DNA from: Candidatus Haladaptatiplasma halalkaliphilum
GTDB lineage: Archaea > Thermoplasmatota > Thermoplasmata > Halarchaeoplasmatales > Halarchaeoplasmataceae
Assembly (NCBI GenBank): GCA_019594055.1
Contig: JAFDTY010000003.1
Span: 1 to 45,109 of the forward strand
Reading direction: 5' to 3'
Length of the DNA stretch: 45,109 nt
Part shown: in pieces, positions 1 through 45,109 of the stretch
Numbering within the stretch: position 1 is the stretch's first letter
Layout: every line of letters begins with the position of its first letter
Program-made: the position numbers and the translations under genes
Notes under the pieces: model-generated
The model's input: only the letters and a program-made list of their open reading frames with translations
Databases searched by the model: none
Told to the model about the DNA's origin: nothing

Positions 1-1616
1 AGGAACCTCCCGCAGGGCCGAACGAGGAAGCCATGGACGTGTCCCTAAAGATGGCTCTCTTGATGAATGCCAAGGTGCTCGACGAGATACAATTCATGAG
101 GAAGATAGTCATCGACGGTTCCAACACCACGGGGTTCCAGAGAACCGGCCTCCTTGCGGTCAACGGAATCATCGAGGTGAATGGAAAAGAGATAGGGATA
201 CCATCCATCTGCATCGAGGAGGACGCCGCCCGTATCATAGATGAAAAGAAAGGGGTGAAAACGTACAGGCTGGATAGATTGGGTATACCACTTATAGAGA
301 TAGTGACCACCCCGGTGATCGAGAGTCCAGAAGAAGCAAGGGATGTTGCCCAGACCATAGGCGGACTGCTCCGTGCCACCCGCATGGTCAAGAGGGGTCT
401 GGGCACCATACGTGAAGATGTTAACATATCCATAACCAGGGGTGCCAGGGTGGAGATAAAGGGTGTGCAGGACCTCAGGATGCTTCCGGAATACGTAAGG
501 GAAGAGGTACAAAGGCAGGGTCGTCTCCTGAATGCAAGGGAAATACTGGTGAAAAGGAATGCCAAACCGGATACCAGGATAGTCGAGCTCACATCCGTGT
601 TCGAGAACACGGGATGCAAGGTCATATCCCCGAACATAAAGAAGGGCAAGGGCGTCTACGGCATACGCCTAAGGGGTTTTTCGGGTACATTGAGGGGGAA
701 ATGGGGGGAGGGCATCCTGGGGCCCGAGCTTGCATCCCATGCGAGAATAGCAGGTGTATCGGGCATATTCCACAGCGATGAGCTTCCGGGCTTCGGTATA
801 ACACAAGGGGAGATCAACCGGGTGGTCAAGTTACTCTCGGTGGAAAAGAACGACGCCTTCGTAATGGTCTGTGACGGTAAGGAAAGGGCAAGGAAGGCAA
901 TAAAGTTGGTATTCCGGCGGGCGAAAACCGCCCTTGAGGGCGTACCCGAAGAGACCAGGAACGCACGACTGGACGGTACGACAGTGTATTCCAGACCCCT
1001 ATCCGGGGGTGCAAGGATGTACCCCGAGACGGACATACCCCCTTATGCCATCGACCCGGAGCGTCTGGAAAAGCTCAGCGGGGAACTGCCCGAAACACCC
1101 GAGCAGCGGGTAAAACGATACCAGGTTGATTACGGGCTGAATCGTGAACAGACCATACAGTTGTTCAGAAAGGGCTACGATATGGTGTTCGAGGATATCG
1201 CAGATGCCTACGGAAATCCCAGTGTGGTGGCCAATACATTCCTGCAATCATACCCCCAACTGGAGAAGGAAGGCTACGAACCCTCGGTGATAGAAGAGGA
1301 ACAACTGAAGGAACTCTTCAAAGGGTTGAACCGGGATGAGTTCGCCAAGGAAGGGATACCCGAATTGCTGAAGTACATGAGCAGGGGTAAGAGCATGGAG
1401 GAGGCCCTGAAGGAGGCCGGCATAGAAGGTGTGGACATGGTCCATGTAAGAAAAAGGATAGGTGCCATACTGGATGAAAGGCATGATTTCATCAAGGAAA
1501 GGGGAATATCAGCCCTGGGTCCATTGATGGGCGTGGTGATGAAGGAGTTCCGTGGCAAGGTGGACGGCAAGAGGTTAAGTTCGATACTGAAGGAGGAGCT
1601 GCTCAAGAGGGTTTGA
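1..1616 (+). CDS. gatE: Glu-tRNA(Gln) amidotransferase subunit E, 5'-truncated by the window edge
   Basis: Motifs FMRKIVIDGSNTTGFQRT, IEEDAAR, RLDRLGIPLIEI, KRGLGTIREDVNISI, RMYPETDIP. The frame is open from position 3 (EPPAGPNEEAM...), so the ATG at 33 is internal. Confidence 0.96.
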   Translation, partial: EPPAGPNEEAMDVSLKMALLMNAKVLDEIQFMRKIVIDGSNTTGFQRTGLLAVNGIIEVNGKEIGIPSICIEEDAARIIDEKKGVKTYRLDRLGIPLIEIVTTPVIESPEEARDVAQTIGGLLRATRMVKRGLGTIREDVNISITRGARVEIKGVQDLRMLPEYVREEVQRQGRLLNAREILVKRNAKPDTRIVELTSVFENTGCKVISPNIKKGKGVYGIRLRGFSGTLRGKWGEGILGPELASHARIAGVSGIFHSDELPGFGITQGEINRVVKLLSVEKNDAFVMVCDGKERARKAIKLVFRRAKTALEGVPEETRNARLDGTTVYSRPLSGGARMYPETDIPPYAIDPERLEKLSGELPETPEQRVKRYQVDYGLNREQTIQLFRKGYDMVFEDIADAYGNPSVVANTFLQSYPQLEKEGYEPSVIEEEQLKELFKGLNRDEFAKEGIPELLKYMSRGKSMEEALKEAGIEGVDMVHVRKRIGAILDERHDFIKERGISALGPLMGVVMKEFRGKVDGKRLSSILKEELLKRV

Positions 1617-1617
1617 G

Positions 1618-2970
1618 ATGGGTAGGGATAACGAGCAGGAGCTGGATACCCTTGCGGGTAGGTTGAGGAACGGGAACGCCGACGAAAGGGCCGAGTCGGC
1701 AAAGGCCTTGGGTTTGCTCGGTGACCCGGGAGCGGAAAAATATCTGGTAAAGTCCCTTGAGGACGAGGACGAGACAGTGCGGTCCAATTCCGCCCTTGCA
1801 CTGGGGCAGATAGGATGCAATGCAAGTATATTGACGGAAACACTGTCCGACGATTCCTGGCAGGTGAGGCATGACGGTGTAATCGCCTTTGGTCGTGTTG
1901 CCTCCCGGGAACACATGGACAAGGTCATCCCCTTGACAAAAGATCAGGTTAAAGAGGTGAGGGAACAGGCCATAAGAACGCTGGCAAGGATAGGTGGCAT
2001 CCGGGCACTGCCCGCGGTACTGGATTACATGGCGGATGCGGGGCCCGTGCCGGAAGTCGCAGAGGCACTGGACATGGTCCATTCCCCGGAGACCGTGAAA
2101 CCCCTTACCGAACTTTACCATCAGGGAGATCAACATGTCCGGGAGATAGTCGTCAAGGCACTGGGTAGATACCGTACCGGTGAAGCCGTCGATACCCTCA
2201 TAACCGCCCTTGGAGATGGTAGCTGGAGGATCAGGGAGGAGGCAGCTGCCGCCCTTGGTGATTTTCAGGATGAGAGGATACTTTCACATCTTGTCAAACG
2301 CCTGAGCGACGATAATTCATACGTGGTGGAGAAGACCCTGAAGAGTATTGGGAAACTCGGGGACGAAAGGGTGGTCGAAAGGATAAAAAAGATGCTTGAA
2401 CATGAAGATGCATCGGTAAGGGCCGCAGCCTCCGAAGCGCTCGGTATGATAGGGGGTGAAGCCGCCGTGGAAACCCTCCTTTCCATGCTTCACGCCGAAA
2501 GGAATCCCATGGTAGTTTGGTCCGTGGCGGATGCCCTGGGTGCCGCGGCAAGAGGTACGAAAACACCCCGCATAGGAAAGGAGATGAAAAATGCACCGGA
2601 TGATCACGCGTGTGTATTGGCCGTGGCCCTGGGGAACGCTGGAGACCCCGATTCGGTCGACATATTGTTAAAGGGTATGGTACATCCAAGCTGGAAGTTC
2701 AGGCAAAAGTCAGTGGAAGCGATCACAAAGGTGGATCTGACAGGATCGAGTGAAACAAGGTTGAAAAGGGTGGTAAAATCACTTGAAAAGGCCCTTTCCG
2801 ACCCGGACAGATGGGTGCGAGTTTCCGCGGCGAAGACTCTGGGGGACATGGCCACCAGGGACCATTTGGAAGGGCACCGGGATCATATGTTGAAGATACT
2901 TGCTGCAAGATCGAAGAAGGAGAGTGACCAGGACGTTTTAGCCGCCTTGAAAGATAGTATCTCACGGTAA
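1618..2970 (+). CDS. HEAT-repeat (PBS-lyase-like) protein
   Basis: Many roughly 31-aa helical repeats of the form LxDxxxxVRxxAAxALG. Starts 1 nt after the gatE stop. Confidence 0.88.
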   Translation: MGRDNEQELDTLAGRLRNGNADERAESAKALGLLGDPGAEKYLVKSLEDEDETVRSNSALALGQIGCNASILTETLSDDSWQVRHDGVIAFGRVASREHMDKVIPLTKDQVKEVREQAIRTLARIGGIRALPAVLDYMADAGPVPEVAEALDMVHSPETVKPLTELYHQGDQHVREIVVKALGRYRTGEAVDTLITALGDGSWRIREEAAAALGDFQDERILSHLVKRLSDDNSYVVEKTLKSIGKLGDERVVERIKKMLEHEDASVRAAASEALGMIGGEAAVETLLSMLHAERNPMVVWSVADALGAAARGTKTPRIGKEMKNAPDDHACVLAVALGNAGDPDSVDILLKGMVHPSWKFRQKSVEAITKVDLTGSSETRLKRVVKSLEKALSDPDRWVRVSAAKTLGDMATRDHLEGHRDHMLKILAARSKKESDQDVLAALKDSISR

Positions 2971-2974
2971 AGGC

Positions 2975-2992
2975 TTCAAAAAGTTATTATAG
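2975..2992 (+). promoter_or_regulatory. BRE/TATA promoter of the prsW-mfnA-dph2 unit (probably leaderless)
   Basis: CAAAAAG followed by TTATTATA (2984-2991), about 24 nt before ATG 3015. Confidence 0.55.
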
Positions 2993-3014
2993 CTCAGTGC
3001 TTTCGAAAATTTTG

Positions 3015-3767
3015 ATGGTTCAAAATACGATAATCCTCATCGTAGTTCTCCTTTCCGCGGCCTTCATCCCATCCCTTATTTACATGGTATGGATCAGGAA
3101 CACCGAAAGGTACGGAAAGGTGAGCTGGGGTGACATGGCCAAGATGTTCCTGTGGGGTGCGGTGGTCGCGGTTATCATGGCCGTCATACTTTCCATAATC
3201 TTCATCAATGTTCTCTCCACGGATTATCTTCAGAGGGAATACGAACCCCTCCAGGATCCCACGGTCATGACCCTTGTCATAGTGTGTGTGGTGGCCCCCA
3301 TCGTTGAGGAGTTCACCAAGGTCCTCGGACTTTTTACCGTTAAGGATTCCATATTCGAGCTGGAGGACGGATTGGTACTGGGTGCCGGTTCGGGCCTGGG
3401 CTTTGCAGCCACTGAGAACCTGCTCTACGAAAGCAACGCCCTGTTCCAGCACGGCGTCCAGGCCTTCATCGTGGTGGTCATCCTGAGAAGCATAGCAAGT
3501 ACGTTGCTGCACGGTAGCGCCAGCGCCGTTGCGGGGTACGGAGTATCCCGGACACTGTTGACCGGTCGTTATTCGGTGATACCCTATTATTTTGTGGCCG
3601 TGTTGATGCACGGGGGCTTCAATTACTTGGCCTCGGTGGGTCTGATCTACGGTGGCAACATTCCAGTGATCGCCCTTGTGGCCGCCCTGTTCTTCTCGGT
3701 GATAGCCTTCAAAATAGTAAGACGCAAGATAACCGACCTTGACGAGGATTTTACGTACTACGGATGA
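3015..3767 (+). CDS. PrsW-family intramembrane glutamic protease
   Basis: Multi-TM protein with APIVEEFTK, GLGFAATEN, LLH and HGGFN motifs. ATG 3015 is preferred over GTG 2997 because of the TATA spacing. Confidence 0.88.
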   Translation: MVQNTIILIVVLLSAAFIPSLIYMVWIRNTERYGKVSWGDMAKMFLWGAVVAVIMAVILSIIFINVLSTDYLQREYEPLQDPTVMTLVIVCVVAPIVEEFTKVLGLFTVKDSIFELEDGLVLGAGSGLGFAATENLLYESNALFQHGVQAFIVVVILRSIASTLLHGSASAVAGYGVSRTLLTGRYSVIPYYFVAVLMHGGFNYLASVGLIYGGNIPVIALVAALFFSVIAFKIVRRKITDLDEDFTYYG

Positions 3768-3771
3768 TGAT

Positions 3772-4908
3772 ATGATGAACGCAAAATTTCCCGAGAAAGG
3801 AACTGAAAAAGACCAGGTGTTGTCCATTATAGATAAGATAAGGAGGATGAACCTGGAGTATTCCTACGGACGTGTGTTCGGTTCCATGTGCACGAAACCC
3901 CATGACATCGCCCTCCGGGTCCACGGCATGTTCCTCGAGGCGAACCTCGGTAACCCCGGCCTGTGCAGAGGGGTCCTCGAACTACAGAATGAGATACACG
4001 GTGCCATCGGTGAACTCATCAACGCCCCGGGGGACTATGAAGTGCTCACCACAGGGGGCGGTACCGAGGGAAATATTCTAGCTCTTTGGCAGGCGAGAAA
4101 GGAATCCGGCAGGAAAACGGTATTGCTCCCTACGAGTGCCCATTTTTCATTTCTCAAGGCCTGTGACCTTTTGGATATGAAACCGGTCTATATACCCATG
4201 AACGAAGATTATCTACCCGATCTCGATGCCCTGGAAGGCATGATAGATGATAATACGGCAGCCGTGGTCGGTGTTGCGGGCACCACGGAATTAGGTCTGG
4301 TGGAGCCCATAAGAGAGATGGCGGACATATGCGGCGACATACATCTCCATGTTGACGCTGCCTTCGGGGGCCTGGTGATCCCTTTCCTAAGGGAACTGGG
4401 CCGCGATATACCGGATTTCGATTTTGTTATAGAGGGTGTTGACTCTGTCACCATAGATCCTCACAAGATGGGTTTTTCCACCATACCCCTCGGATTGTAT
4501 TACTCGAGACGGCGGTTTCCCGTATCCGTGGAATCGCCCTACCTCAGCGGCGACAGGCAGCGAACCCTCAGGGGAACCAGGACCAGTGCTTCCATACCCG
4601 CATATTGGACAACGATAAAACTGCTTGGAAAGGAGGGGTACAGGGCGCTGGTTGCCAGATGCATGGAAAACACGGAATATCTAGTGGAATCCATGGTTTC
4701 TCTCGGTATGGAACCCATAGTCGAACCGGTGATGAACATAGCATCTTTCCATCATACGGAAGCACAACGGATAGTGAGGGAAATGGAGGCAAAGGGTTGG
4801 AACATATCGAGAACGGTGAATCCTCCCGGCCTGAGGTTCGTGATCATGCCCCATGTTGATAGGGCGAACATCGATCATATGAGAGAAGAGCTTGCAAAGG
4901 TGATCTGA
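3772..4908 (+). CDS. mfnA: PLP-dependent L-tyrosine/L-aspartate decarboxylase (MfnA family)
   Basis: GSMCT, NLGNPG, GGTEGN, AGTTELG, HVDAAFGG and PLP-lysine motif DPHKMG. Start is ATG 3772 or 3775. Confidence 0.88.
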   Translation: MMNAKFPEKGTEKDQVLSIIDKIRRMNLEYSYGRVFGSMCTKPHDIALRVHGMFLEANLGNPGLCRGVLELQNEIHGAIGELINAPGDYEVLTTGGGTEGNILALWQARKESGRKTVLLPTSAHFSFLKACDLLDMKPVYIPMNEDYLPDLDALEGMIDDNTAAVVGVAGTTELGLVEPIREMADICGDIHLHVDAAFGGLVIPFLRELGRDIPDFDFVIEGVDSVTIDPHKMGFSTIPLGLYYSRRRFPVSVESPYLSGDRQRTLRGTRTSASIPAYWTTIKLLGKEGYRALVARCMENTEYLVESMVSLGMEPIVEPVMNIASFHHTEAQRIVREMEAKGWNISRTVNPPGLRFVIMPHVDRANIDHMREELAKVI

Positions 4909-5876
4909 TGACCGTCACCGTGGGTGGATTCGAATTCGACATTGAAGGGATGAACGAGAAACTGAAAAGGGAGGGCATCGGGAAAATACTCCTTCAGGTA
5001 CCAGACGGTTTGAGGAGAAAAATCGGTGTGTTCCAGGATGCCATAGAGGCGGAAGTGACTGTGTGGGGTGGTACATGTTACGGTGCATGCGATCTACCCT
5101 TGGATATAGGTGAATCCGAAGCCCTGGTCCATGTTGGTCATACGGAGATACCTGGTTTAAAAGTGGATTATCCGGTATTCTATGTAGAGGGACGTAACAC
5201 CGTCTCCAGACCACACCCCCAAGATTTATCCGAAATGATGGTGGGAGAAGTCGCCCTCTATTCAACGGTCCAGTATCTTGAGCAGATGGACAGTGTGGCT
5301 CGGTATCTGGAGGATAGGGGGTGTACCGTGGCGATCGGAAAGGGTGATGACCGAATAAAGTATCCGGGTCAGCTGCTGGGATGTAATTTTTCCGCAAGGG
5401 TGGACGGTGCGCTCACTCACCTGTACGTGGGAACCGGACGATTTCACCCCCTGGGTCTGTCACTTTCCCTAAAAAAGGAAGTATTGATATTCGACCCCGT
5501 TACCGGTGAGATGGGCAGTACCTATCCGGATGCGGACAGGATGATAAGGAGGCGGTTTGCCACGATACAGCGGATACGTGAGAGCACCCGAACAGGCATA
5601 ATTGTTTCTCAGAAGCAGGGTCAGAGACGGTTTGATACCGCCAGAGATATGTGTCGATTGTGTGAGGTGCACTGCACCGTGGTCGAATTTGACGAGATAG
5701 AGCCCCACCTAGTGGACTCTTTTGATTGGGACGGACTGGTGAACACAGCATGTCCGAGATTGGCCCTGGACGATTCCATACGGTTCGAGGATCCCGTGGT
5801 CACACCCGTGGAGTACATCATCGCTCAAGGCGAAATGGACTGGGAGGACTGGACCATGGACGAGATAAAGGGTTGA
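4908..5876 (+). CDS. dph2: Diphthamide biosynthesis radical-SAM enzyme Dph2
   Basis: LQVPDGL, CYGACD, GQLLGC, GRFH and TACPR supply the three Fe-S cysteines. TGATG stop/start overlap with mfnA. Confidence 0.93.
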   Translation: MTVTVGGFEFDIEGMNEKLKREGIGKILLQVPDGLRRKIGVFQDAIEAEVTVWGGTCYGACDLPLDIGESEALVHVGHTEIPGLKVDYPVFYVEGRNTVSRPHPQDLSEMMVGEVALYSTVQYLEQMDSVARYLEDRGCTVAIGKGDDRIKYPGQLLGCNFSARVDGALTHLYVGTGRFHPLGLSLSLKKEVLIFDPVTGEMGSTYPDADRMIRRRFATIQRIRESTRTGIIVSQKQGQRRFDTARDMCRLCEVHCTVVEFDEIEPHLVDSFDWDGLVNTACPRLALDDSIRFEDPVVTPVEYIIAQGEMDWEDWTMDEIKG

Positions 5877-5877
5877 T

Positions 5878-6225
5878 TCAGACCTTCGAACTGTCGTAAT
5901 CGATGACCACGCCTCTCTCCTTGTAAGTGGTCACTATCATCATGCTTTTCACATTCTCTATGCCGGGCAGGTTGGATGCCTTTCTGATGAGAAAATCTTT
6001 CATATGGTCATAGTCCATGAATCGTGCTTTCAGGATAAGGTCCACATCACCCGTTACAAGGAAAATATCCTCAATATTCTCGTATTCGGAGAGCTTTTCC
6101 GCCACCTGATCTATCTGCTTGGTATCTACATTGAGGGTTATTATCAAGCTTACACCTCTACCCTGGTAGTAGTTGGATAATACCTCATCGTACTCTTCGT
6201 TTTTTTCCAAATTCATTTTTACCAT
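5878..6225 (-). CDS. Lrp/AsnC ligand-binding (RAM) domain protein without an HTH
   Basis: VAEKLSEYENIEDIFLVTGDVDLILK is typical of the AsnC C-terminal domain. No N-terminal HTH in 115 aa. Confidence 0.82.
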   Translation of the reverse strand: MVKMNLEKNEEYDEVLSNYYQGRGVSLIITLNVDTKQIDQVAEKLSEYENIEDIFLVTGDVDLILKARFMDYDHMKDFLIRKASNLPGIENVKSMMIVTTYKERGVVIDYDSSKV

Positions 6226-6267
6226 CTCTCTTTGGGATTAAATACGGTTGTGACGCATCAAAGATGA

Positions 6268-6435
6268 TCATAGTGTATTTTCTATTTCCTCCTGAATGTC
6301 TTCGTAGACCTGATGAATAAGGCTTTCAAAATCCGTGTTCTCATATTCAACATATCTTCCGAGTCCGACCTGTATCTTAGCCCGATACGCTTTTTCTTCT
6401 TTTACTATTTCGATAGAGCATAGGATTTCTTCCAT
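6268..6435 (-). CDS. Small acidic hypothetical protein, 55 aa (not in the ORF track)
   Basis: Translated by hand: MEEILCSIEIVKEEKAYRAKIQVGLGRYVEYENTDFESLIHQVYEDIQEEIENTL*. GAGGTG Shine-Dalgarno 5 nt upstream, TATA at 6473-6480. Confidence 0.8.
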   Translation of the reverse strand: MEEILCSIEIVKEEKAYRAKIQVGLGRYVEYENTDFESLIHQVYEDIQEEIENTL

Positions 6436-6470
6436 CCAGACACCTCGATTTGCCGTATCAATATAGAGGA

Positions 6471-6487
6471 CATATATAAACCTTGCT
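6471..6487 (-). promoter_or_regulatory. TATA box for the small ORF / Lrp-domain unit
   Basis: Minus strand reads GCAAGG TTTATATA upstream of the SD and ATG 6435. Confidence 0.6.
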
Positions 6488-6542
6488 TAGGGTCACCAGC
6501 CAGGTTACTGTCCGGCATTCGGGGAAGGTAACAGGGTCATGC

Positions 6543-6557
6543 GCCAAAGTTTTATAG
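6543..6557 (+). promoter_or_regulatory. BRE/TATA promoter of rps6e-eif2g
   Basis: GCCAAAG TTTTATAG, about 45 nt before ATG 6602, which is preceded by an AAGGTG SD-like site. Confidence 0.55.
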
Positions 6558-6601
6558 TAGTAACATATAATCCACCCTCGTACAAACAAAGGTGTATCCA
6601 A

Positions 6602-6997
6602 ATGGCAGAACTTCAGGTTGTAATAGCTGACCCAAAAGAAGGTAAGAGCTACCAGACGAAAGTGGAAAAGACCCATTTAGCCAGATTGGTGGGGCTAAGA
6701 ATAGGTGACGAGATAGATGGCATATTCGTGGGTCTTCCGGGTTACAAACTGGTCATCACCGGTGGCAGTGACATAGATGGATTCCCCATGAAAAAGGGAA
6801 TACCTGGGCCCGGTAGGAAGAAGATAATGGGGAAGGGAGGCATAGGATTCAAGTCCAATCCCAACAACATCAGAATGAAAAAGATGGTAAGGGGTAATAC
6901 CATCTCGCAAAATATCGCCCAATTGAACATGAAGGTGACGGAGTACGGCCCCAGAAATATTCCTGACCTTTTTGAGAGTGGGAAGGGAGATAACTGA
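6602..6997 (+). CDS. rps6e: 30S ribosomal protein S6e
   Basis: LVGLRIGDEIDG, GYKLVITGGSDIDGFPM, VRGNTIS and QLN motifs. ATG 6602 is the likely start rather than 6539. Confidence 0.96.
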   Translation: MAELQVVIADPKEGKSYQTKVEKTHLARLVGLRIGDEIDGIFVGLPGYKLVITGGSDIDGFPMKKGIPGPGRKKIMGKGGIGFKSNPNNIRMKKMVRGNTISQNIAQLNMKVTEYGPRNIPDLFESGKGDN

Positions 6998-8229
6998 TGA
7001 TCGTTCCGGAACAGCCTGAGATCAATATAGGGCTGGTGGGTCATGTCGACCATGGAAAGACAACACTTACAAAGGCACTCAGCGGAGAGTGGACGGACAG
7101 GCATTCGGAGGAAACGAAAAGAGGCATCAGCATCAGACTCGGGTATGCGGATGCAGCGTTTTTCAAATGTCCCCTGTGCCAGGGTAGCGAAGCCTACACC
7201 ACACTCGGTAAATGTATAGTTCATGATACGGAAACCAAATATTTGAGGTCTGTTTCGTTCGTGGACTCGCCTGGTCACGAAACCCTCATGGCGACCATGC
7301 TGTCGGGCGCATCCATGATGGACGGTGCTCTTCTCATAATAGGTGCAAACGAAGTCTGCCCCCAACCTCAGACCCAGGAGCATCTCATGGGTCTTGACAT
7401 ATCCGATGTTAACAACATCATCATAGTACAAAATAAGATAGACCTGGTAACTTCGACACGAGCCAAGGAAAATTACAATGAGATAAGGAATTTCATCCGG
7501 GGGACCATAGCAGAGGGTGCACCCATAATCCCCGTATCGGCACACCATGACGTTAACATAGATGCCTTGATCCATGCCATAGAGGAATACATTCCGTCAA
7601 AAGATATTGACAAGTCACAAAGTCCTCTGATGGCCATCGCCAGGTCCTTCGACATCAACCAACCGGGCATCCCCATCAAAAATATGAAAGGGGGTGTCGT
7701 GGGCGGTTGTCTCGTGCGGGGCGTACTGAAGGTAGGAGACGAGGTCGAGATCGCCCCCGGTTACAGGGTCGAATCCGGTGGTGAATCCGGTTGGGGGCGG
7801 TACATAACGACGGTCACATCTCTAACATCCGGTCAGTTTAGTCTTGACGAGGTGAGGCCCGGCGGACTGATTGGCGTGGGCACCAACCTTGACCCCGTGA
7901 TAACCAAGGCGGATTCACTGGCCGGCCACGTACTCGGGTATCCGGGAGAATTACCTCCTATCCTCGAGGAATTTGAAATGGAAACACATTTACTCAAAAG
8001 GGTGGTGGGGGTAGATAGTAACATAGAGGTTGAAAACATTAAAACTCGTGAACCTTTGATGCTCACCGTAGGTACCGCAACCACCGTTGGAGTTGTCAAT
8101 TCCGCAAGAGATGGAGAGGCGTCGGTTAAACTGAAGAGGGCGGTGTGTGCAAATAGTGGCCAAAGGATCGCAATAAGCAGGCGGATCTCCGGCAAGTGGC
8201 ATCTGTTGGGTTACGGCGTCATCAAATAA
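6997..8229 (+). CDS. eif2g: Translation initiation factor aIF2 gamma subunit
   Basis: GHVDHGKT, RGISIRLGYAD, zinc-knuckle cysteines, DSPGHE and NKID. Confidence 0.97.
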   Translation: MIVPEQPEINIGLVGHVDHGKTTLTKALSGEWTDRHSEETKRGISIRLGYADAAFFKCPLCQGSEAYTTLGKCIVHDTETKYLRSVSFVDSPGHETLMATMLSGASMMDGALLIIGANEVCPQPQTQEHLMGLDISDVNNIIIVQNKIDLVTSTRAKENYNEIRNFIRGTIAEGAPIIPVSAHHDVNIDALIHAIEEYIPSKDIDKSQSPLMAIARSFDINQPGIPIKNMKGGVVGGCLVRGVLKVGDEVEIAPGYRVESGGESGWGRYITTVTSLTSGQFSLDEVRPGGLIGVGTNLDPVITKADSLAGHVLGYPGELPPILEEFEMETHLLKRVVGVDSNIEVENIKTREPLMLTVGTATTVGVVNSARDGEASVKLKRAVCANSGQRIAISRRISGKWHLLGYGVIK

Positions 8230-8271
8230 ACGCATACCAAAAGTTTACGGTTTATAAAATCTTCTAATTAA

Positions 8272-8290
8272 CGTATAATAAAGGTAAAAA
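8272..8290 (-). terminator. U-rich terminator of the 5S rRNA gene
   Basis: Minus strand reads TTTTTACCTTTTATTATAC directly after the 3' strand of helix I. Confidence 0.6.
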
Positions 8291-8523
8291 GAGCAACTGA
8301 CAGCGGGCCAGGGACTGAAAATGGCCTTCAAGCAGTTAGGTTTACCTTTCCCCCCGTAGGGAGCGAGGCTCCTAACCTAAACCATCAGTCCAGGGATCCG
8401 TAAAGGATCTAAGCTTCCCATGGGCTCGCGCACCATAGTACAACGGAGAACGCGGGTGGGCTTAACTGCTGGGTTCGGGATGGGACCAGGTGTTTCACCA
8501 CCGCTATGGCCGTCATGTTGCTC
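8291..8523 (-). rRNA. rrf: 5S rRNA with an insertion of about 100 nt (core 8298-8515)
   Basis: Minus strand: UGACGGCCAUAGCGGUGGUGAAACACCUGGUCCCAUCCCGAACCCAGCAGUUAAGCCCACCCGCG...GUACUAUGGUGCGCGAGCCCAUGGGAAGC contains the 5S signatures GGCCAUAGC, CCCAU.CCGAAC, GUUAAGC and a GCGA-capped helix IV. The ends pair (GAGCAAC-A-UGACGGC with GCUGUCA-GUUGCUC). Confidence 0.93.
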
Positions 8524-8543
8524 AACCCTCATTACTAACAGGT

Positions 8544-8560
8544 GGTATATATTTCTTTTG
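8544..8560 (-). promoter_or_regulatory. BRE/TATA promoter of the 5S rRNA gene
   Basis: Minus strand CAAAAGAAA TATATAC, with the TATA about 23-28 nt upstream of 8523. Confidence 0.7.
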
Positions 8561-8728
8561 ATTCATTGGTCGGAAGGGACACACTAAGATTCCAAGCCTT
8601 GTCGGTATAAATAACCCGTAATTTTGCCGATTTACTCCCAAGATAATGCTTTATGGGTGATAATGTCTCATATATTACCCCGCAAAAGGTATTATTACAC
8701 AAGCCCTTTACACCCTAAAGTTGGTTAT

Positions 8729-10372
8729 ATGATATCTGTGACGGTATATGGCGGAGCGAACGAGATAGGCGGTAACAAGATACTTTTGGAATTCCAGGGG
8801 ACGAGGATTATGCTGGACTTCGGTAGTAGGATGGGTTTTGATTCAAGATTTTTTTCGGAATTCGTCAATCCCAGGACGAATACCGGGCTCAGGGACAGGT
8901 TGATCATGGGTTCCCTACCTATGATACCCGGTATATACCGCGAAGACTTGATCAGACCGTCGGGTTTGGACGGACTGCCGGAAGAAGGAAGACTGCTGGA
9001 AAAGGATTCGCCCATGCTGGACCTCGACGGACTGATAACATACGAAGAATACCTCTCCCGTTGGGGTAAGGGATACATCGACGGCATACTCCTCTCCCAC
9101 GCACATCTCGATCACACGGGGGATATCACCCACATCCACCCGGACATACCGGTTTACTGCAGCAGTATCACCAAGACACTTGTGGACGCCATCGACCAGG
9201 TGACCGCTTTTAAAACTTACGCACTGGAAATGAAAAGACCTGAGATAACATACTCCGTCAGGGGCATGTTCCCGGGAAGCCCAAAATTGGAAAAGAAAAA
9301 TGTTAGCCGGAGGGACTGCATCACAACCAGTGAGAATACCCTGGGGAATGTGTATTTTGAACTGATAGATGTTGACCACTCGGTGCCCGGTGCATGCAGC
9401 TTTCTGATAAAAAATGGGAAACGTAAGATACTGTACACGGGGGATATCAGGTTCCACGGGACCTCCCGGATATCCGTGGAGCACTATGCACGTCGGGCAG
9501 GCGATAAGATCGATATGATGATATGCGAGGGTACCCGGGTGGACTCGGGATCGGTGATCACCGAGGAGATGGTTTGCCAGGACATCGCATGTGATATACG
9601 AAGTACAAAGGGTGTGGTTTTCGTGGACTTCAGTTGGAAGGATACGACCCGCTTCGAAACGATAAGACGGGCGGCAATGGAAAACAACAGGATATTTGTT
9701 ATCAACGGCAGACTGGCATACATCCTTCGGAAACTGGGTTTGTTCCCGGATGATGACTCCGTGAGGGTATTCCTAAAACGCTCAGGTAGCGCACTGTATT
9801 CTCCCAATGATTACACCAGAAGTAAACACGAGCTCGGGTTCATATCGGACCATGACGAGCTGGATACCACCCATTACCAAAAGGGTATCACCGCATCCCA
9901 GATCACGGAAGCGCCCGGAAAGTATGTACTCATGATGTCTTATTACGATTTCAACCAACTGTTCGACTTTGCGGACGAAAACGGTAAGATACGGAATTCA
10001 CTTTTCATAAAGGCACAGTGTGAGCCCTTCTGCGACGATATGGAGATCGACGAGGAGCGCTTGATAAACTGGCTCGAATTGTTCGGTATAGGGTTCAGGG
10101 AGGGAGAACCCGATATAAACCCGAACTGCACGGACCACGACTGTTCGAAGATAAAGCGGTGCGTGCAACGTTCTCACGTTTCGGGGCATGCGTCAAGGCC
10201 CGAACTCAAGGAGTTGATAAAAAGACTTAAACCGGATGTGCTGATACCCGTTCATACACTGTATCCCCATGAATTCTCGAGGATAGCCGAAGAGATAGAG
10301 GAGGAGGACGGCCACGGTATCCGTGTGGTGATCCCCGAGACAGGGGTTGAATACACGTTCGGAGATGAATGA
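8729..10372 (+). CDS. Metallo-beta-lactamase / beta-CASP ribonuclease (RNase J-like)
   Basis: GGANEIGGN, LDFG, SHAHLDH, VDHS, YTGD, CEGT, HVSGHA and IPVHT. ATG 8729 gives the family-typical N-terminus. Confidence 0.85.
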   Translation: MISVTVYGGANEIGGNKILLEFQGTRIMLDFGSRMGFDSRFFSEFVNPRTNTGLRDRLIMGSLPMIPGIYREDLIRPSGLDGLPEEGRLLEKDSPMLDLDGLITYEEYLSRWGKGYIDGILLSHAHLDHTGDITHIHPDIPVYCSSITKTLVDAIDQVTAFKTYALEMKRPEITYSVRGMFPGSPKLEKKNVSRRDCITTSENTLGNVYFELIDVDHSVPGACSFLIKNGKRKILYTGDIRFHGTSRISVEHYARRAGDKIDMMICEGTRVDSGSVITEEMVCQDIACDIRSTKGVVFVDFSWKDTTRFETIRRAAMENNRIFVINGRLAYILRKLGLFPDDDSVRVFLKRSGSALYSPNDYTRSKHELGFISDHDELDTTHYQKGITASQITEAPGKYVLMMSYYDFNQLFDFADENGKIRNSLFIKAQCEPFCDDMEIDEERLINWLELFGIGFREGEPDINPNCTDHDCSKIKRCVQRSHVSGHASRPELKELIKRLKPDVLIPVHTLYPHEFSRIAEEIEEEDGHGIRVVIPETGVEYTFGDE

Positions 10373-10399
10373 TACGGACGAGATGATATACCGTAGTGA

Positions 10400-11104
10400 A
10401 TGGACATGAAAGAAGCCGAGAAAGACAGGCATGAAAGGATCAAGGCGGTTATATTTGACCTGGACAACACACTCTGCGATTTTGTGGAGGCGAAGACACA
10501 GGCCTGCAAGGCCGTCTCAACACACCTTTGCAGTGGTGATGGTAAGGAATTGCTGGATTATTTCTTCAGGGGTAAATATGATATCGAGAATCCCGAGAAC
10601 ATAAGGGATTATCTGGTGGATGAAGGGTTTAACGGAGAAGATGTATACACGGAATGCGTGGACATATACCGGAAGACGAAGTTGGAGAATATCAGGAGTT
10701 ATGAAGGTGTGACGGAGACCCTTTGCACCCTAAGGAGAAGGGGCTTGAAAATAGCCGTTCTTACCGATGCCAACACGGAGGATGCCGAAGCACGTCTCCA
10801 TAGACTGAACATAAGAAAATACGTGGATGTGCTGGTCACCTACGATTGTACGGGAAGAAAAAAACCTCACCACGAACCATTTCTGTTCACCTTGAATAGA
10901 CTTACCCTGTTACCCCGGGAGGTGGCCATGGTGGGAGACAGTCCCGTCAGGGATATGGCCCCGGGTAGGGATGTGGGGCTTTTTACCATCTACGCCAGAT
11001 ACGGGGACAGGAATTTTCACGAGGATCCCGAACGGATATTCGATTCCGTCGTTACAAGTTTTCAACAGATACCGGAAGTGCTCGGTCTTGAACAGAACAT
11101 ATAG
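10400..11104 (+). CDS. HAD-superfamily hydrolase
   Basis: IFDLDNTL (motif I), LTD, KKP and MVGDSPVRD (motif IV). Confidence 0.9.
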   Translation: MDMKEAEKDRHERIKAVIFDLDNTLCDFVEAKTQACKAVSTHLCSGDGKELLDYFFRGKYDIENPENIRDYLVDEGFNGEDVYTECVDIYRKTKLENIRSYEGVTETLCTLRRRGLKIAVLTDANTEDAEARLHRLNIRKYVDVLVTYDCTGRKKPHHEPFLFTLNRLTLLPREVAMVGDSPVRDMAPGRDVGLFTIYARYGDRNFHEDPERIFDSVVTSFQQIPEVLGLEQNI

Positions 11105-11105
11105 A

Positions 11106-11900
11106 TCATATCAGAGAGCCCTTGAGGTAGACCACCCCTAACTTGTTCGACCTTATCTTTAACCGTCTTTCTTCCCTTTCGGTATCTACCAACCGATACT
11201 CCTCCAGCCGTTCCAATCTGTACTGGATACTGGATCTCTTTATGGTCTCCTTTCTTTGCAAGTTAACATGCTCCACCAGCTCCTCTATGGAATCGACACC
11301 CTGCCTTTCATGTAGAACCTTTAGTATCTCTATGTCCACTCCAGTTATGTCCTGTATGGGAAAGATGGGAATATCATGATATTCCTTTACACCCGTAGCG
11401 ATGCCTTTCTTCATGAATATGTCCCTGAGTTCTACCAACCGTGAAAGCTCGCCCCCGCCTTCTTCCAGCCCGGATAGTTCGTGTACAAGGTTCGGTATCA
11501 GGTACTCCTCGGGCGACGCGTAGAATATCTCGATATTCTCCTTGTATTCAGAAAGGAACGCCGCACTCATCATGGCAACCGTGGCCAATTTGGGAACCGG
11601 AGATATGTTGATGTATATCCTCTTGCCCCTGAGGGCGTATTTCTTGATCTGTTGCAGGGTAGTCACAAAAACATCGTCAAAGTCGTAGATGTCCACGAGT
11701 ATCGTCTCCACGTCCATGGGGTTGTCCTCCAGCTTCCGGTAGAACTGTTCAACGAGTTCTCCGACCCTGACGTAGGGGGATGAGCGGGAATGTAAGATGA
11801 GCAATCTTTCCACGGGATATTTACTGAGCATTGGTATGATAACCCGATCATATTCGAAACCATCCGCTGTGATATGAACACCGGCTTCCTTGGCAGTCAT
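11106..11900 (-). CDS. DUF6293/HFX_2341-like regulator: Rossmann (CARF-like) domain plus C-terminal winged HTH
   Basis: VHITADGFEYDRV, YINISPVPK and FYASPEEY, then an HTH segment (SIEELVE...RSSIQYRLERLEEYRLV). Confidence 0.72.
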   Translation of the reverse strand: MTAKEAGVHITADGFEYDRVIIPMLSKYPVERLLILHSRSSPYVRVGELVEQFYRKLEDNPMDVETILVDIYDFDDVFVTTLQQIKKYALRGKRIYINISPVPKLATVAMMSAAFLSEYKENIEIFYASPEEYLIPNLVHELSGLEEGGGELSRLVELRDIFMKKGIATGVKEYHDIPIFPIQDITGVDIEILKVLHERQGVDSIEELVEHVNLQRKETIKRSSIQYRLERLEEYRLVDTEREERRLKIRSNKLGVVYLKGSLI

Positions 11901-11920
11901 GGTTTGTTACAAGCGAGGGA

Positions 11921-11949
11921 GTATTTATAAATTGTGTTACATAACACAA
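11921..11949. promoter_or_regulatory. TATA box with adjacent perfect palindromic operator
   Basis: TTTATAAA at 11924-11931 (24 nt from ATG 11900, minus strand) abuts TTGTGTTA-CA-TAACACAA at 11932-11949. Confidence 0.7.
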
Positions 11950-12082
11950 AGTTCCGTTGGTGAACCGTGGATACGCTATGTTTATCGGAGAGTGTTTACA
12001 TTCATACGGGGGTGGGCAAACACATCGTGACAACGAATATCGATACAAAATTCTTATTATCCTGTTGATACGATAACCTTGT

Positions 12083-12517
12083 ATGAAATATGTACTAGTG
12101 TATTGGTCGAGATTCGGCAACGGTAAAAGAGTAGTGGAGACCTTATCCGTAAAATTGGGAAAAAAAGGCTCGGAAGTGAAGATACTTGATGCGAAGGAGT
12201 TCCAAGGCAAAGTTCTACCGGAAGCTGACCTTTACGTTTTTTCTGCACCGGCGGAAAAATTCACCATACCCAAGGACATGAGAAGGCTGATGAAGGGCTT
12301 ACAGGGTATGGAGGGCAAGAGATACGGACTGATCAACACCCACTCCATGAAGAGAGACTGGCTACCCAAGATGGACAAATTCCTTTCCGGGAAGAAGATG
12401 GTCAAACTTGCGGAGGTCGAGTTCCGTATGGGTGACGGTACGGAAGATGGAAAAGGGCTAAGGGAAGGTTGGAAGCAAAAGTTGGATGATTTTGCTGATA
12501 AATTGACGGGAGGATAA
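12083..12517 (+). CDS. Flavodoxin-like protein
   Basis: N-terminal VYWSRFGNG resembles the FMN phosphate loop. The beta/alpha pattern and 144-aa length fit. Confidence 0.72.
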   Translation: MKYVLVYWSRFGNGKRVVETLSVKLGKKGSEVKILDAKEFQGKVLPEADLYVFSAPAEKFTIPKDMRRLMKGLQGMEGKRYGLINTHSMKRDWLPKMDKFLSGKKMVKLAEVEFRMGDGTEDGKGLREGWKQKLDDFADKLTGG

Positions 12518-12558
12518 GGGATTAGGTTTATTAGGGATAGATTGTTAACGAGGGATAC

Positions 12559-12978
12559 ATGAACGAAATAGAGATCGTTACCAAGAAGAGGAACTGCCTT
12601 TTCGTGTTCCCCGCCAAATTCCAGTACAAGGACCTTGCACCGGTCTTCCCTGAACTGCTGGACTATTTCATGCGCATCTGTAACCAGTATCCGGAAGAGG
12701 GGGGGGATGAGTACATGTTCATGTTGATTGAGCAGAACATGAGGGATCTACGTAAAAACAGGAAACCCATGGGGCACAACAGGGAGGCGAGATACAGGAT
12801 GATCTTTCCCTACGGGAGGAAGGGGGTTCAGTTCTTCATCTACCCCCGTATCGCCCAGGAGGAGTCCAAGATAGACGATATAACTGAAAAGGTATCGACA
12901 TTCCTTGAACAGAAAGGCATAAAGCACGATATACTCTGGAACCAGATGGTGTTTTTACAGGAAGAGAAGAAGAGGTAA
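12559..12978 (+). CDS. Hypothetical protein
   Basis: 139-aa ORF with a GAGGGA SD-like site that fills the gap cleanly. No recognised motif. Confidence 0.7.
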   Translation: MNEIEIVTKKRNCLFVFPAKFQYKDLAPVFPELLDYFMRICNQYPEEGGDEYMFMLIEQNMRDLRKNRKPMGHNREARYRMIFPYGRKGVQFFIYPRIAQEESKIDDITEKVSTFLEQKGIKHDILWNQMVFLQEEKKR

Positions 12979-12980
12979 TA

Positions 12981-14891
12981 TCAGGTAAAGAATTCCTTGC
13001 ACTCGTCCCTTATATTTTTCGTAGAGTGATAGTCGAAATCTTCGGGCAGCATATTTCGGTAGTGTTTCTGGTTGAATCTACGGTCCATGAGCACTATAAG
13101 TGCCCGATCATTCCTGCTGCGGATACATCTACCCGCTGCCTGGAGTACCCGGTTCATGGCCGGGAATACCCTGGAATACTCGTACCCCCTCTTCTTGTCG
13201 AATTTTTTGGTATAGTATTCCTCAAGGGCTTTAACTTCGGGAGATGGTGGGGGAAAGGGTATACCGGCTATCATAACCGAACACAAAATATTGTTCTTGT
13301 AGTCCACTCCTTCGGAGAGGCTGCCCCCTTGAACCCCGAGTAATAGTTTGTTTCGGGAGTGGTGCAAACTGCCGATCATCTCCTCCCTGTCCCTTTTGGA
13401 ATACCTCCTGTCCTCCACTATCATATCCTTGTTCAGATGCACCATTCCGAGTCTGTCGGCCACGCTGTTCATCAAGGAATAGGAAGGAAAGAATACCGCA
13501 CCATTACCCGGTATGTTGTTGGCCACCTCGGATATGGCATTGGCATAGGCCTGGTACATGGTCACATCCCTCTCGTTGTAGGATGTGGTCAGGTGGTCAA
13601 CGCTGATGACCTTTCTGTTCTCCCGGGGGAAGGGAGATTCGTAACTGCGGATGATGGCATCCGAAATGCCGAGAATGTCCGCGTACATCTCTCCCGGATA
13701 GAGTGTTCCGCTCATGAGAACGCTGCTGTGTACGGAGCGGAAAACGTCCGCGGTGAGCAGGGAGGGGTCGAGAAGCCCCACCCTTACGGACACCTCTTTG
13801 GGGTCGAACACCCTGAACACCGCGTCACCCTCTACCGACCAGGTGGTAAGGAAGGAGAAAAGTCGCATGGGCGCCGATGCAACGGGGTCCTTTTCCAGTA
13901 TACCCCTGGCAGCATCTTCAAGTTGGGGCATGAGTTCCTCCATGTTCTCGTATCTACCGAAACCACCTCTCAGGGCTACGGCGATCTTGTCGTCCACGAG
14001 CTCCTTGTGGATGAGCCTGTCCTTGCCCTTGATGTCGTTGAATTCCAGGGATAGGCGTTTGATGAAGGCCCCCAGATCGGGGTGTGAGTTTTCCAGCAAC
14101 CTGAAAGATTCCTTAAGGAGTTCCAGGTCCATATAATCTTCCATGTGACTTCGCACCCTGTCGGGAAGGTTGTGTGCCTCGTCCACTATGAGCATGCAGT
14201 CATCCAGCTCCACCTCCAGAAGTTCCAGTATGCGCTCCCGCATATCCGAGAACACGTAGTTGTAATCGCACACTATAACATCGGCGTTGCGACCGGCCAC
14301 AAGAGCGCTCTTATGGGGACAAACACCGTAGCGACGGCACATCTGAACTATTTCGTGAACGTGCATCGTAGCGCCTTCCATGGAAGCCACCGCCTTGTTC
14401 ATCGATCTGTTGAACAGGTTGCAGTGACTCTGCCCCGTATCATTGCAGAATTTCTCGAAGACAGGATAAGGAAGGCTGGACTCCTCCCTGGGACACATGT
14501 GCTGCTTGGAGATAACGTCTATGCCTCGGATGTGAGACGGCATGTGCTTTATGGTCTCGATGGCGATATGGTGTTGAGATTGCTTACTGGTAAGAAAAAA
14601 TATCTTGCGATGACCTCGCACCTTGATCGCGGAAGTTAGCACCGCCGCTGTTTTTCCTATCCCCGTGGGGGCGTGGGCGATCAATGTTCCGCCTGACTTG
14701 AAAGCCTCCTCCGCATCCTCCATGAATTGTTTCTGGCCTTTCCTTACTTTCGGGAATGGAAATAGAGTTTTTTTGGATGTCTCAGTGGGGCCCTCCGCCC
14801 TATTTAAACTGATATCCCTTTGCGTACAGCGGGGGCATTTGCGTGTCTTGGGCGAGATAACAGCGCCGCATTCTTTGCAGAACAGATCCAT
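12981..14891 (-). CDS. XPD/Rad3/DinG-family Fe-S helicase with N-terminal zinc ribbon
   Basis: Q-motif RKGQ, APTGIGKT, four Fe-S cysteines (HMCP, KFCN, SHCN, GVCP), DEAHN, SGT, SEGVD and QAAGRCIR. Confidence 0.92.
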   Translation of the reverse strand: MDLFCKECGAVISPKTRKCPRCTQRDISLNRAEGPTETSKKTLFPFPKVRKGQKQFMEDAEEAFKSGGTLIAHAPTGIGKTAAVLTSAIKVRGHRKIFFLTSKQSQHHIAIETIKHMPSHIRGIDVISKQHMCPREESSLPYPVFEKFCNDTGQSHCNLFNRSMNKAVASMEGATMHVHEIVQMCRRYGVCPHKSALVAGRNADVIVCDYNYVFSDMRERILELLEVELDDCMLIVDEAHNLPDRVRSHMEDYMDLELLKESFRLLENSHPDLGAFIKRLSLEFNDIKGKDRLIHKELVDDKIAVALRGGFGRYENMEELMPQLEDAARGILEKDPVASAPMRLFSFLTTWSVEGDAVFRVFDPKEVSVRVGLLDPSLLTADVFRSVHSSVLMSGTLYPGEMYADILGISDAIIRSYESPFPRENRKVISVDHLTTSYNERDVTMYQAYANAISEVANNIPGNGAVFFPSYSLMNSVADRLGMVHLNKDMIVEDRRYSKRDREEMIGSLHHSRNKLLLGVQGGSLSEGVDYKNNILCSVMIAGIPFPPPSPEVKALEEYYTKKFDKKRGYEYSRVFPAMNRVLQAAGRCIRSRNDRALIVLMDRRFNQKHYRNMLPEDFDYHSTKNIRDECKEFFT

Positions 14892-15014
14892 CAAGGAGGT
14901 AGATATGGTAAGGGGTATTAGGTGTTTCGATACTCGCTCTCTCGTCCTTTAAACTGTGTCCGAGGGCCAAAATTATTATAAAAAGGGGTGTACCTTACCC
15001 CAAAGGTGTTAAAC

Positions 15015-15206
15015 ATGGACTGTAAAAAGGAAGATAACATGGAAAACTGCAACTGCAGCTACCCCGGATGCCCGCGTAAGGGTGTCTGCTGCGAGTGCCT
15101 GGCCTATCATCTATCTATGAAACAGCTACCGGCATGTGCTTTTCCCGATGATGTGGAAAGGACCTACGACCGCTCCTTCAGGAAATTCGCTGAGTTACAT
15201 GGTTAA
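15015..15206 (+). CDS. Small Cys-rich protein (DUF6485-like)
   Basis: [21 protein letters not shown]...LPAC.FP...[16 protein letters not shown] and an upstream TATA-like tract at 14974-14983. Confidence 0.75.
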
Positions 15207-15822
15207 TATAGAGAGCTTTATCGGCGGTGGTTTTTCGTCCAACGTATTCGTGGTTCAGGGAGAGAAAAATTTTTTGGTGGATGTCGGTCTGGGTATCGGC
15301 GATAGGATATTGGAGTACCTGGATAGCACCGGTACGGTTCTCGACCGTATAATACTCACCCACAGACACTACGATCATACCGCCGATGCCCCGAGGATGT
15401 ACGAAAAAACGGGAGTGCCTCTGTACGCCAGCGAAACCGAGGCGGAGGCATTGAGGAAAGGAGACGACATCAGCATCTTCTCCACCGCTTTTGGCCGTAA
15501 GGTACCGGAATTGGAGGTGGAAACCCTTACGGATAAAAACTACGGCGGCTTTCAGATACTCTCGACTCCGGGACATACGGATGGAAGCATAAGCCTGTAT
15601 CACCCCAAGGAAAGGATACTGATATCGGGAGATACCGTATTTCCCCATGGCGGTGTGGGAAGAACCGATCTACCCACGGGTAGCATAGGTCAACTAAAGG
15701 ATTCGGTAACCAAACTTTCATTGTTGGATGTGGGATCGTTGTATTCCGGACACGGCCCCGTGATAACCCGGGAAGCTGGAAAACATATCAGCATGTCACT
15801 TAAATTCCTCGATTATTACTAG
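15199..15822 (+). CDS. MBL-fold hydrolase (glyoxalase II-like)
   Basis: [22 protein letters not shown] and SGHG. ATG 15199 overlaps the upstream stop. Confidence 0.88.
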
Positions 15823-15829
15823 GTGGTAG

Positions 15830-16420
15830 ATGATGGACTTACGATGCGATAAGGATGTATGCGACGGCCGATGCAACCCCATGATAATAAGCATGGCTAG
15901 CGAGGTCCTCGGAATGGGAGGACTGATAGTCTATCCCACGGAAACCCTTTATGGTATAGGGGGTGACGCTCTGAGACCGGAGACATACCGTAGGATAAAC
16001 AAGATAAAGGGTGTGGAGGAAAAGAACATCTCGGTTGCATACTCGAGTTTGGAGCACGCGGAAGAGTACGTAAAACTTCCACCGGAGGCCGTGGCCCTTG
16101 CCAGTAAATTTCTGCCGGGTCCCCTGACCATAGTGGTGGATACCGAAGACGGAACTGCGGGTATCAGGGTACCCGATCACCCGCTGGCGAAAGGGATAAT
16201 CGAGGTTTTCGGACCCATCACGTCCACAAGTGCCAACATTCACGGCGAACCGCCTGCGAGAGATATAGACTCCGCCAAGGCCCAGCTGGGAAAGGAGGTG
16301 GACCTTTACATCCATTGCGGTAGGGTACGAAGTGAAAAAGGTTCCACAGTGGTAAAGGTCAACAGCAGTATCAAGATACTACGTGAAGGGATCATACCAG
16401 GGGGTGAAATAATTGGATGA
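15830..16420 (+). CDS. tsaC: L-threonylcarbamoyladenylate synthase (short TsaC/YrdC type)
   Basis: YPTETLYGIG, PGPLT, GIRVP, TSAN, STVV and ILREG. Confidence 0.9.
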   Translation: MMDLRCDKDVCDGRCNPMIISMASEVLGMGGLIVYPTETLYGIGGDALRPETYRRINKIKGVEEKNISVAYSSLEHAEEYVKLPPEAVALASKFLPGPLTIVVDTEDGTAGIRVPDHPLAKGIIEVFGPITSTSANIHGEPPARDIDSAKAQLGKEVDLYIHCGRVRSEKGSTVVKVNSSIKILREGIIPGGEIIG

Positions 16421-17297
16421 AGATGTGCTTGAAAAATACGTAAAAGCCGGGAAGGTGGCCAGGGAGTCACTGGAGGCTGGTAGAAAGGTATGCAAGGTGG
16501 GCATACCCTACTTTGAAGTGGTCAAGGAAGTGGAGAGGCGCATAAGGATGGGTGGGGCCTTTCCCGCGTTTCCGGTCAATGTTAGCGTTAATGATGTAGG
16601 TGCCCACTATACACCCTACCCCGGGGACGGTAAAGTATTCAGAACAGGTGATGTTGTCAAGATAGACGTGGGCTGTCACGTAGACGGTTACATAGCCGAT
16701 AACGCACTGACGGTAGAGATAGAGACCGATATTTACCGGCACATGATAGACGCGGTGGAGGACGCTCTGGACGCCGCGATAGACACCATACGTCCGGGTA
16801 TCCAGGTTAGGGATGTGGGTGGTTGTATAGAGGCCGTGATCACCGCAGCCGGCTATCGCCCCATACGGAATCTTACGGGACACGCTATGGAGAGATACGT
16901 GCTTCATTCGGGCCTTTCGATTCCTAATATTCGACGGGGCAGGGAACGTATAGAGGAAGGGACGGTACTTGCCGTCGAACCTTTCGCCACCGATGGCGCA
17001 GGTAAGGTGGATAACGGTACCATGGGCGAGATATACATATTACGAAGGGTCAGAAGATTAAAGGCTCCGGACATGGAATTTTACCAATGGCTCAACAATA
17101 ACTTCAAAACCATGCCCTTCGCCTCCTACTGGTGCAGTGCATATTCGGATAAATACCTAGCCGAGCTGGATCGCCTTTCAAGGCGGGGAGTTATCCAGGC
17201 ATATCCCTTACTCCTTGAACAGGGTCGGGGTAAGGTTACACAAAGGGAACATACCATGCTGGTTACCTCCGAGGGTGTGAGGGTTTTGACCGCATGA
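16413..17297 (+). CDS. map: Methionine aminopeptidase, type II
   Basis: AFPVN, AHYTP, KIDVGCHVDGYIAD, NLTGH, AVEPF and QREHT. TTG start with a GGGGTGA SD. Confidence 0.94.
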   Translation: MDEDVLEKYVKAGKVARESLEAGRKVCKVGIPYFEVVKEVERRIRMGGAFPAFPVNVSVNDVGAHYTPYPGDGKVFRTGDVVKIDVGCHVDGYIADNALTVEIETDIYRHMIDAVEDALDAAIDTIRPGIQVRDVGGCIEAVITAAGYRPIRNLTGHAMERYVLHSGLSIPNIRRGRERIEEGTVLAVEPFATDGAGKVDNGTMGEIYILRRVRRLKAPDMEFYQWLNNNFKTMPFASYWCSAYSDKYLAELDRLSRRGVIQAYPLLLEQGRGKVTQREHTMLVTSEGVRVLTA

Positions 17298-17302
17298 AGC
17301 GC

Positions 17303-18010
17303 TCAGATATCCCTGTCCCACTCGTCGATATACCGCTTGTCCTTTTTGACAACATCCCAATTCCCCTCGCGATATATCTTTGGGACCGTGAAGGCAATTA
17401 CCAGATTTACTATGAAGAAGGCTATGAGTATCGCAAAAATTATCTTTCCCGGGATACCGAAGAATTGTGCGCGCTGGACCACAACATAGAATTTATCGGT
17501 ATGCACCGGATGCATGATCAGTTTCCCCAGCCAGAGTAATATGCTGATGGAGAAGAGCCAAACGTACACATGTCTCAATCGATGAGAGACGGCCTCCCAA
17601 TAAGTTATCTTGAAGTGTGGCGTTTTGAGATCATCTGCAAGATTCGCCATCCATCTTCTACTGGTCACCTTCTCCTTTGGGTTTATTGAACGGGATATAT
17701 AATCTCTCTCCAGGGCCCTTACACGGCTGTGCCATAGATTGAAATACATGAAACGTCTCGACTCTATACCAAGAAGGAGTGCGATGAAAACTATGGAAAA
17801 TAGTAGTAGTTCGTGGGGATTGGCAGGATCGCTGTAGGTCCATGTGATAAGTGCGGAAAGTAACAGTATGGCCCAGTTTGTAGTGGTATCCAATCTCGAA
17901 CGCCAGTGATATGACCTTTGGACCTCGCCTCTGTACATGTGAACCAGAATTGTTGTGAATTCGGTCACATCCTGTTCGTCCACGAAATCCTCGGGGTCCG
18001 TCATCGTCAT
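17303..18010 (-). CDS. DUF2270-like integral membrane protein
   Basis: HMYRGE..R...WRSRLDTTTNWA and ESRR motifs, with about four hydrophobic segments. Confidence 0.8.
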   Translation of the reverse strand: MTMTDPEDFVDEQDVTEFTTILVHMYRGEVQRSYHWRSRLDTTTNWAILLLSALITWTYSDPANPHELLLFSIVFIALLLGIESRRFMYFNLWHSRVRALERDYISRSINPKEKVTSRRWMANLADDLKTPHFKITYWEAVSHRLRHVYVWLFSISILLWLGKLIMHPVHTDKFYVVVQRAQFFGIPGKIIFAILIAFFIVNLVIAFTVPKIYREGNWDVVKKDKRYIDEWDRDI

Positions 18011-18036
18011 ACAATCGAGATAGCCATTGGAGATAT

Positions 18037-18954
18037 TTAAATATAGTCGTGAGCGGCACCAGTTATTTCTTCGATGGTACCGATACCTTCAGATTCCATT
18101 ATCTCACACATCTCTTTGGATATCAGATGGGGGGCATCCTTACCCCGGTAATATAGCGCGGAGCCGATCTGGAGGGCCGATGCTCCGGCGAGTATGTACT
18201 CCAAAACATCCCTTCCGGTGTTGATTCCTCCGCAGCCGATTATGGGTATATCTATGGTTGAAAAAAGTTCGTATACACAGCGCAGTCCCACGGGCTTGAT
18301 CCCGGGACCGCTGTATCCGCCCACCCTGTTCCCCAAAAATGGTTTTTTGGTCTCAACGTCTATGGCCATGGCCTTGAGAGTGTTGATAGCTACGATGGCG
18401 TCGGCACCGGCACCCTGTACCGCGAGCCCTATCTGCGCTATGTTATCCGCAGGAGGCAGCTTGACAAGAACGGGTATATCCACGGAATTTCGGACCGCGA
18501 GAACCATGTTTCCCGCCATGACCTGGTCGTTGCCGAGAGCGGCCCCGAAACCCTTGGCATGGGGACAGCTTAGGTTCAGTTCCACTGCATCGGCACCGCA
18601 CCCCTCCATGTTCATGGCTATTTCCGCAAAGTGTTCTTCATCTGAAGCGAATATGCTACCTATAACCGGTATATCATCTACGTGTAAAATGAGTTCCTGT
18701 AACTCGTTACGATATGATCCTATGCCGGGGTTCGGTAGCCCCATGGCATTTAATAGACCGGTGTTTAGTTCCAGCATGGTAGGATTCGGGTGCCCCTCCC
18801 TGGGTTCGAGTCCGATGGATTTGGTAACTATTCCGCCGAATCCTCCTTTCAACGAATTTAACATCGAGGAAGAGGTTTGACCGAGTATGCCCGAAGCGAG
18901 TATGATAGGGGGTTCGAAATGCAGCCCGGCAACCTTGGAATATGGGGTTAACAT
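18037..18954 (-). CDS. pyrD: Dihydroorotate dehydrogenase, class 1 catalytic subunit
   Basis: LASG, VTKS, NAMGLPNPG, ELNLSCPH, VKL, INT, GGYSG and GCGGI. Confidence 0.93.
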   Translation of the reverse strand: MLTPYSKVAGLHFEPPIILASGILGQTSSSMLNSLKGGFGGIVTKSIGLEPREGHPNPTMLELNTGLLNAMGLPNPGIGSYRNELQELILHVDDIPVIGSIFASDEEHFAEIAMNMEGCGADAVELNLSCPHAKGFGAALGNDQVMAGNMVLAVRNSVDIPVLVKLPPADNIAQIGLAVQGAGADAIVAINTLKAMAIDVETKKPFLGNRVGGYSGPGIKPVGLRCVYELFSTIDIPIIGCGGINTGRDVLEYILAGASALQIGSALYYRGKDAPHLISKEMCEIMESEGIGTIEEITGAAHDYI

Positions 18955-18986
18955 GAGACAGGATGGTTTTGTTCGGATTAAAACTT

Positions 18987-19156
18987 TGGCATTTTTTCAT
19001 TACGAACGCAGTGAGTAATGTAAAAGTAAGGAAAACCGAAAGTTTTGTGGCATTTTTTCATTACGAACGCAGTGAGTAATGTAAAAGTAAGGAAAACCGA
19101 AAGTTTTGTGGCATTTTTTCATTACGAACGCAGTGAGTAATGTAAAAGTAAGGAAA
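18987..19156. repeat. Intergenic 61-bp tandem repeat, about 2.8 identical copies, hairpin-rich
   Basis: Unit TGGCATTTTTTCATTACGAACGCAGTGAGTAATGTAAAAGTAAGGAAAACCGAAAGTTTTG starts at 18987, 19048 and 19109. Confidence 0.95.
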
Positions 19157-19280
19157 GCCACAGGTTTTTTGGACATAAATATGGAGGGTGGACAGATACT
19201 TTGTCAAAGAGAAGAGGAATATTTGGTAATAGTAAATCGTTCAAAAATCGTGAATAGATATATGTTCGAGGTAATTTAAG

Positions 19281-19358
19281 GTAATTATAAATAGTGATAG
19301 GGTTGTAGGTATGGGCAAGATTCACGAATACGGTTGGAAGGTATCCTACCTTCCGCCG
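19281..19358 (+). promoter_or_regulatory. TATA box and 5'-UTR inverted repeat of the S8 protease gene
   Basis: TTATAAAT at 19285-19292 and GGAAGGTA-TCC-TACCTTCC at 19336-19354. Confidence 0.55.
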
Positions 19359-19375
19359 GTTAATAGGTGGATAAA

Positions 19376-22300
19376 ATGATCACAAAAACAAAGATGGGAA
19401 TATTTTTGGCAATATTACTAGTGATTTCGGTTTTTGCCACGGTACCCGTTATGTCTTTCGAAAGACAGGAAACGGATATCGTGTTGATCAGAACCAGCAA
19501 CTCCTACGAAATAACGAACTTAGAGGCTCTGGGGGCTAAGGTTATCGAGGTATACGATAACCATATCCTTGTAGAGGTCGATCTATCCGTGGTACCACAG
19601 ATAGAGAAAATGGGTTTGACGATCGATAGACTCGGGCGTCGAACGACTATATACGTTAATGACTATGTGTTCGATTTTACCAAAGGCGAACCACAGATGC
19701 CCGAAGAACTCACCGTCCATGAGTACCAGCCTCGTGTGAAGGGACAGTATATAGTGCACATGAAAGGACCTGTAGCCAGGAACTGGCGACCAACCCTTGA
19801 AGGTATGGGCGTTGAAGTTATGTGTTACATACCCAACTACGCCTACAGGGTTCGTATGAAACCTGAAATAGTCGGAAGGATATCCGAACTTTACTTCGTG
19901 GATTGGGTGGGTATCTATCACCCTTACTACAAGATACAACCCGGTCTGAGTCCGGGCATGGTAGAGATAGGTTTGGTTCCCGGCGCAAGTAGTGAAAGTC
20001 TAAATGCCGTTGGCCAATATGCCACGGTTACGGGTGTCGAACAGTTCCAAAACGGCGAATACTTCTTAACCGCTTTTGCGGATACTACGAACACATTGCA
20101 CGAATTGGGTCGGATCGATGACATACTTTACATCATGGAACGAACAGAGATGCAGCTACAGTGTGAGATGAGCACACAGATAATCGGTGGCGGTTTGTGG
20201 TTCTTCGATGACGATAATGATCCGACTACGGCTTATCGTGCACATGGTGATTACGGTTCGTACATGAACCAGATAGGTTATACCGGTGAAGGTGTGGTCA
20301 TCGCGGTAGCGGATACAGGTCTCGGTGGAGGCACAGTGGGTAATCAACACGCAGACTTCCAGGATCGTGTGATCGGCGGATACTCCTACCAGGGTGGATG
20401 GGAGGACGGCCATGGTCATGGTACCCATTGCGCTGGTTCCGCAGCGGGGCACACTCACGGCGGTACGGGAACCACGGTCTACAACAACTACTACGCCGCC
20501 GAGGGATTGGCACCATCTGCAGAGTTATATGCCGTTAGGATATTCGGGGGTTCCGGGGGTGGGACATGGATAGGGCCTTCCGATATATACCATATAGTTC
20601 AGATCGCCAAGGAAAACGCTGACGCGTATGTCCACACAAATTCATGGGGTTCTATCGAGGCCACCGGGATATACGATTCCCGCTCATCTCGTTACGATGC
20701 CGCTGCGAGAGGCGAGGACATGGTCTTGGTCTGTGCAGCGGGCAATTCCGGTCCCGGTAGAACAACTATCATCAGACCCGGAACCGGCAAGAATGTTATC
20801 ACCGTCGGGGCGACGAATACCTACAACCCTGGTGGTACTCCCTCAACGAATAACCCCGAGTACATGGCGAGTTTCAGTTCACGAGGTTGGACAGCTGATA
20901 ACCGTATAAAGCCGGATATCATAGCGCCGGGAAGAGGTATCTTTTCCACAAGACCACTTTCGGGTTATGTATACATGTCCGGAACTTCCATGGCCACACC
21001 GGCAGCGGCAGGTGCGGCGGCTGTTATCGTAGAATGGTACGAGGTCAATCATATAGATAACGAACGGCCCAGTCCTGCCATGGTCAAAGCATTGATGATC
21101 AACACGGCTAACCAGATAGACGGAGACACGGAAGGCCCCATACCCAACCGTGACGAAGGCTGGGGCATGGTTGACATATCAAAACTTGAACGGCCCTTTG
21201 GGGAACCCGTACCTTTCTTCCTGTATGACCAGGAATCTATCTTCACCGAGAGTTTACAGGTCGAAGAGCATCTGATAATGGTTGATAGAGATAATGAACC
21301 CTTAAAGCTAAGTCTGGTTTGGACGGATAAGGAAGCCCCATCCGGCACTGGTAGCGGTCGCACTTTGATAAACGACCTGAACCTTGAGGTCGAATCGCCC
21401 GGTGGTTTAGTGTACCGTGGAAATGCCTTCAGCGGCGGATGGACACAGGAAGGTGCGGATTCCATGTCTATTTTCGATTACAGCGGAGATGGATGGGACG
21501 ATACCAACAACGTCGAGAACATATACATCCATCCCGATGAACTGGAACCTGGGGTTTATATCGTCCGGGTAGAAGCGCGGACCATAACCGAAGACGCCGT
21601 AGGTGTAGGTTACAACAGTCAGGATTACGCGTTGATTGCCTACAACGCCAAGGAGGAGATACCCGGCGACCCACCTGTTGTCGAGGTAACCAGACCGAAC
21701 GGTGGAGAGGTTTTCACTGCACGAACGGATGAAGATATTACATGGACGGCTTTACCCGGAGATGACCCCATTTACTTCATACAGCTAAGCTACAGCATCA
21801 ATGCAGGTGCCTCGTGGAGGATAATTGATACCGGTTTACCCAACACGGGTGTTTATACCTGGAACATACCAAACGTGAACAGTGACCAGTGTCTTGTGCG
21901 GGTCCGTGCCATCGATGAGATGGGACGTTCCGGACAGAACGTAAGTGACGATGTATTCGAGATAATAGGGTTGCCACCCACACCACCAGCGAATATTGAA
22001 GTACAGCATGCATCCGCACCCCATATGGCTGTGTTCGATGATTTTGCGGATGGTGACTACGATGGCTGGACTGTTTTCGATGGGACTTGGGACGCATCTC
22101 AAGGGTATCTGCAGGGTCACGGAAGCATATCGATCCCCGCCGAGATGAACGGTGAAAACATAGGTGCATACGGTCGTTGGGAGTTCGATTTCCAACTTAC
22201 AGAAACATCCGATGCTGCAGGATATCAGTTAATGAGGAACCACTTCATACAGATAGACAACCCGGATAGTCGTTATGCCAGTGGTTACTACGTGATCGTA

Positions 22301-24874
22301 ACCGGTGATATTCCCAATGGCGGTCAGATCAACCTATGGAGATGGGACAACGGAGATACACCACCGGAAGCCACGATCAACTCTAATTGGGCCCCAAATA
22401 CCAACGTGAACACTGTTGCTGTTGAAAGGGAAGAAAACGGTGCCTTTTCAATGTACCTGAACGGTAATCTACTGGGCGTGGGAACGGATAATACCTACAC
22501 TATAAATGAGTACATGGGCTTCAGACACAACTCGAATCCATCAGGAGGAGACGATCATATAATCCATGAGATCCGAGTTGCTGTCATGGGTGATGAGGAC
22601 GAACACAACCTTCTCACATGGAACCCCAGCCCGGACGAATCATTGGACGAGGTGATGCATTACAATATATATCGTACGGAATTTCAAAGCGGTCCTTGGG
22701 ACGGAAGCACTCTAATAGACAGTATACCCGTCGACGGTTCGCCTGAATACTCGTTCCTGGACTTAGGTAAAGGTATGCTGGACGACATATACTGGTGGTA
22801 TGTGGTACGTGCTGTAGGCACCAACGGTCTCGAAGAGATGAACATTAATGCTGTACAAGAACCCGGCGAGCCAGTAACTTTTGAGTTCGATGTGACCGTA
22901 GATGATATAATCGCCGGAGAGTACCCGACTATTGTCATATCCGATGCCACCGATGAAGGAGTACCCTTGGACGGTATTTACAGTGTTGATATACATATCC
23001 ATGGAAACGATATAACCGCGGACATGAACTTCGATGACGGCTATGCAGTATATGCATGGGCCGCACTGGCACTCACCACAGCGGACGACTATACGGCTTA
23101 TGCAACCATTGATGGCGCAACCAGATCCGACAATTTCGCTGTACAACCCGGTGAGACCGATCAACTTGTCATTACTCCCGCGACCGCTACCATCACAGCA
23201 GGGGATACTCAGGCTTATACCGCCATGGCTTACGACGAATACGATAACGAGATAGGTGATATCACCGCCGACACCGACTGGTCCATCAACACTGGTGCGG
23301 GCGGCAGCTGGGCGGGCAATGTTTACACCTCCGAATTTGCGGATGTTTGGACAGTAACCGGCGAATATGGAGAAGCAAACGGGACCGCAATATTGACGGT
23401 AGAAGCAGGAGCTGCCGTGAGTTTTGTCATACTTCCCGGCATATCGCAGATCTCGGCTGGTGAAACGCAGGTATACACCGGTTCAACCGCAGACGAATTC
23501 GGCAATCTCATCGATGACGTTACGGATTCGACAGACTGGTCCATAGAAGCGGGAGCAGGCGGCAGTTGGACAGATAACATATATACTTCCGAATATGCAG
23601 GCGAGTGGACCGTGACCGGAGAATATGGTGCTCTGACATTCGACGCAACACTGACAGTAGGACCGGCGGATGTACATACTGTAACGATCTCCCCATCAAC
23701 TGCTCAGACCGTCGAAGCGGGAGTAAACTTGCCATTCACCGCTGAAGCATGGGATGAGTACGAAAACCTGATAACCGATACGGTCGCAGATTTCACCTGG
23801 CAGAACACAAATGCTGACGGTGTGTTTAACCAGGAGATCGTGGGAAATTATTCGGTTGCTGCAACCTATGATGGTGTACCATCGTATCCCATTACGGTGA
23901 CTGTCATACCGGCAGGCGTTACCAACGTAACGATAATGCCGTCACAACCTCGGACCGTAAATGCCGGACAGAATCTGACATTCACAGCGGAAGCACGAGA
24001 TGAGTACGGAAACCTGATAACCGATATGGCAACTGAATTCACCTGGAATAACGCAAATACTAACGGAGTATTCAATGGAGAGCAGGCTGGAAACTATCTG
24101 GTGTCCGCAACCTACGGTGAGATTACGTCCGATACAACAACCGTAACAGTTGTTCCGGCTAGTGTTGCAAACGTGACAATATCTCCATCGACATCACAGA
24201 GCGTCGTTGCCGGTACAAACCTGGCATTCACAGCACAAGCCAGAGATCGATACGGCAATCTGATAACCGATACGGTGACGAACTTCACCTGGGATAACGC
24301 CAATGCGAGCGGTGTGTTCAACGAGGAAACGGTTGACGAATACCAGATTACAGCCAATTATGGGGGTGTCACATCGGACCCCACTACGGTGACAGTGATA
24401 CCGGCAGGTGTGGCTACCGTAACGATATCTCCATCGACCGCCCAAACAGTGTATACGGGAAAAAACCTGGCATTCACGGCACAAGCCAGGGACCAATACG
24501 GAAACCTGATAACCGATACGGCAACGGACTTCACATGGACAAATGCCAGTCCGGAAGGTGTGTTCAACAAGGACTCCGCAGGTGAATACGAGGTTACTGC
24601 CGCCTACGGCGGTATCACATCTGCAGCCACATTGGTAACAGCGGAAACGGACTCGTGGATAGAACTTCCCCACGGTAACACATGTTGGATATCTCTTCTA
24701 ATACTTATATTTATCATTATAATCATAATATTCGTAATGATAAAGAAGAGAAAAAATCCTGAAGTACCACCATTCGAAGAAGAACCTGGAACAATACAGG
24801 ACGATACGCCTCCACCGCCGCCCACTGAAGAACCGGGGGCGATGCCTGTGGATAATTCACCACCACCGGAATAG
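19376..24874 (+). CDS. Secreted, membrane-anchored multidomain S8 (subtilisin, KP-43-like) serine protease
   Basis: Signal peptide; triad VADTG / HGTHCAG / GTSMATP; oxyanion AAGN; LVWTD...NDLNL C-domain; FN3 and Ig-like repeats; C-terminal TM followed by KKRK and a Pro-rich tail. ATG 19376 follows an AGGTGG SD (alternative GTG 19367). Confidence 0.92.
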   Translation: MITKTKMGIFLAILLVISVFATVPVMSFERQETDIVLIRTSNSYEITNLEALGAKVIEVYDNHILVEVDLSVVPQIEKMGLTIDRLGRRTTIYVNDYVFDFTKGEPQMPEELTVHEYQPRVKGQYIVHMKGPVARNWRPTLEGMGVEVMCYIPNYAYRVRMKPEIVGRISELYFVDWVGIYHPYYKIQPGLSPGMVEIGLVPGASSESLNAVGQYATVTGVEQFQNGEYFLTAFADTTNTLHELGRIDDILYIMERTEMQLQCEMSTQIIGGGLWFFDDDNDPTTAYRAHGDYGSYMNQIGYTGEGVVIAVADTGLGGGTVGNQHADFQDRVIGGYSYQGGWEDGHGHGTHCAGSAAGHTHGGTGTTVYNNYYAAEGLAPSAELYAVRIFGGSGGGTWIGPSDIYHIVQIAKENADAYVHTNSWGSIEATGIYDSRSSRYDAAARGEDMVLVCAAGNSGPGRTTIIRPGTGKNVITVGATNTYNPGGTPSTNNPEYMASFSSRGWTADNRIKPDIIAPGRGIFSTRPLSGYVYMSGTSMATPAAAGAAAVIVEWYEVNHIDNERPSPAMVKALMINTANQIDGDTEGPIPNRDEGWGMVDISKLERPFGEPVPFFLYDQESIFTESLQVEEHLIMVDRDNEPLKLSLVWTDKEAPSGTGSGRTLINDLNLEVESPGGLVYRGNAFSGGWTQEGADSMSIFDYSGDGWDDTNNVENIYIHPDELEPGVYIVRVEARTITEDAVGVGYNSQDYALIAYNAKEEIPGDPPVVEVTRPNGGEVFTARTDEDITWTALPGDDPIYFIQLSYSINAGASWRIIDTGLPNTGVYTWNIPNVNSDQCLVRVRAIDEMGRSGQNVSDDVFEIIGLPPTPPANIEVQHASAPHMAVFDDFADGDYDGWTVFDGTWDASQGYLQGHGSISIPAEMNGENIGAYGRWEFDFQLTETSDAAGYQLMRNHFIQIDNPDSRYASGYYVIVTGDIPNGGQINLWRWDNGDTPPEATINSNWAPNTNVNTVAVEREENGAFSMYLNGNLLGVGTDNTYTINEYMGFRHNSNPSGGDDHIIHEIRVAVMGDEDEHNLLTWNPSPDESLDEVMHYNIYRTEFQSGPWDGSTLIDSIPVDGSPEYSFLDLGKGMLDDIYWWYVVRAVGTNGLEEMNINAVQEPGEPVTFEFDVTVDDIIAGEYPTIVISDATDEGVPLDGIYSVDIHIHGNDITADMNFDDGYAVYAWAALALTTADDYTAYATIDGATRSDNFAVQPGETDQLVITPATATITAGDTQAYTAMAYDEYDNEIGDITADTDWSINTGAGGSWAGNVYTSEFADVWTVTGEYGEANGTAILTVEAGAAVSFVILPGISQISAGETQVYTGSTADEFGNLIDDVTDSTDWSIEAGAGGSWTDNIYTSEYAGEWTVTGEYGALTFDATLTVGPADVHTVTISPSTAQTVEAGVNLPFTAEAWDEYENLITDTVADFTWQNTNADGVFNQEIVGNYSVAATYDGVPSYPITVTVIPAGVTNVTIMPSQPRTVNAGQNLTFTAEARDEYGNLITDMATEFTWNNANTNGVFNGEQAGNYLVSATYGEITSDTTTVTVVPASVANVTISPSTSQSVVAGTNLAFTAQARDRYGNLITDTVTNFTWDNANASGVFNEETVDEYQITANYGGVTSDPTTVTVIPAGVATVTISPSTAQTVYTGKNLAFTAQARDQYGNLITDTATDFTWTNASPEGVFNKDSAGEYEVTAAYGGITSAATLVTAETDSWIELPHGNTCWISLLILIFIIIIIIFVMIKKRKNPEVPPFEEEPGTIQDDTPPPPPTEEPGAMPVDNSPPPE
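23159..24640 (+). repeat. Intragenic Ig-like domain repeats (2 x 258 bp, then 4 x 246 bp)
   Basis: DWSI at 23276 and 23534. VTI(S/M)PS at 23681, 23927, 24173 and 24419. Copies are diverged at DNA level. Confidence 0.88.
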
Positions 24875-24902
24875 ATTGCACATACTGAAAACCTTGGAAA
24901 AA

Positions 24903-24922
24903 CCTTTTCCTTTTCTTTTTCT
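24903..24922 (+). terminator. Oligo-T terminator after the S8 protease gene
   Basis: CCTTTTCCTTTTCTTTTTCT about 30 nt after the stop. Confidence 0.6.
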
Positions 24923-25000
24923 ACACATGGAACAGCCCGTAAACCATCGATAATATTAAATGCTGAGTAGCTAATCCCCCTTAAGTAATGAGTGGTTAAA

Positions 25001-25702
25001 ATGCTCCGGGATACGATTTCAGGACTCGATAGGGTTTTCCTCACCGATATAGATACACCGAAGGTTATACTTGTTACCGGTCCACCGGGTTCTATGAAGA
25101 CCAGTTTCTGTTACCATGTGATGACGAAATATGTGGAAAAAACGGGTGCCTTCGGTTTATATACTACCTTGGAAGAAACGGTTGACAGTCATCTGAACAA
25201 CATGCAGAGTCTAGGTATAGATCTCAGCCTGAACATGCAAGTTTCCGATATCACTGACCTGCGGGAGATAGATCAGATAGTGGAAGAAGGTGATAGTACG
25301 GATTACGTAGACTTCATAGAGAAAATGCTCAGACACTTCAAGGAAGAAAAAGGCGACAGTTTCAAACTGTTCGCCCTGGATTCCCTTGGTGCCCTGTACT
25401 CCTTGATGGAGCACGAAAGGAACATGAGAAAGAAATTGTTCTACTTTTTCAAGCTATTGCGGGACCTTGACCTCTACAGCTTCGTAGTAATGGAGAGAAG
25501 CATCGGTACCGAAGCAAACCTTCTGGGAAACGAGGGCTTTCTGGTGGACGGACTGATCATGCTCGGCCTGGATCGAAACAGAGGAAAATTGACTAGATAT
25601 CTCCAGATAGAAAAGATGCGGGCGTGCAAACACAGCATGGAAAAACACGCCCTGGAAGTAGGAGATAGCGGATTGAAGATACTCGGACCCATATTCGAGT
25701 GA
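25001..25702 (+). CDS. Single-domain KaiC/RAD55-like RecA-superfamily ATPase
   Basis: TISGLD, Walker A variant GPPGSMKTS, TLEE, Walker B FALDSL, VDGLI and IEKMR. Confidence 0.88.
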   Translation: MLRDTISGLDRVFLTDIDTPKVILVTGPPGSMKTSFCYHVMTKYVEKTGAFGLYTTLEETVDSHLNNMQSLGIDLSLNMQVSDITDLREIDQIVEEGDSTDYVDFIEKMLRHFKEEKGDSFKLFALDSLGALYSLMEHERNMRKKLFYFFKLLRDLDLYSFVVMERSIGTEANLLGNEGFLVDGLIMLGLDRNRGKLTRYLQIEKMRACKHSMEKHALEVGDSGLKILGPIFE

Positions 25703-25786
25703 TACGATGAAAAGCTTTCGTAAGTTATATAAAACAGAAAGGCTATCGGCCTTTATTACATACGCAATACCCTTGGGGGAATAAAA

Positions 25787-27127
25787 TTGGCAGAAGACGA
25801 TGGATTCCTATCGGAAATGGAAGGCTTCATGGGCAAGCTCAAACAGCAGAAACGAGAACTGGATGAGAGGGTGGAAGAACTCTCTCAAAGGGAAAGTGAA
25901 CTGGAAGAGCGAGAACAGCAGTTAAGAGAACTTGAGGAAAAAATAAACTCGAAGAAAAAGGAGATTTCGGAAGAAGCGAAACAGCTGAACACCGTAAAAG
26001 CAGAGTTGGACGAACAACGGGAAGTATTGGAAAACGCGAGAAAAAGGCTTGACGAAGAAAGGGATGAGGTAGCAACCCTCAGGGAAAACCTTGTTACAAG
26101 AGTCGAGAAGGCGGAGAAGATCAGGGAAGAGATTATCGGTAAACAACAGTCCCTGGTGGACAGGGAGGAAGCAATACTTGAAAGGGAAAAGGACCTGGAT
26201 GAAAGGGAAAGCATAATCGTATCCAAGGAGGAAGAGATGCTGAAAGAGAGAATGGAAAGCATACAAGCTCTTTCGAGACTGCAGGCATCTTTGGATAGCA
26301 ACATCCAGGAGAGCAAAGAAATAATGGAAAAGGAAAGGATGCTTCTTGATCTGGACAAGGAATTATCCGATAAGAGAAGCAGGTTACTTGTCGCTCATGA
26401 AAAGATGCTGGAACGCGAGAAGGAATTGATCAATGAGAGCGAATCCCTACCCCATTTGGAAGTACCCCCGGTGCCAGACCGGACAGAGGTGCCCTCGGCC
26501 GAGGAAGTTAGCGAGATTCCGGAGGTAATAGAAACCGAGGAAGAAACCGAGGAAGAAACCGAGGAAGAAACCGAGGAAGAACCTGAGGAAGAAACCGAGG
26601 AAGAACCTGAGGAAGAAACCGAGGAAGAACCTGAGGAGGAAACTGAGGAAGAACCTGAGGAGGAAACTGAGGAAGAACCTGAGGAAGAACCCGAGGAAGC
26701 TATTGCCTGTCCCAATTGCGGTACCGAGCTGAGCCCCGATGCGGACATGTGTTATGCTTGTGGAGCAGATATCACGGGTGAGGCTGCGGAGGAAGAAAGT
26801 GAAGGAGAGATATCATGCCCCAACTGCGGTACCGAACTGAGTCCCGATGCGGAGATATGTTATGCATGCGGAACGGACATAACAGGCGAGGCTGCCGAGG
26901 AAGAAAGCGAAGGAGAGATATCATGCCCCAACTGCGGTACCGAACTGAGTCCCGATGCGGAGATATGTTATGCATGCGGAACGGACATAACAGGTCCCGG
27001 TGATGACCAGGGAATAACATGCCCCGTCTGCGGTACCGAACTGAGCCCCAGCGCCGAGATGTGTTATGCGTGCGGTGCGGACATAGAGAGAAAGGAGAGA
27101 TCGACGAAGAAGAAAAAGATAGCCTGA
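25787..27127 (+). CDS. Coiled-coil protein with acidic linker and four C-terminal zinc ribbons
   Basis: About 210 aa of E/K/R/L heptad pattern, then (EEET/EEEP)n, then 4 x CPxCG-x9-CYACG. TTG start with GGGGGA SD and TTATATAA at 25725-25732. Confidence 0.85.
   Translation: MAEDDGFLSEMEGFMGKLKQQKRELDERVEELSQRESELEEREQQLRELEEKINSKKKEISEEAKQLNTVKAELDEQREVLENARKRLDEERDEVATLRENLVTRVEKAEKIREEIIGKQQSLVDREEAILEREKDLDERESIIVSKEEEMLKERMESIQALSRLQASLDSNIQESKEIMEKERMLLDLDKELSDKRSRLLVAHEKMLEREKELINESESLPHLEVPPVPDRTEVPSAEEVSEIPEVIETEEETEEETEEETEEEPEEETEEEPEEETEEEPEEETEEEPEEETEEEPEEEPEEAIACPNCGTELSPDADMCYACGADITGEAAEEESEGEISCPNCGTELSPDAEICYACGTDITGEAAEEESEGEISCPNCGTELSPDAEICYACGTDITGPGDDQGITCPVCGTELSPSAEMCYACGADIERKERSTKKKKIA
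26531..26699 (+). repeat. 12-bp minisatellite encoding EEET/EEEP
   Basis: About 14 units of GAGGAAGAA(ACC/CCT) and variants. Confidence 0.9.
26708..27085 (+). repeat. Zinc-ribbon repeat, 108-bp period
   Basis: First Cys codons at 26708, 26816, 26924 and 27020. Segments 26801-26886 and 26909-26994 are identical. Confidence 0.92.
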
Positions 27128-27208
27128 GCTCTCTATACCCCCTCAGAAAACCTTTTATCTTTAAGTTGACCTATTTGGAAAAGGTACGAAGACTATCAGA
27201 GGCTTAAG

Positions 27209-29749
27209 ATGTGTCCTGTAATCATGATGGTTCGATCGTTTCCAAAGGAACGGGGAAGAACGGAGTCAAGTAGAGCCAAGGAACTATTGAGAAAGGCGGA
27301 TGACCTATGTGACCAGGGTAAGTTTCACCAGGCGGTGGAACTTTACGACCTGGCCCTCGATATAGATGCGAGTGAGATCATATACAACAATAAGGGTGTA
27401 GCGTTGGATTCTTTGGAAGAGCATGAATCGGCCGTGGAATCCTACGATATGGCCATCGGTTTGAGCGAGGATTACATGACAGCATGGCACAATAAAGCAA
27501 ACTCCCTGGTGTACATGGGTTTGTACGAGGAAGCCATCGAATGCTACGACAAGGTGATATCACTGGAACCCGGTTACAACCAGACATACTTTGATAAGGC
27601 GGAGGCTTACATCAAGATCGGTAACTATAGCAAGGCGAAAAAGGCCGTCGAAGAGGGTGTGAACAAGGGCGAGGGAGAGAGGGTGGAACTTTTACTTAAC
27701 AAAGGTAAGATACTCAACGATATCGGCGATCATAAAGGTGCCCTTGAAGTATATGACGAGGCCATAGATCTGGATGAAAATAACCTTGAGCTGTGGAAAT
27801 TTCGGGCGGATACACTCCTTAACCTCGGGCTGTTCAAAGAGGCGAACGAAACCTACGATGACATAATGTCATCTACACAGGACGAGGAGTTATGGAACAA
27901 CAAGGGCTATGTACTGTTTTCCACGGGAAATTATCCCGAGGCCGTGAAATGTTACAAACGTTCCCTGGATATGTCTCCCGAGTTCGGACCGGCACATTAC
28001 AACCTGGCTTACCTGTACCATACCACTGGTGAATACCGGGAGGCGGTCAAGCACTACAAGGAGGCTGCGAAAACGGACCCGAAAAACCAGGTTCTCTGGA
28101 ATAATCTGGGCAATGCCCTCTACAACATGGGTAGATACGAGGACAGCTTGCCTTACTTTCTGAAGGCTACGGAGTCAAACCCCGAATATCATATCGCGTG
28201 GAACAACATAGGCAATGTACTGGACAAGTTGGGCGACTACGATAGTGCTGTTAAGTACCATGAAAAGGCCATCAAGCTAAGCCCGAACATGGATTACTAT
28301 CACTATGCCCTGGGTCACGCCCTGGCGAAAACAGGAAAGATGGAGGAGGGACTAGAGGAGGTGAACATATCCCTGGACCTGAACCCAAATTACGAAAATG
28401 CATTGTACGTTAAAGCTGATATACTCAGGATGTTGGGGCGAGTGGACGAATGCCTGGATACCATAGATGAGATAATAAGGGTCAACCCGCGATTTGCCAA
28501 GGCATGGGAGATGAGGGGCAACACACTCGAGGAACACGGGAAGTACGAAGAATCCAGACTTTCCTTCGAAGAGGCCCTAAAGGCTTACGAGAAGAACTTC
28601 ATCAGTTTCAACGAAAGGTCCGCTCTTATCTCAAAAGGGGCATTACTCGAAGAACTCGGACGTTATGAAGAGGCACTGGAGACCTATGAAAGATTGCTCG
28701 AGGAGCCCCATAGTGATGTGACACCCTGGGTGAAGAAGATCTCCATGCTCCTCGAATTGAACGATCATCGTCAGGCAGTGGTAACCGCCAGTCGAGCTCT
28801 TGAAGAATTCGACGACCCTCGGTTGTTGATTCTAAAAGGCAAAGGGTATCAAGGTATCGGTAACCACGAAAAGGCTGAGATATACTTCAGGAAGGCTTAC
28901 GAGGTGGATGGAGCGGATGCACGGATCGCCCTGGCCCGCCTTCTGGGTGACAGGGGTGAATACTCTGCTGCCCTGGAGATCATCCGGGGTGATGGTTGGG
29001 AGGAAAGGCTTCTCAGGGGTAACATACAACTCGAGCGGGGACATCTGGTGGATGCGGAACTTACCTTCAGGGAACTTGTTGACGAGAGAGTGAGCAGTTT
29101 ACAGGCGTGGTTCGGCCTGGGTAATACACTGTCTAAGAAGGGGGAGGTGAAGGAGGCGATGAAAGCCTTCGACACGTGCATAGGTATACGGGAAGATTTC
29201 GAACCGGCCTGGTACCACAAGGCTCTTTTATACATGAAACAAGGTAAGGAGAAGAAGGCCATGGATTTTGCGAGGAAGGCAATATCCTTGGCCAACGGAG
29301 TTTACAGGGATGCGGAAAGATTGGTGATGCGGCTGGAAGGCAAGGTCGTGGATGACGACACACTGGAAGAAGAGTTCAGGGAAAAAATTCATGATGTAAA
29401 GGTAGAACTGGCCCAGGTAAGAGGCTTGGGTGTTAACATCACACCCGTAAAGCTTAGCATGAAAAAGACCATGGATGCCGCAAAGGCAGGTGATTATCAA
29501 AGGGGCCTTGAACTGTGCGAGGGCATGCTTACGGACATGGATAGGATAAGAAAAATACACCTCCTTTCGAAGGATGTAAAGATCCTTTTGCTTAAGATGA
29601 AGGAATCGGGTTCGGATTATGGCGAATATGTTGAACTTTTAAAAGGTGTAAAAGTTTATGTGGAACAGGGAAACTACATGGAAGCCCACGAACTTTTGAT
29701 CACTCTGACTGACAGATTGAACGAGGAAGCTATTACCGTAGATTATTAA
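27209..29749 (+). CDS. Large tetratricopeptide-repeat protein with C-terminal helical-bundle repeats
   Basis: Many 34-aa repeats (W.NKG..L...G.Y.EA...Y..A....P). The start could also be a nearby downstream ATG. Confidence 0.92.
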   Translation: MCPVIMMVRSFPKERGRTESSRAKELLRKADDLCDQGKFHQAVELYDLALDIDASEIIYNNKGVALDSLEEHESAVESYDMAIGLSEDYMTAWHNKANSLVYMGLYEEAIECYDKVISLEPGYNQTYFDKAEAYIKIGNYSKAKKAVEEGVNKGEGERVELLLNKGKILNDIGDHKGALEVYDEAIDLDENNLELWKFRADTLLNLGLFKEANETYDDIMSSTQDEELWNNKGYVLFSTGNYPEAVKCYKRSLDMSPEFGPAHYNLAYLYHTTGEYREAVKHYKEAAKTDPKNQVLWNNLGNALYNMGRYEDSLPYFLKATESNPEYHIAWNNIGNVLDKLGDYDSAVKYHEKAIKLSPNMDYYHYALGHALAKTGKMEEGLEEVNISLDLNPNYENALYVKADILRMLGRVDECLDTIDEIIRVNPRFAKAWEMRGNTLEEHGKYEESRLSFEEALKAYEKNFISFNERSALISKGALLEELGRYEEALETYERLLEEPHSDVTPWVKKISMLLELNDHRQAVVTASRALEEFDDPRLLILKGKGYQGIGNHEKAEIYFRKAYEVDGADARIALARLLGDRGEYSAALEIIRGDGWEERLLRGNIQLERGHLVDAELTFRELVDERVSSLQAWFGLGNTLSKKGEVKEAMKAFDTCIGIREDFEPAWYHKALLYMKQGKEKKAMDFARKAISLANGVYRDAERLVMRLEGKVVDDDTLEEEFREKIHDVKVELAQVRGLGVNITPVKLSMKKTMDAAKAGDYQRGLELCEGMLTDMDRIRKIHLLSKDVKILLLKMKESGSDYGEYVELLKGVKVYVEQGNYMEAHELLITLTDRLNEEAITVDY

Positions 29750-29832
29750 CATAGTGGTTACAGAACTCATTCAATTGAGGGAAGGCGAAAGCATTTAACC
29801 CACTCCCATCATATACCTTTCGAGGTCAAACA

Positions 29833-31017
29833 ATGGAAGTAGGACTGGTAGGCAAGCCCAACGTGGGTAAAAGCACTTTCTTCTCAGCAGCCACGCGCCT
29901 GGAGGTGGAGGTGGCTTCGTACCCTTTCACCACCATCGAGGCGAACATGGGTGTTGCCTACATAAGGAACCGATGCCCACACCAGGAACTCGGTGTAGAA
30001 TGCGACCCTCACAACGCACCCTGTTTGGACGGCACCAGGCTCATTCCCATAAAGGTAATAGATGTGGCGGGACTCGTACCCGACGCCCACACCGGCAAGG
30101 GACTGGGTAACAAGTTCCTGGACGACCTGAGACAGGCATCCACCCTCATACATATCGTTGATGCCAGCGGATGCACCGATTCCGAAGGTGTGTCCTGCGG
30201 AAGGGGCGAGCACGACCCCAGGGAGGATGTGGAATTTTTGACAAGAGAGGTTGACCACTGGATAAGGGGCATACTTGAAAGGAACTGGGACAAGGTATCG
30301 AGAAAACTTGAGGTTGTGGGCGGTAAGGTCGACCGAGCCGTACACGAGCAGTTATCAGGCCTCGGGGTATCGGAGGGCGTTGTGACCATGGCCATGAGGG
30401 AGACGGAGCTCCCGGCTAACCCGAAATCATGGTCAGAGGATGACCTTTACACCCTGGCAAGGTCCATACGCCACAAGGCAAAACCCATCATTATTTCCGC
30501 CAACAAGGGGGATCAGGCCTCCGACGAGTTGATGGATTCCCTAAAATCCTTAAAAGATGAAACGGTAATACCCACTTCCGCGGAATACGAGTTGGCCCTG
30601 CGAAAGGCATCGGAAAGCGGGATCGTGGAGTACCTGCCGGGAGATGATATATTCAAGGTACTCAGAGAAGACATCACGGATGCCCAGAGGTCCGCTCTCG
30701 AAAAGATAGGGGAGTATATGAAGAGATTCCGGGGAACCGGGGTTCAACAGACCCTGGAAAGGGCAGTATACGAACTTCTGGACATGATAGTGGTCTATCC
30801 TGTGGAGAACGAGCACAGCTACTGCGACAAGGAGGGGAGAGTTCTGCCCGATGCACACCTATTACCCAGGGGTAGCACGGCGGAGGACCTCGCCTACGCT
30901 GTACATACTGACATCGGAAAGGGCTTCATAAGGGCCATAGATTCCAGGACTGACAGGGTCATCGGTAGAGACCACGAGTTGAAAGACGGTGATGTGATTA
31001 AGATTGTCTCCAAATGA
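29833..31017 (+). CDS. ychF: YchF/Obg-family P-loop NTPase with TGS domain
   Basis: GKPNVGKST, YPFTTI, DVAGLV, GLGNKFL, ANKGD and HTDIGKGF...LKDGDVI. GAGGT SD. Confidence 0.92.
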   Translation: MEVGLVGKPNVGKSTFFSAATRLEVEVASYPFTTIEANMGVAYIRNRCPHQELGVECDPHNAPCLDGTRLIPIKVIDVAGLVPDAHTGKGLGNKFLDDLRQASTLIHIVDASGCTDSEGVSCGRGEHDPREDVEFLTREVDHWIRGILERNWDKVSRKLEVVGGKVDRAVHEQLSGLGVSEGVVTMAMRETELPANPKSWSEDDLYTLARSIRHKAKPIIISANKGDQASDELMDSLKSLKDETVIPTSAEYELALRKASESGIVEYLPGDDIFKVLREDITDAQRSALEKIGEYMKRFRGTGVQQTLERAVYELLDMIVVYPVENEHSYCDKEGRVLPDAHLLPRGSTAEDLAYAVHTDIGKGFIRAIDSRTDRVIGRDHELKDGDVIKIVSK

Positions 31018-33403
31018 TAAGTTAGTCGAAGAAAGGGTAAGGATCATTTCGGGTTCCTACAGCTCATGCCAGAGCGGTGTAAAGGTGGAACTTTTCGGTA
31101 AGAACGAGGGTGGTGAATCACTCACACTTATATACAGGGGCTTCAAGCCGTACTTCTACATAGTTCAACCCACCCATGAGATGGTGGACGAATTGAGACA
31201 GGAAGGGGAGGTCATAAGACTCGAAGATGCCAAATTGTGGGTTAACGGTGATACAAAACACTGCAAGAAGGTGGTATGCACTCATCCCATGGTGGTGCCA
31301 AAATACCGGGACATGTACAAAAGTAACCGCACCATTCTGGCTGCAGACATACCCTTTGTTCAGAGGTTCATATACGATCTTGACCTAGGCTCCACGGTGA
31401 CGGCAAGGGGGACGGAGGTAAAAGACGGTGATTACACTACGGACAGGGTCATGGAGGTGGAGGAGTTATGCGACGCCGAACCCCTGAACCCGGAACTCAA
31501 GTACCTGGGCTTCGACCTTGAGAACAGCCTGGAGGATAACAGAATATTCACAATATGCTGTCGAGTGTACGGGCACGGCAAGGACAGGGATGTGTGCATA
31601 AGCGGGGATGAAAAGGAGATGATCGAGGAGTTCCAGCGGTTGATAATGGATGAAGACCCGGATGTTATCACCGGGTACAATATAAACGGGTACGACCTGC
31701 CCTTGCTGGACGAGAGGGCACGTCTATTGGGTATGGACGGGGTGTGTCTGGGACGGGACGGGACACCCATCAGGGAGGCCTCCAAGCGATTTTGGCGGGT
31801 GACGGGAAGGATGATCGCGGATGCGTGGTGGTGTGCAAGGAGAGAACTCAGTCTGAAGAGGGAAACCCTGAACCACGTTGCCAAGGAATTGCTGGGAGAG
31901 GAAAAAGACGACGTTGACCCACTCATGATGGATAGCGAGTGGGAGGCGGACCCCGGGAAGGTGATGGGGTACTGTTTAAAGGATGCCGACCTTGCCCTCA
32001 GGATACTCCTGGAACTTGGGTCGATACAAAAGGCCATGGACATGGCCACGGTTTCAAGGCTGCCAGTTGACGACGGATTGAACGGGAGGACATCGACCCT
32101 TGTGGATTCCATACTCATAAGGGAAGCGGACAGACATGATATCGGTGTACCCTTGACCAGCAGGGGTGCGAAGAGTGGAAAGATAAAGGGGGGATATGTG
32201 CATTCCATCGAACCCGGCCTCTACCATTGGGTGAGCGTCCTCGATTTCAAAAGCATGTACCCCAGCATCATAATCGACAACAATATCTGTTTCACAACTA
32301 TCAGTAAGAAGGGTGATATCAGTAGCCCTACGGGTGTGAGGTTCCTGGGGACACATCAGAGGGAGGGGCTGCTCCCACGTATCCTGCGTGAGCTCATGAG
32401 GGAAAGGGACGAGGTGAAGGAGAAGATGAATCGAACGGAGGGTGACGAAAGGCGTTATTACAGGGGTCTGCAGGATGCCATCAAGATACTCATGAACTCT
32501 TTTTACGGAGTTTTTGCATCCTCTTTCTATCGCTTCACCGATCAACGCATAGGGGAATCCATCACTGCCTTTGCCAGGGAGAACATCAAGCGGGTGATAA
32601 CCGAGCTGGAGAAGGATGGTTTACGTGTTATATACTCCGATACGGACAGCGTATTCTTCCGTTCGCCCTTTGACGAACTCGACCGAACGGTGGAATTCAC
32701 AAAACGTATCGCCGATGAGTATACCCGGGGTGATGTGACCCTGGAATTCGAGAAGGTGCTGAACCCCTTCTTCAGTCACGGGCGTAAGAAAAGGTACGTA
32801 GGTAAGGTCATCTGGCCCCTAGAGGAGATGCTGGTAAGGGGTTACGAAGTAAGGCGGACGGATTCCTTCGAGGCGCAGAACGAGGCCCTGGAAGACGTTT
32901 TCAGACATGTGATGAACGATGATATAGACGGTGCCATAGAGACGGCAAAGACATGGGTCGATAGGGTGAGAAACAACGAAGTGAACCCGGAAAAGCTGGT
33001 CATATCCAGAACATGCAAGAACTACTCGTCCTATGTGAACCCCGACAGCATGCCCAATGTTCAGGCTGCCAGGAAGATGGAAAAGCTCGGTTACAAGTTC
33101 ACCCCTGGCATGAAGGTCTCATGGGTGGTTACAGACGGAAAAAGCAGTCCCCAGAAAGTGGAGCCATGGCTTCCCGACGGGGAGATGAAGGGGGAGCCGG
33201 ATCGGGATTACTACGCCCGGCGTATCGCCAGTACCCTGTCACGGGTTACCGACGTTTTCGGCTGGGACATGAAGGGGTTGATGGCGGGTAACAAACAGTC
33301 CAATCTGCTTTCGGGGATGTTCAACAACAGGGATCAAGGGGAAGATAAGAAGAAGAAAAAGAAGGATACCGTAAGGAAGATGACACTTCACGATTTCCTG
33401 TGA
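31004..33403 (+). CDS. polB: Family B DNA polymerase with intact 3'-5' exonuclease motifs
   Basis: ExoI FDLEN, ExoII GYNINGYD, ExoIII YCLKDA, and polymerase motifs DFKSMYPSII, KILMNSFYG, YSDTDS, KKRY. TTG start overlaps the end of ychF. Confidence 0.95.
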   Translation: MSPNDKLVEERVRIISGSYSSCQSGVKVELFGKNEGGESLTLIYRGFKPYFYIVQPTHEMVDELRQEGEVIRLEDAKLWVNGDTKHCKKVVCTHPMVVPKYRDMYKSNRTILAADIPFVQRFIYDLDLGSTVTARGTEVKDGDYTTDRVMEVEELCDAEPLNPELKYLGFDLENSLEDNRIFTICCRVYGHGKDRDVCISGDEKEMIEEFQRLIMDEDPDVITGYNINGYDLPLLDERARLLGMDGVCLGRDGTPIREASKRFWRVTGRMIADAWWCARRELSLKRETLNHVAKELLGEEKDDVDPLMMDSEWEADPGKVMGYCLKDADLALRILLELGSIQKAMDMATVSRLPVDDGLNGRTSTLVDSILIREADRHDIGVPLTSRGAKSGKIKGGYVHSIEPGLYHWVSVLDFKSMYPSIIIDNNICFTTISKKGDISSPTGVRFLGTHQREGLLPRILRELMRERDEVKEKMNRTEGDERRYYRGLQDAIKILMNSFYGVFASSFYRFTDQRIGESITAFARENIKRVITELEKDGLRVIYSDTDSVFFRSPFDELDRTVEFTKRIADEYTRGDVTLEFEKVLNPFFSHGRKKRYVGKVIWPLEEMLVRGYEVRRTDSFEAQNEALEDVFRHVMNDDIDGAIETAKTWVDRVRNNEVNPEKLVISRTCKNYSSYVNPDSMPNVQAARKMEKLGYKFTPGMKVSWVVTDGKSSPQKVEPWLPDGEMKGEPDRDYYARRIASTLSRVTDVFGWDMKGLMAGNKQSNLLSGMFNNRDQGEDKKKKKKDTVRKMTLHDFL

Positions 33404-33415
33404 CATCATTGGGGA

Positions 33416-36400
33416 TCACCAGCCGAAGTACTCGTCCTGGTAATCTTCCAGGGGTTTTATCTTTACGGAATTTTTACGTCTTACATCACCTTTTTTGCAG
33501 AAAAGCAGTGCAACTCCGCAAAGAGCGGTTATCAGCACGACGACCAAGGGGAACAGGTCACTGTCGAGCTCACGAACATGAGTTACATCGGTGGTAAAGT
33601 TCCATTCCATCTCCAGACGGTTCCCTGCAGGGTCGGCGACCCCGAGTTTTACCGTATAAGTGGTATTGCGTTCAAGGTGCCCTTGAGGGACAAAGGTCAA
33701 CACCTCGTGGTTGGAAGATATGTACCACGTACCATTGACAACACCCGTTTCGCATCGGAGGTTGATGGTTACCGTTGAAGGCGATACCGGTTCGTCGAAG
33801 GTCACTACCAGCGGCATATCGACCCTAACACCCCTGGAACCGGGTGGCGGGTGTATACTTACGATGCCCGGGGTTACGGTGTCGATGGTTATCACCCCTT
33901 CCGCAATAAACGCTTTATCCTCCCTGTTACCCGCCGCATCCACGGCAAGGGTCAAGAACTGGTAGAAACCATCCTCCCGGGCGGTGAACTCTATGGTACC
34001 CGTGTATGAAGGGCCGCTTATTTCCTTGGATATGTTGGAGTACCTCCAGGGACCGCCTTCCCTACGATGATACAGTTCAACTGCAAGTAGTCGGTGGTTA
34101 TCGTGGGCGGTGAATGGTATGCTGACCGTCCTGTTATTGGTATGGGTTCCCAGTTCATCCAAGGGGTCCGCCGCGCTGGTGGGAGGAGACCTGTCATGAC
34201 CCAGTGCAAAGAGGTAACCAGGTGAATAGGTAACGTAAATGGTACCGTACATAGAGATAACGGGCGAGCCAAAATATCCGTCGGAGTACATATATGGGCT
34301 GGGCGATGTCCATCTGACGGTTCCGTCGGGGTTCACCGAATGTAGTTCTCCGGAACCCACATATATGGAACCGTCACCGGCCAAAGTTATCTCCGATATA
34401 CTGTTGACCTGATAGGTCCATTTAACCGTACCATCCCCATCCAAAGCATAGAGCAGTCCTTCCTGCTGGCCTGTTAGAACACCCATGTAGACCGTGCCGT
34501 GATAGGATAGGGAAGGGGATGTACACAAGGTACCGTCCAGGGTTATCTCGTTCAGAAGGGTTCCCGACTCCCCTATAACATAAACCCTGCTTTTTTCTGA
34601 AATGGAAAGGTCGAAATAGACGGTCCCGTTTTTGGACACCACCGGTGAGAAGTGGGACCATGCATGGTATCCGGTATCGTACCTCCACACCAGATTTCCG
34701 TACCTGTTGAGAGCGTAAAGATTACCGTCAAAGGAAAAGGCATACAGCGTCCCGTTACCATCCAGTGAGATGGATGAGGACACGGGCCCTCCCGTCTCGT
34801 ACTCCCATATCAAATTACCATCCGTATCGATGGCCCGGATGTAATTATCAAAAGAACCTATATATATACTCCCGTCACTGCCGAGTGCGGGAGAAGAGTT
34901 TATGGGACCCCCCGTAGGATAAGACCACTTTACAATACCGTCCGTATCCACGGCGTAAAGATTTCCGTCGAAGGAACCCACATATACTGTTCCGTCCAAT
35001 CCCACGGCAGGCGAGGCAAGCAATGAACCATTGCCAAGGTCAAGCATCCAGATGGTTTCACCTCCGGGAGATACCGCATATATGTATCCCGCGTGATCCC
35101 CAACGTATATGGTTCCGTCGATACCCGTCACCGGCTGCATGGTCAAGCTGCCCAGGGTGCTGAAGCTCCATTCCAGCTGACCCGGATTATCGCTGGTGTC
35201 GTAAGGGCTCTGGCCTGTACGGCCCGTATCGTGTTTAAAAACCGGCCAGGCGCTCTCGTAGGGTGTGAAATATGTCCGGAAGTTCCAGTTATATGGCTCT
35301 CCCGTGTTACCGGCGAGATCCCTGTAATCCGTGATCTCGAGAGTGACTTCCATCCCCTTGGACCAGGGGTGATGGGTCCAGGAAGCGGTGTCGTTGACGT
35401 TATGTGTCGTGCTCCACCCTGCAAAATTCCAGCCCCCGGGGTCGGTCCCACGGGTCTGCTCCAGATAGGGAATGCTGGTTGTATCCATACTCTCGTTGAA
35501 CACCACCACCACACCCGTGTCCGGTTTGATACTTACGGAAGTGTCGGAGGGCACCGTCAGCACCACATGGGGTGGGAACACATCGTATTCAAGGGTGGTT
35601 GCCGTGGTGAAGGACCACATGTACGTGTCCACCGGATGCCCCTCGAATACATCGTTACCGTTGCCATCCAGGAAATTATCGTACAGGTCCTTAAGGTAGG
35701 ATGCGTTAAGGGCTAACCTGTAGGTGGTGTTCTTGTCCAATGGACGGTCAGGCAGGATGGTGAATTCGGTCTTTTCCCCATCCCACGAAAGGCTGAAGGG
35801 CAGCCGGGGCCACTCTACGTACCCCTGATAGAAGGATATGCCTCTCTCCACCGAAAGTGGGCACATGGTCTTGTCAAATTCCACGGTGATGGACGGTCGC
35901 AGAGCAACGGCACGGTCCCCGTCCCCGGGGTAAGTGGATATCACCTTAGGACTGGTATCGTCACCCCGGACCACGATAGATGGAGATCGCATCTCGTAAA
36001 GATCACCGACCCTGTCGGGAAAGGCGATACCGAATTGTTTAACATCCACGATCTTAGTCCCCAGTAATATGCCCGAGGGGGCGTATTCGCTTATGTTGAA
36101 AACCGCCAGAAGGCTGCGGCTTTCACCCTGGGGAATAACAAGATCCACGGACGGAAAATTTGCCCTTTTTCTGGTAAAACCGGCCTTTCCCAAAAGGATG
36201 TCGTGGTCCGGATCCAGCTGACCGTCTCCCCCCATGTCCAGATACAGGAGGACCGTTTCCACATCCGCATCCCTCCCGGTACCTGCAAGGTAGAGCTCCA
36301 GGTCTTCAAGGATTATGGTGGAATCGGGAGCCGAAAGGTGAAGACGTCCGGCCACAACATCCCTTTGACCCCGGAGACCGTAAAAATCCTCTCCCTGGTC

Positions 36401-39400
36401 CATATCGACCATGAGTTCGTCAACGCTATCCATCCTGAAGTCGTCGATGTACCATCCCTCACTGTCCTCTATCACACTGTCCCAGCCCACCACGAATCTC
36501 AAACGTATCACCTTTCCCTGGTAAGGAGAGAGATCGAATATTTCGTTACGCCAACCGATACTGGTCAAACCGAAGGCTTCGCTACCCTCCAGGGGATTCC
36601 CGTGACGACGTGATACGGATACCGGATAACCGGTGGTGGGATACAGCCGTTCCCAGTGCATGGTTTCATGGTCCCATATCTCCACCACGCCACCATCTCC
36701 GGGGCCCTCGAAATTGCTGCCGAACTCGTACCAGTGCCAGAAGGACATCTTGATATGATGCCCCATATCCACTGTATCGATGTAGGGTGATATCAATGCG
36801 GTGGTTCCCCCTCTGGGCCAACCCCCGCCTTCGTACCCACTCCACCATGAGCTCCCCCCCACGTGGTATTTCCGGCTAGTCAACTGCCAATCGTCGTCCA
36901 TTTCTATACCCTCCAGGCGTGTGTGTGTCCACCCCGGGGTCTGTTGGGAGAAATGGTTTTGATAGGGGCCCGTTACCGGTACTCCCAGTTTGATATTTTG
37001 ATGATCCTTTACATAAGGGTAGGTATCGGAGAATACCCTCAGCCTCACCGTCTCAAGTTCACCCTGTTCCATATGATGGGGAAGTGTTACATTGGCATAA
37101 AAGACGAACTGCTCGCCGGGGTCCAAAGGTCCCGTATCTCCTACCGGATCCCACGAGATGTCAAATAACTCCACGGTGGAGTGGAAATGAGTGGCCCATG
37201 TTATGTTGTAAACCTCGGGCAGCTTGCCCGTGTTCCCCACCACGATCACATGGGTGGTGGTCTCACCCGGGAGTGAACTCCTTTCCACATCCCCGGATAT
37301 GATCTCAACGTCGGGTATGGGGCCGCCCAGGTGGAGACCGTCGATGTACCAACCTTCCTTGATGCCACGTTCTCCCAGGTTCCACCCTACCCTGAATCTG
37401 AATTTCACGGTGAGACCGGTGTATTCGCTAACGGGGAAATTTTCTCTTTTCCACCCGGGAAACGTGCCGGTATATGCAAAGGCTTCCCTACCACCCAGTG
37501 GGTTTCTGTAAAGCTCGTTCAGAACCCTGTCGTAACCCCCTTCGGGGTGGATCTGCTGCCAATCACCACTTCGATTATCCCATATCTCAACTATTCCTCC
37601 GTCCATCACGGAGTACCTGGAACTCTCAAATGAGTACCAATGCCAGAAGGTCAGTTCCAGCTCTTCGTCCGCCCCGGTCAGGTCGAAGAAGGGTGTTTCC
37701 AGGGCCGTATCGCCGCCGCTAACCCATGTTGCGATCTCGGGGCCGCTCCACCACGAGTGGTCGCCTATGTAGGCCCGATTGGCGGATATATCCCAATTGT
37801 CCTCTATGCCCTCTCCGCTGATCCGGTAATGCCTCCAAGCGCCCTTGCCGTGTTCAATATCGTCGAAGTAGGGCAGGTTAAAGGGTATCATGGTGTAAAG
37901 GGTATGCTCCTCCACATGATCCGGATCGTTGCGTGAAATCAGCTTCAGCGTGTTACGGTCGAACTCCCCCGTTGCCGCACCCGAGGGGGGTATGACCTCT
38001 ATAATGACCCGGACCGTCTCCTGCGCCTTCACGGGACCTGTGTTATCCATGGGCTCCCATGCCCGGTTGTAAAGGTTGTACGTCCAGTTGGAATCTTCAA
38101 AGAAAAGGTCGAAAACGTCTTCATATTGCCCCAGATTGGTGACGGTAAGGTTGTAATATGCTTTACCGTCGACACCACAATAGTTACTTGACCTGTCCAT
38201 GGAACTTTCCGTGGCCACAGGTCTGAAGGTGGCATTGATGGTCACATCATCCACGTACCAACCCGCCCATCTGGTCACCGGGCCCGGCGAGCGTCCCCAG
38301 AAATGGAATCTGAACAATACAAGGTTGCCCACGTATTCCGTTAGATCGACGCTTCCCGTCAACCAACCGTTGCTGTTCTGGCCGTAGCATCGGCCCACTC
38401 CCGCCGCCGGATAGATGGTCTCGTTGTAGCCTTCCTCGGGTATCACGTATTTCCATGTATCACCCAGGTCCACTGAAACTTCCAGGTATCCGCCGTCGGC
38501 CCTGCTGTTACCGGGATTTACGCCCCATATGGAGTACCAGTGTTGGAAGCTTATCCGGGCGGAGGTCGCACCCCTGAGGTCCATAAGAGGTGAGGTAAGT
38601 GTCAGCTCACCGGTGCGGGTGTAATTGGAATGTATGTTCGTGCCCCAGCAGTTGATGCCGGAAGGGGTGTGGTCGGGTCCGTATTCGTACAACGAAGGGT
38701 CTCCGAGCTGCCAGTACGTGCCGAAATCGTTATCCTCGGCTATCCAGCCTCCGGGCCCGTGCTCCATGTCATCGGTCCAGTTCGGTCTTACGGGAACATA
38801 GATGCGCAAACCGGAGGTGAATGCTTTGGAGGGATCATTCCGCGAACCAAGCACGATAAAACCAGTTTCCGTTGCACCACCCTGACCACCACCCGTGACA
38901 TTTACCATGAGAGTTATGGGTACGGTGGATAGTCCGGGTAGTTCACCTGTGTCCACTAGACCATCGCCCACGGTGTCATTGAGTGGCACACCCGTTTCTG
39001 TAAAGTAGAACTGGTGTTCCCACCCTTGCATTGACCAGTATTCCATGCTTATCGTATCGTTAAGCCCACCCTTGTTGAACACCTCCAAGGGTATACGAAT
39101 ATCTCCCTCCGGGGCGGCGATCAGCTTTATCTCATGGGGGCTGCATCCTATCTCGGGTTCGGGTACGGTTATCATCAATGTCGTCTCGTTCTTTATACCG
39201 GTATCGTTGGTGGAAGTGGCGATGATCCTTATCATGGTGGAATAGCCGGGTTCCACATCCGGGGGTACGTATGCCCGGAGATAAATGACCCCGTGATCCT
39301 CCCTTGCTATCTCACCGGTCCCCCATACCGGACCCGTCCCGTCTTCGTGGTAGAATTCCACACTCCAGTTACTATCCGATTCGGCCGAAAGTTCAAACGT

Positions 39401-42400
39401 GTTGGGGGCGGAACCCAGGTTCCTTATCCTCAACATGTGCTCCGCCACAGAGCCCGAGGCACCGTTCGTAACACCTCCCGGATAGATCATCACATCTTCG
39501 TCTCTCGGCTGGAGCCAGGCCAGTATCCTCTTCATGAGCTCCTCCCTACTTTCAGGGGTGGCCACGGAAGCGAAATCAAAACCGGTATAAACGGTTCTGT
39601 ATCCGTTATCCACCATGGTCGCCACTGTTAGCCTCTCTCTCATACGGAACACCTCCTGTCCGTTCCCGGCTATCTCGCCGAACACTCCTATCTTATCCAA
39701 CCCTTCGAAGTACTCACCGTGCCTGCACAGTTCGATATCCAGCATATCACTTACGGGATTACCCTCTATACCGAACGCCGGGTTCGGAAGTAACCACCAG
39801 TTGTTTGCAAAGTAAGCAATGCTGTTCCTCACCTTGAAGCCGAAGTACAGTTCCATGAAATCCTCGTAACCGGCTTCCAGGGCCACATTGCCCGCACCCT
39901 GGCTTGAGAGATACAGTTTTCCACCTTTCCCGAGATAAGCGGCTATGGCGGCCCTCTCACGCTCTCCCAGAGGGTCCGTCCCCGACGGTGAAGTGGCACC
40001 CCTGTGGTTGCCCGTGAACCACACCACCGCGTCGTGAGAGTGCATGGCATCGGGGCAGGGCGGTCCCTGCTCTTCCGCAGCCCATAGATTGTAAGTGTAT
40101 CCGAGTTTGTCAAGGGCGCTCATGTACCAGTATCGTGAACCGATGCCACCGTCATCGTCCACCAGGAGTATGTCACCCCGAGCATATGTGTATAGGATCA
40201 TGTCCCGTTCGAGGGAATTGTCCCTATTCGAAATAATCCTCAGCTCGGTCCTCTCGGGCTCACTTCCCGCCTGGGTGCCGTGGGGTACGGTAACATTGAC
40301 TAATATCCATGAACCTTCGCCCTTTTCCACCATACCCGTATCCATGACCCCGCTGCCGCTGGTGTCCGAAAGTGGGTTCCAATCCGTATCGAAGAATCGG
40401 GTGTTCCAGCCATGGTGTGTTTCATATCGGATATCAAAGGTGTCCGCATCATTACCGGTATTTGTTATTTGGATAGCATAGGTATGGTCACCCCCCGGCG
40501 GGCCTGAACCGCCCATGGTGTGAACATCTTGACCTATACCGGCCTCGGATACGTAAAGATTCACATCGTCGATGTACCATCCCGGACGGGTGATACCCCT
40601 GCCCGAAGAGAAGAGCCACCTCAGAAAAACCGTTCCCTGATTGTACGAAGAAAGGTCGAAGGTATCGGTTATCCATCCGCCGCTACTGCCGCTGTAACCG
40701 TCCCCGCCCGACCCCCCGAAGTTACCGTTTGTGAAGGGATAGCCCCCTACCGGCTCTATTCTTTCCCAGGATCGGCCACTGTCAGTGGAAATTTCTACGA
40801 AACCTCCGTCGTAATAGACCTGGGTATCATACCAACCGTGGAAGGAGAGAAAAGCTGTCTTCACTCCGCCGAGGTAGAGAGGGGGTGAGACCAGGGCGGA
40901 TTCGGAATGTGCAATGTAGTTCGTGTCAAGGTTAGTTCCCCAGCAGTGCTCCCCCACTGCGGCATCCCTGGGCCCCGCCTGGGGTACACCCCTTTCCCAC
41001 CGGTTTCCCCAACCATCAGAGGTAGTCGTCCAGCCTTCATGGTGGATCTCGAAGTCATCGGCCCAGGGAGGAATAACGGAAACCACCGTATCCAGGATAA
41101 CTGTGGCTCTCACCGCCGGGTCAAGTGTGGATATCGCCGTAACGGTAAAACTGGAGCGTTCCAACTCGTGGGCGGTGGATGGGATGAGTACCGAAACCAT
41201 GATGTCCCCTGAACCCCCGGTAGATATACGGCCGGTATCCGGGTTACCGTTACCGGTGGTATCGGTCAGGGGGATGTGGTTCCTGTGGTAAAATTCCGCA
41301 TCCCAGTCTGCACCCTGGGTGATGATGTTGAAGGAGTCGGCTCCGTTGATACCGCTGTTCGATACCTTGAACGTATACTCGATACTCTCACCCGGTATCC
41401 CGTAACCGGTTTGCCGTACCGGTGATACACGAACCCCCACAGGGGGTCGGGTGAGCCATCCCATGACCCTTTTGACCGTATCCACCATGGCGAAAGTTTC
41501 GGTGAAGGAAGGTTCCCATGCAAAAAAGACGGTACGGTATCCCTCACCTTCGTGGGCTATTCCGTGGTAAGGGTAGGCCACACCGGGGCTTTCGATGACC
41601 CCGAAAGCCCCCTCGACGGGACTCAGCTCCGACGCATGATCCTCCCTCCTGTCCTCGTAACGCCAATGGGTTGTCACATATTCATCGAAACCCTCCATAA
41701 AGGTACCGAAGATACCTTTCACCGGATCGGCGGTGGCTTCCAGGTTAGAATATATGGCGGATACCCCCATGTATTTCCGTAAAAAATCGCTTCCGGATAG
41801 TTCATAGGCTCCGCTTCCGTATATATCGTAACCCACCAGTGGTCCCACCAGCCACAGGCTGCCACCACTCTCCAGGTAGGCACCAAGGTTTTCCATGTCC
41901 CGGGAGGTCAGCGTACTTTCCACCGTCCGTCTATAACCGTTGTAGCCCGTAACCCACAGCACCACATCGTAGCCATCCATCACTTCAAGGGGGGGACCGT
42001 AACCCCGGTATGGGACGACATAGGTCTCGAAGTCGTAACCCGCTGCGGTAAGAGCATCACTGTAATAGGTCTTCCTTGAAGGCTCCTCCACGCTCCTTCT
42101 TTCGTACTGGCCGTGGTTGTTGAGACTGTTATCGTCGTCCACCAGGAGCACGGTGGGTGACCTGGGTACGAAGAACGTAAAATATCTGCCGTCATTATCA
42201 TCGGTACCCGCGTTACCTGCCTTATCCGTTGATTCGACATAGAAGTAATATGAGGACAGTTCCCGAAGTTGGGAAATAACAACGGAATGTTCCATGGTGT
42301 ACCGTATATTTTCCACCACATCGTCAGGGGGTTCGGACATCCCGTATATAACCCGACTGGTCCCGGGCTCGTGGGTACTCCACGATATCTCCACTCTTGA

Positions 42401-44887
42401 ATGGGGCAGTTCCCTTGCCGTAACGTTCCCTATCTGAGGCGGTGTTACATCGATCCTGGCGGATGCCGTTATCTCACCGTTACCGTTGTTATCGTCAGTA
42501 TAGGTAACGTTTATCCAGTCGTTATCGAGTACCTCCAGTACCCCGTTACCGACGGTTGAATTCTCCTCCAGGACCAGTTCTATACTGCCGGTGAAAACTC
42601 CCGTTCCGGCACCCGATCGGGTCAGGGTCATCTCTTCCCTATCACCGGTGAGCTTACTGGTGATGTGAACCACAACGGTATCAGTGTCCATGTGGGTGTT
42701 CACAAAGGTGACCATGGGTTTCCCTTCGGTGTTGTAAACATCCCTGTCGAATCCTATCATCGGGTCACCCGAAGGGGGCATGTAACTCGCCACCAGGGCG
42801 AAATCCTGCTGTATTTCCGGGGTTTTCGGAACGCAATCCACGGGGATGTTGACCCCGGTGATGGTTATCACATACTCCCCCAACCTTAACTCCGAGGCAG
42901 GGATGTATACCGCCTCCAAATTGTTCTTGTCATCCCTTTCCAGGGCGTAAGGGTCTGACCAGCCATCGATGAACTGATTACCTCGAAAAACCCTTCCGTC
43001 GGGCCCTCTTACCGTGAGGTCAAGGTCGTTAACAAGGGCTGTCTGCGCGGCCGGTGACGCCGGAGGGTCGGTCCATGAAAGCACCACCTTCAAGGGTTCA
43101 TGGGTGGAGCCCACGTAAATGGTCCTGGAAACAGATTCACCTGTGGATATACCTTGAACCTGGTCTTCGTGATAAAAAATGCCTTCGGGCCGTACCGCAT
43201 TGGTAAGGTTCAACCTCCCCCAGCCCTGGTCAAAATCCGGTATGCCTCCACCGGACATATCCATGGCACCCGTCACCAAGGCCCCCCTGGTCATGGCCGG
43301 ACTGGGAGTCACCCCGTATTCCTGCCTGTAGTATTGTACAAAAACCGCGGAGCCCCCTGCCACATGGGGTGCCGCCATGCTCGTTCCACCCGACCATAGA
43401 TAATGTTCGTCGATAACACCCCAGAGAGAACTCGTAGCCAGATCCGAGCGTGCGGAAGATATCCAGGTTCCCGGTGCCACCATATCCGGCTTTATCCTAC
43501 CATCCGCAGTGGGTCCCCGACTGCTGAAGGACGCCATGTGGTCGATATTATCAGCGTTACTCCCCTTATCAGGCCGATAATTTTCCGAGGCACCCACGGT
43601 GATCACGTTTTTCGCAACTCCCGGGAAAGCTATGGTATATGGATGCGGACCCGCATTCCCCGCGGCAAAAACGGTTATCATGGACTGCTGACCAGCCTCA
43701 CCAGGCATACTATCCCGTACAAGGGCATCGTACTCGGCACATACTATATTGTAATCGCCTCCGCTGTCTCCGCCCCAGCTGTTGCTTGATACGGTGGCAC
43801 CTGCGTTGTAGGCATCCGCCATCATGGTGGAATAGTTAGGGTATCCCCAGCTTCCGTCGTCGTTGAAAATCTTCTGGGCCACCAGCTCGGAGGCAGGTGC
43901 AACCCCCATACCGTAAAGGTAACCGTCCGAGTCCTTTCTACCCGTGGTACCGTCACCGGCGATTATCCCGGCACAATGGGTCCCGTGGGCGTGACCGTCC
44001 GCGGCATTTTCCGTAGGGGTGTAATCGAAAAAATCGCTAACCCTCAGGTCAGGATGGATCACGCCACCCTGGCCCCCGGATATGCCCGTGTCCGCCACCG
44101 CCACACGAACGCCCTGGCCGTCATACCCAAGATAGTTGACGTATGATCCGGGGCCACCCCAGGGTACCCCCGCGGTCCAGTTGCCCCCCACTATCTCGGC
44201 GGACACCTCGTCAAGGAGCCCCATGGGTGAATAGGGTTCCATCCAGTACACATTGTTAAGGGCTGCCACATGGTGGATATGGGTAGTTCTCAAGGAACCG
44301 GATATACCGACGTAAAACCTGCTACTCCATACTTGGTAAAGGTTATCAAGACGCCTTTCGATGTATTCGAGTGTTGCGCCTGCATCCGTGTCGTCGAATA
44401 TCAGTATGGTTATATCACGCAGTTCATCCTCACCGGATAGAAGAAGGGGATGAACCTTGTACTCGGGCAGATATCCTCCGATCCACCTGACGGGCAAGGT
44501 ATCCATGGATCGTTGATGGATCTTCGATGCCTCGTTGGTACCCACAAGATATGTATTGTCGGGTATGTACTCATATATCACGAATCCCGCGTTGGCGATA
44601 CTTTGAAACCATTCGTTCCGGACGGGACCTGATAATTGCATCAGGTAATAATTTGTACCGTGTACGCCCGGGTGCACACTGTCCACATTCTCTTCTACGG
44701 GGTCGAATACAGATGATTTCAGGCGTATTTTCATGCTCTCGCTATCATGAACGTGCGCTTCAGGGCCGTCGATCTCGGACGTACCTACAACAAGGCCCAT
44801 CAGGTGTAGTGATGAAATGAATATGAGCAGGAACACCATCGATGTGATCGCTCTGTCACGGAGCCTATGGATCTTATCCGTTTGCAT
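33416..44887 (-). CDS. Giant (about 3,820 aa) secreted, membrane-anchored S8 protease/adhesin
   Basis: Signal-like segment; triad VADTG / HGTHCAG / GTSMAAP; KP-43-like C-domain; FN3; two LLVDDD alpha/beta domains; four jelly-roll domains ending GWY(I/V)D; Ig-like domains; PQQ/BamB-type beta-propeller; C-terminal TM. ATG 44887 is preferred; 44998 and 44962 are possible. Confidence 0.9.
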   Translation of the reverse strand: MQTDKIHRLRDRAITSMVFLLIFISSLHLMGLVVGTSEIDGPEAHVHDSESMKIRLKSSVFDPVEENVDSVHPGVHGTNYYLMQLSGPVRNEWFQSIANAGFVIYEYIPDNTYLVGTNEASKIHQRSMDTLPVRWIGGYLPEYKVHPLLLSGEDELRDITILIFDDTDAGATLEYIERRLDNLYQVWSSRFYVGISGSLRTTHIHHVAALNNVYWMEPYSPMGLLDEVSAEIVGGNWTAGVPWGGPGSYVNYLGYDGQGVRVAVADTGISGGQGGVIHPDLRVSDFFDYTPTENAADGHAHGTHCAGIIAGDGTTGRKDSDGYLYGMGVAPASELVAQKIFNDDGSWGYPNYSTMMADAYNAGATVSSNSWGGDSGGDYNIVCAEYDALVRDSMPGEAGQQSMITVFAAGNAGPHPYTIAFPGVAKNVITVGASENYRPDKGSNADNIDHMASFSSRGPTADGRIKPDMVAPGTWISSARSDLATSSLWGVIDEHYLWSGGTSMAAPHVAGGSAVFVQYYRQEYGVTPSPAMTRGALVTGAMDMSGGGIPDFDQGWGRLNLTNAVRPEGIFYHEDQVQGISTGESVSRTIYVGSTHEPLKVVLSWTDPPASPAAQTALVNDLDLTVRGPDGRVFRGNQFIDGWSDPYALERDDKNNLEAVYIPASELRLGEYVITITGVNIPVDCVPKTPEIQQDFALVASYMPPSGDPMIGFDRDVYNTEGKPMVTFVNTHMDTDTVVVHITSKLTGDREEMTLTRSGAGTGVFTGSIELVLEENSTVGNGVLEVLDNDWINVTYTDDNNGNGEITASARIDVTPPQIGNVTARELPHSRVEISWSTHEPGTSRVIYGMSEPPDDVVENIRYTMEHSVVISQLRELSSYYFYVESTDKAGNAGTDDNDGRYFTFFVPRSPTVLLVDDDNSLNNHGQYERRSVEEPSRKTYYSDALTAAGYDFETYVVPYRGYGPPLEVMDGYDVVLWVTGYNGYRRTVESTLTSRDMENLGAYLESGGSLWLVGPLVGYDIYGSGAYELSGSDFLRKYMGVSAIYSNLEATADPVKGIFGTFMEGFDEYVTTHWRYEDRREDHASELSPVEGAFGVIESPGVAYPYHGIAHEGEGYRTVFFAWEPSFTETFAMVDTVKRVMGWLTRPPVGVRVSPVRQTGYGIPGESIEYTFKVSNSGINGADSFNIITQGADWDAEFYHRNHIPLTDTTGNGNPDTGRISTGGSGDIMVSVLIPSTAHELERSSFTVTAISTLDPAVRATVILDTVVSVIPPWADDFEIHHEGWTTTSDGWGNRWERGVPQAGPRDAAVGEHCWGTNLDTNYIAHSESALVSPPLYLGGVKTAFLSFHGWYDTQVYYDGGFVEISTDSGRSWERIEPVGGYPFTNGNFGGSGGDGYSGSSGGWITDTFDLSSYNQGTVFLRWLFSSGRGITRPGWYIDDVNLYVSEAGIGQDVHTMGGSGPPGGDHTYAIQITNTGNDADTFDIRYETHHGWNTRFFDTDWNPLSDTSGSGVMDTGMVEKGEGSWILVNVTVPHGTQAGSEPERTELRIISNRDNSLERDMILYTYARGDILLVDDDGGIGSRYWYMSALDKLGYTYNLWAAEEQGPPCPDAMHSHDAVVWFTGNHRGATSPSGTDPLGERERAAIAAYLGKGGKLYLSSQGAGNVALEAGYEDFMELYFGFKVRNSIAYFANNWWLLPNPAFGIEGNPVSDMLDIELCRHGEYFEGLDKIGVFGEIAGNGQEVFRMRERLTVATMVDNGYRTVYTGFDFASVATPESREELMKRILAWLQPRDEDVMIYPGGVTNGASGSVAEHMLRIRNLGSAPNTFELSAESDSNWSVEFYHEDGTGPVWGTGEIAREDHGVIYLRAYVPPDVEPGYSTMIRIIATSTNDTGIKNETTLMITVPEPEIGCSPHEIKLIAAPEGDIRIPLEVFNKGGLNDTISMEYWSMQGWEHQFYFTETGVPLNDTVGDGLVDTGELPGLSTVPITLMVNVTGGGQGGATETGFIVLGSRNDPSKAFTSGLRIYVPVRPNWTDDMEHGPGGWIAEDNDFGTYWQLGDPSLYEYGPDHTPSGINCWGTNIHSNYTRTGELTLTSPLMDLRGATSARISFQHWYSIWGVNPGNSRADGGYLEVSVDLGDTWKYVIPEEGYNETIYPAAGVGRCYGQNSNGWLTGSVDLTEYVGNLVLFRFHFWGRSPGPVTRWAGWYVDDVTINATFRPVATESSMDRSSNYCGVDGKAYYNLTVTNLGQYEDVFDLFFEDSNWTYNLYNRAWEPMDNTGPVKAQETVRVIIEVIPPSGAATGEFDRNTLKLISRNDPDHVEEHTLYTMIPFNLPYFDDIEHGKGAWRHYRISGEGIEDNWDISANRAYIGDHSWWSGPEIATWVSGGDTALETPFFDLTGADEELELTFWHWYSFESSRYSVMDGGIVEIWDNRSGDWQQIHPEGGYDRVLNELYRNPLGGREAFAYTGTFPGWKRENFPVSEYTGLTVKFRFRVGWNLGERGIKEGWYIDGLHLGGPIPDVEIISGDVERSSLPGETTTHVIVVGNTGKLPEVYNITWATHFHSTVELFDISWDPVGDTGPLDPGEQFVFYANVTLPHHMEQGELETVRLRVFSDTYPYVKDHQNIKLGVPVTGPYQNHFSQQTPGWTHTRLEGIEMDDDWQLTSRKYHVGGSSWWSGYEGGGWPRGGTTALISPYIDTVDMGHHIKMSFWHWYEFGSNFEGPGDGGVVEIWDHETMHWERLYPTTGYPVSVSRRHGNPLEGSEAFGLTSIGWRNEIFDLSPYQGKVIRLRFVVGWDSVIEDSEGWYIDDFRMDSVDELMVDMDQGEDFYGLRGQRDVVAGRLHLSAPDSTIILEDLELYLAGTGRDADVETVLLYLDMGGDGQLDPDHDILLGKAGFTRKRANFPSVDLVIPQGESRSLLAVFNISEYAPSGILLGTKIVDVKQFGIAFPDRVGDLYEMRSPSIVVRGDDTSPKVISTYPGDGDRAVALRPSITVEFDKTMCPLSVERGISFYQGYVEWPRLPFSLSWDGEKTEFTILPDRPLDKNTTYRLALNASYLKDLYDNFLDGNGNDVFEGHPVDTYMWSFTTATTLEYDVFPPHVVLTVPSDTSVSIKPDTGVVVVFNESMDTTSIPYLEQTRGTDPGGWNFAGWSTTHNVNDTASWTHHPWSKGMEVTLEITDYRDLAGNTGEPYNWNFRTYFTPYESAWPVFKHDTGRTGQSPYDTSDNPGQLEWSFSTLGSLTMQPVTGIDGTIYVGDHAGYIYAVSPGGETIWMLDLGNGSLLASPAVGLDGTVYVGSFDGNLYAVDTDGIVKWSYPTGGPINSSPALGSDGSIYIGSFDNYIRAIDTDGNLIWEYETGGPVSSSISLDGNGTLYAFSFDGNLYALNRYGNLVWRYDTGYHAWSHFSPVVSKNGTVYFDLSISEKSRVYVIGESGTLLNEITLDGTLCTSPSLSYHGTVYMGVLTGQQEGLLYALDGDGTVKWTYQVNSISEITLAGDGSIYVGSGELHSVNPDGTVRWTSPSPYMYSDGYFGSPVISMYGTIYVTYSPGYLFALGHDRSPPTSAADPLDELGTHTNNRTVSIPFTAHDNHRLLAVELYHRREGGPWRYSNISKEISGPSYTGTIEFTAREDGFYQFLTLAVDAAGNREDKAFIAEGVITIDTVTPGIVSIHPPPGSRGVRVDMPLVVTFDEPVSPSTVTINLRCETGVVNGTWYISSNHEVLTFVPQGHLERNTTYTVKLGVADPAGNRLEMEWNFTTDVTHVRELDSDLFPLVVVLITALCGVALLFCKKGDVRRKNSVKIKPLEDYQDEYFGW

Positions 44888-44996
44888 CTTCGCTACACCG
44901 GTATCATGATAATTAGGAGTCCATGTTAAAAAAGGTTGTCCATGATATACGGTGTCTGACATTTTTGGCTGAATAAAGGGGTAAATGAAGTAAAAC

Positions 44997-45012
44997 ATTT
45001 ATATATTATAAG
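44997..45012. promoter_or_regulatory. AT-rich TATA region between divergent secreted-protein genes
   Basis: TTTATATATTATAA reads as a TATA box on either strand. Confidence 0.5.
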
Positions 45013-45057
45013 TGTTTTTCTTACGTCAGACAGAAATTAAAACGGAGGTTGTTAACA

Positions 45058-45109
45058 ATGAAAAAAGGAAAAATATTGAGCATGATGTTGGCGGTTGCCC
45101 TGGTATTAT
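45058..45109 (+). CDS. N-terminus of a secreted protein, truncated by the window edge
   Basis: GGAGGT SD at 45044-45049, then MKKGKILSMMLAVALVL (basic n-region plus hydrophobic h-region). Confidence 0.7.
   Translation, partial: MKKGKILSMMLAVALVL

What the first reader, a model, noticed from the sequence alone, without database searches (positions are those of the whole stretch)
8291..8523. 5S rRNA nearly doubled in length by a structured insertion of about 100 nt
Seen: the first 103 nt (8515 to 8413) are a canonical archaeal 5S. Where about 15 nt should remain, 115 nt follow before helix I closes. The extra sequence folds by eye into a small hairpin (GAUCC/GGAUC, 8395-8409) and an 80-nt irregular hairpin (GGACUGA/UCAGUCC, UGGUUU/AGGCCA, GUUAGG/CCUAAC, 8312-8391) capped by a cUACGg UNCG tetraloop. 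G-U pairs and the tetraloop favour selection as minus-strand RNA. The gene has its own BRE/TATA and U-tract. Known: 5S is normally about 120 nt, and Halococcus morrhuae 5S carries a 108-nt insertion in its 3' region. Inference: this is an independent expansion segment at a similar position in a probable Thermoplasmatota lineage, where I know of no example.
Basis: partly seen in the sequence, partly recalled or inferred. Interest (0 to 1): 0.9.

Follow-up and report, generated by a model that had tools for sequence, protein, structure and literature searches.

The report
Doubled 5S rRNA in uncultured archaea
This archaeon's only 5S ribosomal RNA gene carries a conserved, folded extra module of about 100 bases at the same spot as the one known archaeal case (Halococcus), and the same module occurs in many uncultured relatives, where routine annotation hides it.

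Summary
On the minus strand, 8523-8291 is a 5S rRNA gene. Its helix I closes 218 nt after it opens (UGACGGC 8515-8509 with GCUGUCA 8304-8298), against 116-118 nt in relatives with a normal gene. The extra ~101 nt form a 5-bp hairpin (8409-8395) and an ~80-nt irregular arm (8391-8312) capped by cUACGg.

It is the only 5S hit in this genome. It is also the only hit in two single-contig relatives. The same insert, at the same site, is in 89 of 153 genomes of the phylum whose locus I read (20 of 51 family codes). That sample is biased towards low Rfam scores.

In the insert, 17 of 18 modelled pairs show compensatory changes, and one internal loop is nearly invariant. Two independent DNA assemblies bridge the junctions. 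Two metatranscriptome contigs of a relative span core plus insert, with no joined (excised) form.

The site, size and two-arm shape match the Halococcus expansion, but a covariance model and alignment find no sequence homology with it. Two genera contain one species with the insert and one exactly without it.

Best reading: a retained expansion segment. It is a new member of a known kind. I found no description in the papers searched.

The parts
8546..8560 (-). Putative archaeal promoter: A-rich BRE-like stretch followed by the TATA-like AAATATATA (8554-8546), centred about 27 nt upstream of G8523
   Evidence: Read. Inferred from the usual archaeal TATA spacing (my own knowledge). Not tested.
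8291..8523 (-). Whole expanded 5S rRNA gene, including the outer helix (233 nt). From inner helix I strand to strand it is 8515-8298 (218 nt).
   Evidence: Helix I pairs its 5' strand with the far 3' strand and covaries: 3 of 9 pairs have changes on both sides.
8410..8515 (-). Canonical 5S core: helix I 5' strand, helices II-III with loop C, helices IV-V with loop E, and the helix V 3' strand CUUAG
   Evidence: RF00001 scores 79.8 bits against a cut-off of 38. The core helices are 96.7-99.8% paired in 70 sequences. Helix V pair col 77-114 is U-A in 60 and C-G in 10, so 70 of 70 pair.
8395..8409 (-). Short arm of the insert: 5-bp hairpin GAUCC/GGAUC with loop UUUAC
   Evidence: All 4 modelled pairs show changes on both sides across 79 sequences (helix 1).
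8312..8391 (-). Long arm of the insert. It is unbranched with three to four helices, a nearly invariant asymmetric internal loop (5' YUA / 3' GYUUKAAN) and a cUACGg tip.
   Evidence: In helices 2-4, 13 of 14 pairs show changes on both sides. Loop composition is: A 76/79, G 79/79, G 78/79.
8298..8311 (-). Linker CCCUGGCCC with a conserved GG (8307-8306), followed by the helix I 3' strand GCUGUCA (8304-8298)
   Evidence: Columns 244-245 of A1 are G in 66/70 and 70/70 sequences.
8286..8290 (-). T5 run directly after the gene, a likely archaeal terminator
   Evidence: Read. Inference only, not tested.

Best explanation
This is the organism's working 5S rRNA gene. It carries a retained expansion segment of about 101 nt, inserted into the junction-proximal part of the helix V 3' strand, next to loop A.

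Shown: the insert folds on its own into two arms. One is a short hairpin. The other is a long unbranched helix with a nearly invariant asymmetric internal loop and a UNCG-type tip. The five canonical helices are left intact.

Shown: the module is old, is inherited along with the families, and is under selection as RNA structure in many uncultured relatives in the window's phylum.

Inferred: by analogy with Halococcus morrhuae, the three-way junction becomes a four- or five-way junction. The arms then project from the solvent side of the central protuberance without disturbing the uL5 and uL18 contacts.

Inferred and untested: the conserved internal loop is the functional part, most likely a docking site for a protein or for another part of the ribosome.
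For: 1. Only copy. There is 1 RF00001 hit in G000, which is 90% complete. There is 1 hit each in the single-contig genomes G080 and G171, and both are expanded.

2. Conservation. Helix I strand spacing is bimodal: 116-118 nt or 211-227 nt. The insert is in 36 of 37 genomes of the window's order that have a 5S hit. The 37th is cut by a contig end.

3. Structure, full gene. On A1 (70 sequences) 53 pairs are 97.5% paired and 28 have changes on both sides. None of 500 shuffles reaches the observed score, and slid controls score at most 0.104 against 0.387.

4. Structure, insert only. On A3 (79 sequences) 18 pairs are 93.4% paired and 17 have changes on both sides. The covariation score is 0.795, against 0.279 for shuffles (0/500) and at most 0.147 when slid.

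5. Vertical descent. In a tree of 85 expanded genes every family code forms one clade. That is 19 label changes, the minimum possible, reached by 0 of 200 shuffles.

6. Not a chimera. DNA contigs from two other runs match with 0 differences: X2 over 8250-8492 and X3 over 8250-8472.

7. RNA. Metatranscriptome contigs X9 (211 nt, 8302-8512, depth 45.7) and X10 (208 nt, 8303-8510, depth 27.7) cover core plus insert without gaps. No joint was reported.

8. Precedent. The Halococcus 108-nt insert at the equivalent site is retained and was seen on the large subunit (PMC7530397).
Against: - The RNA evidence is thin. It consists of assembled contigs from two runs of one study, from a relative with 14 differences. 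Contigs cannot show ends, strand or level, and DNA carry-over cannot be excluded.
- No ribosome-bound RNA was seen.
- A3 is fitted to the model's structure, which favours pairing counts.
- In two genera, one species has the insert and a congener lacks it exactly. So the module is dispensable in some backgrounds and behaves like a discrete unit. This also fits an intron-like or mobile element.
- uL18 open frames do not differ between lineages with and without the insert, so no co-evolving partner was found.
- The function is pure inference.
Confidence: 0.85

Rival explanations
1. The ~100 nt are an intron-like or otherwise excised element. They are transcribed with the 5S but removed, or cut to leave a two-piece 5S, before the ribosome is assembled.
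For: There is exact presence or absence between congeners at orthologous loci. G238 against G233 reads ...GGGAAUUUUGG[101 nt]AUCGCUGUCC, and the 3' half of the core is identical. G193 against G223 is a second such pair. This pattern is typical of archaeal rRNA introns (my own knowledge). Stepanov and Fox also raise excision as a possibility for some expanded 5S genes (PMC7812874, passage).
Against: There is no conserved bulge-helix-bulge motif at the borders. A lenient scan (2-bp flanks, G-U allowed) finds some such motif in 16 of 85 sequences. These sit at inconsistent places, with none in the 36 sequences of the window's family and none in G238 or G193. Internal helices and an internal loop are conserved, with covariation, across 20 family codes; an intron needs only its borders. 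RNA-library contigs hold the unspliced form at depths of 46 and 28, and no joined form was reported. In Halococcus the equivalent insert stays in the ribosome.
Confidence: 0.07
2. This is a decaying or non-ribosomal 5S copy. The true 5S gene is simply missing from an incomplete metagenome-assembled genome.
For: G000 is 90% complete in 108 contigs, and rRNA genes are often left unassembled. Stepanov and Fox consider pseudogenisation for some bacterial expanded 5S genes.
Against: The two single-contig relatives have only the expanded gene. No normal archaeal 5S was found in any of the 37 genomes of the order that have a hit; the one extra hit, G014 C155, is a bacterial-type 5S on a 1.9-kb contig. 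The core is conserved and covaries. The insert itself is under structural selection.
Confidence: 0.03
3. Assembly chimera: a 5S core joined by mistake to unrelated sequence.
For: None beyond the general risk of chimeras in metagenome assemblies.
Against: The same architecture appears in 85 full-length sequences from separately assembled genomes. Contigs from two other sequencing runs bridge both junctions with 0 differences. The far 3' strand is the covarying partner of the helix I 5' strand.
Confidence: 0.01

Closest known systems
Halobacterial 5S rRNA expansion segment: the 108-nt insert of Halococcus morrhuae, also in Halalkalicoccus, Halomarina and Halodesulfurarchaeum (Luehrsen 1981 as cited; Stepanov and Fox 2021, PMC7812874; Tirumalai 2020, PMC7530397)
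   Same: Same site: the helix V 3' strand between loop E and the three-way junction. Same order of size: 108 nt against 94-110 nt here. Same shape: in the paper's words, an 'asymmetric V' with a short hairpin arm and a long unbranched arm of helices and internal loops. In both cases it is the only 5S type in the genome. A 231-nt haloarchaeal example from a metagenome (L228) shows the same layout.
   Different: There is no detectable sequence or profile similarity. Model R1 gives no plus-strand hit over the L228 insert and no hit in L198 or L228 at E <= 0.01. The best local alignment scores 21, against a shuffle mean of 21.3, and 119 of 200 shuffles do as well. The host phylum is different. The spread is far wider: 20 family codes against four genera. 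Here the most conserved part is the proximal internal loop, whereas the paper names the distal stem-loop.
Bacterial 5S expansion segments (Thermoanaerobacterium and others; Stepanov and Fox 2021)
   Same: Self-folding helical modules are added to an intact 5S core.
   Different: They sit at other sites, such as the helix III bulge, loop C and helix IV. They are usually one of several 5S copies alongside normal ones, and they are confined to a few strains (passages).
Archaeal rRNA and tRNA introns with bulge-helix-bulge borders
   Same: A discrete element at a fixed site in a stable RNA gene, exactly present or absent between close relatives.
   Different: There is no conserved bulge-helix-bulge motif. 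The internal structure is conserved. The unspliced form is present in RNA libraries.
Supersized rRNA expansion segments of Asgard archaea (Penev 2020, PMC7594248; seen only in the search listing)
   Same: Lineage-wide rRNA expansion in uncultured archaea, found from metagenomes.
   Different: Those are in the 23S rRNA. The 23S of this genome is 2915 nt against a 2987-position model, with no large insert.

Membership tests
5S rRNA (Rfam RF00001) | Match to the covariance model above the curated cut-off, with helices II-V, loop C and loop E | tested here: met
   79.8 bits against a cut-off of 38, covering model positions 1-120. The core helices are 96.7-99.8% paired in 70 relatives.
5S rRNA (Rfam RF00001) | Helix I formed by the two ends of the molecule | tested here: met
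   Rfam's own closure at 8398 has 3 non-pairs out of 9. The far closure (8515-8509 with 8304-8298, plus the outer 7 bp) is found by the fold. It is 97.1% paired, with changes on both sides at 3 of 9 pairs.
5S rRNA (Rfam RF00001) | It is the functional copy, meaning the only or main 5S of the genome | tested here: met
   There is 1 hit in G000. There is 1 hit in each of the single-contig genomes G080 and G171, and both are expanded.
Prokaryotic 5S expansion segment, halobacterial structural type | Insertion between loop E and the three-way junction (position 104.1/105; bacterial 108/109) | tested here: met
   The indel between G233 and G238 falls inside the proximal helix V 3' strand. Helix V pair col 77-114 lies before the insert, and a conserved GG follows it. 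The site is as described.
Prokaryotic 5S expansion segment, halobacterial structural type | Two-arm 'asymmetric V': a short hairpin plus a long unbranched arm | tested here: met
   Fold, consensus structure and covariation.
Prokaryotic 5S expansion segment, halobacterial structural type | Sequence homology with the Halococcus-type insert | tested here: not met
   Searches detect no similarity. The test is weak for old divergence: 3 of 6 distant inserts from the window's own phylum also fail by sequence alone. I therefore file this as the same kind, not the same family.
Prokaryotic 5S expansion segment, halobacterial structural type | Insert retained in the mature, ribosome-bound 5S | tested here: inconclusive
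   RNA-library contigs of 208 and 211 nt hold core plus insert, and no joint was reported. These are contigs from one study, of a relative. Ribosome binding cannot be tested with these tools.
Archaeal bulge-helix-bulge intron | A conserved bulge-helix-bulge motif that places both borders in 3-nt bulges | tested here: not met
   A lenient scan finds a motif in 16 of 85 sequences, at differing positions. None is in the window's family and none in the two species of the mixed genera that carry the insert.
Archaeal bulge-helix-bulge intron | Spliced (joined) RNA product | tested here: inconclusive
   No joints appear in the four runs laid. Contigs drop rare forms, so absence is not shown.
Kink-turn (L7Ae-binding motif) | Canonical stem, 3-nt bulge, tandem sheared G-A and A-G pairs | not tested
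   By eye, the loop 5' YUA / 3' GYUUKAAN has one possible G-A pair, a 4-nt bulge, and U where the second G should be. In 16 of 79 sequences the G is replaced by U. This is a lead only.

The most novel reading that the evidence does not exclude
The ~100-nt module is, or once was, a mobile RNA-level element that enters and leaves a single hotspot of the 5S gene with single-base precision. The same hotspot is used in Halobacteria. Its present spread would then reflect repeated exact gain or loss, for example through reverse-transcribed RNA or transfer of the segment, followed by domestication as a ribosomal expansion segment.

Three observations leave this open. Congeners exactly with and without the insert share an identical adjacent core. 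One species has a 26-nt two-hairpin stub at the same site (G210). The horizontal-transfer proposal for the halobacterial insert points the same way.
Probability: 0.12. Interest if true: 0.85.

Novelty: new member of a known kind. Interest (0 to 1): 0.66.

Why it matters
Large 5S rRNA expansions in archaea were known only from four haloarchaeal genera. The 2021 survey covered reference genomes and found no archaeal case outside the Halobacteria (passages of PMC7812874).

Here the same kind of expansion is the normal state in many uncultured lineages of another phylum, found in sediment and soda-lake samples. It is under clear structural selection. That makes a 'doubled' 5S a recurring, stable ribosome design rather than a curiosity.

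It also gives comparative depth that Halococcus never had: 85 sequences and a nearly invariant internal loop to test. The natural pairs of species with and without the insert allow its cost or benefit to be studied.

On the practical side, Rfam-based annotation calls a false 120-nt gene ending inside the insert. These genes are therefore mis-annotated in public genomes.

Tried and rejected
- **Copies of the insert elsewhere in the genome.** A search with 8306-8400 at E <= 10 returned only the insert itself.
- **Rfam on the insert alone.** Searching 8303-8402 at E <= 10 gave 0 matches.
- **Homology with the Halococcus insert.**
  - I could not reach a named Halococcus genome.
  - A plasmid search found haloarchaeal plasmid 5S genes, but none from Halococcus and none expanded.
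  - A metagenome pattern scan returned 80 loci, mostly bacterial false positives. A first helix-closure filter was too noisy. Ranking by similarity to a haloarchaeal 5S core found two 231-nt expanded genes, L198 and L228.
  - Model R1 and local alignment detect no similarity to these.
- **uL18 as a co-evolving partner.** Open frames around the PF17144 match are about 165-180 aa at the low end in lineages both with and without the insert. Examples are G000 168, G031 170 and G098 170 with the insert, against G036 173 and G037 169 without. These are stop-to-stop frames, so the measure is crude. No difference was seen.
- **A conserved neighbouring gene.** eIF2-gamma lies next to the 5S in 14 further loci of the window's family. 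The metallo-beta-lactamase/RMMBL nuclease gene upstream (8624-10372) is adjacent only in the window, among the loci numbered up to L040 and longer than 2 kb.
- **Large inserts in the 23S.** None found.
- **RNA runs.** The parts of the stretch without RNA-contig cover (8513-8523 and 8291-8301) say nothing about the ends of the RNA.
- **Kink-turn reading of the conserved loop.** Considered by eye only and not adopted.
- **Supplements of papers.** Not seen. Supplemental Fig. S6 of PMC7812874 (halobacterial insert structures) could bear on the homology question.
- **G132 (unpublished).** It was in the samples. I fetched nothing from it and rest no claim on it.
- **First submission.** One search was turned back because the confidence field was missing. 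This report is the same with that field added.

Full report
**What is there.** On the minus strand, 8523-8291 holds a 5S rRNA gene. Rfam RF00001 matches at 79.8 bits, but it ends the gene at 8398 by forcing a helix I with 3 non-pairs out of 9. The real closure is much further on. UGACGGC (8515-8509) pairs with GCUGUCA (8304-8298), and this is extended by GAGCAAC (8523-8517) with GUUGCUC (8297-8291) across one bulged A.

The minimum-free-energy fold recovers four elements:
- this far helix I;
- the canonical core;
- a 5-bp hairpin (8409-8395);
- an ~80-nt irregular arm (8391-8312) tipped by cUACGg.

The fold energy is -96.7 kcal/mol, z = -4.15, and 0 of 200 shuffles fold as well. A TATA-like AAATATATA lies about 27 nt upstream of G8523, and a T5 run follows the gene. 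Both were read and not tested.

**Is it the real 5S?** It is the only RF00001 hit in the window's genome, which is 90% complete in 108 contigs. The 23S gene lies on another contig and has no large insert: 2915 nt against 2987 model positions.

In the window's order, which has one family code and 44 genomes, 37 genomes have a 5S hit. All of these score 46.6-83.4 bits, apart from one bacterial-type contaminant on a 1.9-kb contig in G014. By comparison, normal archaeal 5S genes in other families of the class score 95-114 bits.

Reading the loci shows why. The distance between the helix I strands is bimodal: 116-118 nt or 211-227 nt. Of the 37 genomes of the order with a hit, 36 carry the insert. 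The 37th is cut by a contig end after 53 nt. Two single-contig genomes of another family code, G080 and G171, have one 5S hit each, and both are expanded.

**How widespread is it?** I read the 5S locus of 153 genomes of the phylum. I picked low-scoring hits preferentially, so these counts are not prevalences.
- The insert is present in 89 genomes and 20 of the 51 family codes read.
- Within the window's class it is in 11 of 28 family codes.
- In other classes it is in 9 of 23 family codes.

All of these inserts share the site, the two-arm layout and the sequence motifs (alignments A1 and A2). The nearest named relatives of the adjacent eIF2-gamma gene are 'Thermoplasmata archaeon' MAGs at 58-60% identity. 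Sequencing runs that hold the stretch are labelled soda lake, sediment and microbial mat metagenomes.

**Selection on structure.** On 70 full-length sequences (structure):
- 53 consensus pairs are 97.5% paired;
- 28 pairs have changes on both sides;
- 0 of 500 shuffles reach the observed values;
- sliding the partners drops the covariation score from 0.387 to at most 0.104;
- helix I covaries with the far 3' strand.

I then built a covariance model of the insert alone (R1, 81 sequences). It re-finds 79 of its 81 source loci at E <= 0.01. It gives no hit in 8 normal 5S loci. On the model-guided alignment, which leans towards the model's structure, the results are as follows:
- 18 pairs are 93.4% paired;
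- 17 pairs have changes on both sides;
- the covariation score is 0.795, against 0.279 for shuffles (0/500) and at most 0.147 when slid.

An asymmetric internal loop in the long arm is nearly invariant. Its 5' side is Y-U-A (A in 76/79) followed by a G present in 79/79. Its 3' side is G (78/79)-Y-U-U-K-A-A-N. This loop is the best candidate for a functional contact. I could not assign it to a known motif.

**Is it real DNA and real RNA?** Contigs from two other DNA runs match with 0 differences, X2 over 8250-8492 and X3 over 8250-8472. Both bridge the junctions, so the locus is not a chimera.

Two metatranscriptome runs of one study each hold one contig, 211 nt over 8302-8512 at depth 45.7 and 208 nt over 8303-8510 at depth 27.7. 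Each spans core plus insert without gaps, with 14 differences, so they come from a relative. No joint was reported in any run. These contigs lie wholly within the gene. That fits an abundant RNA of about 210 nt or more, but contigs cannot prove ends or exclude carried-over DNA.

**Exact site, and comparison with Halococcus.** Two species of one genus code, G233 and G238, have orthologous loci with an identical 3' half of the core. They differ by exactly 101 nt...GGGAAUUUUGG[insert]AUCGCUGUCC. The insert therefore sits inside the junction-proximal pairs of the helix V 3' strand.

In alignment A1, helix V pair col 77-114 (U-A in 60, C-G in 10) lies before the insert, and a conserved GG follows it.

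The Halococcus insert is 108 nt. [quoted passage not shown] That description fits the present insert.

To compare sequences I recovered two 231-nt haloarchaeal expanded 5S genes from metagenome contigs, L198 and L228. Their insert is 108 nt relative to a normal haloarchaeal gene. No similarity was detected:
- model R1 does not detect them;
- the best local alignment to the 81 inserts scores 21, against a shuffle mean of 21.3 (sd 2.0), and 119 of 200 shuffles do as well.

Three of six distant inserts from the window's own phylum also fail this sequence-only test. So independent origin is the simpler reading, but ancient homology is not excluded.

**Descent, gain and loss.** In a tree of 85 expanded genes every family code forms one clade. 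That is 19 label changes, the minimum possible, reached by 0 of 200 shuffles. The element therefore travels with its host lineages.

One family code, f44, is mixed. Of its 12 genomes read, 2 carry the insert (G193 and G238). Each has a congener with a normal gene (G223 and G233). The two inserts are each other's nearest relatives. Another species, G210, has only a 26-nt two-hairpin insert at the same site.

This requires either several exact losses or exact gains. A lenient scan finds no conserved bulge-helix-bulge motif: 16 of 85 sequences at inconsistent places, and none in the window's family. An ordinary archaeal intron is therefore unlikely, but a precise insertion or removal mechanism remains an open question.

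**Literature.** I ran five searches.
- 'Expanded 5S rRNA' occurs only in Stepanov and Fox 2021 and its preprint.
- That paper contains neither 'Thermoplasma' nor 'metagenom'. It reports expanded archaeal 5S genes only in Halobacteria.
- Papers holding '5S rRNA', 'Thermoplasmat' and 'expansion segment' do not describe such an insert. I read passages of PMC12918454 and PMC8339473. PMC8997704 and PMC8813620 I saw only in the listing.
- The listed Thermoprofundales (MBG-D) papers contain no '5S rRNA'.

I therefore found no prior description in the library searched. Subscription journals and supplements were not visible.

**Verdict.** This is a real, conserved and very probably retained 5S rRNA expansion segment. 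It is the same kind as the Halococcus one, at the same site and with the same shape, but without detectable homology. It is the normal state in a large set of uncultured archaea and is masked by a systematic annotation error. Its function is unknown. The conserved internal loop is the place to look.

Noticed in passing
window 8398-8517 (-): Rfam/Infernal reports a complete, untruncated 120-nt 5S that ends inside the insert, using a false helix I with 3 non-pairs. Standard pipelines will therefore mis-annotate every gene of this type as normal length.
   Followed up: yes
L124 (G233) and L125 (G238); L281 (G223) and L122 (G193): Two genus codes each contain one species with the ~101-nt insert and one exactly without it, at orthologous loci. 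In the G233/G238 pair the 3' half of the 5S core is identical.
   Followed up: partly
L136 (G210): A 5S gene with only about 26 extra nt at the same site (helix I strand spacing 142 nt), folding by eye into two small hairpins. It could be a deletion remnant or a separate small expansion. Model R1 does not hit it.
   Followed up: no
L228 about 476-706 and L198 (metagenome contigs): A 231-nt haloarchaeal-type expanded 5S gene whose 108-nt insert is flanked by a 5-nt direct repeat (AACUG), so the insertion point is ambiguous by 5 nt. No comparable flanking repeat is seen at the G238 borders.
   Followed up: partly
L005 (G014 contig C155, 1946 bp): A bacterial-type 5S gene (101.8 bits) on a very short contig in a genome of the window's family. 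Probably binning contamination.
   Followed up: no
window 6997-8229 (+) and 8624-10372 (+): The 5S lies tail to tail with eIF2-gamma, and this pairing is kept in 14 further loci of the family. The gene on the promoter side, a metallo-beta-lactamase / RMMBL RNA-specificity-domain protein, is adjacent only in the window.
   Followed up: partly
G000 contig C90 22508-25422: The 23S rRNA gene is on a different contig from the 5S, which suggests unlinked rRNA genes. It is 2915 nt, with no large insertion.
   Followed up: partly
L109 (G072, two copies): 5S hits in which only about 88 nt span model positions 1-120, and no helix I closure was found. Possibly degenerate or unusual 5S genes in that family code.
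   Followed up: no
L062 (G041 contig C91, first 30 nt): The 5' end of this expanded 5S gene is scrambled at the very start of the contig: a helix I-like string is followed by unrelated bases. This looks like an assembly-end artefact. The insert itself is intact.
   Followed up: no
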